A stretch of 64,000 nucleotides of DNA from Lophium mytilinum. Taxonomy: Eukaryota. The stretch lies in NCBI GenBank assembly GCA_010093605.1, contig MU004181.1, positions 2,728,001 through 2,792,000 on the forward strand, read 5' to 3'. This document shows, one piece after another, positions 1 through 64,000 of this stretch (positions within the stretch are counted from its first letter, which is position 1; every line of letters begins with the position of its first letter). The position numbers were made by a program, and so were the translations under genes. Below the pieces are notes generated by a model. It had not been told where the DNA came from and did no database searches. It saw only the letters and a program-made list of their open reading frames with translations.

Positions 1-3000
1 CCGAGCCCCAGATATCCTGATCGTTCTTTACTAGGTCTTGAAGTCGGCGGAATCCATGCGCATCGAGAGTCTTTGCCCGAATTCGTTCGATGCCACTGGC
101 CAGCAGCCTGCGATTCTTGAGAACGTCGGCGCGCTCTTGGGTGACCTGTGAGTCGTTGCTATTCGTGAGCATGACACTGCTAGTGCTTGTAGTTTTGTGA
201 TGTCTTCGTGACGGCTCATCGTCTCTAGCAGCTCCGTCTCCCATCATTGTCGCGCTCTCAACACTATCGCTGCTTAACCGGCGTTCGATTTTCTTCTCAT
301 TGAGAGGGAGCTCCTCCAATACGGGCTTGTCAGGGTCTGTAGATGTTGCACCGGGCTCGTCGCCGACAAATGGGTCTTCATACACCTGAACCTCGTCTGC
401 CTGCGCATCACCGGCCTGTCCATATGTACGATCTGGCGAACGGACACGGGGACTGCCTGACAGCCCAAGGGCAGGTGTCGTGTCCAAGCCCCCTACAATC
501 CGAGGACTTCCAAAACCTAACTTGGAAGCTGACTTCGGAGGACTGCGTTGATGTGACTGCTGACCTGAGGGCTGTGGCAAAGACATATTAGGGATGACCA
601 AAGTGAAGCCATCTTCATCTCCGGCGTGGGGAATGCCGCTATCCACGGACATAGTCTTCTCCAACCCCGCTCGCTTTCGGAACGGTAAAGTTTGCGATTC
701 ACTACCGCCTAGGAATTTCCCTCGCGGCATTACCATGGTCAGCTCCTCATCCTTGGATGGACTCCCTGCTGGGCTAGCTGTGCGGGCGCTGTCCCCGCTA
801 GGCGTCCTGCGGTGACTAGCAAGTTGCTCCAGGCGTGACTTGCTCCTGATAGGACTGATGTTCGGGCTTGGACGCTCTGGTCCGGTTCCCGTCCTGGGGC
901 GAATCGTACTCTTTGTTGTTGCGACTGACTTCTTCGTAGCAGGGGTCTTCTCAGGAGTCATTGAAGGTGTTACATTCTTTCCTGCTCGGCGGTGATACGG
1001 ATCTGCGGTTGCAGGTCGGGCTATTTCTGGTTTCCGTGGTCGACGCATTGGTGCAGCCATGAGGGCACCCGATGCTGTTGTGCTGGATGGGGCTCCTAGT
1101 CCTGACCTTGAAGCAGTGCTTCCAGACATCGCAGACGGTGGCCGGGCGGAATGTGGTGTGCTCGAAGCTGTAGAAACTTGGCGAAGATTTGAAGTCGATT
1201 TCGCTGTCTTCACAGGAGAAAAGGTTGCCTGAGCGGAGCTTGGACGCGCGGGCATCTGTTTTGCTAATCGCTCCCTCTTCTGCTCTGCAATCTTCTCTTT
1301 TAGAGTTTGTCTGGGTCCACTAGGTCCGACTGATTTCGAGAAAGAGCTTGGGGCGATCGCCGAAGCTTTGGGTGGGCCATTGGGATTGCTAGGGGCGTTT
1401 TCGAGGAGGCCTTTTTGCTTAGGATCAAGGTCTGCCATGATACTACAATCATCGTTAGTCTCATCCAAATTTCTAGTGGATAGCAACGTACGCTTCAGCC
1501 TTCTTTGGCCAAACAGGAGCAAACGTCCAGTATGCTGCCCTCATGCCTTCTCGGACTTTTGGATTAGCATCCGCAAGGCCTTTCTTTATTATCTTATCCA
1601 GCTGATCCAGTCCACCTGAGTGCTCTATATGTGATTTGTGTCTCCTGATCACAGTCTTGATCCAATTGGAGGAGTAAATTCGAGGTTGTACGTTCTTGTC
1701 AGAAGCTGCGAAAGCTACATGCTGTAGTAGTCTGCTGTTATATGATACATTCTGGAGAATCGCATCGACCGTAGTGTTGCCATTGTCGGCGGCAATCTTC
1801 TTCGTGGCCGCACACATCTTGACGGCGCTTTGTAGGAGAATTTCGGTTGACGGATCCAAAGCAGGTCCAAGTGTCTTAGCTAACTCTTGAATCAACAAGC
1901 AGCCATTAGTTGACATAGTCGTACGTAGCGAATTTGCGACCTTCAGAATGCCGTCCAGCATCGATTTGATGTTGGTCACGAACGCAACGTGAAACTCCGA
2001 CGGAGAATTCCCCTTGGTGATTCTACGGAGTTTCAGAGTGTCCTTATCACGAGGTAACCAGTTGCCTTCTGATTCTCTCCCTTCGAAATGTGGCAACATT
2101 TCTCGGAATATGTCATCGAGTTCTCTCTGGGTATGAACGTATATTGGATCCATTGGCACGACTTCAACGGGCGGTGGGGCCTCCGATATCATGCTATCAG
2201 CAAAGCCGGCGTTTGTATCAGCAGATGCGGTTGATGTAGATATCGCCGACGCAACTACGTCTTCAACGGGGGCAGTGCCACCGAGGTGAGCTACGATATA
2301 TGATGCGATCGACTTCCGGACGTTGAATGCGACCAGTTGCTTCTTCAGGTCGGACTTAGCATGTTCTGGCGCAGTCCTATATAGAAATTAGCAACCGAAC
2401 CATTTTGAGATCTTGCGAGCAAGCTCTCGTGCAAACGAGGTTGGCATGAGACTTACTTGAAGAGTTCGACTACAGCGTTCTTGGCGGTGTCTCTTACGAT
2501 GCCATCCCCATCCTCCAAATTTGCGACAATTCCAGGGACGAAGCTGCGGAACGGCAGAGCCTCGGTTTGATTCATCTAGACATGCTGTTAGCTCTAATAT
2601 GGCCTGGGGGAAGGGGCTCCGAACCTTGACGACCCATTCCATCGACATCTCCTTAGCGCGAGGATTGCTCCCTTTCATGGCCGTGTCTCGCATCAGGTTC
2701 TCCACGTCGGCATGGCACAGGGGCCAGAGGTCGGCCAGGAGCTGCGACGAGGCATTGCGATGGCTCTCGCGCGGATCGCCCAGTTTATCGAGGAGTAGAG
2801 GGAGGATGCGACCGCTCTGCGTTGTGATGACTGCCGTCTGGTCCTGTAGCACCAGACGCTTGATAAGGTGGCCGAGAGTTGAGAAGCCGGTCGAGACGAG
2901 GGCGGCCGAGGTGGAGGCTGTGATAGCGAGCTTGACGCACTCGAGAATGGGTGCCTGGGCAGCTTCAGGGACGCGGAGATGCTTGATGTTGGACTTGAGG

Positions 3001-3083
3001 TTGTTGAAAAGGGCGAGCTTAGTGTCCACGGCGGTGGAGGGCTTCTTCAGGGCCGCGAGGAGGGTGGCCGCCTGGTCCTCCAT
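1..3083 (-). CDS. STU1: CLASP/Stu1 microtubule-stabilising protein, 5' part; intron-containing, continues past the left window edge
   Basis: ORFs 2388-3083 and 1473-2192 give two TOG/CLASP_N-like HEAT regions (LLDKLGD..., FEGRESEGNW..R, SLRTTMS, CAATKKI, DANPKVRE). A Ser/Pro/Arg-rich region follows and its frame stays open to position 1. Confidence 0.88.
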
Positions 3084-3886
3084 AGTGCCGGTGGTGTTAT
3101 TGGGAGTCTGTTGCGGTGCGGGGAGAGAACATGGGGTGGTGTGTTGGTGTCGACTGGAGGGTGCGCGTTGGGCGCCGTGTTGACGTTGTTTGGTGTTCTA
3201 GCGTGGCTGTTGCCCGCGACGATTTAATTCACTCCGCAGGGATCAGGGGTCATGCACAACTTACATAGATAACCACCACCATAGATTTCTCGAGGTGACA
3301 GGTATCTTCAATATGTGGATGTTCTACTGTAAACATAAAGCCTGAGCTTGCTCGCCTCGTCGGCCCTTGGAAGCATCTCCTTCTGTGTTTACATCTAGGT
3401 ACCAACCTCACTGGAACAAAAAGGGGGAGTCACGCATCTGTGAGTCTGTTCCGGAACATCATATCCCATTGACGCACACTCCCTCTATGGTTGTGTACAC
3501 TTACCTAGAACGGCTTCAGCTTCCTTGGTATGTTATTGAACGTGGCATAGCGACATGTGTCGCCATTCTGATTGCTCGCGTTAAACGGTGCTGCACTGCC
3601 ACTCTGTGTTCAACGGAGCCTGGGTATAGCTCAAAGCGTAAGTTTGTGCCACTCGTAATTTCCTACTCCGTAGCGCACTTCAACTTCATAGCAGGAGCGC
3701 TTAAGACATTTGCAAGTCACCTCATAGACTATTTCAACCGCTTCATGTGGGATATAAAAGAGTGACATTTTCTCGGTTTAAACTACTGGCCTCGCACATA
3801 ATCAAGTACTAAGCGAAGACTGTTTCATCGTGTCCCTCACCGCGATCTCCTATCTTGTCTCACATTATCTTCGTTCGGTACAAGCC

Positions 3887-5048
<1,162 letters not shown>

Positions 5049-5105
5049 CTATCACCCTTTGTCTGTCCATCTGTTAGAGGTCCCCAATGGCAAAGTTAAG
5101 GGAAG

Positions 5106-5233
5106 GCATGAATCCTTTCGCTGGTATTATCCAGATCAAGTTCGATAACCGTATAATCTCAGACCGAACCTAGCGCCCCTTCCTCCCTAAGACGGGAGAG
5201 TAGAAGGCACTAGGAACGGACACCGGTTCATGC
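5106..5233 (-). ncRNA. TPP (thiamine pyrophosphate) riboswitch aptamer in the THI4 5' leader intron
   Basis: Minus strand reads GCAUGAACCGGUG...CUGAGAUUAUAC...GAACUUGAUCUGGAUAAUACCAGCGAAAGGAUUCAUGC. P1 is GCAUGAA/UUCAUGC, the CUGAGA and GAUAAU-CCAGCGAAAGG cores are present, and P3 is a long hairpin. It lies just upstream of THI4. Confidence 0.97.
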
Positions 5234-5290
5234 TCAATGTGTGCACATTGAAAATACCTTGACTGATTGGGGATAATTCCCGCATGGGCT

Positions 5291-5359
5291 TCATGTCTTC
5301 CGCCATTGTGGTGGGCAGTACTTTGCTGTTTGCTTTGGCACCTGAGACACGTCAGCCAT
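5291..5359 (-). other. Upstream ORF (22 aa, MADVSQVPKQTAKYCPPQWRKT) in the THI4 leader
   Basis: ATG at 5359 and TGA at 5291, between the TATA box and the riboswitch-proximal donor at 5257. This resembles the uORF arrangement of fungal TPP riboswitch leaders. Confidence 0.6.
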
Positions 5360-5466
5360 TGGGACTCGAATTAGGGGTAGGTATAAAACTACGAGTTGTG
5401 TAGGCTGGTGTTTTGTATTGCTGCGGGTCGAAAGAGGATGTTCGTGGCACGAAGGATGGAATGACT

Positions 5467-5474
5467 CTTTTATA
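5467..5474 (-). promoter_or_regulatory. TATA box of THI4
   Basis: TATAAAAG on the minus strand, upstream of the leader and riboswitch. Confidence 0.6.
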
Positions 5475-5930
5475 CCTGGAGGGAGGCGGGGTAATATTGA
5501 CCCCAGTGACCCAACGTCACGACCCACTCTTCTTCGCTGACTGATATCGTGGCACTGATCGAATGATGCATTCGGTATGCAAATTTCATGTATACAGTTC
5601 TCGTCAACCTAAAACCACCTTTAAGTGGCTCTGCAACACAGATAGGTCGGGTTCTTGTGCTGCATGACCGAAACACATACCATTTTTATAGCGTCCTCGA
5701 TTTACCATGGGCCAAAAGACTTGTGGAAAACGCTTGTCATTTTCTATGTAAGCGAACACAGTAATGAACTCTGAGGTAGCCTTCACTTTAGAAGGTAGTT
5801 GACATACGCGCGTTTACTTAGAACGTCTTAGGATTTGTTCGTCATGACTAGAAATGAGCTCTTGTAGAGAGAGAGCATCAAATAGCGAGCTCGTATGCTC
5901 TAAAATGATACTAACAGATGTCCCTGAGAA

Positions 5931-8900
5931 TTAAGTTCTGCTCTTCGCCTTCGCCCAGCCTCCCCAGTCTGTCTTACCTATTTGCTCACCCAAGCCCGTT
6001 ATGCCTTGTCCCTCTTCCCAGCTCTGCCACTCTCCTAGTCCGAACAAATGTCGCATCGTGGGCCTGCCGTGCGGACAGCTCCAAGGCTTTTCCATACTAC
6101 CCATATGCCGCACCACCTTCTCCATTTGACCGAGCTTCAATGTTTTGCCTATCATGACGCTTCCCCTGCAAGCTCTGCTGGCGAGCAAACGCCTGACTTT
6201 GGTCGGACGCGGGATTTCCTGTCCGATGTGGCCGTGCTCGGAGAGCAGTGCTAGCAATTCCTCGAGGTCAGAAGGTTTGAATGTAACCTCCCGGCTCATG
6301 GGTAAGGCGAGTAGTTGACAGCGCTCTCCCACCGGCAAATCACCAGAAGTGTCGATGCTAACGATGAAACCATTTGCAAGAAGAACGGATTCGTTGGCGA
6401 GAATGACCTCCTCTTCAATAGCGGTCAGAGTCAAAGGATGTGGGCGGACAAGGCGCTGAGGAACAAGAGTTGTCGAACTAGCTAGCCGTTCAAAGTTGTA
6501 TTTCTCGTCCGAGGCATGCTGATCGATGATGAATAGATCAGAGGCGGATTTGATATTGTGGCCTCCAGAGACTTTCGGCGGAATGAAAGGTCGGACGGCC
6601 AGGATGAAGCCGAGGTTGAACTGCCCAATTATTCGCATACGGTCAAAGTCAGATTTGGCAACGGTGAGAGAAAGTCGCTCCTCGGGAGTTGCGAGTGTTG
6701 CTAGGTTGGCACGAGTATCCTCTTCTTCAACAGCATCCGAGAGCTCGTTGACAGTTGCGCCGATTGCCTGATTCAAGGACGAGAGTCTCTCTCCTAGGTT
6801 TTCAATAGATATTTCGATATATTGGACGAGCTGGAGAGTGGAATAGCGCTTGCTAGTGCCTCTCAAAACAGTCGCTGCACGTTTGACATTGTCCTGGGAA
6901 GGTCGTGCAGCCGCTTGTTCTGCTGCTGCAATCATTCGTGCAACTTTGGCGTCTTCACGCAACTTCTTCTCTTCTTCGTCCACATACTCGCCATCAGAGT
7001 CGTCCTCGTTCCCATTCTCTGTTACTACTTCGCCAGTCTCGTCAATCTGCTCCGTGCTATGGTTTTTACTTTGAGGGTTTTGATCAACGTCTTCTGTCTC
7101 TGACTCCCCATCAAGCCTCTCGTCTGCATCCGGATCAGCAGGCGGGCTGTGACTTTCATTTTCGACAGAGCCACTACTCTCTGGCTCGGCATTGTCTACT
7201 CTTGTTAACGGATCACCACCACCTTCGTCGCTGTCCTCTTCACTTTCTACTCGAGTGCCTGGAGCGGCAAACGCCTTTAATGCGCTTCCGAACAATGGCG
7301 TCGGCGTTGCATTGACTCCATATTTTGGAGTATGGATGCGGCGGCGTTTCCTTGGCGTACTTCCGACAGTTGCTATCGTAGTAGTATCTCCGACAGTGAT
7401 TGTAGCTGTTTCTACAGGAGTTCTTTTGAGCCTCATCCTATCAAATGCATTCTGAATTGTGCTCTGGGTGGCTCTCTGCGGGGTCTGCTTGATCGTCGCG
7501 ATAATTTGCTCTGGTGGCGACTCGGGCGACATCGTAGCTTCATTCTCCATTTCTTTCGCATGCTGCGAGGCTATGCGAGCGTTGAAGTCTTGGACCTCGT
7601 GTGGACTCCTCGACGAAGCAGGAAATGGGAGGTCCTGAGAAATGTCCTGTTCTAGAGCTTGTCTGTCCGAATCATCTATAACCGTTCCATCTTTCGAATG
7701 CAATAACTTTATAAGCTTTTCCTTTCCCCTCGAGATGGCCCCTGGTTCGGTGACTGTTGGTGAGCGTTCATTTCTAAGTTCCGCGTTCCGTCCAACAAAG
7801 TTCTGAATGAGACTGATTGGCGTACCATGGTGTGGAGCCGCTGCGTCGCTACTTCTAGACGACTGCGGTTCGTGGTGTTCACTGCGTATTACATTATCCT
7901 CCTCATTTGCGCCAGGCGAGGGCAGGTCAAGCTCCCGAGCCACGCCTGGAGATTCCCGCGCTACGGTCAACGGCCGATAGTCAGGCAGTTTGCGGACCGA
8001 GAGCTGTGCTTGAGGCACGCTTTGGTCGTGTTCTTCAAAGAGTTGTGTCAATGTGGATTTTAGTTTTTCTAAGAGGGTGGTTTGGTCATGCAAAAGAATG
8101 GTTCTCTTATCAGGAGAAACATTGACATCGTAGGCGTTAGTATCAATCCTGAGATCGGCAAAAATGAAAGGGGATTGCGTAACGTTGTACGATTTGTACA
8201 CTTCGTTGAAAGCTTTTGAGACTTGGGGAAGAGCGCAAGGACGGGAGTTGACGAAGAACATTTGGCGATCAGGAGCCTGTCGACCCTCGCCTATTACAGG
8301 GCGTGATATATGACCGAGAATTTCGACCCTGCTCGACCCGCAATCCTCTTGCGTGCTCCAATCTTTGGCACTCTGGGTTGGTCTCGCAGAAGGGTCCATT
8401 TCGAATTTCAATTCTAGAGGAACCAGGGCGAGCAACGTCTTGGCACCGTAGATGTTTGCTATGTTATCCCGGGTTGTCGGATTTGCCTTGGTAGAGAATG
8501 CTACCACTTTCTTCCTAGGTTGAACGTTAGATTTATGACGACGTGAGGTGTACTAAGACTGTTTACCCTTTCGGCATTTGGTTGCTGACTGAAAAGCGCA
8601 CGCTGGCGCTGACACAAGCGTACGCGTGCAGCAGGCCCAGGACTTTTCCATATTCTCGCTTTACGTTCCTCTCCAATTCCCTTCGTCGAACAGGCAAGTT
8701 GTTAAAGAGACTCTCGACAGTGACTGTCGTTCCCTTCTGGCTGGCCACCACCGATGTGCCCTTCAGCGCACCTGAGACTTTGAAGTCGAGTTTCGTGCCT
8801 TTGGGGGCATCCAGTGCTCTTGCTGTAGTAATGGAGAAGTTGGAAAGCGCGCAAAGGGAGGATAAGGCTTCGCCACGGAAGCCAAAGGTTTGGAGGGAAG

Positions 8901-9333
8901 AGAGGTCATCGTAGGAAGAGAGTTTGGAGGTGTAGTGCTTCAGAGCTGTAAAGAGTTAGAGGCTTTTTATTTGCTGGGAAGCGGGGAAGACGTTTGTTAC
9001 CTATTGTCTCGTAATCATCCGGCGCAATACCCTCGCCGTTGTCTTGCACTTCAATGGAGTCCAGCCCGTGGTTCTTGAAGCGTACCTCTTGAACAAACTG
9101 AAGTCAGCACTGCCATAGCAGATAATGGCAATGAGCTGGTCCTGGGTAGACATACCAATGGATGTAGCTCCAGCATCCAGGCCGTTTTCGACGAGCTCCT
9201 TCACGACAGAGCAGATGTCGACAATGACCTGGCCGGATTGGATTTGGTGGACCTAGCAGGCGTGAGCACGGTGCAGTCAGTAGCAGATGGTGGCACTCAC
9301 AGACCTGCCCTCGATGGGCTTGATAGTGGCCAT
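5931..9333 (-). CDS. PMS1: MutL-family mismatch repair endonuclease Pms1/PMS2, multi-exon
   Basis: N-terminal MATIKPIEGRSVHQIQSGQV, VKELVENGLDAGA and TFGFRGEAL (GHKL ATPase). C-terminal GQFNLGFI, DQHASDEKYNFE, ACR and CPHGRP endonuclease motifs. Confidence 0.96.
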
Positions 9334-10106
9334 TTCAGCCCATTGCGAGCTTCAGAGCTGCGCAGAAGTGGTTCCAGGTTGAGGGAGGGCGCGTAGTCTC
9401 CAGCACGCTGTCACGTGACTATCAGATTAGATAAGATTACATCCCACTTCACGTCTTCTCCAACATCAGGCCACTCGGCCACTCCAGCTCCTCCAGCTCT
9501 CTCCTCCATGTGACGATGCGACGGCCTCCGCCCCGGGCGCCATTTACTAGGCACAGTGAATCGGATGCAGCCACGTGCGCCACCGCCACTGTCTGCCTGC
9601 GCGAACAGAAGCTTTGGAAGCCGGCCCAGCAAACGCCTGGAACTGTCGTCAGGCCAGACTACTGATGGCACGACCGAATATTCAATTCTTGGGCTGGCTT
9701 CTCTAATTGGTGCTTGCGGGAGTGCCGCAGAGTCTACGGAGTCCCTCCGATGCCTGGGTCCTCCCGCACTTGCAGCGGGCATCCTGCCCATCGTCTTCCT
9801 AAATGCCATATGGCTCTAGCGTTTGCCGTGAAGTATATGCACCGCCGGATGCACCGCCGGGTCGGCACCGTGTGCCGCACACCCTGCAGCTGCCCGACAC
9901 CCTGGCACCTGGTCTTTGGGTCGTCCCCCGCCGAAGCGAGCCGTGAATCCTTCGTCCCGCCTTCAGCTGCAACTCCAACTCTTCAACTAAGTCCTCCGTA
10001 GAGCTGCCGTGTGCGACCTCTCCCTACTGCTACTATACCCTCATCAGAACATGTGAACTCAACATCATACGGCGCCCCTCTCGCCAAACCTCACCTCCCG
10101 CGAGAT

Positions 10107-13100
10107 ATGGCGTCCCTGTCTCCGTCCATTTCGGCCATCTGTAGCGCGCAGCCTCTTCCTATCACTATTGCTGAGCGCGAGCGTCTGCGGGATCTTTCAA
10201 GGTACCGAGCAATGAGCAAGATACTTTGCCTACTACGATAAGCTAATCCTTGATATCCCTTCAGTTATTTTGCCGCTGCCTCCATCAGTCCCATCCCGCA
10301 AACAGGCGGCACACCTATCCAACCCAATATTTCCCCGGATCGCATATTAACCGGTCTCACTCAGCTTGGCGCCATTCGTCTTAACAGTAATCGGGCGTTT
10401 GTGTCCCTGATCGATGGCAAGCATCAGTATATTGTGGCTGAGGCGACCAAGACCGTCTCGCTCAAGGACTCCAAGCGATGTAGCCCAGGCGACGAGGTCT
10501 ATTTGGGCACCTCACAGCTTGACATCTCTTGGGGCGTGTGTCCCGGCACTATGAAACTGTTCACCGACGAGACTGGAAAACTGGCCATTGACTCCGCAAA
10601 TATCACTGCTGATTCCCACCGCTACATAATTCGTGACTTCCAAGCGGACCCGGAATACAGTGAACGGCCGTACGTCAAAGGGTGGCCCTATATGCGCTGC
10701 TATGTCGAAGTCCCCTTGATTTCTCCCGCAGGATATGTTATAGGTAGCTACTGTATAGTCGACAACAGGTAACCTTCTCTCCTCGTTCATCCGAGCAGGC
10801 GAAGCTCACCTATGCTCTTTAGGCTTCGAGATGATCTGGACGATGAGTGCGTGAGCGTATTGACCGAAACATCCCATGCTATAATGGAGCATCTAGAAAA
10901 CATGAGGATAAAAACCATGCAATCTCGCACCAATCATCTCCTGGAAGGCTTAGGAATGTTCATGGATGGAGACTCGTGTCTCAATAGCACGGCGCGAATG
11001 CATAAAAGACAGCGCAAGGGGCTCCTACGAGTTTCTGAACCAGAATCCAACAGTGCTCTTCGAACTGCCAATTTCCAGTCAAAAGACGCTGTCCGGACCT
11101 TCACTCTACCAGATTCTGGCGCAGAGTCTTCGTTTCTTTCGTCCTCCGACGGCATCGCCGTCACGCCGTCCACCGTTCACTCTAATATCAACTCGTTTCC
11201 CCTCACTACGCCTGACAGCATGCCACCGGACCCAGTCGCTACTCCTGATCCCGAAAAGAACCTTGATACTCCTATAGAGGCTGTTGTTGCCAAGAAGTCT
11301 CGCAGCCGCAGCATTGCCAAGCTACCAAACTCGCATCAGAAACAGTCAGTCGTCACACCAGAAATTCAGAATATTGTGGCAGTCGCAGGAAGTCTCATCC
11401 GTGATTCAATGGACATTTCTGGCGTCGTTTTCCTCGATGCCCATTCAACCCATCGAAAGACAACCACGGATTTTGCATCTTCTCCGACACAGGGCAACGA
11501 CGCTAGTCTTACTACTCACAGTGCACTTGGAGCTGAGGATACGGAGAACCAGATGGTCTGCGCTATACTGGGTCTCTCGTTGTCAGCACAAGCAGCCAAC
11601 GAGGACTCACAAGATGAAGACTTATTCAATCTCCCCGAAAGACTGCTGCAGCAAATGATTGATTCTCATCCTAACGGGCGGATATTCTCAGCTGATGAAT
11701 TCGGACTGCTCTCGGACAAAGAAGCGAAAACTGCTAACCCCAGTCTCATGAGTTCGAATGAACCGAATACATCTCAGGGAACATTGGAGGCTTCCAAGTT
11801 CTTTGAGTCATTCGAAGGGTCACGATCAATTATTTTCCTTCCATTATGGGATGTGCACCGAGACGGTCGGTACTTCTTCACTACGGATGTATTCTATGCT
11901 AACGAAAGGATTCTTCAGGCTTCTTTGCAGCTGTAATTGCCTGGACAACTGGTGAGTATCAAGTCTGGCTACAGTGCATCACAAGCTCATACTAAACCAT
12001 GTAGATTTTGAACGTCTCTTCGGACCGACAGATCTCACATACCTATCAGCGTTCGGTAATTCGATAATGGCTGAAGTGGCAAGAGTTGAGGCTATGGCCA
12101 CCAGTGTAAAGATTTCTCCGTCCAGATTTGATGCTATGAAGCTAACATAATATAGAGGGCCAAGTCTGACTTCATATCAAGTTTGAGTCATGAGATACGG
12201 AGTCCACTACATGGCATTCTTGCTAGCTCAGAGCTTCTCAGAGAGTCGCTGGGTCCATCCGCTTCTGATCATGTTTCAGACATGGTTGCTATGATTGAAT
12301 CATGCGGCAACACTCTTCTTGATACTCTGACTAATCTCCTTGACTTTGCTAAAATCAACAGTCTGCTTAAGCCTCAGTCAAGTAGCCCTGACGTCCCCAA
12401 AAAGCCTCAAGAAGTCGACGTCCGAATGAGTATCAAGCAGGATGTCGATATGAGCCTCCTGGTTCAGGATGTCATTGAAGGGGTATATCTTGGATTCAAC
12501 GGATATTCCTCTAGAACCTCTCCCAACATGGACCAACACAGCCAGCATTGGATTCATTCTCAGAACCCCTCATCTCAGGAAGGTATAACACAGGAATCAC
12601 CGTTAGTCACATTCAACATCGAAAATCGATCGTCATGGATCCTAGAGCTCGATGTCGGGGCATGGAAGAGGATTGTCATGAACGTTTTTGGCAACGCGAT
12701 CAAGTACACACCTGGCTCCGGCACAATTCAAGCATCTTTAAGAGTTGAAGCTATGCCAGGAACCACGGACGGAGGTGACGCTATTTGCTTTGAGGTTGCC
12801 GATACGGGTATAGGTAATGCCTTCTCAGTAAAGGCGCGCTGCATATGACTCACAATAACACAGGAATGAGCGCCCAGTATCAGAAAGACCATTTGTTCAA
12901 ACCTTTCGCCCAAGTATGACTTCGACTCCGATCTTTCTGACATGGTATTGGTGTGCTGAACGATTTCTTTAGGAAAATACTCTTAGTGTCGGCACCGGCC
13001 TCGGACTTAGTATCGTACACCAACTCGTAACAAGCCTCAAGGGAATGATTGAAGTCGAAAGTGAAGCTGGAGTTGGCACACGTGTCAAGATATCAGTTCC

Positions 13101-14362
13101 GCTTGTCAAAGCTCCGCCGGCTCGCCTCTTGGAACTGGATCTTCCTACCGTTTCATCCTCGTTCCAGGGCCGCCACATACGCATCATTGTACCATCTACA
13201 GACCCATCACCAGATCACTTCGAAATTGACTCTAACACGTCTAAACGGGCGCTGTCTCTTCAGACCTCTCTTCAAACTCTGCTGAAAGATTGGTTCGGCG
13301 CCAATGTTACTCTAGACACGGAAATAGGCGTGACGGAGGCTGATCTGTACATTACCGAGGAATCGACCTTTGACTCATCAAAAGCTACTTGGGACCTCCA
13401 TGGTTCAGAAGCTACCGGCCACGAGTTAGCGCCTCTGCTCATCCTTCGCTCGAACTCCCACGTAGGAAAGCGGAAATTAGCCACTGATGGGAGAAAAGTG
13501 GCCTACATGCGCTATCCGTAAGTTATGCACTTTTTGAACTGCAGCATTCGAATTCCCCGGCCGATCTAACATATTTTAGGGTTGGTCCCAAAAAGATGGC
13601 AGCGTACCTTAAGCAGGTGTTCAACGGAGCTGTGGCGTCAGAAAAACACGCGAGTGAAGCTACACCAGAAGAGCCTTTCATCGAACACGTTCACATCAGT
13701 GCCGATGCCGATACCACAAATGATGAAGAAGCCGTGTCGGAAGCCTTAGTGAACGGAACCAAGTCCGGCTTCAACACTTCAAAGCTCGAAGAGGCAATGG
13801 TTGCTGTCCACATCACAGACGTCACTTCTCCAGTCCCAGCCGAAACCATTCCCGAGCCCATCACTTCTGCCACCCCCGCGTCTATCAATCCCGAGCCCTC
13901 AGACCCACCCGGCCAACACGTTCTCTGCGTAGACGACAATGCTATAAACCTCAAGGTAGGCCCAGCCCCCTCATTCCCGTATTAACACCCCCACTAACCG
14001 CTTCAAATGGACAGATTATCACGACAACCGTCAAAAAACTCGGCCTCGCTTGCGCCGCCGCTATTAACGGCCTTGACGCCCTCAACACCTACAAATCTAC
14101 CCCAATCCCCTTCACGACCATTTTCATGGACATCAACATGCCCATCATGGACGGCTTCGAGGCGACCCGCAACATCCGCGAGTACGAGCGCGCGAACCAG
14201 CTCCCGCGGTCCCAGATAGTAGCGCTGACGGGGATGGGAAGTGCGAGCTCGCAGCACGAGGCGCTGAACTGTGGTGTTGATCTGTTTTTGACCAAGCCGG
14301 TGCCGATGAAGACGCTGAAGGGGATTCTGAGTGGTACGATTGGGCAGAGGGAGAACGGATAA
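10107..14362 (+). CDS. Hybrid sensor histidine kinase (GAF - HisKA - HATPase - receiver), many introns
   Basis: GAF-like region (RPYVKGWPYMRCYVEVPLISPAGYVIGSYC), H-box SHEIRSPLHGI, N-box NVFGNAIKYT, G boxes DTGIG and GTGLGLSIV, receiver VDDNAINLK...FMDINMPIMDG...LTKP. Exons join in frame via GT-AG introns. Confidence 0.93.
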
Positions 14363-14926
14363 TGAGTAGATCAGTCAGTGGGCTGAACCCATAGAATTGC
14401 GTCTCCTACGCGGAAAGTGATTTCGTTTCAAGCAACATATACCCCGTAGACGAAGACTTCTGATAAGAGGCAAGAGATCAGGAAAGAGGGCGTACACCCC
14501 CGCCACTGGCCGGGAGCGTCTATGATTTTCGGTACTAAGAGGATTGGCATAGGCATTCATTTGCAGCCAAGTAATATCAGGACGTTTGCTCATACTCTCT
14601 GCTTGATTGAAGGTGTTGATGAATGAATGCGTTGATAAGGATTAGCGTCTTGGCATTTGCATCGATCTCCCTCTGCGGCTTGGCGGCAAAAGCGAGTTTA
14701 GGTTATCATCACGGCTGCACACGTTTTTACCTGATTGCCTTGCTCTCGCAGTGCCTGCTCTATATGTGTATTCATCATAAGCGACAGCACATGAACAGAT
14801 TATCAAACAGGCCGACAACATGCATTCCCTAATTTGCTACCGCACGACGCAGCAATCGCATCGTATTCAAACACCGCTCTGACCTCCCCTATAATCTGGC
14901 TGAGCCGACAGATGACCTCCCATACA

Positions 14927-15115
14927 GCTCACACCCTCGCCCTTCCGCTCTCTCCAAACACGAAAACCAAGCATTATAAGAGAACTATACTTACTTTTGT
15001 GGACAGCAGCCAATAGCCCGCTCACAGCCTCTCCTTCCGCTCTCTCCAAACACGAAAACCAAGCCCGATAGGAGAATTATACTTACTTTTGTGGACAGCA
15101 GCCAATGGCCACTCA
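14927..15115. repeat. Tandem duplication, two copies about 92 bp apart
   Basis: ccttccgctctctccaaacacgaaaaccaagc...tatacttacttttgtggacagcagccaat begins at both 14941 and 15033. Confidence 0.95.
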
Positions 15116-15135
15116 AACAACAGGACCGCACATTT

Positions 15136-17941
15136 TCAGTAGCGATAACTCACCCTTCTCGGCTCCCCCGCGTACGGATCATGTGCGACCTCAATCGGCC
15201 GATCTTGCTCATCCAAGTACCGTCTCTGCGGCGGCGGTGGCGCGGCATACGCATATCGGCGGTCGTCTCCAGCGGCATACGGGTCTACCGGGACCATACT
15301 AACCTCGCGGTATCGCTGCGGGGCCGGATCGACTCGCCTAGCAAGGCCAGGCTGGACGCTCTCGTGGCGTGTGATGTATTCGCCCGGTGCTTCGCGCCTC
15401 ACAGGGGGTTCAGGGCGGACGCTGAAAGACCTGGAGGCATACTCTCGTGGCGGTGGGCCCATTTCCTCATAGGCTGCGACTGGACGACGTTCCATCGGCA
15501 AAGGCTCTTGCATGGGGAGATATTCTGGTTCCGCTGGGCGCATGGAGAATCCTCTTTGTCGATATGACCGAGGCTCGATCATCTCAACTTCCGGCTCCAC
15601 GTATCGCCGTAACGGGGGCGGAGGCATCCTGTGGTGATCATCACCATCATCATAAGGATCCGGGATGCGTACCGGTGCTCGCATCAAAGGCTCTCGTGTG
15701 ACAGCCCGCTCGTATGGGTCAACTTCGACGCGTCGGCTAGGTGGTGCCATTGATGCTCTCGGATCCACAGCTACCGGCGAGGCATAGTACTTATTGCCAT
15801 ACTGGTCAACAACAATTTGACGAGGCGGAGGCGCCATTGCTTGAGGAGTGTGTGCTCTTGGTAGATATTCCTGTGTCTTAAGGTAGTAATAAAGTTAGCA
15901 AATGTTTCAGAACCAGAGTGGGAAACCGGATATTGATTTCTTGTGAAGAGTAATATTGCGTGAAACACTTCTTCAGAGGACTCCAAGACACCACTGTGGT
16001 TGTCTCGGGGTACTTCCTGAATATCTTTTCAAACAAACAGATTGCTGGGAAACTTTTTATCTGTATCGGGAATTTACGTACGACTGGTGATCGGGAACGA
16101 TCGCGAATGTAACGGGGCTGATCTGCTGGAGGACGCACTGAAGCTTGGCGGTACGATTGCTGTGCTAGGCGATCGTTGAACGCGTTGGAGGCAGCACGAA
16201 CATGTCGAACATCAGTCGGAGAATACGGTACCGGTTCCGGGCCTGAAGGAGAGTACGGACGGCGAGCATACTGAAGGCTGGCAACTCGCCTCAGATCCTG
16301 GTCATCAACTTGTCGGTGAGTTGTGCGTGATGGTACCCGAACGAAGCTTGGTGATGCCGGTTCGTCCATCTGCCTGTACGTCCGCGGTAGTGGATCTTGC
16401 TCCCTGTAATAAACGGGTGGTGGTCGAGCATCGCGTGCGGACACAATCTCAACATCGTCTGGTAGTTGTCGCAAGGGTCGTCGATTGGCATTGTAGGAGT
16501 CCGATGTACTTGCGGCCAGAGGAGGAGGGGACATAGGCTCCTCCTTGATATATGGTTCGACCTCAACCTCTGTTTCTAGTTCGGGGGATAATGCAACGCG
16601 CTTGTTTCCAGCTCGGCCTTTGCCATTTTCGACTTCTCTCCTCCGTTTCTTGGGATTGTGGATATTTTGTTGTGGTCCGGCAGGACTCTGTCTCCTAGAG
16701 ATCCGAGGGGATGGCTGGTCGCCTTGACCTAGCCCAGAGTAGTTGTTCCCCCGGTTGTCGTCAGTTCGAGGGGAAATTAGTCCACGTCCATTATCACTCT
16801 GGCTATTGCGACGGGGTTGGTCCATGCGGGGAAGCTTCGCATACGCTAAGGGAGAAACTCTGGCAGGCTGAGGGGCGACGATGTGCATTGCACCACGAGG
16901 GGCGATGATGGGCATTACACGAGAGGAATTTTTACCGCCGTTTTCCTTGCTTCCCAGGTTTTTCTGGTGGCGCTCTCTACGTTTTTTTGCTGCGGAAAAC
17001 TTCTTTGCTGATCGAGGTTGAACGAACGTGTCTGCGGCAGGCGGTGGAGAGTAATCCGACTCGTCATCTTCGTCGTCGAGGACGGCAGTGACTGGGGGCT
17101 CGTAAAGCTCGATATCGTCGGCGGGTTCGTACGGCTCCTCGTCATGTGGGGTAGGTAACGAGGTTGGGGCGACTTTGGAGGGAGCTGCGGCTGATTTAGG
17201 GAGTGGAGCTGTGCCCTGCAAATTGGTAGCGCCAGCGTCAGCACCGTTGTTGAGCTTTTGGGGTGTCTCATTCTCGTCCGAAGACCAACTGCTATTTACT
17301 TGACTTGAGTAGTATGAGTTCTCGTCGACCGAATCACTCCCATTTCCATCGCTGTTGCGATTAGTGGCAGACGGTAGGCCTGATACTGGCTTCACAATTT
17401 GCAAGGCCTCGGCAAGAAGACCGTCTACGTCAAGTCGAGACTCAGCGTCGATGTCCTTGAAATGGGCTTTCTTGTCGACTTGGTCTTTCAGGACTCGTTC
17501 TACCCGCTGGCGCTTCAGCTGCAACTCTGCCCTGACTAAGTCATCAGACTTTGTGAGCAGAACAGGGTCAATGCTTGATGCAGGATTTGCATTGAAGGAT
17601 CGCTGGCCGTTAGAAGCTTGAGGTTGATAGGAGCCAGGTTGATACTGGAGCGACGAATTGTCTGGGTAGCGTGGAGGGGTAGGGAGAGCCGCGTAGGCCC
17701 CGTTGGGAGTGCCGTTAGTGGTTGGTCTCGATGAGTACGAGTAGTGGGAGTTGTTCTGAGGCGGACGTGGTGCGACCTGTTCAAGCACGGAGGCAGGGAG
17801 TTTGATCCTCGGGTGTTTGCCAGCAAACACTTCATCTCGCAGCTCAAAAAGCTTCGCGTAGAAGTCTGTCCAGCGACGCTCCTCGACGGAGGCTGGACTC
17901 GCACCATTCAAGTACGGCGGTGCTGTGGCCCCGGACGCCAT
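15136..17941 (-). CDS. Hypothetical Pro/Arg-rich, largely disordered protein, 2 exons
   Basis: ORFs 15878-17956 and 15136-15837 join in frame via intron 16081 to 15877/15871 (GTACGT...GCTAAC...AG). ATG at 17941. Short ordered blocks LRDEVFAGKHPRIKL and IDPVLLTKSDDLVRAELQLKRQRVER. Confidence 0.82.
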
Positions 17942-18354
17942 CGCGTGAAAGAACAACTTCTGCGCGGTGGGCGCGTGTTAGAGGCAGCTGCGTTGTCAAT
18001 CTGAGCTGCTGGAGTTATGCTTTATGGTGACGCTGACACATGATGGCCAGAGGGCAAAGGGAGAGATGAAGAAGGTGGGTGGTGGTGTGTGGAGATGGGA
18101 AGGGCGAGAGGAGCCGTCGACAACTTTGCGAGACGCTACTCTACAAAGTACTGCTGCCAGCACTTGGCGCAGCGTGCACGTGCTCCAGGTGTGAATCATT
18201 CAGTCACCAGCAACATCCCTCCTCAAATACCGCTTAGTTGAATGTGCAGCTGCATTCCTTTCAGGTCCATTGACCGTCCTTCTTCATAGCATTGGGAGTA
18301 TTTATTTTCCATAACACTTTGCATACGCACCCTCAAGGTGCTCCCGACGTCGAG

Positions 18355-19371
<1,017 letters not shown>

Positions 19372-19812
19372 AGGTAGCGATGTACTTGCTATTAAGCTGG
19401 CTATTCTGATGATTGCCACGATACCACGATTTTACAAGTAGCGTAAGATGAAATCATGTTCGGGATGCGATCATTAGAACGTTAGAAGTGTTCATCAGGT
19501 GGAGCATGAGGCTTTACATAGCATTTTGGCAGATCTCGCGGCTTAATTGAATTTCGCAACGAGCATACCTGGATACTCACTGCAAAATACACTAGTCGTA
19601 GACGAGCTGTATAATGAAGGCGATGTGTTACTGAGGTAGAACACAGACATCTTATTTTGATCACTGTTCAATTAGCTTTCGGTCAACAAAAAACTGAATC
19701 AAGGAGTGCGTTCACAAATGTTACCCTGCAGACGTCAACTTCACGTTCTCTACATAACTACATTGGCAAGCCAAAAAGTAAGTGTTCTAGGAACTCAAAA
19801 AGGCAAAAGAAA

Positions 19813-19906
19813 TGGGGTTAACCGGGATCGAACCGGTGACCTTTAGCTTGCAGGTCTACTGTGGAGGACCTTCAGGCTAACGCGCTCCCAACTGCGCTAT
19901 AACCCC
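19813..19906 (-). tRNA. tRNA-Phe(GAA) with a 21-nt intron (19869-19849)
   Basis: Cloverleaf: acceptor GGGGTTA/TAACCCC+A, D arm GCGC-AGTTGGGA-GCGC, anticodon arm TTAGC-CTGAAG^A-GCTAA, T arm ACCGG-TTCGATC-CCGGT. Oligo-T terminator downstream. Confidence 0.95.
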
Positions 19907-20340
19907 TGTGAATGGAGATGTTTGGAAAATAATTGCACCATATCCTAAGTTTCCAAGTGTGGTGAAAAGTTTGTCTAGATGCGGGGGCTATTGGAGTGGA
20001 GATCATCGATAAATGTTCTTAGTTCAACACCCAAGTTAGCCCCGCCCCGCAACGAGCTTGGGACAGGTATGGTTAACGGTCACTATTGAAAGCCAGGATT
20101 AAGAAGAAAAGCCCAATTGGATCGCCAATACCTTGAACAGGTTACGTATCCATTTAATATTTGTACTTCTCGGGGCTGTGTTCTCCTGAAGCCATCCTCT
20201 GCCTCGTTGTTCAGACTCGTAAGCGAAGGCTGCCATGCCTGCTCGTACCAAGTATTCGTAACCTGTCCAGATGTCCTAACTTCCCAATACATACGACGAC
20301 AAACTTCGAACACTTCCTCCGCCCTATTGCTCAATACCCT

Positions 20341-21228
20341 ATGCCACCTCCCACGCCTATATACTTTCAACAAGCCATGTCCTCCGCCACAGAAGACCCC
20401 GCCGCCGCCTCGACCTTCCCAGCCCCCAAACCAAAGCGCACGCCTCTCCTCCGCCTCGAGCTCCGCGACCTCTCCCAACCAGGCACACACTCCTTCTTTA
20501 AACACCTCTCTGCTTCAAACGCTATCGAAGATGCCGTCTCGGGCGTCCTATATTGGCTCTATAAAGACCTCCCCACACACTGTATCCCCTCAACCCGCTC
20601 CGTAACTCTGATCCTACGGCCAATGGGCGGCGTGGCCTACACAACCGGCAAAGACTTCGACGATGACCACAAGGAGATACACTTCTCAACAGACTACATC
20701 AATGGCATTGCCGAGGGGCGGAAGAAGGAGGAAATGCTGGGCGTAATCCGGCATGAGATGGTGCATTGTTGGCAATGGAACGCGCAGGGGTCTGCGCCCG
20801 GCGGTCTGATAGAGGGGATTGCAGACTGGGTGAGACTGAAGTCGGGGTTTGTGCCGCCGCATTGGAAGCAGGAGAGTGATGGGGACTGGGACGCTGGGTA
20901 TCAACATACCGGGTATTTTCTTGAGTACCTAGAGAAGACGTTTGGGGAGGGCAGTGTTAGAAAGATCAACGATGGCCTAAGAGGACAGAAGTATAAAGAT
21001 GGAGAGTTGTGGGAGAATCTGTTTGGGAAGAAGGTGGAGAAGCTATGGGAGGACTATGGAAGGCACCTGCGCAATGAAAAGGCAGATGAGGAGGCAAAAC
21101 GGGCCAAAGAGGAGGGTGAGAAGAAGGATGAGGCCACTAGCGATTCTAAGAGTTCGGAACAGACTCCAGAGAAGATCACGCGAAGTGGTGGCAATATACA
21201 TTACCCAAGGAGAGGTCTCGGACCATAG
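20341..21228 (+). CDS. BSP (basic secretory protein)-family zinc metallopeptidase
   Basis: GVAYT, HEMVH (HExxH), PGGLIEGIADWVRL and WDAGYQHTGYFL. No obvious signal peptide. Start may be 20341 or 20377. Confidence 0.88.
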   Translation: MPPPTPIYFQQAMSSATEDPAAASTFPAPKPKRTPLLRLELRDLSQPGTHSFFKHLSASNAIEDAVSGVLYWLYKDLPTHCIPSTRSVTLILRPMGGVAYTTGKDFDDDHKEIHFSTDYINGIAEGRKKEEMLGVIRHEMVHCWQWNAQGSAPGGLIEGIADWVRLKSGFVPPHWKQESDGDWDAGYQHTGYFLEYLEKTFGEGSVRKINDGLRGQKYKDGELWENLFGKKVEKLWEDYGRHLRNEKADEEAKRAKEEGEKKDEATSDSKSSEQTPEKITRSGGNIHYPRRGLGP

Positions 21229-21770
21229 GTCCTCAAGTCTCACCGTTCTCCAATCTCCGACCGCGATCCTTTCAGAGGGAGCAACGCACGCACCTGGTCT
21301 ATTCTTTGAGCGTTACCGGTTTCCATTAGACACAAAAGCACGTATATATCCCTCTTCCCCTTCCGAATAGCATACAGCTACACCGTGGCACGAAATACAT
21401 ACACAATCAAATAGTGGTGCTGCCATCATCCCTATTAGATCAAAGTTCCCCGTTCAATAATCAATTCGAACCTGATGTTTTTATATTGGTCATTTGGGAG
21501 CAATGTTTTGCTCTCAGCATGGGATAATATCAAAATGTAAATCTTGATGTGCCAGGTCATTGTATTTTACTACTTGTCTAATTCATCCGCTCAGACCTCG
21601 GTCTACCGCTCACTTTCCCTCAAAGCAATTCCCTCATACCACATTCTTCAGCCCTCACAAGATCTCAAAAGATCATCAAGCACGCCGCGATATCTGGTAA
21701 CAGAAGCCATTGGAGATTCAGGCGTCCGACTTAGCTGTTATAGGTTAGCAGCCGCCGTCTGCACCATTCT

Positions 21771-22499
21771 TCACGACGTACCCGCCTGCTTCGCCTGCTC
21801 TGCCTGCTCCGCTCTCTCCTTGAGGACAGCGTCAAAAGCCCTCTTCAACACTGTCGAGACCGACTCAAGCTTATTCATCTTCTCCAGCCACGCCTTAGCA
21901 TGCGGGTACTGATCAAGGTCGTACTCCTCCTTCGTCGTCACATGCGCAACAACTGCCTGCCAGCTCACAAAAGCAAGGTCCGCGTAGCTCATCTTCCCGC
22001 CCACAAGCCACGGGCCGCCAGCTCCCGTTTCCTGCTTCGCGAGCCAGCCATCCAATACTCCTGTAACCCTGTTCACCTCCGCCAGGTACCTCGCCACTGC
22101 ACTCGGAACCTTTTCCTGGTGAAACAGCTTGAACCACCCCAGCTGCCCGTAATATGGTCCCTGCCCTGTGGCTTGGAAGAACAGCCACTGCTTCGCGTGG
22201 TACGCCTCTGGCGTGCCGGGCTCGAAACTCAGGTGATGGTTGGTATCGTAGCGCTCGATGAGGTATTCGATAATCGCGCCGGACTCCCAGAGCGTGAGGT
22301 CGGCGTTGTTGGGGTCGCGGATCGCGGGGAGGCGGCCGTTCGGGTTGATGGCGAGGTACTCGGGGGTCTTGACTTGGGAGAACGGGATGTTTGTGATTTC
22401 GTAAGGGAGGTGCAGTTCGGAGAGGAGTATAGCCACGCGGGGCGGGTTAGGGCCACCGAGGCCCCAAACCTGTATGGGGAGGAGGTTGGATGTCGACAT
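21771..22499 (-). CDS. Glutathione S-transferase (Ure2p-like class), intronless
   Basis: GPNP, INPNGRLPAI.D, LWESGAIIEYL, QWLFFQATGQGPYYGQ and WLVGGKMSYADL. Confidence 0.93.
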   Translation of the reverse strand: MSTSNLLPIQVWGLGGPNPPRVAILLSELHLPYEITNIPFSQVKTPEYLAINPNGRLPAIRDPNNADLTLWESGAIIEYLIERYDTNHHLSFEPGTPEAYHAKQWLFFQATGQGPYYGQLGWFKLFHQEKVPSAVARYLAEVNRVTGVLDGWLAKQETGAGGPWLVGGKMSYADLAFVSWQAVVAHVTTKEEYDLDQYPHAKAWLEKMNKLESVSTVLKRAFDAVLKERAEQAEQAKQAGTS

Positions 22500-23031
22500 G
22501 GTGGGAATGGGAAAGAGAACAGTGGGATTGGTTGACTTTGAAAATAGGAAACTGGAGATCAAACAGTAGTAACGAGGCGAACTAGGTTGAACAGTGGGAT
22601 AGTCTGTCTAAGAGTGCAGGAAACGATTGTATTTATATCCGTGAAGTCGAATAGCGCGCTTAAAGCACCATATGGTGAGCTGATCAATACGGAAGCATTC
22701 GTTTCCTTGCCGGGCTCCTGAATTACAAATCGACTGAGCGCCATTGACGCGTTTCGACACTTTCGATCAAAGCTTGTAGGAATATCGGTAGAAGTTGAGG
22801 TTCGACAACCGACATCCCATAATCCAAACGCTATGGCCCATGTAAGCCAATGCCGACCAACATAAGCCAGCACCAACACTGATATTCCAACCACACCACT
22901 CAAGCCAATCTAAAATTCACGCTGTAGTCTTGGATTCGCTAATCTGCACTTATTAAAGCTACTCGCTAAATCCGATATAGATCGCCTAGAGCCCACCATC
23001 TGATCTTCATCTACTTCAGCAACTCCTGCGC

Positions 23032-25031
23032 CTAAGTTTTGTAGTATGGCCTAGATACATTATCATAGTAGGGGACCACAATCACATTCTTGTCCTCCGT
23101 CATGCCCACCATACTCTCCGTGATCGGATGTGTAGGATGTCGACTCACAATCAGATTCATGCAGCCTGGCCCATCACCAGCCAACAATTTCGTCACTGCC
23201 TCCAGGACATCGGCTATTTGCTCCACCTTTACGCTGTTATTACCTAGCCCCTGAGCTACAACATCATACGCAGTCTTCGGGCTCAGCGAGCTGATAGGTC
23301 TCGCCGGGTTCTTGGTCCCATATATAAGTTCTTGCCCATTTGAGGACATCCCCCACGCATGATTGTTCACCACGATCGTGAGAATCTTCAACTGGAATCG
23401 CGCATACGTGTCGAGTTCCATGAAATGGAACCCTGCGGAGCCATCTCCTTGGATGTTGACGATGAGGCGGCTAGGGTCTGCGAAAGCGCAGCCTAAAGAG
23501 TATCCGAAGCCGTTTCCTAGGAAGCCTAGGTAGCCTGTGGCTGAGATGATTGCGTGAGGGTTTGAGATGGTGGCGGCGCCGCTGGCCCAGGCGCCGCACT
23601 CTCCTCCATCTGTGACGATGATGCTGCCTTCTGGGATTGACTTGAAGACGGCGGTGAGAGCGTGATAGGGGTGGAGCTTTCCCTCCACAACCTCTGGGTC
23701 TGAGGTGTAGGGCATGGGCATATTCTTCAGGCCTGTAGCAATCTTGACCCATTCATTTGGTGCGACATAATCTTGCTTCAGAAGGGCAGCGTTAAAGGCG
23801 AGGAGAGCTTCAGTGGCGTCTGAGACAATACCGATATTGACTGGCAGCGTTCGGCCGATTTCGCCGCCGTCGGTGTCGATTTGTATGAGTTTGCAAGAGT
23901 CTGGCGAGGGAATAATACCTCCTGAACGGCCGCCCATGTACATGCCGGTGCGGGCACCAAGTAGGATGACAAGGTCCGGGGCAGGCGATTTCATGTGATG
24001 GAGCAGTGCTAGTTTGCCTGCGGAACTGGCGTACAAAGGGCTTGACGTTGGGAGAGAGAAGCAAATCTTGGGACTGTGGAACAATGGTATTTGAGTAGTC
24101 TCTATGAATCTCAAGAGCGCTTGCGTAGCCTACCGCGATATCAGTATATGCTTCTCGCCGAGAGATGAGTTGATGAAAATACCTCAGACGAACGAGCACC
24201 TGTGCCTGCAATGATGACCGGCCGTTCCGAGGCTTTTAGCAGCAAGAACGCGTTCTCAATGGCTTTGGTGTGAGGTCCCGGTGGATACGGCAGTGGTGAT
24301 GTGATTGAGCCCCACGAAATCGGGGTATAAATATCGGCGAGAATAGTACGTCTATTGGAAAGTCGATGAGTACAGGTCCTAAAGCATTCAGTCACCTGTT
24401 ACTGTACTTTTGTGGTATTTTATTGCCTACCTGGAGCACCACAAGAAGAAATTTTCATTGCATGAGCAACGAGGCGTGGGATGTCCTCTGCGTGAGCAAT
24501 GCGGTGGGCGAATTTAGTGAGTGGCTTAGCAACAACGACTTGGTCAATCGACCCTTGAAGAGAGTTGTTTTCTCCGTCCCTCAGAGGAGGTGACGAAGTA
24601 ATGCAGAATATGGACGAGCGGTCTGCAAAGGCGGTTGCAAGCCCTGGTAAGCCATTTGAATACCTATATTTAAAGTTACAGTCACACCCGAATATGAGAT
24701 ATGATCCTGGAGACTTACCCACTATTTGCTGTGACTACTCTTTTTGAGCATATGCGCAATAAGGCTCAGACGTGCTCGGGGGCGTACCAAAGCATACCCC
24801 TGTAGTGCCGGTCACATTAAAATATGCCTCTGCAGCTTGTACTGCAACTGTCTCATGCCTCGTGTCAACCAGCTTGATACCTGTAGACTCACATCCCATC
24901 AGAAAGGCATCAATATGACCGCCGTGGAGGCCAAATGCAACCCTGACTCCAATGTGATGAAGGCATTGTGCGAGTAGATCGCCACCAGTGAGTTCACGAG
25001 TGCTGGGATTTTGGAGTTCGAAGGACGACAT
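23032..25031 (-). CDS. ThDP-dependent enzyme, benzaldehyde-lyase-like; apparent 1-nt frameshift near 24321-24334 (pseudogene or assembly error)
   Basis: TGGDLL, FGLHGGHID, DTRHE (cofactor-activating Glu), NSLQGSIDQ, GPVLIDFP and ThDP motif GDGSAGF...NN. Four introns, including a 16-nt micro-exon. Confidence 0.9.
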
Positions 25032-25419
25032 AGTAGGCGATATGAAGGAATAGATGGGATTCGATGTTGTTCCTGTCGAGTTGAATGTTCGTCATAGATA
25101 TGAAGACACATGCATTTTATTGATGTGGACCGACGAGCTGGTTTATGAAGGAGTGGTGGAATAGTATATGCTGACTCGAAAGTGAGAGCGGGGTCTGTGT
25201 CGCACGAAAAGTGCCCCATGTCTAGGTTTTAAAGAAGCTTATCCTTGTCGATCTATTTCATATAAGAGGAATAAATGAACATGGTCGATGATGAGCCTCT
25301 TGAAAACGGTTTGTGCTGTGTCTTGACTTATATAATCGCGTGACTTTTGACCGAGTTGATCCAGACGAAAAGCGACTCTATTGAATTTTGTAGCGTGGAA
25401 ATTATGCCATAACTCTACC

Positions 25420-26615
25420 CTAAGTATATACCATACCGCCATCTACGACGATTGTTTGACCGGTCATATAGTCGGAGTCCGGGCCAGACAGGAAGCTTAC
25501 TAGGTTGGAAACATCCGAGGGTACACTGGTTCTTCCAAGAGCAATCAATTCTTCTGACCACTTCTTGATCGTTTCGCCCCTCTTCGCGCCCGTTTTCTTA
25601 CCCATCTCTTCATCGATGAGATCCCACATGGCAGTTCCGACAACGCCAGGAGCGTACGCGTTAACGGTGATTTTGTGGGCTGCCATTTCTAGCGCGAAGG
25701 ACATTGTGAAGCCACGGACTGCCCACTTAGATGCAGTGTAATGAGACAGCATGTGGCTTGGCTTGAAGGCCGCAACGCTAATCCAGAAAGTGATATTAGA
25801 CATAGGATGAAAATGAGTGGCCGATGTGGGGAACTTCGCGATGAGTGAACGTGTACACACCTTGCAGCGCCTAGTATCTTCCCTCCCCCTCCTTGCTTGA
25901 TCATTTGTTTGGCAGCGGTTGAGTAGCAGTTGTAGACGCCATATACGTTTATCTCGAACATTCGATGCACATCCTGCTCGGTGAGGTCCAAAACAGCTTT
26001 GACCTGCGTGTGTCAATAGATAAACCACCCAAGCTCAATGATCTCTTGGTACCTGTGCGATACCAGCATTCGCGATCATTGTGTTGAGAGGGCCAAGTTC
26101 TGATACAGATGTTTCGACCATTCGCTCCACTTCAATCAGCTTGGAGACATCTGCGAGATAGGGAAAAGCATTGCGTCCCAAAGATTTCACCTCTTTCACA
26201 ACCTCAAGAACTCCAGCCTCGTTGGCGTGAACATCATTGACTAATATATTGTACCCGTCTTCTGCCAAACGTAGAGCGATTGCCTTGCCTCTGTGTGCGA
26301 TGGTAAGACTTCTAGCATCCTTATAGTGGTCCTGGGTTCGCCTTCTTACATTCCACGACTAGATCCCGTGACAATAGCAGTCCTGTCTTTCTGCTTCGAT
26401 GGAGTTGCATATGTTCGAGCCCAGGGCGATGAATGCGAAGATACTCTGGGAACATCCCTAAACCTTTTTGGCCCACGCCTCGATAGTCTTGAAATAAAGA
26501 AGGACGACAGTATGGTATGCCGATTTAGAAATGCTGAAGGAGAGGAAGTAGCAAGCGTTCCGTGGGGTATAGTAATGTATATGTCTGAAATATTGAGTAC
26601 GCATTTGGTCCTCAT
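25420..26615 (-). CDS. Short-chain dehydrogenase, BudC-like acetoin(diacetyl) reductase / 2,3-butanediol dehydrogenase; start codon uncertain
   Basis: TGSSRGIG, ANAGI, catalytic Ser, YTASK, ITVNAYAPGVVGTAMW and PDSDYMTGQTIVVDGGM. Three introns. Arg/Ser-rich N-terminal extension ending RTYA. Confidence 0.88.
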
Positions 26616-27282
26616 GGGTGGGACTTAGAAGTCGTTGACTTAGGAGGGAATCTAAATCGAGTACGGGAAATTGGAGGCGGCGCTACTAACAGCCGTGGCC
26701 CACTACAGTGCATGATTTCGGTCAATTGTAGGTGGACGCAGTAGCACTAGTTCTTCTACTCCTCCCGGAGCCGGTCGACTGATGGCTCCAGTGGATGCGG
26801 TGGGAGTGAATAGAGAGGGGCAGCCCAGGACGGAAGGTCTCCCGAGCAAAGAAAACAGTGCTGATATAAATGACCATGTTTAGCAGTCAACTTGCGCCAC
26901 ACCAGGTCAGGTGTTTGCGTAATTTCAGAACGCCGTCGTTCTGAGCCAGAAGACAACTAAAGCTGGTTTGCCTAGGTAAAATGGGAGTGATTGAAGATGG
27001 GAGGCCTCGGACTTTCTCCTAAAGATCAACAATAGGACCATACTGCTTTGCCGCGCGTCTGTGTATATCGTTCTACCGCTGTTAGGCATGCGCTACTTGT
27101 CTCCAGAAGAGATTGACCAAAAACACAGATGGTGTGAAACATGTGTGAATTTGCTGGGCCACCTCAGACAACGTCGAAGAGGCACGTGGGCTGAACCCTG
27201 GGATTAATCGCTAAAACACCACCAACGCGTCCCTTCGCTCTGTTTACCAAACGACCACAATACTGCTTCAGCATTTAACAAC

Positions 27283-28676
27283 ATGTCGCGCCAGAGCATG
27301 GCCCCGCCTCGGAATCTGACTCTAACAGAGGAATTGGAGAAGCTGGAGCAGTCAATCACACTAACGTTGCAAGGTAGTACACGTCAATACGATTCATATA
27401 CCCCCACTAACCGTCTTCGCAGAAATCGACCAAAACTTCAGCCGCGCACATCGTATCGTAACGACGAGTATCCTCCCGATTGTTGAACAATACGCGAAGC
27501 ATTCTGAAGCGGTCTGGGAAGGTTCGAAGGTAAGCTCACCATTAGAGCACACCGGCTAGATCGATCTCTAAATGCTCCAATTGTCAGTTCTGGAAGCAAT
27601 TCTTCGAAGCCAGCGCCAACGTCTCTCTTTCTGGATACGAGGAGGCGGCTGCCGATGAGTCCATCAGTCATGACGAATCACAAGAGTCCCACGGTTACGA
27701 TGATCTCACTGCAGACGATACAGTGACGGGCGCAACCGCAACCCCTCCTAAAGCTTCCTCCGCACACACCGACGACGACGACGAGCTCGACACCTCTATC
27801 CTCTCCTCACCATCCCTCGCACATAACCATAGCACTCCGCGTGCACCCAGGACTGGTAAGAGACCACAAGCCAACCATGCGATACCTGGTACAACATTCG
27901 CGGATTATCCATCTCCGTACGAAGCGTTGAAACGCGAACTACATGGCGGCAGGACATCTCCAGGGCCGGACCCTACAACACCGGGGAAACCGCAAGGGCT
28001 ACCAGACATGAGCATGACTCCGGAATCGTCTCCCTTCGTGGCTCCCAATTCTCAGTTCAGAGGGAGTGGTGCACCCACGAACGAAGATCCCCTCTTTCAT
28101 CGAGTGCTGGACAAGACATACCGCATCGCTGCAACACCGCATACCGGCCGAAAGCAGCAAAAACCGTCTGTGGGGTTCACGCCCGGGACGGCTACCCGTG
28201 CGGCACCCTCGAAATGGGATGATTCTTCTCCACCAGATTCCCCGGCGCCTCAACTCCGCGCAGAAATATTCTCCTCGCCAATGAAGGCTCCCCGAACGCC
28301 AGGCGTGACCGTCCAGCGAACTCCAGCGCGTGGGCTAGGTAACTCTGTCAAGGCACAGAACACCACGACTACCCAGAAAGGCATGTGGGATAGTGAGAGC
28401 GATGAAGACGACGACGATTTGGGGTTCAGTCCTCCGAAAACAATGCAGTTCCACGTACCGCAGAGTCGACTTCTGCAAACACCTGGTAGGCAGTGCTATC
28501 CTATTAATGGTATATCAGCAAGCTAACGTGACTACGCAGCTCGTGAAGCCAGCAAGCGAATCGTGGAGGACCTGTTACTGACTGCTGGAGGAGACATAAC
28601 AGAAAGTTTCGAGGGCGAGGAGGAAGAGAGCCCAAGTGTGGTTCGCAGGAACCACGAGCTTGACGACAGCTTTTAG
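27283..28676 (+). CDS. ASK1: DASH/Dam1 kinetochore complex subunit Ask1, 4 exons
   Basis: Spliced N-terminus LEKLEQSITLTLQEIDQNFSRAHRIVTTSILP...SKFWKQFFEASANVSLSGYE. C-terminal SPPKTMQF and TPAREASKRIVEDLL. Confidence 0.92.
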
Positions 28677-29055
28677 CTACGCAGTGTGTAAAATGTAATC
28701 ATTTAGACAATGAGACTGTCAATCGCAGCTCATACGACAATGAAAATTAAAGAGGGTGGCACTGTTCGGTGTTTTTGTTGAAAATGACAAAGTCGTGCCT
28801 GCTCCTGTTATGCTGATACTAACGTTTAGGGCTGGACTTCTCTGCTTTCCTTCTCAGCACAGGAAATCTTTAGTCAATACGAGCGTTCATTTTGCTTCCT
28901 CTTATGGTTAGCAGCTAATGGTAGATGAGATGCATGCCAAGAAACGGGGGATAGCGCCGATCAGGCCGAGAGCTGGGAGCTTGAGCCTCCGTCATCTCGT
29001 GTGCTGGTCAAAAGACACGACATCTCTCGAAACCCTTTCCCTCGCCGCCATAGCC

Positions 29056-31437
29056 ATGCCTCGAAAACGCCCTCCCACATCTGGATACGCGAGAATTGCT
29101 CAGGCAGAAGAAGAAGAGGATGAAGACTATGAATCGGAGGAGGACGACTTCCACCAGGGCCAGAGCTCCCTATCCGCACCCCGATATGCTCCTCTCCAAC
29201 CAAAGCGGCAGACCCGCATGAAAATGTCCGGCCAGTCTTCTCCCACACTACGGAGAGGCGCTCCAGGGGATAAACGACCTAGGAGTAACTCGGGGGTTGA
29301 CATAAAGGCGATCAATGCGCGGCTCGAGCGATGGGCTGATGAGATTGCTCAAAAGTTCAAGATTCGGAAAACGAAGGGAAGGTCGCCAGAGGACGAACAG
29401 CTGGAGATACACCACTCAGTCTTTCAGGCGCCCGATTGGATTAGGCCTGCCACTGCCGAGACTCTCACTTTCGAATGGGCGGGCTCCGCAGACCGAAGAA
29501 CCAAATTGGAATTCGATGACGCTGTAGAAAGTGTCAGGGTAGCGATCGAGCTCGGGATGCATCCCAAAATGATCGCCCAAGGTAGTTCTGGGAGCTATTT
29601 CGCAAGGAATACGCATGGCAAAGTCGTGGGCGTCTTCAAACCTAAGGACGAGGAGCCCTACGCTTCGCGGAATCCGAAGTGGACCAAGTGGATCCACCGA
29701 AACTTGTTTCCTTGGTTCTTTGGGAGGGCCTGTCTTATTCCTAACCTCAGCTACATATCTGAGGCAGCTGCGTACGTCTTAGATACCCAACTCCGCACGA
29801 ATTTGGTCCCCTATACCGACATCGTCTCTCTCTCCTCAAAGTCCTTCTACTATGACTTCTGGGATCGAAGAGCGTATTACCGGAAAAAGAAGCCATTCCC
29901 CGAAAAGGTTGGGAGCTTTCAGGTGTTCTTAAAAGGGTTTAAAGACGCGAACATATTCTTGAAAGAGCATCCTTGGCCAGATTCTGGAGCCAGATCAAAC
30001 TCTGCGCCACGGCGTAAGAAGCGGCGATGGGCAGAGGAGTGCCGGCCTGGGGGCCCGCAATCTGACGACGAAGAGGATGACGAGAACGAAAGCCGACAAA
30101 ACACGACAGACGAATCACAAAGACGAAGTGTGTTCTGGACCGACGCCCTCCAACAGTCCTTCCGCGAGCAGCTGGAGAGGCTAGTGATATTGGACTACAT
30201 AATGCGAAACACTGATCGAGGACTCGACAACTGGATGATAAAGATTGATCACAAGACTCAAGAGGCAACAATCGTTGCAGAACCACCCAAGCTAAATGGC
30301 CAAACCGATGGTGGAGATGAACTGAATGACTACACCAAGCAGTCTCTGACAGATTCCGACCCATACAAACGCCAAGAGCCAATGACTGCCACCAGCCGAT
30401 CTGTGACGCCAATGGGGAATGCTCCGGTTCCTACCGTAACTATAGGAGCAATTGACAATAGCTTGTCATGGCCCTGGAAACACCCAGATGCTGTATGCTT
30501 TTATCACCATTATTGTCTTCAACTTACTGACCTCTTTTAGTGGCGGAGCTACCCTTTTGGCTGGCTGTTTCTTCCCGTGAGCCTCATAGGACAACCGTTC
30601 TCAGAAGCAACACGGAAACACTTCCTCCCACTGCTCACATCGAAGGAGTGGTGGAGTGACACCCAACTGGCACTACGCCGCTGTTTCACGCAAGATTCGG
30701 ACTTCAAAGAACGGATGTACGTAAAGCAGATTGCTGTCATGAAGGGCCAAGCCTGGAACGTCGTCGAGACCTTAAAGACGGCGGATCACGGACCGTTGGA
30801 GCTAACGCGAAGAGCTCGTGTGTGTGTCTGGGATGATCTGGTCGATGTGCCCATTGCGGTACCGCTCCGAGAACCTTCTGCAGAGATGCGGCGGCGTCAG
30901 CATCCCGATTATCATAGACCCAGCGCCGATCATGAAGAGATGGACATTAGTGCAGCACTCTCGACTCCACCACAGCAACCGCAGCCTGATCTTCTGATGG
31001 CGTCGCCGCCCTTGGATTCAGCGAATGGCAACCCGTTCAACATCTCGCGAGAGTCGAGTTCGGTAGACGTTCGAGCAAGTGAGGATAGCTTACGAGGTGC
31101 ATTATCACCAGCCACGGTACATGCTGCTTCCTGGCACACACCAGCGGCGGACACGTTACCAGCGTCCATGGGAAGCAACAGACCTAATCATAATGTTCGC
31201 AAGAGCTATGACGAATCTCGCACCTGGCGCCGGCATCGAGAGCGACCAGAGGTCAGGCAGAGACGACTCTCCTTGTCCACCAGGCATAGCAAAAACCCTA
31301 CTCTTATTGGCGACGATGATTTGGAGGGCGATCTTGGGTACGCGGCGAACGAGGACATGGAGGGAAACCGGAAGTGTGTCATTGTAGAGCGGCTGGAGAT
31401 GGTCAAGAGTAAGAATCCAGTTTTCACGTGGTGCTAA
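29056..31437 (+). CDS. LSB6: Type II phosphatidylinositol 4-kinase, 2 exons (intron 30493-30540)
   Basis: QGSSGSYF, VFKPKDEEPY, NPKWTKW, LDYIMRNTDRGLDNW, AIDNSL and KHPDAWRSYPFGW. Ends PVFTWC. Confidence 0.94.
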
Positions 31438-32098
31438 ATAGACCAATGAAGCCCAATTGTGAGCTTCTTGTTTGGCTTCTTGTTTGACTGAGTTTGGCGG
31501 CATGGCATATATGTGGGCATCTAGGAGGCGTTGTGCGGCTGCTCAGCGATTTACACGGGCCTGTAAAATAGAATCATCGCAGCGTTCGCGGCCAACGATG
31601 TAAGAAAACTTTGTATAGAAGCATCAATACATGAAGGCCTCGCAGCTAGCAACACTTCGTGTCGGGAATGATAGCTCCTTGACTCACTGCCGCGCGATAT
31701 CAGAGTCGACCTCAGGTGACATGGATGACGATCGCAAGCCACGTGCCAAGACCGCCCTACGCCACCCGGCGGCAAGCGGACAGCCCTACAGAAACTCCAG
31801 ATAGACCTCACCTCGAGGACCACCCCCGCCACTTTACTCGAACACTAGCTATTTAATCAAGAAAGGTCTTGAAACAGCTGCCAGTCCTTCGAGTTCAGCA
31901 ACCTTATATATATCCGTACCCTGCCTTCGCACCCAACCTTTCGAAACCTAGGCGCGACCTGGTAGATAAAACTCGGCACGTTGCTTCAGCAACCTTAATT
32001 GATGCCTTCACAACCACGGTGGTCAGCAGTAACAGCACCCTCACTGCCGTAACTGTCGCTCTTTAGCTTCAGGGGTTTCTCACCGGACGAGACTTCGC

Positions 32099-35000
32099 AT
32101 GATGGATCCACCGCCCTCCGCCGCGCAGCTTCTCAATCCGAAGGCCTTCAAGAAGGCAACCGGTACTGCCCATTCTCTTTCACCTTCTCCGTCTCCTACC
32201 TCCTCTCTTTCCTTGGACCACTCCCCTTCCGCTTTCCAGCACTCTTCATCACAGTCAGAAATGGACGCCGCCTCGCAAGATCCAATGCAGGTCGACTCGC
32301 AAGATGACTCAACGCCTCGACCATATATTTTCTCTCGAAACACCATCTCCCCGCTGTCTCAGGAAGTACTTGGTGAACTAACATCACATAATGAAGCCCA
32401 GACCCAGCGGTCAAACAGCGCAAATGGAGTCGCTGCGTCACAGGCCTACAGTCCGCAGATGCTGCTCAACCCAAGAGACACCCAGAGGCTGCCTGTGAGA
32501 GAGCAGGCCCAAAACTACAGAGACTCACCTGCAAACGGTATGACTTCTTTCATTGAGCGCATGCACAATGTCGAAGATCGCTCCGCACACCCGTCAAAAC
32601 GCGTGAAGCGAGAGCACGACGAGCGAAAGACGTCTCACTCAGCCGGACACGGCTCCGGGGGCGTGCTCGACTTGCAGGGAAGCCGAACGCCAGAAGATAT
32701 GCCGCCACAGGCTCGAGGGCCCCCTGCCGTTGTAGACTTGACCCTTGGTATGTTGCCTGCTTTCCTATGGCTTCTCCTAGAGTTTAGTTCGCATAGCTAA
32801 CAACCTTTCAGACGATGACGAAGATGACGAGGTTGTTTTCGTCAAAGATCTGGGTGATGAGATTGTCTGTGTTGGCAAAATCAAGCTTGCATATGTCCAA
32901 GCATCGCAAGTCCCTAAGCAAAAGGTCGGAGGTTACGCAGGTTCTTCGACTTGGCAGCCGCGCCTGAAAATATCCCTCCGACGGCGAGCCGGCCAGAACA
33001 ATACTGCTATTGGAGCGATAGACCCAACTGGTACGCAGTATGGCTGGATCGATAGGAAGACTGCCGCTGGACTTGCACCCCTGATGGACAGTGAACCGAC
33101 AAGCAAGCTGAAGTGGATCGCCGTAACCGAAGCTGTCAAGCGCAAAGAACCGCCTGGTGCAATTATCTCTGGACTTCTGCCAATAATTATCCAACTCTAC
33201 TGTCCAAGGAAGAATGCAAGTCATGTGGGCAGATTCCTTAGGGGCCACAACATCCTTCTCGACGCCCCGAGTCACGAACCCCACAAATTCCCCTATGTCA
33301 ATCCTCAGCAAATGAAGGTTCCCCTGGTCAGCAACTCGATCGCTTATCAGCCTTCTGGCGCGAGTCAAACTTCACAGCAACCCAACAGCTACATCAACCG
33401 TAGCGTCGAGGAAGTGCGAAACGACGTACAAACAATGTTCAACAGCATTACTAAGACAGAAGATATACCTCTCAAAGAACAAGACCCAGCGGTCCTTACT
33501 CCTCTGCTGGGTCATCAGAAACAGGCTCTCTACTTCATGAGCGAGAGGGAACGTGCTTACAGCGGAGACGACGAGGAGGACCAAAAAGACGCGATGTATC
33601 AGCTGAAATACCGGGACAATGGTCGCAAATATTACCTGAATGTTATCACCGGACAAGAGACCCAGTCCAAGCCCGATCCCGTTCTAGGTGGCATACTCGC
33701 CGATGAGATGGGCCTAGGCAAGACTCTGAGCATTCTCTCCCTCATAGCGCAGTCCGAAAGTCGTCAAGAGGCCAATCAATTCGCTAGGCAAGCCATTGAC
33801 AGGCAGAACGAGCAACAGACCCTGGTCAGGAATTGCAAAGCAACCTTGCTCGTGTGCCCAGTCAGCACGATTGCCAACTGGGAGGACCAGATTAATACCC
33901 ACGTCGCCAAGAAAATCCTCCGGACATACATCTACCATGGATCTGGCAGAACTCAGGACATCGATGACCTCGCCAAGTACGATCTAGTGCTCACAACCTA
34001 TAGTACGATTGCTGCGGAGTATATGCGCGGAAAGGCTCTCGAAAAAATAAACTGGTTCCGCATTGTCCTTGATGAAGCACACAGCATTCGTACTCAAACT
34101 ACTCGGCAGTCTATCGCAATCTGTGGACTTTCAGCTGCGCGTCGGTGGGCAGTAACCGGCACGCCGGTGCAGAATCGACTCGATGATTTGGGTGCTTTGC
34201 TTAAATTTCTTCGCATCAAGCCGTTCGATCACAAACATGGCTTCACTCAATGGATCTTGAATCCTTTCAAGAATGCAGACCCAGATGTGCTACCGAAGCT
34301 CCGTCTCCTAGTCGATAATATCACGATCCGTCGCCTTAAGGAAGGACTCGTGGATTTACCCCCTCGTCACGATCATATCGTCAAGCTGCAGTTTTCGCCA
34401 GACGAGCGGACTTTGCACGACTGGTTCGAAAAGGACTCTGCTCGCCAAGTGAACGCGGTTACGACTATGCGCGCCGAACAGAAAGGTCTAGGAGGTTCCG
34501 CATATGCTCGCATCCTTCTTGCAATTCTCAACCTCCGTCTGATCTGTGCGCATGGACAAGAGCTATTGAGCGACGAAGCTATGAAATCATTGGAAGGGAT
34601 TAGCTACGAAAACTCCATCGATCTAGGAGAAGACGACGAGGAAGTAGAAAAGCCCTCGCTCTCTGCTAAACAGGCCTACGATTTCATGCATCTGTTACAA
34701 GAAAGCGACAGCGTCAATTGCCAGATCTGCGATTGCAAGCTGAATGAACCGGATGAAGAGGATAGGAACGGCAATGCGAAGAACACGCTTGGCTTTATGA
34801 ATCCTTGCTACCACGTCATCTGTACTAGCTGTGTCGGCGCGTTCCGCCAGAAGCTCGAGTCGATCGCTACACCAGATGGCTTCTGCCATTGTCCCTTGTG
34901 CGAGCAACATGTTCGCATAGGGCTGTTCGAACTGAAGCAGAAGGATTGGGACACTCACGAGGAAGCACTAGAACGTGTGAAGGAGAATCCTAGGCTGGCG

Positions 35001-35629
35001 AAGAAGATGGGCAGATACATTGGACCACACACGAAAACCAAAGCGCTACTAGAGGAGCTAAAGAAGGACCAAGAGTGGAGCGAGGCTCACCCCAACGAGC
35101 CGCCTCTCAAGAGGTAATTTATTTTGACTTATTCATGTTCCAGCTACCCTTGTACTAACTTCTTAACAGTGTCATCTTCTCCTCCTGGACCACTCATCTA
35201 GACCTGATCCAAATCGCCCTCGAAAACCACGGCTTCCACTACACCCGCCTCGACGGCCGCATGAACCGCCCAGCTCGCGGCGTCGCACTTAAAACCTTCG
35301 CCACCGACCCCGAAGTCCCCATCATGCTCGTCTCCATCGCCGCGGGTGGGCTCGGTCTGAACCTTACCACCGCCAACAAAGTCTACGTGATGGAGCCACA
35401 GTTCAACCCGGCCGCCGAGGCGCAGGCCGTCGATCGCGTCCACCGGCTCGGCCAGAAGCGCGAGGTCTTCATCACGCGCTACATCATGGACAACTCATTC
35501 GAGGAGAAGATGCTGGAGCTGCAGCGCAAGAAGCGGGATCTAGCGGATCTGAGCATGGGCAGAGAGAAAATCACAAAAGCGGAGGCCGCGCGGAGGAGGC
35601 TGGAGGACTTGCGGAGCTTGTTCCGCTGA
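32099..35629 (+). CDS. SNF2-family helicase with RING finger (Rad5/HLTF-like), 3 exons
   Basis: GGILADEMGLGKT, LDEAH, TGTPVQN, RING-like CQIC...PCYHVICTSC...CPLC, and C-terminal GLGLNLT and QAVDRVHRLGQ. Possible HIRAN-like region N-terminally. Confidence 0.92.
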
Positions 35630-36895
35630 TTGAGGAATGCGAGCATGCTAGCTTCACGGCCCTTTTCATTACGACAACGGAGCATGGGTATAGAGGCGCC
35701 GCTGGTAAGCAGCCCAGGGAGGTGCTATTGCTATGGCGACGAGGGTAAGGCGTCTTAGACGGGCTTTTCTTCTCTTCTAATTTTTTCTTTCGGGTTGCAT
35801 GCCTCTATTGCTTTGCAGGCCCCGCATTATGGCTGCGGGCGCTGCGGGTTTTGGGGGGTTATTCTTTTGGTTTGGGGTTTTCTTTCGATGGTTTTCTGAG
35901 GGCTCGGCATCTGCATCTGCATTTCGGTATTCTTATGGCTAGCTTTTATGGGCCAGCATCTTTCGGAGTCACTACGGGCGATAATTGGTGAACAGATACC
36001 CCGAGATGAGATGATGAGGTAGTTCCTAATAGTCAATGGCATGCCCCTTTCAGGTTAAGACGCGTGGACGAAACGTCTTTGGTCGGTGAAGAAGATACTC
36101 GATAAGGTGCCTTCGTTGCACGATCACAGCAGAAGCACTGTTACAGATGACAAGGTTTCCACACACTTCAACTCATAATCTTTCAACCTCTTCATCCATT
36201 CCCACTACCTAAACGCATCCATAAAGGACACTTTTTTTCGACCTCGGTGCGTGCACAGCCCCGCACCTCCTCCTTCCCTCAATCCGGATGGAAAACTTCC
36301 AGTCTATCCATACAATCCTCCACCCATCAAAAAAACTCATCATGGCGGCCATTCCCAGGCCCCAAGCTAAGCCAACCCGTACCACTCTTTGGTTTGGTAT
36401 CGCAAGAATCACCATTTTCCGCCGTTCATTCAATCCAGAGCTTAGAAACAAGGATAAAAGGGACTCCATCGCACTCCGATCCAGCCTAGGAAAACACAAA
36501 AAAAAGTTGATTAGGTAAAGTCGTAGGGTTGGAAGAGATTCAGACATTAAAGCTCAGGAAGAGCAAGGTGGGTGGGAGAGCTTTTTTGGGCGCGGCTGAC
36601 GCTGAGGAGGGTGTCTATGTGGGTAGGTAGGTGCACCGTTCGTGTTGGCCTGGGAAACGAAAAATAGTGATCAAGGGGGTTCAGTCGAAATGGAGCATCG
36701 CGGCTCCCAAGCACCGGCCGTGGGCGGTGGGTTGAAATAGAGAAAGGGAAAGGCCTATAGCATGGGTGTCCGAGAAGCGGGAAAAAGGCAGGTAGGAAAC
36801 ATCCAGTTCCAGCAGTGTCGTGAAATGTTATCGTTAAGAAAAGAGAAAGGGGCGTGTGAAAGATTAGGGCAGAGTGGCCCCGTCAGCACGACCAC

Positions 36896-38483
36896 CTACT
36901 CGGCCGTCGAGCTGAAAGGCGTGCTCGCGCGACTTTCGTCTATAATGTCGTTGAGTCGTATCTTCTTGTGTCGAGGCCCCTCGGTCTCTAGGTCGTCTAG
37001 CTTCCGCTTGAGCTCGGCTTCTCGTTGTCGCGTGTCCTCGAGCTCCGCCCGGAGATGCGCCTCGGTGTCCCGCGCTAGGTTCTCGTTGTCGCGCGCGTTT
37101 TGTTCGCTCTGTTCGAGCTCGTTGACGCGTCCTCGAAAGAGGCCGTTGATCACCTCGAGCTCGCTGACACGTGTCTTGAGCGACGTATTTTGTGCAGCGA
37201 GGGCTTCGTAGGAAAGAGGCGGTTCGAGATGCGAGCCGTTTACGGAAGAGGTGGACCCCGGAGAGGGCTGGCGGATATGGAAGGATGGCAGCGACGGAGA
37301 GTGGTAGACATCGCCGTGGATGACACCATCAAACATGTGCTGGGGGGCAATGTTGGACGGGTGCTGTAGGCCCGGGGTGCCTGTGCGCGAGATGGGCGAA
37401 TTGGAGCGCTCCGAAGTGCCCGACGAGATCTTTTGCGACTGCCGTCGATGTTGGGTCAGGGCGGAGAGCGGGTCGGCGTCGGGGTGGGCAGCTGGGAGGC
37501 CATTGGCGTCGGTCGATTTGTTCTTTCGGGGGCCTTGGCCGGCCGTCTTGACGCGGTTGCGACTCTTAATAACATCGGTCTTGAGGCTGATGGGTCGAGG
37601 GCGGCCGTGAAGCTTCAGGAAGAGACCACAGGCGTTGCATAGAACAGAGCCCGTTTCGTCGCGGCGCCAGAGCGGGGTGGTGCTCGTGGTGCAGTTCTGG
37701 CAGACAGGCTGACGGCAGTGTTAGTGGGTGGTATAAATGCTGTGAAGGGCCCCAAACAGCATCAAACGAAGGTCAAAGACGGCTTTCGTGCTGTTGATCC
37801 GGGGTTGAGATGAGGGAGGGTTATCGCGATCCGATAAGGACATGCGTGAAGATTTCTTGCGATCATCGGCCCGTGTGCGACTCACGAAAACACGAAAACT
37901 CTTGCACTTACCGGTGAGTTGGCCTGGCCGCCCGAGGTGGCTGGAGCTGAGGTTGCGTAGGTCATGCTGTGTCCATTGAAGGGCCTGCGAGAAGGAGGAA
38001 GTTAGACACAATTTGCGAAAAAGATAACGCACTTGCGCAGCCATGCAGCCCGCCCGCGGTAGGGCTAGGGGCGACCACAACCACCCCAGCTGCACTGCAC
38101 TAATAAATAAAAAGATGCCGCGCGCCGAATCAACAAATCAACAAATCAACACGCCCGAATTGCTCGCAAACGCACCTGTGGGGGGGAGTATTGCTGTCCG
38201 CATTGCCAACATTGCCCGCCGCCGGGCTCGACGACGCGATGGACGCCAGGGCGGACAGGCCGGGCAGCTGCAGCGACGAGTTGCTGCCCTGCCGCTGGAG
38301 AGTGTATTGCTGGCCCGAGGCCTGTGTCGACGTCGACGACGGGCGCGAGATGTCGTGGCCGATGGACGGCAGCGAGGGCCTCTCGTCGAGTGTCTGCGCC
38401 GTTGTGAAGGCGGGCAGGTCGAGACCTGGCGAGTGGCGGAACGTGTCGAGGGCCGCCGGCCGTGGGAGCAGAGCGGACGCCGT
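36896..38483 (-). CDS. areB: GATA factor AreB/ASD4 (zinc finger + C-terminal leucine zipper); exons 38483(?)-38176, 37984-37912, 37708-36896; first in-frame ATG is 37965
   Basis: [50 protein letters not shown] and zipper [23 protein letters not shown]. The 5' end is inferred (see findings). Confidence 0.9.
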
Positions 38484-39855
38484 GATCGAGGGAGGGCGAG
38501 GACGCTGCGGACGCGTGCCTCGAGGTATTAGGAGAGTTGGATGCTCGCTGGAGCTGCGGCCGCGAGCTCGAAGAGCGGGAACGGTGGGCGATGTGGGCGT
38601 CGACGCGAATTAACGGGGCGTGTCCGTGGTACCTAGGTATTGCCAAAAGAGCGAGGGCGTGGTGAAGGAGTGACGGTGGGTGGTAAAGAGCGACAGGCAG
38701 CTAGGACGGCCGATTATTGTGCAGAAGGCGGGCAAAAGAGCGTGCGGGAGCTGGAAAGCTGGACTGGAGCTGGAGGTTGCTGAACCGCCGGGCACGGTTT
38801 TGGAATTGGTACTTGGTCGGTGGCATAAGGGGGGATCCTGCAGCCATGCCAGGGATGAGCGGGCACTATTCACCGAGCTTAATCTGCCATGCCAAGTGGA
38901 GATGGCCCTCGATGCCCCCGATGCCCTCCAGATGGCCCCTCTCCGCCCGCTGCCTTTAGAGTCCGCTGGTTTTGCGTGGGTGTACCGCGCCGCCACCAGC
39001 CTCTCCCTTGATATCTCCGGGGCTGCATCGGGCGAGCAAGACACATCGAAACCTGTGAACCACCTGAACGACTTGAGCCACCTGCCGCCGATGGATCAAC
39101 GTCTGCCCGGCGCCATGCAGGGCTGACGGGTGGCCCCCCGTTCTCACGAGCTGATCCCATTTGGTGCAGTGTATCTCCGGGGGCGTCTGCTAGTTCGGCG
39201 CCTCTATCGATCCCCAGCATTCAGGGGAAAACGGCTGCCAAGCCCTCTCACGTCACGTGCGGCACATCCCGACGCCCCCTCTTCTTCTGAAGTACAAAGG
39301 GCTGCTGCATGAACCTTTGGGACGAGACTCTGTATACTGGCGGCGTTTGGGTTCGAATGATTTCAACAGGTGATGGCGTAGTGTTGTAGATATATCGGGA
39401 CGAAAATGTCGGAGCTATTGCAAGGAACATTATGTTATAAGCTATCTACTATCCCAATCGGCCGCATTGAGCTCTAAACATATTGGCCTTGGGGATGCCC
39501 CTGTGCATGCCTCGTGATCGTCCGCATCTGTTGCTATCCAATTTGCGATCTCAAATTACAAACACTTCTGAACCTGAAGTGCCCCTGAAGGTGTTGTCAA
39601 GCTGTACATACCCAGCTTCTGTACTTTTTGATAGGCACGTCAAGAAGGCGCAGACAGTAAATTGGAGCAGGAATGAGTGAACCAATCTCCAATCACAGGA
39701 CCTCTTGCCGCTGGAACTCCTTCCTGATCTGGTAAGCACATCTAATCCGTCACGTGATGCAAGGTACGTAACGGTATTTGGCTTCACGGTTCACGCCTTT
39801 CGTGACCACCAGCCCTGGCATGTCCATAATACGCTTGCAATCTAATGCTCATAGC

Positions 39856-41872
39856 CTACCGCCCAAAGAAACCCCACCCTTTCTTCGCTGGCTTCTGCTC
39901 CGCTTCCCCTGCTTTCTCTACCCCCTCCATCGCCTCCGTCTTTGGCTCAGCCACCGGCGCCGCTCGCCCAGGATATTCAATGTAATTCCACGCAACGTCA
40001 AAGAACAGCGGCTTTACGGGTACTGGCTTAAGCCGCGGTGGCCAGGTGACGAGGTTCTTTACATCGACAGTGCCATAGGCGGGGTACTCGCCCAGTTTCT
40101 CCGCTAGGGGTGCGGCGTTGGTGAGTTGTGCTTTGGAGGCGGTTGCCGAATTTGCGGCTAGGTGAGAAAGAGCAACAAGACCGCGGTGGTGGGAGGTAAG
40201 ATTCTGGAGATGGCGGGATAGGGTCGAGGTTTCGGAAGAAGTGGTGATGAGTTTGGGAGGCGAAGAGGGGGGAGGCGCTGTTGACTGCGGCGCGGAGATG
40301 GCTAGGGAAGAGAGCGAGAGAGCACGGTTGCAGAGAGAGAGGGCAAGGTCGGGGGCGGACAGAAGAGCGTGCGAGTGCGAGATGTTGAGACATTTCAGCG
40401 CTTGGAAGTAGGCTCGTTGGCCATCGAGCTCGGCGATGAATGCGGCGTCTCGGGCTGCTCCGGGCAAGTCCTTTACCGAGTCGATGCTCTGCAAGATCGC
40501 ATCGTAAAGGGCGACGCGCTCTCGTAGTCGCGCGAGCTTCCGGCCCGGGGGCTCTTCCCGCTCCGCCCACTCCTTTCCGTCTTTGCGCTCTCTCCGTGGC
40601 TTTTGCTGAGGCAAGGGAGAGAACGCCATCCCGTCGTCTGAACCTATCAGCACGCGGTTACGGCCGACACGCCAGCCGATCAGATCGTAGTTCAGGGCGA
40701 GACTAGTCACTCGGAGGTCTTGCATGCGTGAGTCACCTTCGTCGATGCCCTCCTTTTCTAATTCGTCGATGGCGCGTCGGGTTGCATCTACAGCGTCTTG
40801 GCTTGCAATGAGGACATCGTCGTACGCAGCTGCCCTGTCCTTGGCTGGCGTGGAGGGGGTGCACGATGCTAGATAATCTGACAGCTTGATCGATGCTGTG
40901 TTCACAGATGCAAGGGCCTGGCCGATGGCTGCGTCAACAATATTCGCGGTGCGTCCGCGCCACGTGAGCGTGTTGGGGTGGCTAGAAGAATCCGATGACT
41001 TGGTCCCTGGATCAAATGTCAGACTTGAAACTGGGCTATGGGGCGCTACTTGTCTAACCTTCTACTGCCGGTTCCTCAGTAGCCAAAGCGTCCTTGTCTA
41101 GCTTCTCTACTGATGAGAGCAATTCGGAATTCTCGCGCGGGAAGAACTTCTTCGAAACAGCTGAAACGCCCACAGTCCGAGGTATTCGGTGCTGATACGC
41201 TGCATATCGTATGCTGGGGTCTGTTATGCTGGAGAGGATATCCTTGAACACTTCTTTCTTCGTCGTTTTCAGTAAGGCACTATAGATAACCCGAGCCGCC
41301 GAGTAATCTGTAAGGCACTTGATCCACCTCTTGGGGGACGCGTCACTGCTTTTTATTCCTTCTGACTGCTTCTCGAATTCTTCTGACCCTGAAAGCGAGT
41401 ACGCATAGGCCTGCGCCTCCAGCAGATCGATATCGCTTGCGCCGGCCGCCTTCTCCGATAGAAGCTCCACCAGCTGCTGCGCATATTTCGCAGCCTTGTT
41501 TAGCCGGGAGACTATGTGCCGTCGGGTCGAGCCTGTGATGCCCTTGTCTGCGTTGTCTTCGGCGTGCGATGCCTTCATGGACATAGCGTGGGCCCACGCT
41601 CGCTCCGCCGTGAGTAATTGCAGGTGGAGAAACCTAGAGTCTAGTCAGGCGCGGGCACCTATAGATCTAAATTCAACATACTCATGATTACCCCCAATAT
41701 CTCCAGACGTTACTGGCGCCTTCGGGGCATATTTTGCATTTTTGTGTGTTGCTCGTCCGAGTTTCCTGTTGCAGGTGAGCAGGCGGCGGGACAGCTGCGT
41801 GCGGTAGGTGCTGTAGTCGCCCAACAGGAGCGCGGCGTCTCGCTGCGACGTGACGAAGGTTGTTATGTCCAT
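39856..41872 (-). CDS. SRP68: Signal recognition particle subunit SRP68, 3 exons
   Basis: LLGDYSTYRTQLSRRL, LLTAERAWAHAMSMK, DPSIRYAAYQ, C-terminal PVPVKPLFFDVAWNYIEYP and KKGWGFFGR. Confidence 0.93.
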
Positions 41873-42332
41873 TGCGGCCTCAAGTTGCAATGCGGAGGTC
41901 ATGAAGCGGGGGAGCATATGTTGAAGTGGGATGTCTAGACGGAACATTTTCGGCCGTGAATAGACTAGTTTAGCGTGCCAGGGTGCCTGTCCGTGGTCTG
42001 ATATGCGAGCTCAGAAAGTCTTTGACCACTCCATCCCATCTAGCATACTCCTCCTCGCCACCACCCCCATACACTCCCTCCTCCTCTCTCTTAATCCATA
42101 ATCGCTCTTTCCACGCGTCTTCGGGGGTTTCCCCTCCATTTGTGCTTTCTATTCCCGCGCTCCTCGCCACATGCTGTCGTTGAAAGGAGGCATGAAGCAC
42201 TGTAGGCTTGCTCTAGTACATCCAAGCTATCAATTGTCGCTGACACCTGCCGCCGTCCCTAGACCCTACCATTCCTCCTTCGACTCGATAGGCTAAGCAG
42301 CAGTACTATCTCATTCCAGCGCCCCGGAGGTG

Positions 42333-45300
42333 ATGCTGGAGCGGGCATCATCATGCCTCGAATCCGGCGGTCGACAACTTCTCCGGAGGACCAGACGATG
42401 CTCAAAAAGCCGTCGGATGCTGCACTCCGCATTCTGGCATCACGCCGCAGGTGACCTTGGCTTGCCGATTTGGTGGGCCTCCGCTGCGCAATCTGAGCCG
42501 ACTGCCATCGCTCACGACCGATCGCGTGAGCGAGCCAACAAAGATCGCCATGGAGGCGGCAATGGCGGGCAACCGAGTATAGCGCTCGATTTTCTATACC
42601 CTGCGAAAACATTGGCTTTCATACAGCATATCTCCAATCTGGGGTGGGACAGTTCTCAAGATTGGCGCAAGCAACACTACCCTGCCAGTGGGATCCGACA
42701 TTACTCCTCCAGGTCTGGAAACGTACAAGAGTTCACGGGCCTTGATGCGGATGCCACCTTAGCTGAAGAAACCGAAGAACTGCAGAGGCTGCTCAAAAAC
42801 ACGAATGCGCTGCAGGCTCTCGAAGCGTTGCTCCAGTCATCCAACGATCACCTCGGAGAACGTGTGATATGGCGCCTTTACGAGCTTGTGGAGGAAGCAG
42901 ATCGCACGCCCTCACTCCGAGCAGATCTTCTGGACTATCTTGCATCATCAAAGCAGCATGTTGACACATACCGGTTGATTCAGGTCTTTGAATCCCTCGC
43001 CAATCAGGATCGCCGCGCATCGTCGTACCGTGCTGCCATTACCGCATATTTGAGCCTCAACATGGTCGGCACCGCGGTAAAGATACATGGAGAAGCTGCA
43101 GATCGTGTTACAGAGCTCAATTTCGGCTCGGATATTCTGCTAGCTCGCACTATTCAAGACAATCAATGGGACCTAGCTTTTCAAGTACGAGAAACTTTCG
43201 CGTCGTCCTATGAGCGTCTCAACTACATCACAGGAGAAGATCTCGAGAAACAGTATTATTTTCTCTGGCCTAGGGTTCTCGCGATACCCGAGCTTCATGA
43301 ACGCGCCATGTCCTTACTTCAATACGCACAACAATTTGCCCATAGCCTGGCGCCTGCTTCAGAACGAGGGAAGAGCTTTGTTCTCTTCGCACGAGGGTTT
43401 TTTCCAAATGTCATCAAACAAGTGCTGAAATCGACAAATCCGAACGACAAGTCCCTACTTGACCTTTTCAGCCGTTTGCAGGAGGTAGGATTGAGTCGAC
43501 ATGAATACTTTGAGCTTGCCATCAACGCGATGATTCATCACGAGAAGTACATGACGTATACGAACGAGGGAAAACCTCACCTAAAGCTATATTCGATGTT
43601 TCGTAAAGCCGCTCTGGAGAAATCGGAGGAAGGTTTTCTGCCTCCTAGCGAATCGCTCATACGGGCTATGATGAGGCATACAAGTAAATTTCGAAGCTAC
43701 GTGGACCGGACCGGATGGATGGTTACCGTGGATACGCTTGTGAAGGACTTCCGTCAATTTTACGGCATTCAATTTCCCGGCAAACATCGCGTACTGAAAC
43801 CCCCCAACCTAGGTTTCACAATGGCTATGTATGCCCGGGCGGGAGATGCAGAGAAGGTTCACCAACTATTTGAGGAGCTTTGTGAAACATGGGGCAGTCC
43901 CAATGAATCTACAGGGCGTCGCGAACACATCACCAATGGTATGATGTGGCCACTTCTTTACGTTCACGCCAAACGAGTCGAGCTGCACGCTGTGGTGGAA
44001 CAGTTCCAGCGAATGTCAAAAGAATTCGGACTGAAGCCTGACGCCAGGGCTTGGAATATTCTGCTTTACGCCTATACACGAGCAGATGATTTGGATGGTA
44101 GTCTAGAGACATTCGAAGACTTCCTAGAGAGCGGAAACGTGTATGACGTTTATTCATTCGCACCAGTTCTTGATATCTGCGCCCGAAGAGGGGATGTCGA
44201 TTCGATCGAAGCCCTTTTCTCCAAAGCTCGCCTACTCCACCTTCCAATCGACAGGCTTGCAACACACAGGGCAGCATTGGTGCTAGCGCACATCAACAGT
44301 GAAAACTTACCAGCCGCCGAAGATGCCATGGAATCAATGATCCAAGACAAAGAAAACGGGAAGCTGGTTGGTCAGTTGACAATTCCCGCTAATTATCTCC
44401 TCACGGCCCACGCTCAACGACAAGACACGAACTCCACCATGAAAGCTTACAGTCGATACAAACCAAATCGTATACCTTTAGACTCGTACACATATGCCGC
44501 TCTAATGCAATCACTCATACTTGCGCGCCAGACAAACGCCGCATACAAAATTCTAACAACTACCATGCCAAACAACAATGTACAAGGACACGCCTTCCAT
44601 TATGCCTTGGCCATTGCAGGTTTCTTGCGCGAAGGGCAACTTCATCGAGCGCAAGATGCTCAGCGAAGAATGCTGAAGAGAAACGTCCCTCCTTCTGTCA
44701 GCTCCCGCATGGCCTTTCTCCAGGTGAACGCTCTATCAGAACTAAAATCTTACGAGAAAGAACACTTTATGAAGGCTAAGAATCGTCTGCCTCGCTTGAA
44801 AGAGGTTGAGGAAGAAATACGAAAAGCTCTGATCGAATCCGATCCCTCGGAGCGTGCAATAGGCCAGCCGCGTCAAGGTATGCGTCAGACGCCTTTGAAT
44901 CAAATGGTGGTCGATGGTTACTTCGAAACCATAGTCTTGATATATGGAACACATGGGGCTTATAGCATGTGTAAGGAGATGTTCGAAAGTGCCGATATGT
45001 ATCGGCAGAGCAATCCAGACGCACCGGAAGCACCAATAGGGTTGTTGACTGCAGTAATGACAGGACATCAACGTGCTCACGAGCACGCTGAAGTTGAAAA
45101 GTGCTGGGAGCTCGCGAGGCTACAAGCGGCAAAGTTGACAAAGTTGACAACCGGATTTCAAGACGCCCCAGTGCCAAATGCTTCAAGTTTACGAATTGCT
45201 CGGAATCGAAGTCATCTGCTAGTTCGTACAACTCGTGTCTATTTTCGCGATCTAGCCGCTCGCAAGGCGGCTCATGTCAATATCGGAAAGATGCGAATTC

Positions 45301-45749
45301 TCGTCTCAACACTGCTTAATGAGGGCTACATCATCGACAATCTTACCTGGAACGAGTATATCCAGTATCTAGCGCGATCTGGTTATTTTCTGGACGCCTT
45401 TACCGCTTGCGAATCATACTTGATGCCCGACTTCGCCGGGTGGCGCTCCGCTGCGCCCAATTATCTGCGAGACGACCCGCATGGATATTTGAGGATGGAT
45501 CTTCGAAAAAGAGACACCCGAAAGCACACGATCATGCCCCGATACAAGACCTTAGTTATTATGGCTGCGGCGCTTGGCTACATACGAAGGCAAGAGGAAA
45601 TGGGCGTAGAGCCTGAGCCAGTACAAAAATGTTCAATTCATAGGCTTCGACAAGTCGCCCCCACGACGATGTGGGCGATCGAGACCATGCCCGTGCTGCC
45701 AGACGAAGAGCTTCAGAAGCGCTATTTGATGAGTTCGAGAACCCTATAG
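42333..45749 (+). CDS. cya5: Mitochondrial pentatricopeptide-repeat protein, Cya5/Pet309-like COX1 translation factor, intronless
   Basis: N-terminus MLERASSCLESGG...LHSAFWHH and LDFLYP. PPR-like units (FGLKPDARAWNILLYAYTRADDLD; YTYAALMQSL). C-terminal DNLTWNEYIQ.LA and AFTACE..LMP.F.GW. Confidence 0.82.
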   Translation: MLERASSCLESGGRQLLRRTRRCSKSRRMLHSAFWHHAAGDLGLPIWWASAAQSEPTAIAHDRSRERANKDRHGGGNGGQPSIALDFLYPAKTLAFIQHISNLGWDSSQDWRKQHYPASGIRHYSSRSGNVQEFTGLDADATLAEETEELQRLLKNTNALQALEALLQSSNDHLGERVIWRLYELVEEADRTPSLRADLLDYLASSKQHVDTYRLIQVFESLANQDRRASSYRAAITAYLSLNMVGTAVKIHGEAADRVTELNFGSDILLARTIQDNQWDLAFQVRETFASSYERLNYITGEDLEKQYYFLWPRVLAIPELHERAMSLLQYAQQFAHSLAPASERGKSFVLFARGFFPNVIKQVLKSTNPNDKSLLDLFSRLQEVGLSRHEYFELAINAMIHHEKYMTYTNEGKPHLKLYSMFRKAALEKSEEGFLPPSESLIRAMMRHTSKFRSYVDRTGWMVTVDTLVKDFRQFYGIQFPGKHRVLKPPNLGFTMAMYARAGDAEKVHQLFEELCETWGSPNESTGRREHITNGMMWPLLYVHAKRVELHAVVEQFQRMSKEFGLKPDARAWNILLYAYTRADDLDGSLETFEDFLESGNVYDVYSFAPVLDICARRGDVDSIEALFSKARLLHLPIDRLATHRAALVLAHINSENLPAAEDAMESMIQDKENGKLVGQLTIPANYLLTAHAQRQDTNSTMKAYSRYKPNRIPLDSYTYAALMQSLILARQTNAAYKILTTTMPNNNVQGHAFHYALAIAGFLREGQLHRAQDAQRRMLKRNVPPSVSSRMAFLQVNALSELKSYEKEHFMKAKNRLPRLKEVEEEIRKALIESDPSERAIGQPRQGMRQTPLNQMVVDGYFETIVLIYGTHGAYSMCKEMFESADMYRQSNPDAPEAPIGLLTAVMTGHQRAHEHAEVEKCWELARLQAAKLTKLTTGFQDAPVPNASSLRIARNRSHLLVRTTRVYFRDLAARKAAHVNIGKMRILVSTLLNEGYIIDNLTWNEYIQYLARSGYFLDAFTACESYLMPDFAGWRSAAPNYLRDDPHGYLRMDLRKRDTRKHTIMPRYKTLVIMAAALGYIRRQEEMGVEPEPVQKCSIHRLRQVAPTTMWAIETMPVLPDEELQKRYLMSSRTL

Positions 45750-46093
45750 ATGTGCAACGGCAGCGGACCATGCATCTCGGTCCTAAAGCTAGTATTCCTC
45801 ATATCTGTACATTTTGTTCTGTTGTATATATACTGTACATTAGGGCACGACTGATACGCATGTATATAATTAAACACGACCCATGGTCAAATATATTTTT
45901 CATGAGGGCAGAGTGTCCCATCAATTTGGGTAAATTCTGTTGTTCAGCACATAACCGTTGTAGTTTCCCAAGCCTCCATATGCTTTTCCTCGCCCACATG
46001 ACTACAAAAAACACTACCAAAGAGGCGAAACAGATAATTAAAAAAACGCTACTTATCACACCCAGGCCGAAGGATCCTGTCCTAGTTGAAAGT

Positions 46094-46905
46094 TCACGAG
46101 TCCCATATTGGACCGAGGTAGGCCGGAATTCCCGCTTTCTCCAGATCTAGGACGAGCCTGTATGTCAATTTTTGGTTTGAAACCACAACGACGGCTTCCG
46201 CTTGTCTATTTTGGTGATCATCGCCTGTATAGAGCGCTTTTGTTCTTTCGAGGATACCTTCGGGGGTCAAATGCTCATGTCCATCAGTGTCGTAGATATT
46301 CGCCTTGGAGTCTGCACGCTTCACAATACTCATAGTCTCCTGCCCATATTTCCCCTCTGGATCCCGGGCAGACCACAGAGCTCGGACGGGGTGCTCTGGG
46401 TGTGCCTTGAACAGTCCGAGGCAGGGCCCAATTCCGGAGCCTGTGGCTACGACGACGACGGACTTGAAAAGCAGGGCAACTCGAAGGGCCCCAAAGGCCC
46501 CACCGCCGCGAAACCAAAGCTGAGTCGGCGGTTGCTGGACCATCATTTAACAGTTTTCACTCTCCTTTGAGCCCGAGGAAGAAGGTTGTTCTGATACCAG
46601 ACACGCAAGTGGTTTAGATGCTTGCTGACCCCTTTCCGCGTTGGATGATGTTGGGGAGGCATCATGGGTTGGTCGGGTATTTCCATGGTCTTAGTCGTGT
46701 CATGCAGCTGGTCATTGTTGGAAAGAGTTGGAAAGCATATAGAGATAAAGGCCGATCCCACCAACCCGAACCTAGCCCAATGGTAGATGATAAAGTACAT
46801 GAAAGACGATCGCGTCAGTACTACTAAAACACCACAGAATACAAAGTCTATTGCCACGAGAACAAGGAAGAAAAGTCCCAATATCATGACAATTTGCTTG
46901 AACAC
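46094..46905 (-). pseudogene. Fragment of a TmpA-like membrane flavoprotein (FNR-like NAD-binding C-terminal domain), 5'-disrupted
   Basis: PPTQLWFRG, VVVATGSGIGPCL, AEAVVVVSNQKLT and GPIWDS at 46094-46546. An in-frame TAA lies immediately upstream. The adjoining hydrophobic ORF 46543-46905 is in another frame and has no ATG start. Confidence 0.6.
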
Positions 46906-47272
46906 CTCTTCATTTGGCAGCTAATACTTAGAAAGAGACTTAGTCCAATAGTTCTAAAGCGTCGGAGGACACTCTCCGGTTATGACTCTTCAAAACCGCA
47001 AATGAACATCATCTCTTACATCTCCGTTATCCTCCGGCATCATGATTATCCACAATTTGTACAAACGGGAATCCGCCTATCTCATGAGTCTAGAGCATTT
47101 TGCCGAATACGAGGCTCATGCACGTGTGAGTCAAGGCTAATCACATGACAGCGCGTTAGAGACTTTACTCAAGCACTCATTCCATATCTAATCCTTGGAT
47201 GCTCATCCACAACCAAAGTTCAGTACCTCAATTCTTGGGCTAAAGGTCCTCAAACTGGATCACTCCTACACG

Positions 47273-47894
47273 ATGCCACGCACCGCCCTCTTCGTCATCG
47301 ACATCCAACGCGATCTCGCTCTCGACTCCCTTACAGAAATTCCGGCCGCTGCGCGCATTCGCGATGCCGGAGCTTCCATCCTCGCTGCTACGCGTGCGAA
47401 GATTGACGCTGCACGAGAGCAGAGCAAAGACTCTGATTTTACGGTTGTATTCGTTCAGCATGAAGAAAAACCGGAGGATGGCGTGATGATCAAGGGAAGC
47501 GTGCCTTGGGAGCTGGTGTTCAAGCCGATAGAAGGGGCGACGGAAGAAAGGCTTGTTGCGAAGAGTGTTCGTGAGTACGAGTCCTCTGACTTCATGCTGA
47601 TGAGAGCTGATGAGCTTTGCAGGTGATACGTTTGAGGCGAACCCAGAGCTTGCGGATCGGCTCAAAGCGGAAGGTGTAGAGAAGGTGGTGGCCTTTGGTA
47701 TACAGAGCGAGTGCTGTGTAAAATCGACTTGTGAAGGGGCGTTGGCGGCGGGTTTTGAGGTTATCTTACTCAGTGGGGCCCATTCGACCTACAATGGCAA
47801 AAGCAAGACTGCGGAAGAGATTGAACGGGATGTAGAGAAGTACTTGGTCGAAAAAGGTGTGAAGGTAGTTTCTTGGAAAGATTGGAACCCTTGA
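47273..47894 (+). CDS. Isochorismatase-family cysteine hydrolase, 2 exons (intron 47571-47622)
   Basis: ALFVIDIQ (Asp), VAK (Lys), GIQSECCV (Cys) and GAHST. Confidence 0.9.
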
Positions 47895-47971
47895 GTATCG
47901 AAAGCGAGGATTCACATATTCTATTTGAGATTAGTTCTCGCCACCTCCAAAGCATCTGGGCGTGCTTCTTG

Positions 47972-48337
47972 TCACAGGGCATCATTACGATCAAGATATA
48001 TCTTTTCTACCAAGAACTTTATTATTGCAAGTCGTTCATTTATTTCTCCCATCATACTCTGGACGTTTGCTACCCTGGAAGTCAATTCAGTCAGCGCTAG
48101 TGCGAATTGTATTTGAAATTCGAGCTCGCTTCTCATGATTTCTAATCTTTCATCATCTGCTTCAACGTCAGAGTAATCAGTTTGACGCTCGATGAGATAT
48201 TGAGTTTGGTCAGCTATGCGGATCTCTTCAGTGCGGCTATGGCTTGAATTATCCTTTTCTTCAGATGCTATGTGCAACAAGAAAAGAGGTAGCCCGCAGA
48301 GTCTCTTTATATAGAGGATTCTCACATCATTCATCAT
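47972..48337 (-). CDS. Orphan ORF, predicted coiled coil
   Basis: 121-aa ATG ORF with heptad-like acidic/aliphatic pattern. No recognisable family. Confidence 0.3.
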   Translation of the reverse strand: MMNDVRILYIKRLCGLPLFLLHIASEEKDNSSHSRTEEIRIADQTQYLIERQTDYSDVEADDERLEIMRSELEFQIQFALALTELTSRVANVQSMMGEINERLAIIKFLVEKIYLDRNDAL

Positions 48338-48563
48338 GGTAGGAATTATATGTACACGTCGCCAAAAAACAGGCTATGTACGTGATATGACGTTTGAATA
48401 AAACAGAAAAACCTGAGCGATGCTTCAAGCACAATATCAAATTGGTACGTATGGGTAGAATAGTAAAATGTAGATTACTACCTGACACCGAAGAAATTGA
48501 TACTTAAACACTCTAGCCTCATGTAATGCTTACAATTTAGCTCCAACTTGATTCTGCGCTTCG

Positions 48564-48974
48564 TTAGGGTTTCTTTAATCTCCGATCTAGACTATCAGAT
48601 ATGCTGCGAAATATGTGGCCCGCATCGGCACGATTGCCTTCTCTCATATTCCGCCTCGCTAGAGTCATGGCTTCTTTTGCCTGCGTGACTGCATGCCCTG
48701 CTCTATGACAGTAGTCTTGGTATTGTCTGATGCGCTCTTCCGTCTCCCTGATCGAAATCTCTGCAAATCCTCTGTATTGCTCTGTACAGATGCCGCTATG
48801 GTAACTAGATGCTCCGCCGAATGAATGATATTGAGGATAGAGGTGTGAATGACGCTCTCCACGGTATCGGTAGTCCCGACCTCCGTCCCACTGGCTAGAT
48901 GGGTATGCCGAGCTGTATTGACTCGAATCATACCCCCAAAGGTTAGAGTTGTAGTGCCTAGGCCAATGTGCCAT
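48564..48974 (-). CDS. Orphan ORF, Tyr/Ser-rich N-terminus with helical C-terminus
   Basis: ATG at 48974 (MAHWPRHY...). ATAAATA TATA-like element about 115 bp upstream. No recognisable family. Confidence 0.4.
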   Translation of the reverse strand: MAHWPRHYNSNLWGYDSSQYSSAYPSSQWDGGRDYRYRGERHSHLYPQYHSFGGASSYHSGICTEQYRGFAEISIRETEERIRQYQDYCHRAGHAVTQAKEAMTLARRNMREGNRADAGHIFRSISDSLDRRLKKP

Positions 48975-50130
48975 GATCCAATGACAGATGGAAGGACAAG
49001 AGCTTTCAGGGTGGGTTAAATTAGAAAATGGGTAGCTGCAGACGAAGACAAAGATGATGAACAGACAGGACTGCAACCATTTGCCTATTTATGAGTGCTA
49101 TTTACAGGGGCCTAGTGAACGCGTGTCTTGGTGTTCGCCGCAAACGAGATTGATGACAAGAGATCTCTGCCAGCTCATGCTCGTGCCAGAAGAGAAAACG
49201 TGATGACGGCTCAAAGTAACAAACGCCCTCCTATCACGAGACAGTTTAGTGGCATAACACTAGCATAAAACGAGTTTGAAACGGGACTTCGATCAACGAG
49301 AAAGACACTACCTGGTACTAGACCCTCTCCCTTGTCTCTAAAGGACCTTGCTGCTCTGCAATTCAAGAGGCTTCATGCTTATTATGTGTTACATCGATGA
49401 TGATGAGATGAACTGCGTGAATAATCGAAAAGACTTGTAGAATATTACCACTGGCGAAACTTACATTAGCATACCCAACGTAACTCTACGTATTATACCT
49501 ACTTGATCAAGTGATGACTACTGGCATTGAATCGGTAGAACACAGACTCACTCATATCTTCCTCGTAATGTTCTATAAAGGTGACTGGAAAATCGAGGCA
49601 TTGTTTGAGGTGAAGGAAATTGTGAGTACGACAAGTTTACGAGAAAACGTCGCTGTCACGTGATATAATCAGCTAAATGATCAGCAGCAATGATCCAAGC
49701 CACTATCAACGACTTCGTGTCATCGATCGTTCATCTCTAGATCGACATGCTGATTCTACTCTTGTCTTGAATCAACGCCGGCCGTTGCTTTAGAAGACTA
49801 CCGAACATGAGGCTAATATATTCGGCATTAGCTTATCTACTTGGTATGTCTTAGTGCGCCATCCGGTGCCGTGCCTGAAGGCGTGATGCATCAACGGCGG
49901 GTGGCCCAGTCACCTATATTCCGCAGCACTTCAGACGTCGCCTGACGCTGTCTGCTGGACTGCCAGGCTCCCAATACACCCTGGTTGCCAACATGTTTGC
50001 CTGGGCCTGATGCCGACGACATATAGGTAGCAGGACACCCTCGCGCGCTCCTGCGTTCTCTTTGTGCAAATCAGCCTTCTCCGACGCTCCCGTTAAGGCC
50101 AGTAGAAACTTTCTTAGCATTATAGCACTC

Positions 50131-51261
50131 ATGGCGAAAGATCCAGTTCCAGCAACCAGTTTGCCGGGAGAGATCAATACAGCATCAAGGTACGCCCAAC
50201 CTCATACTCAGCGCTCCTCAAGCCCTCCCATTCTAACCCCCCAACCCTCCAGATCTCTCCACACGAACCTTAACCGCCTCATAACCTCGCGCCTCCCGCT
50301 CTGCCTTCCTCCCCACACCTCCTCCCCACACCTCTACACCACCGGCCTCCTCCACTTCGCCCACGTCTACCTAACCTTCGAATCCCTATGGCACGACCTC
50401 ACCCTCTCCACCCACCAAAGCACCCCCACCTCCCCGCTCCTCTCCTTCCTCCTCGTCGACCCCTGGGACGCCGATACCGACTCTGACCCCGAAAACGCGT
50501 CTCCGGGCCCTTCCCCGCGCATGCTCGCGTTCCTCGCTTCCCTGCGCCCCACCGGCCTCGCGCGCTCCAGCCGCCTGCGCAAGGACCTCGAGACCTTGAC
50601 CGGGCTCAGCAGCACCGATCTCGCCGTCTCGCTGTGCCAGTTCCCCGGCGCCAAGGTGCAGGAGTACTGCGCGCATATCCGCAAAGTGGTGGGGAAGAAA
50701 CCGCATGTGCTGGTCGCGTATGCGTGGTGCTACTACATGGCTGTGTTCTCGGGCGGGCGGTGGATTCGCGGGGAGCTGAGGAGGGGGGGCGAGGAGTTTT
50801 GGCGGAAGGGTGGGGCGCAGAGCGGCGGGGAGACAGAGAAGGAAGAGGCGGTGTCGTTGAATGAGGCTGGGTTGTCGTTTCTCTGCTTCCCGGGGCTGGA
50901 GGATGGGGAGGATATTAAGGCGGAGTTTAAGAGCCGGTTGGCTGCTGCGGAGGAGCTTTTTACGCCGCAGGAGCGGGAGGATGTCGTTCAAGAATCGCAA
51001 GAGATATTCCGATATAGTGTGGGGCTTGTGGAAGAGCTAGATGAGCTACTAGCGACCAACGCGGAGAAGGTTGCTGCCGTGGAAGCTGCTCAGCAAGCGC
51101 GGGAGACGGCGCGGCGCAAGGATGCGCAGGCCATTAGTAGCTCTGGGCTTCTACACTCACGGTGGCTGCAAAGTCCAGAGGTGTCTACAGTCGTCCTCAG
51201 TCTCGGCTGCGTAGCATGGCTTGCAGTTTACTTGTTCATGGGCTCGGACCGTATACTCTAA
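50131..51261 (+). CDS. Heme oxygenase-like protein with C-terminal membrane anchor (intron 50190-50252)
   Basis: After splicing, EINTASRSLHTNLN (proximal His); PHVLVAYAWCYYMAVFSGGRWI (distal helix); EFKSR; hydrophobic C-terminal tail. Confidence 0.85.
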   Translation: MAKDPVPATSLPGEINTASRYAQPHTQRSSSPPILTPQPSRSLHTNLNRLITSRLPLCLPPHTSSPHLYTTGLLHFAHVYLTFESLWHDLTLSTHQSTPTSPLLSFLLVDPWDADTDSDPENASPGPSPRMLAFLASLRPTGLARSSRLRKDLETLTGLSSTDLAVSLCQFPGAKVQEYCAHIRKVVGKKPHVLVAYAWCYYMAVFSGGRWIRGELRRGGEEFWRKGGAQSGGETEKEEAVSLNEAGLSFLCFPGLEDGEDIKAEFKSRLAAAEELFTPQEREDVVQESQEIFRYSVGLVEELDELLATNAEKVAAVEAAQQARETARRKDAQAISSSGLLHSRWLQSPEVSTVVLSLGCVAWLAVYLFMGSDRIL

Positions 51262-51718
51262 CGGCAACGTTGTATACGCATATTTGAGGCGTTAAGTTGT
51301 GGTAATTGATATGAGGCGTATAGGCTCTTTTCATTCTAGCGTTTTTCAAGGCATTCACATGGGTTAGAGGGTTGACAGATGGTACATCGGTGTGGGTTGC
51401 AGAGGCATAATATACCCCGTAGATTCATTTCTTACTTCTAAGGAGTTCATCCGTTTCGTCGCTATATTCAGCCTTTCACATGAGCCGTCGTCATGGGTGC
51501 TTCCGATTCCATGATATTGTTACCTTGTGAAGTGACCAGATGACTGTTGGCTTGTGCCTTTGATTCAAACAGTGAGCTTCCGTACCGATAAGAGTCCGTC
51601 GCTGTAACTCTTAGCCGCATATGAAGTGTTGAGTAGGAGTGAGCGCCATTTTGTGGAGGCAAAATGCGAGAAGACATGCCTTGCAAGACTTCGGAGGCTC
51701 ATTAGGTAGGCTTTCTCC

Positions 51719-52276
51719 TCACTCAGGCTCACCATCATTTTGCAGATGCGGTTGAGGACGCTCGTCGACTTGACGACCTGTAACCCCTTCTAATCTTCGC
51801 CGAAGCTCCCCGATATCCCGTAGAACCTCTTCCGACATCCGGAGGACTTCCTCGGTACTTTGCATGAACTCCTCCTGGTGCTGTTGCAGGATCTCCTCTC
51901 CTTGCCGCTGAGCGTCATGTAACTGCTGTGGAGTCCTTCCCTCCAGCGTGTTCCAGCGAGCCGGCATTGTATCTAGGGCAGCATCCAGGCGATTAACCTC
52001 ATCTTGGCGCGACAGCGGCTGTACGTAAAGTGTCGTCCGGCACATCGGACACGAGTTTCTGTTGGCGTTGTTGCTGGAAACCCATGTGACTAGACAGTCG
52101 CGACCGAAGATGTGGCTGCAGTCGGGAATGCCCGTGATTTGGCTGGCTTGATGAGTTGCGTCGAGTTCTTCGTGACAGATGTAGCAACTGTCTGGTATGG
52201 TAGGATTACTAGCGTCGATGTTAGTGAGGTTGTGTTCGAGGAAGTCCTCGAAGCTAGAAGGCAGGCTGGACGACAT
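51719..52276 (-). CDS. Small RING-finger protein
   Basis: CYIC...CSHIFGRDCLVTW...CPMCR, followed by a coiled-coil segment. Confidence 0.82.
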   Translation of the reverse strand: MSSSLPSSFEDFLEHNLTNIDASNPTIPDSCYICHEELDATHQASQITGIPDCSHIFGRDCLVTWVSSNNANRNSCPMCRTTLYVQPLSRQDEVNRLDAALDTMPARWNTLEGRTPQQLHDAQRQGEEILQQHQEEFMQSTEEVLRMSEEVLRDIGELRRRLEGVTGRQVDERPQPHLQNDGEPE

Positions 52277-52989
52277 GGCTAGCGCGGGCGTGGTGGTTAT
52301 GGTTCGGGCGAGAAGTGTGGAGGGTGAGTGGGTTGGAGGTGCTTGAGCTTGAGCTGAGCTGTGCTTTTATCGAGCGTGTTGTTTGATGAGGTGAGAGGTG
52401 AAGTGAGCGGGAATGGTCTCACTTTGGTGCCCGTCTATGTAGTGAAGGAAAGACTAATTAGGGAACGAGACTCGCAAGAACCGAAAAAGGCGTTACTGAT
52501 TGTGAGGTCAGGCCAAGCCGTCACTCTCTGTGGGTGAAATGAAAAGTAAGGAGAGTAAAAGGCAATATGACATCATCCTTCGTTACTGCAATTTGGTTAC
52601 AGACAAGCTCTTTTCGATTCTCTCAGCTCAAGTCATAAGAAAGGGAAATGAATGGCTGAAATACAAGTAATCCAACCGGAAGTAGGAGCCCAGACCAGTT
52701 TCCCTACATAGCAAAAGAACACTCCCTCGTAGAAGACCAAAAGACACTGTACACAATCATATGCCACCGCCTGAGGTGCTCTGAAGCATTCCCAATTTCT
52801 CCACAAGCTAACTCGGCGCTTTTATCTCATTCCACATTTTCCACCGTGAGATCGTCCCGCAAGCCAACGAATAGGTCAAGGACGTACACTAAAATATCAC
52901 CCAGGCCCCAAGGATACATCGAAGCCATACAAGCAGTGGCAAGAGCGTGTACAACAGACGGACTTCCTGGACCTCCAGGGAGCCTCCAC

Positions 52990-54492
52990 TCAAGCCCCAG
53001 CCTCGTTAGCTTCTGGGATCGCATTCTTGGCATGTTCTTTTTGCTGGTGCTTGACAAGGTCGCGCCTGCGGAAGTACCCTTTGCCTCCAACACGGTCACA
53101 GCTAGGCTCGGTGCATGGGAATGGTGATTCGTCGTGGACCCTCTTCATATGTTTGGTGAAATCGGAGACCTTATCGAAGGCATAATCCCACCAGCGGGCG
53201 GGTGACCTGTAGTCTGGACAGCCCTTACGGGGACAGGATCTACCATACCAAGGCGAAGCTGACGGTTTTTTCTCCATATTGTGATAGTTCCTCAAGTGTT
53301 GAGTCAAGTGGTCCTTGCGTTTGAAACCATTGGCGCCTCGATGTTTACGACAATGAGGGCAGGGAAATCGACTACCATTGTCTTCGTGAAGGTTCTTGTG
53401 CCGTTCGTAGATGTCAAAACGTGCGAATGTAGCGAGACAATCGTCGGCATCACAAGAAAAGGCTGCATGGCTCGTATCTGCAGCATGTCTGCCTAGTGCT
53501 GCTGCAGACTCAAACGCTTCCGTACATTCGTGGCATCGAAGTCTCACCTCAGGGTGAACCTCTCTAACGTGACGATCACGCAAAGGATAATTCAGGAAGC
53601 TTTGTTTGCATGTGTGATGGTAGCATCGGCAGTTCCAGAATCGCGCTGATTGACGTGTGTCGTATGGTGGTTTATGACCTTCTTGGACAGCAGTTGGCGC
53701 ATTTGAGTGCGATACGTCTACATTCCCAAGTGGCGGAAATGAGATATGTCTATCGACTAGTTAGCTGGTGTAAGTCAGGCTTAGCAGTTATTTGAGCTCA
53801 CCTTTCCACGTCAGGGAACGGCCTTATTCGGATGTCAGAAGAGCCACTCGCCATACAGGATGCGACGTTATATTGGCTAGATGAATACCGACCACCTTTA
53901 TACAGTTGCGCAGCACTCTGACCTATAGTCCGGTCAAAGAGAGCATCTGACTTTTGATCCTGCGCAGTGGAGTTGTTGTTGGCCTTGAAGGATGTCGTAT
54001 ATTGAGGCCCAATATCACGATTCGATACCGCTTCAGTCTCAAAGGGCATAACGGTTCTATGCGACGGGTGCAGAAAATCATCTGGTTTGTAAGATCCCAC
54101 AGGCTGGAGGGAATTATCGTGATGGGAAGTACTCTGGCAGTCGGCACGATTTGGCCTTTGGTCGAAATGACCGAATTCGTGACTGTCCCGTAGACTCCCG
54201 AGCGGCTCGGTCAAGATGTCTGGTGTTCCGCTCTCTAGCTGTGTGGGTTTCCGAAACGCCTGGCTGGGAACAGCAGAGTATCTTTTGGCCCCTGATGACT
54301 GATCGTATGACGGAATTGTTGGAGCAGAGTGATATTGTTCGATAAGTTGAGCTTCGGGGACGGCTGCCAGGTTCCACGTGATCGGCTGAAGAGGCTCATG
54401 AAAAGGCCAATCAAAAGGACTAGAAATAGCGCCGCCGCGCCCTTTCGTTAGCAAAGGTCGTTTTTCAAAAGGACTTACGGAATGATGTCCAT
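52990..54492 (-). CDS. Multi-C2H2 zinc-finger protein, at least 3 exons
   Basis: CHEC...H, CDADDC...HKNLH, CPHC...GFKRKDHLTQHLRNYH, CPRKGC...HMKRVH and CTEPSC...HQQKEH. ATG at 54492 with a GTAAGT donor splices into ORF 53798-54454, then into the finger exon. Confidence 0.8.
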
Positions 54493-55373
54493 GGTGCAGG
54501 AGGCTAGACCGAAAAAGTCTGGTGGCGGAAATCCAGCTTGGTCAGATTGTTCCATGGGTGCGTGCATGCAAAAGCGGCGTTATAAAATTAGCTTCGGAAG
54601 CGGGCTGAAATGATGAGTAGGGAATTGAGGGAAAGCCCACGAACTCATACTTCGTGCCAAGAAAAGCTCGCTGCTTTACTAAGGCACGGATGAAGGAAAA
54701 GGGCGGTGAAATGCAAGGTTGAGACACGACGTGCGTGTCCGCACATAAACAGGGCGAACACAAAACTTTGACAGAAGTGTTCGATTGGTTCATTGTGAGG
54801 GTTGTAGCAAAAAAGGGCGAGTCTGATGCACTTAGGTTGGCTGCATACCGAGAATAGTGCATCATCATACACTCATTCAGATAGCTGCCCTAGATCTGAT
54901 CAAAAGAGCGGGTAAAAGGAGAAGAAAGCGAAATACGGGGAATATAGATGATGTTCAGATTGAAAGGTGATACTCGACGACTCATTATTCTATATATTGA
55001 GGACCGCTCGGGTGAAGCGGAAAATTTCATCAGAGCCGGGAGACGTCTCGCTGGAATCTAAATATCATGATTCGAGTCGAGATGACCTTTCACAGTACAA
55101 GCTTGACAGAGAACGACGAACCTGTGAAAGGGTGTGGTTGATACAAGGCTGAGCGCTAGAAACATGCTACGGCGAGCTGGACAGACCTGATCTGCACAAG
55201 TAACGTCAGCCGAACGGCGCCGGGATACCTAGCTATTGATAGATGGTGAAACACCTGTCCTTACGCACAGCACTATTCACTCACAGCCTCTAGACTTGTG
55301 CTTCTCTTAACTCTTAAGGCTGGCTCATTAATGTCTTGATTCTCGACACAAAGCTACCTCGCTAACCGCCACC

Positions 55374-56303
55374 ATGTCGACTCGCGGGCAATTCAACACC
55401 AAGAACCCCACGATAAAGCGAATACGTACCTATGCTCCGTCCAAGCTTCTGTAGCCATAGCTAATCAATTCCCTAGTAAAAGAAGCTTCCGAACTCGCCT
55501 CCAACCCCTCATCCGACCTCCACGCCGAACCTCTAGAAGACAACCTCTTCGAGTGGCACTTCACACTCCGCGGCCCCCCCGCGCCCTCGCCATATGAAGG
55601 TGGCCTCTACCACGGCCGGATAGTACTGCCGTCCACGTACCCGCTTCGACCACCATCCTTCCGCTTCCTGACTCCAACCGGCCGCTTCGAAGTCAACCGC
55701 GAGATCTGTCTGAGTATCAGCGGGCACCACGAGGAGACGTGGCAACCAGCATGGGGAATCCGCACTGCTATGGTCGCTATTCGGAGCTTCATGGACACAG
55801 ACGCGAAGGGGCAGGTTGGTGGAATCGAGTGCAACGAGCAGGCGCGAAAGAAGATGGCCGTGGAGAGTGTGGGGTGGAAGTGCGGGGCGTGTGGGAAGAA
55901 CAATGCGGAGATTATAAGGGAGAGGGAAGAGATAGTCAAGGAGATGGGAGGGGAAAAGGTCGAAGGGGTTGTTCCTGAAGAGCTTCGACTGGCTTATCGA
56001 GACGAGTTGAATAAGGGTGCTGAGGGAAGCGAGGGTGCTTCGAAGAGCGAGACCAAGGAGTCGAAAGGGAAGGAACGGGCTACAGAAACCACACCACCTG
56101 CAACATCGGAGCCTCTATCTCGACCTTCGGTGCCCCTTGCTCCATCGCCGAGGGTTACATTGCCGCCTCCGCCGACGCGGACGATACAACTTCCCCAAAC
56201 AGCCACTCGGCGATCCGCCGAAGCTTCGCCAGCTTGGATAGACCATGCGATATATGGTCTTATAGCTGCTCTTGTGTTCATGGTTCTGCGAAAGGTCTTT
56301 TGA
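55374..56303 (+). CDS. Tail-anchored ubiquitin-conjugating enzyme, UBE2J1/Ubc6-like (intron 55426-55476)
   Basis: PLEDNLFEWHFT, YEGGLYHGRI, TPTGRFEVNREICLSISGHHEETWQPAW (active Cys) and a C-terminal TM helix. Confidence 0.92.
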
Positions 56304-56593
56304 AGGCCATACTTTGCGTATACAGGCGTTACTTGGTACATATTAGTCATGCAAGCGATGATCTGGAGTTTATGTGTAGAGGCTAACATGGTTCCTTCGG
56401 CCAGGAGTCTAGGTAGGATACTGGATAGGTATCAATGTCACTTTCTTCTCCATTTACAACCGAGATATATTGTATTATCGGCTTAGAATATGTTGTTTCC
56501 TATGTCAAGTTTCTTGCAGTGACCGGCATAAATCTCTGCACAATCTTTGCCACTGGCTAGGGTACCCTCATGATGTTTTCAATTCCCGGAGGC

Positions 56594-57270
56594 GATGTCG
56601 AGTTCAACGCGGCGGAATCTAGACTCCCTCTTGACTAGCAGGCTGCCTGGAATAGGGGCCACCCCTGACAGTGGTGTCAGGCTTCCAAAGCAGGCGCAAA
56701 AGCAGAGCTATATCCAATGGCTTAGATTTATCGATGTGGAGTTTATTTCTGCTGGATTTCAGTTTTCTTTTGACTGATCAGTTGCCTAGCGACGGGGCCA
56801 CTCCTGACATTGGTGTCTGGCTCTCAAAAGTGGAACGAAAACAGTGCTATATCAAGTGGCCCAGACTGACGGATGTCAAATTCAGGTCAGCGAAATCTCA
56901 GCTTCCTTTTGACTTATTAGGTGCCTAGCCGTGGGGCTGCTCCTGACAGTGGTGTCCAGGTTTCAAAAGTGACACGAAAGCAGAGCTATATCAAACGGCT
57001 TAAGCTTACGGGTGTCAAGTTCAATTCAGCTGCATATCAGCTTCTCTTTGGTTAGTCGGCTGCGTAGCCAGGGGGCTGCTCCTGACAGTGGTATCTGGCT
57101 CTCAAATCGGCACGAAAGCCGACCTATAATCAGCGGCCTAGAGTTCCAGATGTCAAGTTCAACTCGGTGGACTCTGGGCCTCCTTTTGACTGACAACCTG
57201 CTTGGCCACGGGGCTACTACTGGCAGTGGTGTCTGGCATGCAAGAGTGGCACGAAAGTAGTAATATATGA
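56594..57270. repeat. Diverged tandem array, about 5 units with a 139-bp period
   Basis: cctgaca-like core at 56664, 56803, 56942, 57081 and 57219. gatgtc-like motif at 56594, 56733, 56872, 57011 and 57149. Confidence 0.93.
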
Positions 57271-57502
57271 TTATTCAGACCTATAACAGTGACAAGAGCC
57301 TCCTACAGCTCAGACTCGATGGGAACAGCTTCCAACCGCCGGTCAAAGCAGATCATTTACTCAAACCGCTTTTTTAAGAAAATTTTAGCCGCCCGGCTGG
57401 TTCCAAAAGTCAATACAACCACACGCTCGCTTGAGAACTACCATTCCAATTCAACGCAGAGAGAAAGAAAAGGAAAGAAAATGGGACAAGAAGGAGCAGA
57501 AG

Positions 57503-59196
57503 CTACGCAGCGTTCATCCTACGCTTTCGCATCGGCTTGATGGGACGCCCATGCCTAGTGATATCCAGCGAACCTATCGCTTGCAGCACGCTCGCTTCCT
57601 GCAGCGCTCCGCCCGACGTCGTGTTCTCCTCCTCCGGTTCAGGCTTCTCAACGACCTCAACGTCCCAATCTTCCGGCTTGTCGACCGGTCCCCACGACCC
57701 AAATGCCAGAAGTTGCATCTCCTGGTTGTCGTCTAGAACCCCCTCCGCGGCATTCTTGCACACAAATGCGCAGAACTCATCGTTCTCATTGCTGGCGTTC
57801 CTCTCCTCAGCCTCATCCTTCGGGAACATGTTCTTCTTGATGGTGTCAAAGACGTCCCCGTTCAGCAGACCAAGGTTCACCAGCGTATGAAGCTCCAGAA
57901 CAAGCCCAGCCTTACGGATGACCCACTCTTTATGATACTTGGTGGCGTCTTCCTCGGTACCGACCTCTTGCCCGCTCACAATGATGTCGCTAATGTCATC
58001 ACTGTCGTCACTGTCGTCATCAGCCTCCGAATCATCCCACTCGCCAGGAGTACGTGGAGGGGCCTTTGAATATTCGAGGATTTCCGAGTCATCGTCGAGG
58101 TCGCCCAAGGCATCCTCAACGCCGTCCGTATATGTGCAGTCGTTTGGCGAAGAAGTCGCGATTTGGGGCCTACGAACAAGTGGTTCGTATAACGCTATAA
58201 TTTCGGCATGTGCTGACTTGTCGCCGCTCACGGCCATGAATGCTAGAGCCCTTAGCTCCTTGATCTCTTTCTTGTCTGTGATAGACATAGTGGTCTTTGA
58301 CATCGACTTCTCGGGCTCAACAGTATGCTCCTGGGTCCCCTCGTGGTCTTTGGAGTGTGTGCAGATCGACGATACAGAGCTCTCAACGTGGAGCGTCGAC
58401 TCCTCGCTATCCTTTCCTTTGTCTGAAATGGAAGGCGAGTCAACTACATCGATTTTAGGACTCGAATTCGAGCTCATGGGCTTCGAGACTCGGCGGTATG
58501 GTGAATAACCTGGGAGGGGCCCGGTGATGGTAAGGAACGGTAAGATGTTCTCGTCACTTGGCTTCTGATCTGCGAGCCATAGGCACAATAACACTATCAT
58601 GACCTCATCCTACATCATGTTAGCATAGCCGTGGTCTTTCCGGAGGTATCTTCACTTACTTTGGTCATGCCCGAAGTGAACCTGTACTCCACTTCTTTCG
58701 CGTACTCCAACAGACGTGTATCAGGATCACACTCGAATCGAGGCGTAGGGTGGAGCACGATCTTTGGTGCTTGCGAAGGAGTCCTGACTGGCTTGCGGGC
58801 GATTGAGTGTCGGGCAGAGATAGGAGAAAAGCTTTCCGGAATAGAGTGTACGGGAGAGCTTGGTGTGGGCGGGCCTGGATTCGCGTTGGTCAGTAAATGT
58901 CCTCTGCCAGGAGTCGCAGGTTGCTTACTATCTGTGTGGACCGCAAGCATACTCTCACTGTGCATGGGCTGGATAGAGACAGCGCGTGCTGACCCAATTT
59001 CGAGGGCTTGGTCGCCTAAGTGAGAGAAGCGCTTCTTCAGAGACACTTTGAGGACTCGAATGGAGGATCTCTTCGTATCAGACTCTGGGGACTGCGCTTC
59101 TGCGTCGACATCCGAAGTGCTGCAGGTCTTTGGGCGGCGGTGAAATGGCTGCTTCGCTTTCTCGGCGAAGCGGTGGAGGGCGGACTTGAAGCCCAT
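57503..59196 (-). CDS. Hypothetical protein, Ser/Pro-rich then acidic, 2 exons (intron 58659-58610)
   Basis: ORFs 58615-59196 and 57503-58600 join in frame via GTAAGT...GCTAAC...TAG. No family recognised. Confidence 0.72.
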
Positions 59197-60158
59197 CGTG
59201 ATGGTAGTCGAAGCTTGAAGAGAACAATTGGTACTGCAGGAGAAGGTGCGTATAGCTTGGTAGGTGATGAAGAGGTGTAGTGAGATGACAAATGGAGCAG
59301 ACCGAAGGTGAGAGGTTGCGATGTTGTCGTGTCGAGGTTACGGAGGGCGAGGTCCAGGCAGAGCTTTATGGGAGTCCGGAGGCGGATTATCTACTGGATC
59401 CGGGCTGCTTGAGCAGGTGTGCGTCCTCCTTTTGCTACTTGTTGCCGTCGTTGGCCGCTACTTTGACGTCACTAAACACCACAGTTCGAATTCACTCGGC
59501 CACGAAGCATTGGGATCCGATAAAAACAGTATGAGGATGCTATACGGAGGGACATGTATCCAAATGAACCGCCGAATGAACCGCCAAATGAGTATTGTGC
59601 TCAACGGCGAGTGTGGGTGGTGATTACGAAGCTCTGCAGAGCTCGACACGATGTCAACAAAGCCAAGTTTGAGCGCGCGGATACCACAGCTCGGGCTCCT
59701 TTCTTTTGATTACTCGATGCCAATGTAAGAGGTAGCTTAGTGAGAAGGTATGTCAACGGTCAAGACGTACTCTAATCTACACTGCCTCAACCTTTGCATC
59801 GTTTTCGAAGCTCTTAAAACACGTGACGATGGTTATCTCACTGCTCGGACTTCACGTTTGCATGCTTGACACCGCCGTAAGGGGCGGCCCAACTATCAAG
59901 CATTTTGTCAGTCATGAGGTAGCCTGATTATATTGCATTAGTCTTCACCCGATTTGAGTATTTCAAAACTCACAGGGATACCCCAAGCATAGCTAGCTGG
60001 TAAGACACTGGAGGTATGTACATATGCGATTAATCGCTTAGGCTCGAGTTCGGGATCCATAATCTATCCAATTCAAGACAAGCAGCGCTGGCTAGCTATC
60101 TAAACCCCAAAGAGCCACCCAAAGTACCCACACACTTCAAGCTTCCCAACCCCAGCCA

Positions 60159-61001
60159 TCAATCCTCAGCCTCTTCAACCTCCTCTTCATATTCTTCCCG
60201 TGCTTCCTCCAGCTCCTCCCGCTCGCTGCTCCCAGCATCAGATCTCGCAGCAGCCCTCTCTGCTTCTCTCAGGGACTCTCTAGCCGACGCAACCGACTCG
60301 GCGTCACTACTCGACATCTCGCCCTCTTCTGCTATTTCCGTCAGTCAGAAATGAAAGCAACTAATCACGTCTCTCTACACTCAACAGGCTTGACTTACCA
60401 TATTCACCCTCACGACGCTCCTCCTCCCCATACTCTTCCCCTTTCTCCCCTTTACGCCGCCCTTTCTCCTTCTTCTTCTTCAACAGCCCGCCAAGCCCCT
60501 TGATAATCTTCTTTTTGGGATCCTCCTTCTCTCCTTTCTCCTCTTTCCCCTCCTTTTCCTCCTTATGCTCACCCTTTTTGTCCTCATACTCATGCTCTCC
60601 AACCCCCTTCTGCCCCTCGCTAGGCGGCGCAAACGGGGCCTCCCACTGCGAGCGACCCGTCGCGACCTCGATGTAGAACCAGCGTTGGCTACCTTGGTCG
60701 AACTGCGCGGTCCAGCCAGGTGGGAGCGGCGGTTGGGCCGAGGAGGCCGGGGGTAGAGAGGCGTATTGCTGTTGCTCGCCTGGCGAGGGAAAGTCAGGAA
60801 AGGTGTTCGAGTATGTTGGATGCGTGGGATTGAAGGAGAGGTAGTAAGGGAGGAATTTGGAGAGGGAGAAAGGTGGATAGAGTACATACCATACTGCGCT
60901 TGGGGTTGATATTCCCCCTCATGCTTTTTCTCTTCCTTTTTATCATCCATCGAGGCTTTCAGCCCCTCAGCCTGCTCTTTGAGTTTTTTGAAGAAGGACA
61001 T
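60159..61001 (-). CDS. Small WW-domain protein with Glu-rich tail, 3 exons
   Basis: Second exon reads PPLPPGWTAQFDQGSQRWFYIEVATGRSQWEAP (WW domain). GTATGT and GTAAGT donors. Confidence 0.82.
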
Positions 61002-61953
61002 TGTTGGGATGTGGACCCGTCGTGCACGAGGGAACAGACGTGATTTTTACTCCAGTTCAATCTAGACAAACTGTAGTACAGCAGCGTAAATATTCAAAGC
61101 ACTACAAGTAACTAAGTACAATGCACAATCACAAACACGAACCTCACCCTTCCTGCGCCCAGGATTCGCTATATATACGCCATCACCCTCCCTCGGCCCT
61201 CCCAGCCCTGGAAATCTACAACCTGCTCCCCAACCATCTCATCCTGGGGCTGGTGAGCAGAAACCGAGTCTCCATTCTCCCTTTCTAGGCTAGCTCCGAG
61301 CCGGGTTGCATGGGGTTGAGAGGTTGGATCGTCAAGGCATGCATGTGCAAGACCTGGAGTCGGCTGATGATCCAATCCGGATGCAGCTCAGAGCGCGATT
61401 CGTGCTTGAGCTGCTATCTGAGCTGAAGAACGCATGCGGGTGAGGTTGTTGGTAGTCAGGGTAATGCACGGCGCTAGACGGGATCAAGGTAGTGATTAAC
61501 TTTTTTGGGCAGGGTAGGTGATATAATGCAGGGGAGTGAGCTGCTTACTTCTGCGAGTAGAGAGATGCAGCAACAATCTAAAACGATTACTTGCGGTTTG
61601 AAGATCTGGAGATGATCGGATGGTAAAGTTTCTATTTATGTCGAGCTACGTGGGATCCTCACAAGACTGCTAGAAAGAGATCACGGCCATTTCAACTTGA
61701 AACAGAAAAGGATAAGCGTCTTGTAATAATGTGTATTTGTAGCCCAGGTCCGGTCTATGCGCTAAGCGGTAAATATCATATCCAACGAAACCATACTACA
61801 GTCCTTTTACAGGAATCTTCAAATATCCGAAATGCTAAAAGAAAACGCTGCACACTTTAGCAGTGCGCAGATGCAGCCGTCCATTCATGCAGAAAATCGA
61901 CCCTAAGCGCCACTCATGATAGTAATGCATCACCGCAATCCAACAGTGCCGCT

Positions 61954-63405
61954 TCAAACACCGCCATAACTCCTCTCCTCACCGTTGCTGTCTAGCAACG
62001 CCCGCCCCTCCTGACCTCGTCTGATGCTAGGGTTGGGACTGCCTACTCTCGGTGTCCCTGCAACAGACACACTGGGCACCCACCCTCTCATGAACCCACT
62101 GACCCTACGCCACCTCCAGCGCATGCCTCTCCCATCCGCGCCTCGCTCTCTGTCAGCTCCCGAACCATCTACGACAATAACGACTTCCCCATCGCGCTCG
62201 CTACCTCGTCCCCGGCCCTCGTCGCCAAAGTACCAGAATTGCACGCCCACTGCAGCGTCCATGACCAGCACGCCCGCTGCACCGAGGAAGAAGGGCATGG
62301 CGCGCGCAACCCAGTCGCCCTTGACGGATCCGGAAGGACCAACCCAGCCGCCGCCTTCGCCTGGTGCATAAGTGTGCCAGGCGCAGGGATTGGTGAGGAT
62401 GGAGGAGGAGTAGAACAGGTTTCCGAAGAAAGCCGCGACGAACAGAGTGGGAGAAAGACCGGCCGTTGAGCGGCGAAGGTGGTTCTTGTAGAGCTGGGGT
62501 AGACGGGAGCCGAGGTAGAGGAGGGTGGAAAGCCATGAAAGGATTGTTCCGGCAGCTTCAATTGGAGAGATGTGAGAGTGAATAGGCTCCATGGAGATGG
62601 AGAGGGTGGTCTTCGTGGGAGATGCGGATGTATTGGATACTAGCGCGAGAAGCAGCGAAATGTATAGGACCGTTCTCGGCGATGGCATGGGCGAGTTGCC
62701 TCGAATGCGATGTATCGTACGGTCCGTCGGTGTGGGCGTATTGCTTGCGCTCGACCTCTCTTTGGTAGAGCTCGGCGAGCGGGCAAAGTTTGGAATTCGG
62801 AAGACATCCATAGGGTTCGAGCGGTTTACAGGGACATTCAGACTCGAATTAGATGATTGAGGCTTCTTGGCCTGGCTGCTTGGCGTATCAGGCCTGGTGT
62901 TCGTAGGTGTGCTGCCAATGCTAACACCCTCCAGCACTTCTTCCATTCCAGCTCTTCTGTCATCGGTGCCATCCGAGTTGTTATTTGGGCGCGCCCATGC
63001 GCTCCGGAGAGGTCTCCCATGCTTCAGTTTTTCATACCAGACCCATTGCCCCACTAGCATGCAATCCACAAAGCAATAATAACCCGCGATTATGATTTGC
63101 CAAAGCGCTTGTCTGGTGAAGACTGACCCAAGCAAATTGGACACATCCCCAAGCAACCATTCCGCCAGAAAGAATATACTTAGTCCCGATGTTGATTTCA
63201 GTTGAAGATTCTTGTATATTTGTGGTAGCTGGGCGAAAAGCCATGACACTATGCTTAATGTGCCTAGGGTGGTAGATATGAATGCGAGGTTGGTTGGCAC
63301 GCAGGTGTGAAACGTCGAAGAGACGCGGTATAGGAAGTCGTTATCAGGCTCGCAGTAGGCAGGCAGTGCAGGCGAGATCAAGTGGAGGGGGGAGAATTGC
63401 GACAT
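61954..63405 (-). CDS. PQ-loop vacuolar basic amino-acid transporter (Ypq/PQLC2-like), intronless
   Basis: Two PQ loops: WLFAQLPQIYKN..KSTSGLS and YLGSRLPQLYKN..RSTAGLS. Confidence 0.9.
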   Translation of the reverse strand: MSQFSPLHLISPALPAYCEPDNDFLYRVSSTFHTCVPTNLAFISTTLGTLSIVSWLFAQLPQIYKNLQLKSTSGLSIFFLAEWLLGDVSNLLGSVFTRQALWQIIIAGYYCFVDCMLVGQWVWYEKLKHGRPLRSAWARPNNNSDGTDDRRAGMEEVLEGVSIGSTPTNTRPDTPSSQAKKPQSSNSSLNVPVNRSNPMDVFRIPNFARSPSSTKERSSASNTPTPTDRTIHRIRGNSPMPSPRTVLYISLLLALVSNTSASPTKTTLSISMEPIHSHISPIEAAGTILSWLSTLLYLGSRLPQLYKNHLRRSTAGLSPTLFVAAFFGNLFYSSSILTNPCAWHTYAPGEGGGWVGPSGSVKGDWVARAMPFFLGAAGVLVMDAAVGVQFWYFGDEGRGRGSERDGEVVIVVDGSGADRERGADGRGMRWRWRRVSGFMRGWVPSVSVAGTPRVGSPNPSIRRGQEGRALLDSNGEERSYGGV

Positions 63406-64000
63406 GGTGTCATAGGCGGAGAGGATGGCGGGACCGATGTCGTGTGCAACCCTGGTATGGGAGAACAGGAGCTATAAGAGGCGCACTGCCTGCACTCTCA
63501 GCTTCCTTCTGCCTTGCCGTCGTAGGGATCAACCCCTTTACCCCCGGTGTCTCGCGAAACCGCAGACAGTCAGATGCTGAGGACAGGTGGTGACTGGTGT
63601 TGGGACTCAGCCACGAGATCGCGCAGCTCCGGATGTCTCAGCCACCGGAATGCAGCTGATGTGGATCGACAAAGGCCCAAATTTGAGGGAGGAAGCTGTT
63701 CGATGTGCTGAGAATAGGCTTTCTCTCTGGGTAAGTAAGGTAAAGATATCGGGTTCCGGGCAGGTGATAGGTATATGTTGACGGCGCACAGTTCCAAGGT
63801 TGGGGTTCCGGAGATAAGCGCCTGGCCGAGCAAAAGAAAGTAGCAATGAGTCAAATGGAATTATGGGCAGACGGGCAAGAAGAAAGTCGACAGCGAAACT
63901 CTATCAGGAAGAAGAAAGCATAGGAGTAAAGGACGCGATGAGGAGAGCGAGGAGTCGAAGCATGTGTGGGCGAGGGGCCAGCATCTCCGTCCTGGACCCC

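Follow-up and report, generated by a model that had tools for sequence, protein, structure and literature searches.

The 64-kb window analysed here (64,000 nt of contig MU004181.1 of Lophium mytilinum) carries on its minus strand three co-oriented genes, which encode a glutathione transferase (GST), a ThDP-dependent enzyme and an SDR. The arrangement is the one described in the earlier note, which had put the gaps at about 390 and 530 bp: 388 bp lie between the SDR stop and the ThDP ATG, and 532 bp between the ThDP stop and the GST ATG. All three genes have cover from RNA-like contigs. The wider neighbours in the window are of housekeeping type (histidine kinase, BSP peptidase, PI-kinase, SNF2 helicase, GATA factor). 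The features are listed below.

21771..22499, minus strand (CDS 22499..21771): Ure2p-class glutathione transferase gene, one exon, 242 aa (Pfam, PDB matches)
23032..25031, minus strand: gene of a ThDP-dependent enzyme from a sister clade of benzaldehyde lyase (BAL), broken by a 1-nt frameshift (Pfam, PDB, splice sites)
25031-24788, 24734-24719, 24663-24431, 24378-24183 and 24129-23032, minus strand: the five exons of the ThDP gene, with the ATG at 25031 and the stop at 23034..23032
24719..24734, minus strand: predicted 16-nt micro-exon encoding (V)TANSG of the conserved segment CFVTANSG(Y/F)SNG (AG/GT borders)
24321..24331, minus strand: frameshift site in exon 4, 11 nt where homologues have 12, the four codons between SPI and ISWGS (tblastn)
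24236..24238, minus strand: premature TAA in frame from the ATG (translation)
25420..26615, minus strand (CDS 26615..25420): acetoin-reductase/2,3-butanediol-dehydrogenase-type SDR gene, 334 aa as deposited (RNA-like joins, protein match)
26615-26350, 26290-26053, 26003-25861 and 25777-25420, minus strand: the four exons of the SDR gene

All three introns of the SDR gene are joined in one RNA-like contig, and the four-exon reading agrees with the deposited Lophium mytilinum protein P0121, which is 100% identical over the part of the last exon that was searched. Among the matches listed, fungal relatives share 66-89% identity with it over the part searched, mostly 72-79%. The previously proposed resemblance to BudC was borne out, with TIGR02415 being the best of 211 families matched (285.1 bits, which misses the curated cut-off of 304.35) and 3wye (4e-67), 3wtc (1.6e-61), 3a28 (8e-61) and 1geg (1e-51) being the top four PDB matches. 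The motifs VTGSSRGIG, NDV, NAG and S...YTASK are present, which gives the enzyme a Rossmann motif of the NAD type and a Ser-Tyr-Lys centre. In Lophium it represents a gene of the acetoin/diacetyl-reductase (2,3-butanediol dehydrogenase) type that is widespread in Pezizomycotina; a literature search found no substrate test of such an SDR in any fungus. Its N-terminus forms a basic extension of about 75 aa; such an extension, which the protein has in Dothideomycetes, appears to resemble a mitochondrial presequence.

The GST gene is covered by an unspliced RNA-like contig (21595-22765). Its product contains GST_N (1.6e-13) and GST_C (2.4e-11), and its closest solved relatives are Ure2p4, Ure2p8 and Ure2p6 of Phanerochaete (E 3e-54 to 1e-53), so that fold and nearest structures place it in the Ure2p class. 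It is a common fungal enzyme of this class. The GST is tied to the SDR and ThDP genes by adjacency alone.

All introns of the ThDP gene are of the GT..AG type, and RNA-like contigs bridge the two 3′ ones (about 24430-24379 and 24182-24130). The segment around the predicted micro-exon also occurs in the homologues P0004 and P0018; none of the RNA-like pieces listed covers positions 24719-24734 (three pieces are unlisted). Next to no RNA depth was observed between 24577 and 25300. Pfam TPP_enzyme_N, _M and _C were found on the exon pieces, and exon 5 encodes GDGSAGFH...VVNNHAWG, so that the PYR, middle and PP domains and the GDG...NN cofactor motif are all represented. The BAL-like motifs quoted earlier were recovered in the window's own translation as GLHGGHID, DTRHE, LRDGENNSLQGSIDQV, DIPRLV and FPID.

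A tblastn search with the Mytilinidion orthologue and a comparison with three other homologues revealed the frameshift in exon 4. As 11 nt stand in place of 12, the frame from the ATG ends at the TAA at 24238-24236, and frame arithmetic gives an ORF of 211 aa; the hint in the earlier note that the enzyme had to be frame-corrected was thus well founded. An RNA-like contig from another study shows 0 differences and 0 gaps to the window over 24175-24377, and two DNA contig sets are likewise identical to it, so that all of them carry the frameshift. Otherwise the product keeps 134 of 136 family-invariant residues and is 55-65% identical over the full length to 14 fungal members. This near-perfect conservation apart from one indel implies that the gene was under selection until very recently and, as the rest of it is undecayed, that the lesion is recent. 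The sequenced strain carries a 1-nt deletion in exon 4, with an mRNA that encodes only the 211-aa N-terminal fragment, and the gene could be intact in other isolates. It appears very improbable that the frameshift is no true loss of function, being either specific to the culture or bypassed, with the species making a full-length enzyme. The retained invariant residues, a +1 frame that stays open for about 400 codons and the cover by RNA-like contigs would fit such a situation, but the sequence is identical and gapless in the DNA contig sets and in the RNA-like contig of the other study, no splice joint removes the site and no hint of programmed frameshifting is apparent.

The best PDB matches of the ThDP product are BAL, formolase and 8y7s. 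The full-length fungal homologue P0004 reached 299 bits with BAL and 279 with 8y7s, but at most 178 with the structures of BbmA, acetolactate synthase (ALS), 2-hydroxyacyl-CoA lyase (HACL)-like enzymes and oxalyl-CoA decarboxylase (OXC), with HACL and OXC at 148-170 bits. The earlier placement of the enzyme nearer to BAL than to ALS or pyruvate decarboxylase therefore holds, and by these PDB scores it extends to HACL and OXC. P0004 shares only 34% identity with P0268, a representative of the BAL clade, and P0268 itself matches 2ag0 with 754 bits. No NCBIfam model reaches its cut-off for P0004 or for the bacterial relatives: P0004 scores 224 bits and the bacterial relatives 263-300 bits against NF058623 (HACL, cut-off 600), and P0004 scores 218 bits against NF006721 (OXC, cut-off 557). 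An assignment as ALS was rejected, as P0004 reaches 260 bits with TIGR00118 (cut-off 538) and the clade carries GGE..W where ALS-type representatives carry VGQHQW.

The family search returned 500 relatives at E<=1e-10; in the best 120, every named protein comes from Pezizomycotina, the closest being that of Mytilinidion (90% over exon 5) and the others not exceeding 70%. In a quick IQ-TREE phylogeny (LG+G4, 90 rows, SH-aLRT support) the 19 fungal rows form one clade (support 100), which groups with a deltaproteobacterial MAG, Pseudonocardia and Streptosporangiaceae (98) and then with Mycobacterium. The BAL clade (five representatives including P0268) stands apart at 100 SH-aLRT, and the fungal clade lies inside a clade marked by HGGH. 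Of the suggested kinship, the part that stood is that BAL is the closest enzyme among solved structures; the enzyme belongs, however, to a separate sister clade. BAL proper was rejected as an identity, given the position outside the BAL clade and the differing aromatic pocket residues. Judged by its sequence, the enzyme is a member of a large BAL sister clade in Actinomycetota, Pseudomonadota and Pezizomycotina, on which a literature search found no paper. As bacterial sequences enclose the fungal branch, this branch probably goes back to one transfer into fungi, and since the gene also has introns, a bacterial origin would be old, in line with what had been argued earlier from the introns of both genes.

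In PfBAL numbering His26, His29, Glu50, Leu112 and Gln113 are kept. The alignment to 2ag0/3d7k sets DTRHE, GLHGGH and SLQG, all present in the window translation, at Glu50, His29 and Gln113, which are catalytic in PfBAL; it also agrees with the changes of Ala28 to Gly and Trp163 to Ile (FPID) read before. As the cofactor-activating Glu50 and the His29/Gln113 pair are kept, the chemistry of the clade is most likely a reversible C-C cleavage or ligation beside a carbonyl-bound hydroxyl. The pocket is built differently. Signature columns over 182 sequences split the HGGH..I163..GGE..MS..G484 clade from true BAL, the clade-fixed differences being A28G, W163I, A394G, L395E, A480M, T481S and F484G, together with a small residue in place of Y397 and a variable position 415. 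W163, Y397, H415, A480 and F484, among others, line the aromatic substrate pocket of BAL; at these positions the window, like the clade, has I163, G/A397, T415, M480 and G484. With a pocket rebuilt through W163I, A394G, L395E, A480M, T481S and F484G, benzoin would be unlikely as a substrate. PMC9293332 names Y397 and F484 as binding-site residues of PfBAL.

The co-localisation that the earlier note had proposed to look for in fungal genomes was sought in metagenome contigs, where 13 fungal loci that extend for at least 2 kb upstream reduce to eight contexts, and by tblastn of both SDR and GST against the full set of 80 metagenome loci. The neighbours in the eight fungal contexts varied. None of these eight had a BudC-like SDR beside the ThDP gene, and the GST was found beside it in none of the 80 loci and thus in none of the fungal contexts. 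The SDR query matched in 12 of the 80, always at 26-32% identity and always in bacterial-looking loci, whose origin was deduced from one unbroken match with 38-41% identity to the fungal ThDP query. L080 is an exception among them, being a short fragment at 50%, and a 13th SDR match, L060, lies outside the listed tables. In one fungal context (L073/L074) an SDR gene with two exons, unrelated to the BudC-like one, lies about 450 bp upstream of the ThDP gene and on its strand; a FAD monooxygenase, an intradiol dioxygenase and a transcription factor are its flanking genes. Among 63 bacterial loci an SDR is adjacent in 15 and a Zn-ADH in 10 (union 24), a PhyH-family dioxygenase lies within the 6-kb flank in 17 (adjacent in 13), and an acyl-CoA ligase and an acyl-CoA dehydrogenase lie within that flank in 11 and 8, respectively. 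Counting the window, a dehydrogenase adjoins the ThDP gene in two of nine fungal contexts. Genes for a CoA ligase and an enoyl-CoA hydratase stand upstream in the Streptosporangiaceae locus that is nearest to the fungal clade; in the fungal contexts examined, no ThDP member had a neighbour from CoA metabolism. As the SDR and ThDP orthologues of Mytilinidion resinicola are on contigs of equal length and hence probably on one scaffold, the adjacency would be at least genus-deep, and the SDR-ThDP-GST order is at most a feature of the Mytilinidiaceae lineage.

A dedicated and conserved two-gene module, as proposed in the earlier note, is not supported, given a ThDP gene with a one-base frameshift, seen both at the DNA level and in an RNA-like contig, and a pairing that recurs in none of the eight other fungal contexts. 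All three genes are covered by RNA-like contigs, but with its ThDP gene frameshifted the locus is no cluster of intact and expressed members. It appears rather probable that the locus consists of three ordinary, separately transcribed neighbours which form no conserved pathway module and of which the ThDP gene was recently broken. The proposed route, in which oxidation of a vicinal diol by the SDR yields an acyloin that the BAL-like enzyme splits into two aldehydes, or the reverse, with the GST mopping up reactive carbonyls, might still function in this lineage, be it in Mytilinidion or in isolates of Lophium that lack the frameshift. It would be suited by the adjacency and shared orientation of the three genes and their cover by RNA-like contigs, the BAL-type catalytic residues, an SDR of the acetoin/butanediol type, a dehydrogenase beside 24 of 63 bacterial relatives and one other fungal member, and a ThDP gene undecayed apart from the frameshift. 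Yet we consider it unlikely, as the enzyme is cut to 211 aa in the sequenced strain, the GST is missing from all 80 loci, and the BudC-like SDR, common as it is across Pezizomycotina, is near the ThDP gene in none of the eight other contexts. The dehydrogenases that adjoin the bacterial members and L073 show no kinship to BudC (identity of 26-32%, or no match), and the SDR seems to have a presequence-like N-terminus that the ThDP enzyme would lack.

The PhyH, acyl-CoA ligase and acyl-CoA dehydrogenase genes in the bacterial flanks, the Streptosporangiaceae locus and the presence of the HACL model among the top NCBIfam matches (224-300 bits) point to another possibility, one that the earlier note had itself listed as counting against its module, namely that the clade is of 2-hydroxyacyl-CoA lyase/synthase type and acts on CoA thioesters in an alpha-oxidation-like context, the SDR being irrelevant. 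This appears improbable, as solved HACL and OXC score far below BAL, both NCBIfam cut-offs are missed, fungal members were seen without CoA-metabolism neighbours and PhyH-family enzymes have many substrates other than CoA esters. The bacterial dehydrogenase neighbours and the L073/L074 SDR suggest that a coupling of dehydrogenase and lyase may be a real theme, which is plausible for the wider clade. One might go further and suppose, tentatively and as a rather doubtful extension, that the HGGH/I163/GGE/MS..G484 clade represents a family of ThDP C-C lyases not described before, whose substrates are what a neighbouring secondary-alcohol dehydrogenase produces (diol to 2-hydroxycarbonyl to two fragments). 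Pezizomycotina would have acquired it once from actinobacteria-like donors, and the BudC-type pairing in Lophium and Mytilinidion would be a recently broken instance.

According to PMC9293332, BAL is a workhorse for acyloin biocatalysis and formolase design, and PfBAL was the sole experimentally confirmed BAL in BRENDA and TEED before ReBAL. A large conserved sister clade with shared catalytic residues and a different pocket, which occurs in many moulds and soil bacteria and probably reflects an old bacterium-to-fungus transfer, would be a ready source of new carboligase and lyase specificities. The idea of a butanediol-cleaving module calls for caution, since it depends on an adjacency specific to one lineage and on a gene that the sequenced strain has in broken form.

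Compared with known systems, the ThDP enzyme shares with BAL (PfBAL 2ag0/3d7k; ReBAL) the three-domain architecture, the catalytic residues and the GDG...NN motif, but differs in its low identity (34%, P0004 vs P0268), its separate clade, its rebuilt pocket and the frameshift of the window copy. It belongs to the same superfamily branch as HACL and OXC, to which it is far less similar (148-170 bits, cut-offs missed), although the neighbourhood of some bacterial relatives (PhyH and a CoA ligase) resembles that of alpha-oxidation genes. The SDR has the TGxxxGIG motif, the Asp after beta-2 (NAD type) and the Ser...YxxxK of BudC from Klebsiella (1geg) and of the Corynebacterium-type L-BDH (3a28), but it is eukaryotic, with three introns, an N-terminal extension of about 75 aa and a score below the TIGR02415 cut-off. 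The GST shares GST_N and GST_C with the fungal Ure2p-class enzymes PcUre2p4/6/8 (E about 1e-54) and has nothing unusual in comparison with them.

The stretch between 21771 and 26615 contains three minus-strand genes. The earlier note had observed three co-oriented genes here, which is confirmed, and the intergenic gaps reported there were measured as 388 and 532 bp. These genes and their wider neighbors in the window are as follows.

Genes of the three-gene stretch and its surroundings
12156-14362, plus strand: hybrid histidine kinase with receiver domain
20158-21228, plus strand: BSP-family peptidase
22499-21771, minus strand: GST, single exon, 242 aa
25031 (ATG) to 23034-23032 (stop), minus strand: ThDP gene, five exons including a predicted 16-nt micro-exon
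26615 to 25420, minus strand: SDR gene, four exons
28912-30540, plus strand: PI3/PI4-kinase
32781-35629, plus strand: SNF2-family helicase
36896-37720, minus strand: GATA/Asd-4-type transcription factor

The wider neighbors are of the housekeeping type and show no sign of a metabolic cluster. Transcript-like cover came from X3, a sequencing run which was labeled RNA by guess and is taken as RNA-like here, since GT..AG introns are missing from its contigs; none of the listed runs is recorded as RNA. All three SDR introns are joined in X3 contigs, as are the last two of the ThDP gene, and unspliced X3 contig sequence covers the GST. Among the pieces listed, none joins the first two ThDP introns and none lies at 24590-25470, a span that takes in the first third of the ThDP gene and where depth is nil or next to nil, so that the micro-exon is read from homology and splice signals only. 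No conclusion is drawn from the X3 gap at 24590-25470, nor any ranking of the genes from contig depth. The X3 contig over the SDR gene runs about 1.4 kb beyond 26900 into the region of the divergent upstream gene; a contig spanning two genes in this way does not demonstrate a single transcript.

The SDR had been called BudC-like, which is a fair label. Its top NCBIfam family is TIGR02415 (acetoin reductase) with 285.1 bits, just below the curated 304.35, and its top solved relative is 3wye, a diacetyl-reductase/L-butanediol-dehydrogenase chimera (4e-67), followed by 3wtc (putative oxidoreductase, 1.6e-61), 3a28 (L-2,3-butanediol dehydrogenase, 8e-61) and 1geg (Klebsiella acetoin reductase, 1e-51). 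Cofactor and catalytic motifs are kept. The last-exon part is 100% identical to the deposited Lophium mytilinum SDR (P0121), the sequence of which agrees with the four-exon reading; the window evidently derives from this Dothideomycete. The family is widespread in Pezizomycotina, the matches listed for the last-exon part being 66-89% identical, mostly 72-79%. The SDRs of Lophium, Lophiostoma and Glonium, the three Dothideomycete sequences compared, carry a basic, acid-poor N-terminal extension which appears presequence-like. At 26497-26615 on the minus strand, the start Met of the Mytilinidion SDR (MSSFPISRL) corresponds to a Leu (CTG) in the window (LSSFFISRL), and the deposited Lophium model therefore begins 35 codons upstream, at a predicted start at 26615. 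The SDR model of Mytilinidion resinicola (P0122) looks mis-spliced. It reads VTRSSQGIG where the window has VTGSSRGIG; in addition, the product of exon 3 (25861-26003 in the window) is swapped for an apparent out-of-frame translation, with a 31-residue gap. Either the model is faulty or this sister genus carries a damaged gene. The GST is an ordinary Ure2p-class fungal enzyme with PcUre2p4/8/6 as its best solved relatives (~1e-54).

The ThDP gene is frameshifted. Its homologues share SP(I/V), four residues and ISWG, and at 24331-24321, within exon 4 (24183-24378), the window has 11 nt where 12 are needed. From the ATG, the spliced frame runs for 211 codons to a TAA at 24238-24236; the +1 frame is open past this TAA through exon 5. 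The window's sequence recurs unchanged in two DNA contig sets, both derived from a single sample, perhaps the one that was assembled, and an RNA-like contig of another study spans 24175-24377 with 0 differences and 0 gaps. An assembly slip as the cause is ruled out by these identical sequences and the lesion is thus real in this strain. No splice joint excising the site was found in the RNA-like contigs. A read-through product with X at the break is 55-65% identical to 14 fungal homologues and keeps 134 of the 136 columns invariant among them, one of the two "losses" being an offset at the start Met; the break is therefore recent. Among database proteins of 200-639 aa no Lophium ThDP protein was found at 100% identity, although the SDR is present; the gene with the frameshift might lack an annotation or have a model outside this size range. 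The deposited ThDP model of Mytilinidion resinicola (P0001, 565 aa) lacks the micro-exon segment (24719-24734, minus strand) and some 22 residues where exons 4 and 5 meet, and thus looks mis-spliced.

As a proxy for synteny, metagenome contigs were scanned with the family alignment and 80 loci were kept. A tblastn search with the SDR matched 12 of these loci (26-32% identity), all of them bacterial-looking, an inferred origin defined by one unbroken match with 38-41% identity to the fungal query; the exception is L080, where the match is a short fragment with 50% identity. In the 80 loci the GST had no tblastn match. Thirteen fungal loci include 2 kb or more of sequence on the upstream side of the ThDP gene, and when merged by common neighbors they amount to eight contexts. 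The BudC-like SDR is absent from all eight. Their neighbors are varied and include a Zn-cluster factor, FAD monooxygenases (two contexts), an intradiol dioxygenase, an amidase directly upstream of the ThDP gene (one context) and unrelated housekeeping genes. The amidase is seen on two related contigs (L003, 8650-9633; L014, 2122-3111), the amidases being 90% identical. L013 had a fungal look at first, but its neighbor shares 70% identity with an actinobacterial Zn-ADH, and it was counted as bacterial and not as a fungal context. One of the eight contexts (L073, the same as L074) has a different SDR, with two exons, on the same strand as the ThDP gene and about 450 bp upstream. The order in L073 (6677-16365) is FAD monooxygenase, SDR, ThDP gene, intradiol-dioxygenase-like gene and fungal transcription factor, which resembles a small catabolic cluster built around a ThDP gene of the BAL-sister clade (BAL, benzaldehyde lyase), here termed the HGGH clade. 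The ThDP and SDR orthologues of Mytilinidion are assigned to contigs with the same length, and so probably to one scaffold, a pairing that is expected between sister genera. Those of Macrophomina lie on contigs differing in length, perhaps from separate assemblies. The equal-contig test across species was dropped, as just these two genera occur in both match lists, which is too few.

A prokaryote scan with one genome per species gave 65 loci with 37-48% identity. After leaving out L144 (a 36-residue fragment) and L145 (26% identity), 63 loci were counted, from Rhodococcus, Gordonia, Mycobacterium, Nocardia, Sphingopyxis, Caulobacteraceae, Burkholderiaceae and others.

Neighbors of the ThDP gene at 63 prokaryotic loci (within 6-kb flank; within 700 nt)
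SDR: 30/63; 15/63
Zn-ADH: 16/63; 10/63
PhyH-family dioxygenase: 17/63; 13/63
IclR regulator: 17/63; 15/63
acyl-CoA ligase: 11/63; 3/63
TetR regulator: 9/63; 9/63
acyl-CoA dehydrogenase: 8/63; 0/63

An adjacent SDR or Zn-ADH, taken as a union, occurs at 24 of the 63 loci. The order IclR / ThDP - SDR - CoA ligase is recurrent in actinobacteria; two Rhodococcus/Gordonia-type loci (L088, 4966-10023; L102, 4992-10099) have a divergent IclR gene followed by ThDP, SDR and acyl-CoA ligase genes on one strand. The genes next to ThDP are others in Pseudomonadota MAGs, namely those of a PhyH-family dioxygenase and a TetR regulator. The locus closest to the fungi, from Streptosporangiaceae, contains CoA ligase, enoyl-CoA hydratase, ThDP, Zn-ADH, SDR and P450 genes. 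NCBIfam matches of the bacterial neighbors were generic (polyol/threonine-dehydrogenase-like, FabG/glucose-dehydrogenase-like) and all below cut-off, and the PhyH neighbors had no NCBIfam match. These contexts lend support to the pairing of dehydrogenase and lyase as a recurring feature of the HGGH clade, and they are also compatible with CoA-ester substrates.

The three genes had been interpreted as a candidate acyloin/diol module. The enzyme identities behind this interpretation are about right, but a module is not shown, given the 0/8 fungal contexts with the BudC-like SDR and the frameshifted ThDP gene. The best reading is that the adjacency is specific to the lineage and brings together a widespread acetoin-reductase-type SDR, a common GST and a recently frameshifted ThDP gene of an uncharacterized BAL-sister clade. 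The clade itself merits follow-up, as it combines the catalytic residues of BAL with a different, fixed pocket; its frequent dehydrogenase partner in bacteria and its single nested fungal branch are also notable.

Placement in this clade follows from a quick maximum likelihood tree (LG+G4, 90 rows), trusted at strongly supported nodes only, which comprised 19 fungal rows, 34 of 55 bacterial loci with a stop-free match of at least 500 aa and 37 hand-picked representatives, with ALS-type rows as outgroup. The fungal family forms one clade (SH-aLRT 100) that nests with a deltaproteobacterial MAG, Pseudonocardia and a Streptosporangiaceae MAG (98); one further representative (100) and then Mycobacterium (97) follow outward. 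The BAL clade (100) stands apart from the fungal family, both within a common clade supported at 98. By this topology the fungal branch appears to go back to a single, old acquisition from bacteria, which agrees with the earlier remark that, given the introns, any bacterial origin would be old.

Exon 5 alone has 8y8m/8y7s as its top PDB match (2.5e-43), with formolase and BAL at ~1e-40 and weaker matches to HACL (2e-30), OXC (1e-23) and ALS (1e-21); the N-terminal exon likewise favors BAL. The full-length fungal homologue P0004 scores 299 bits against BAL and 279 against 8y7s, with BbmA, ALS, HACL-like and OXC at or below 178 bits. Both 8y7s and 8y8m carry the record name "thiamine pyrophosphate-binding protein", and a PDB-code search for 8Y7S found no related paper. 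No NCBIfam model reached its cut-off for fungal or bacterial clade members. Full-text literature searches gave no paper that deals with either the fungal clade or the HGGH clade; the supplement of PMC9293332 (e.g., its TEED analysis) may bear on classification.

The earlier note had likened the enzyme to BAL, which holds for the closest family and the catalytic residues but ends at the substrate pocket. In the alignment to BAL (Pseudomonas BAL numbering, 2ag0), His26, His29, Glu50, Leu112 and Gln113 are kept, Ala28 is Gly and Trp163 is Ile. Alignment columns across 182 sequences gave a fixed signature common to the fungal and many bacterial ThDP proteins, namely G28, I163, G394, E395, L421, M480, S481 and G484. 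In contrast, P0268, a true BAL representative (754 bits against 2ag0) that is 34% identical to P0004, has A28, W163, A394, L395, Y397, H415, M421, A480, T481 and F484, of which Y397 and F484 are among the binding-site residues that PMC9293332 names for the Pseudomonas enzyme.
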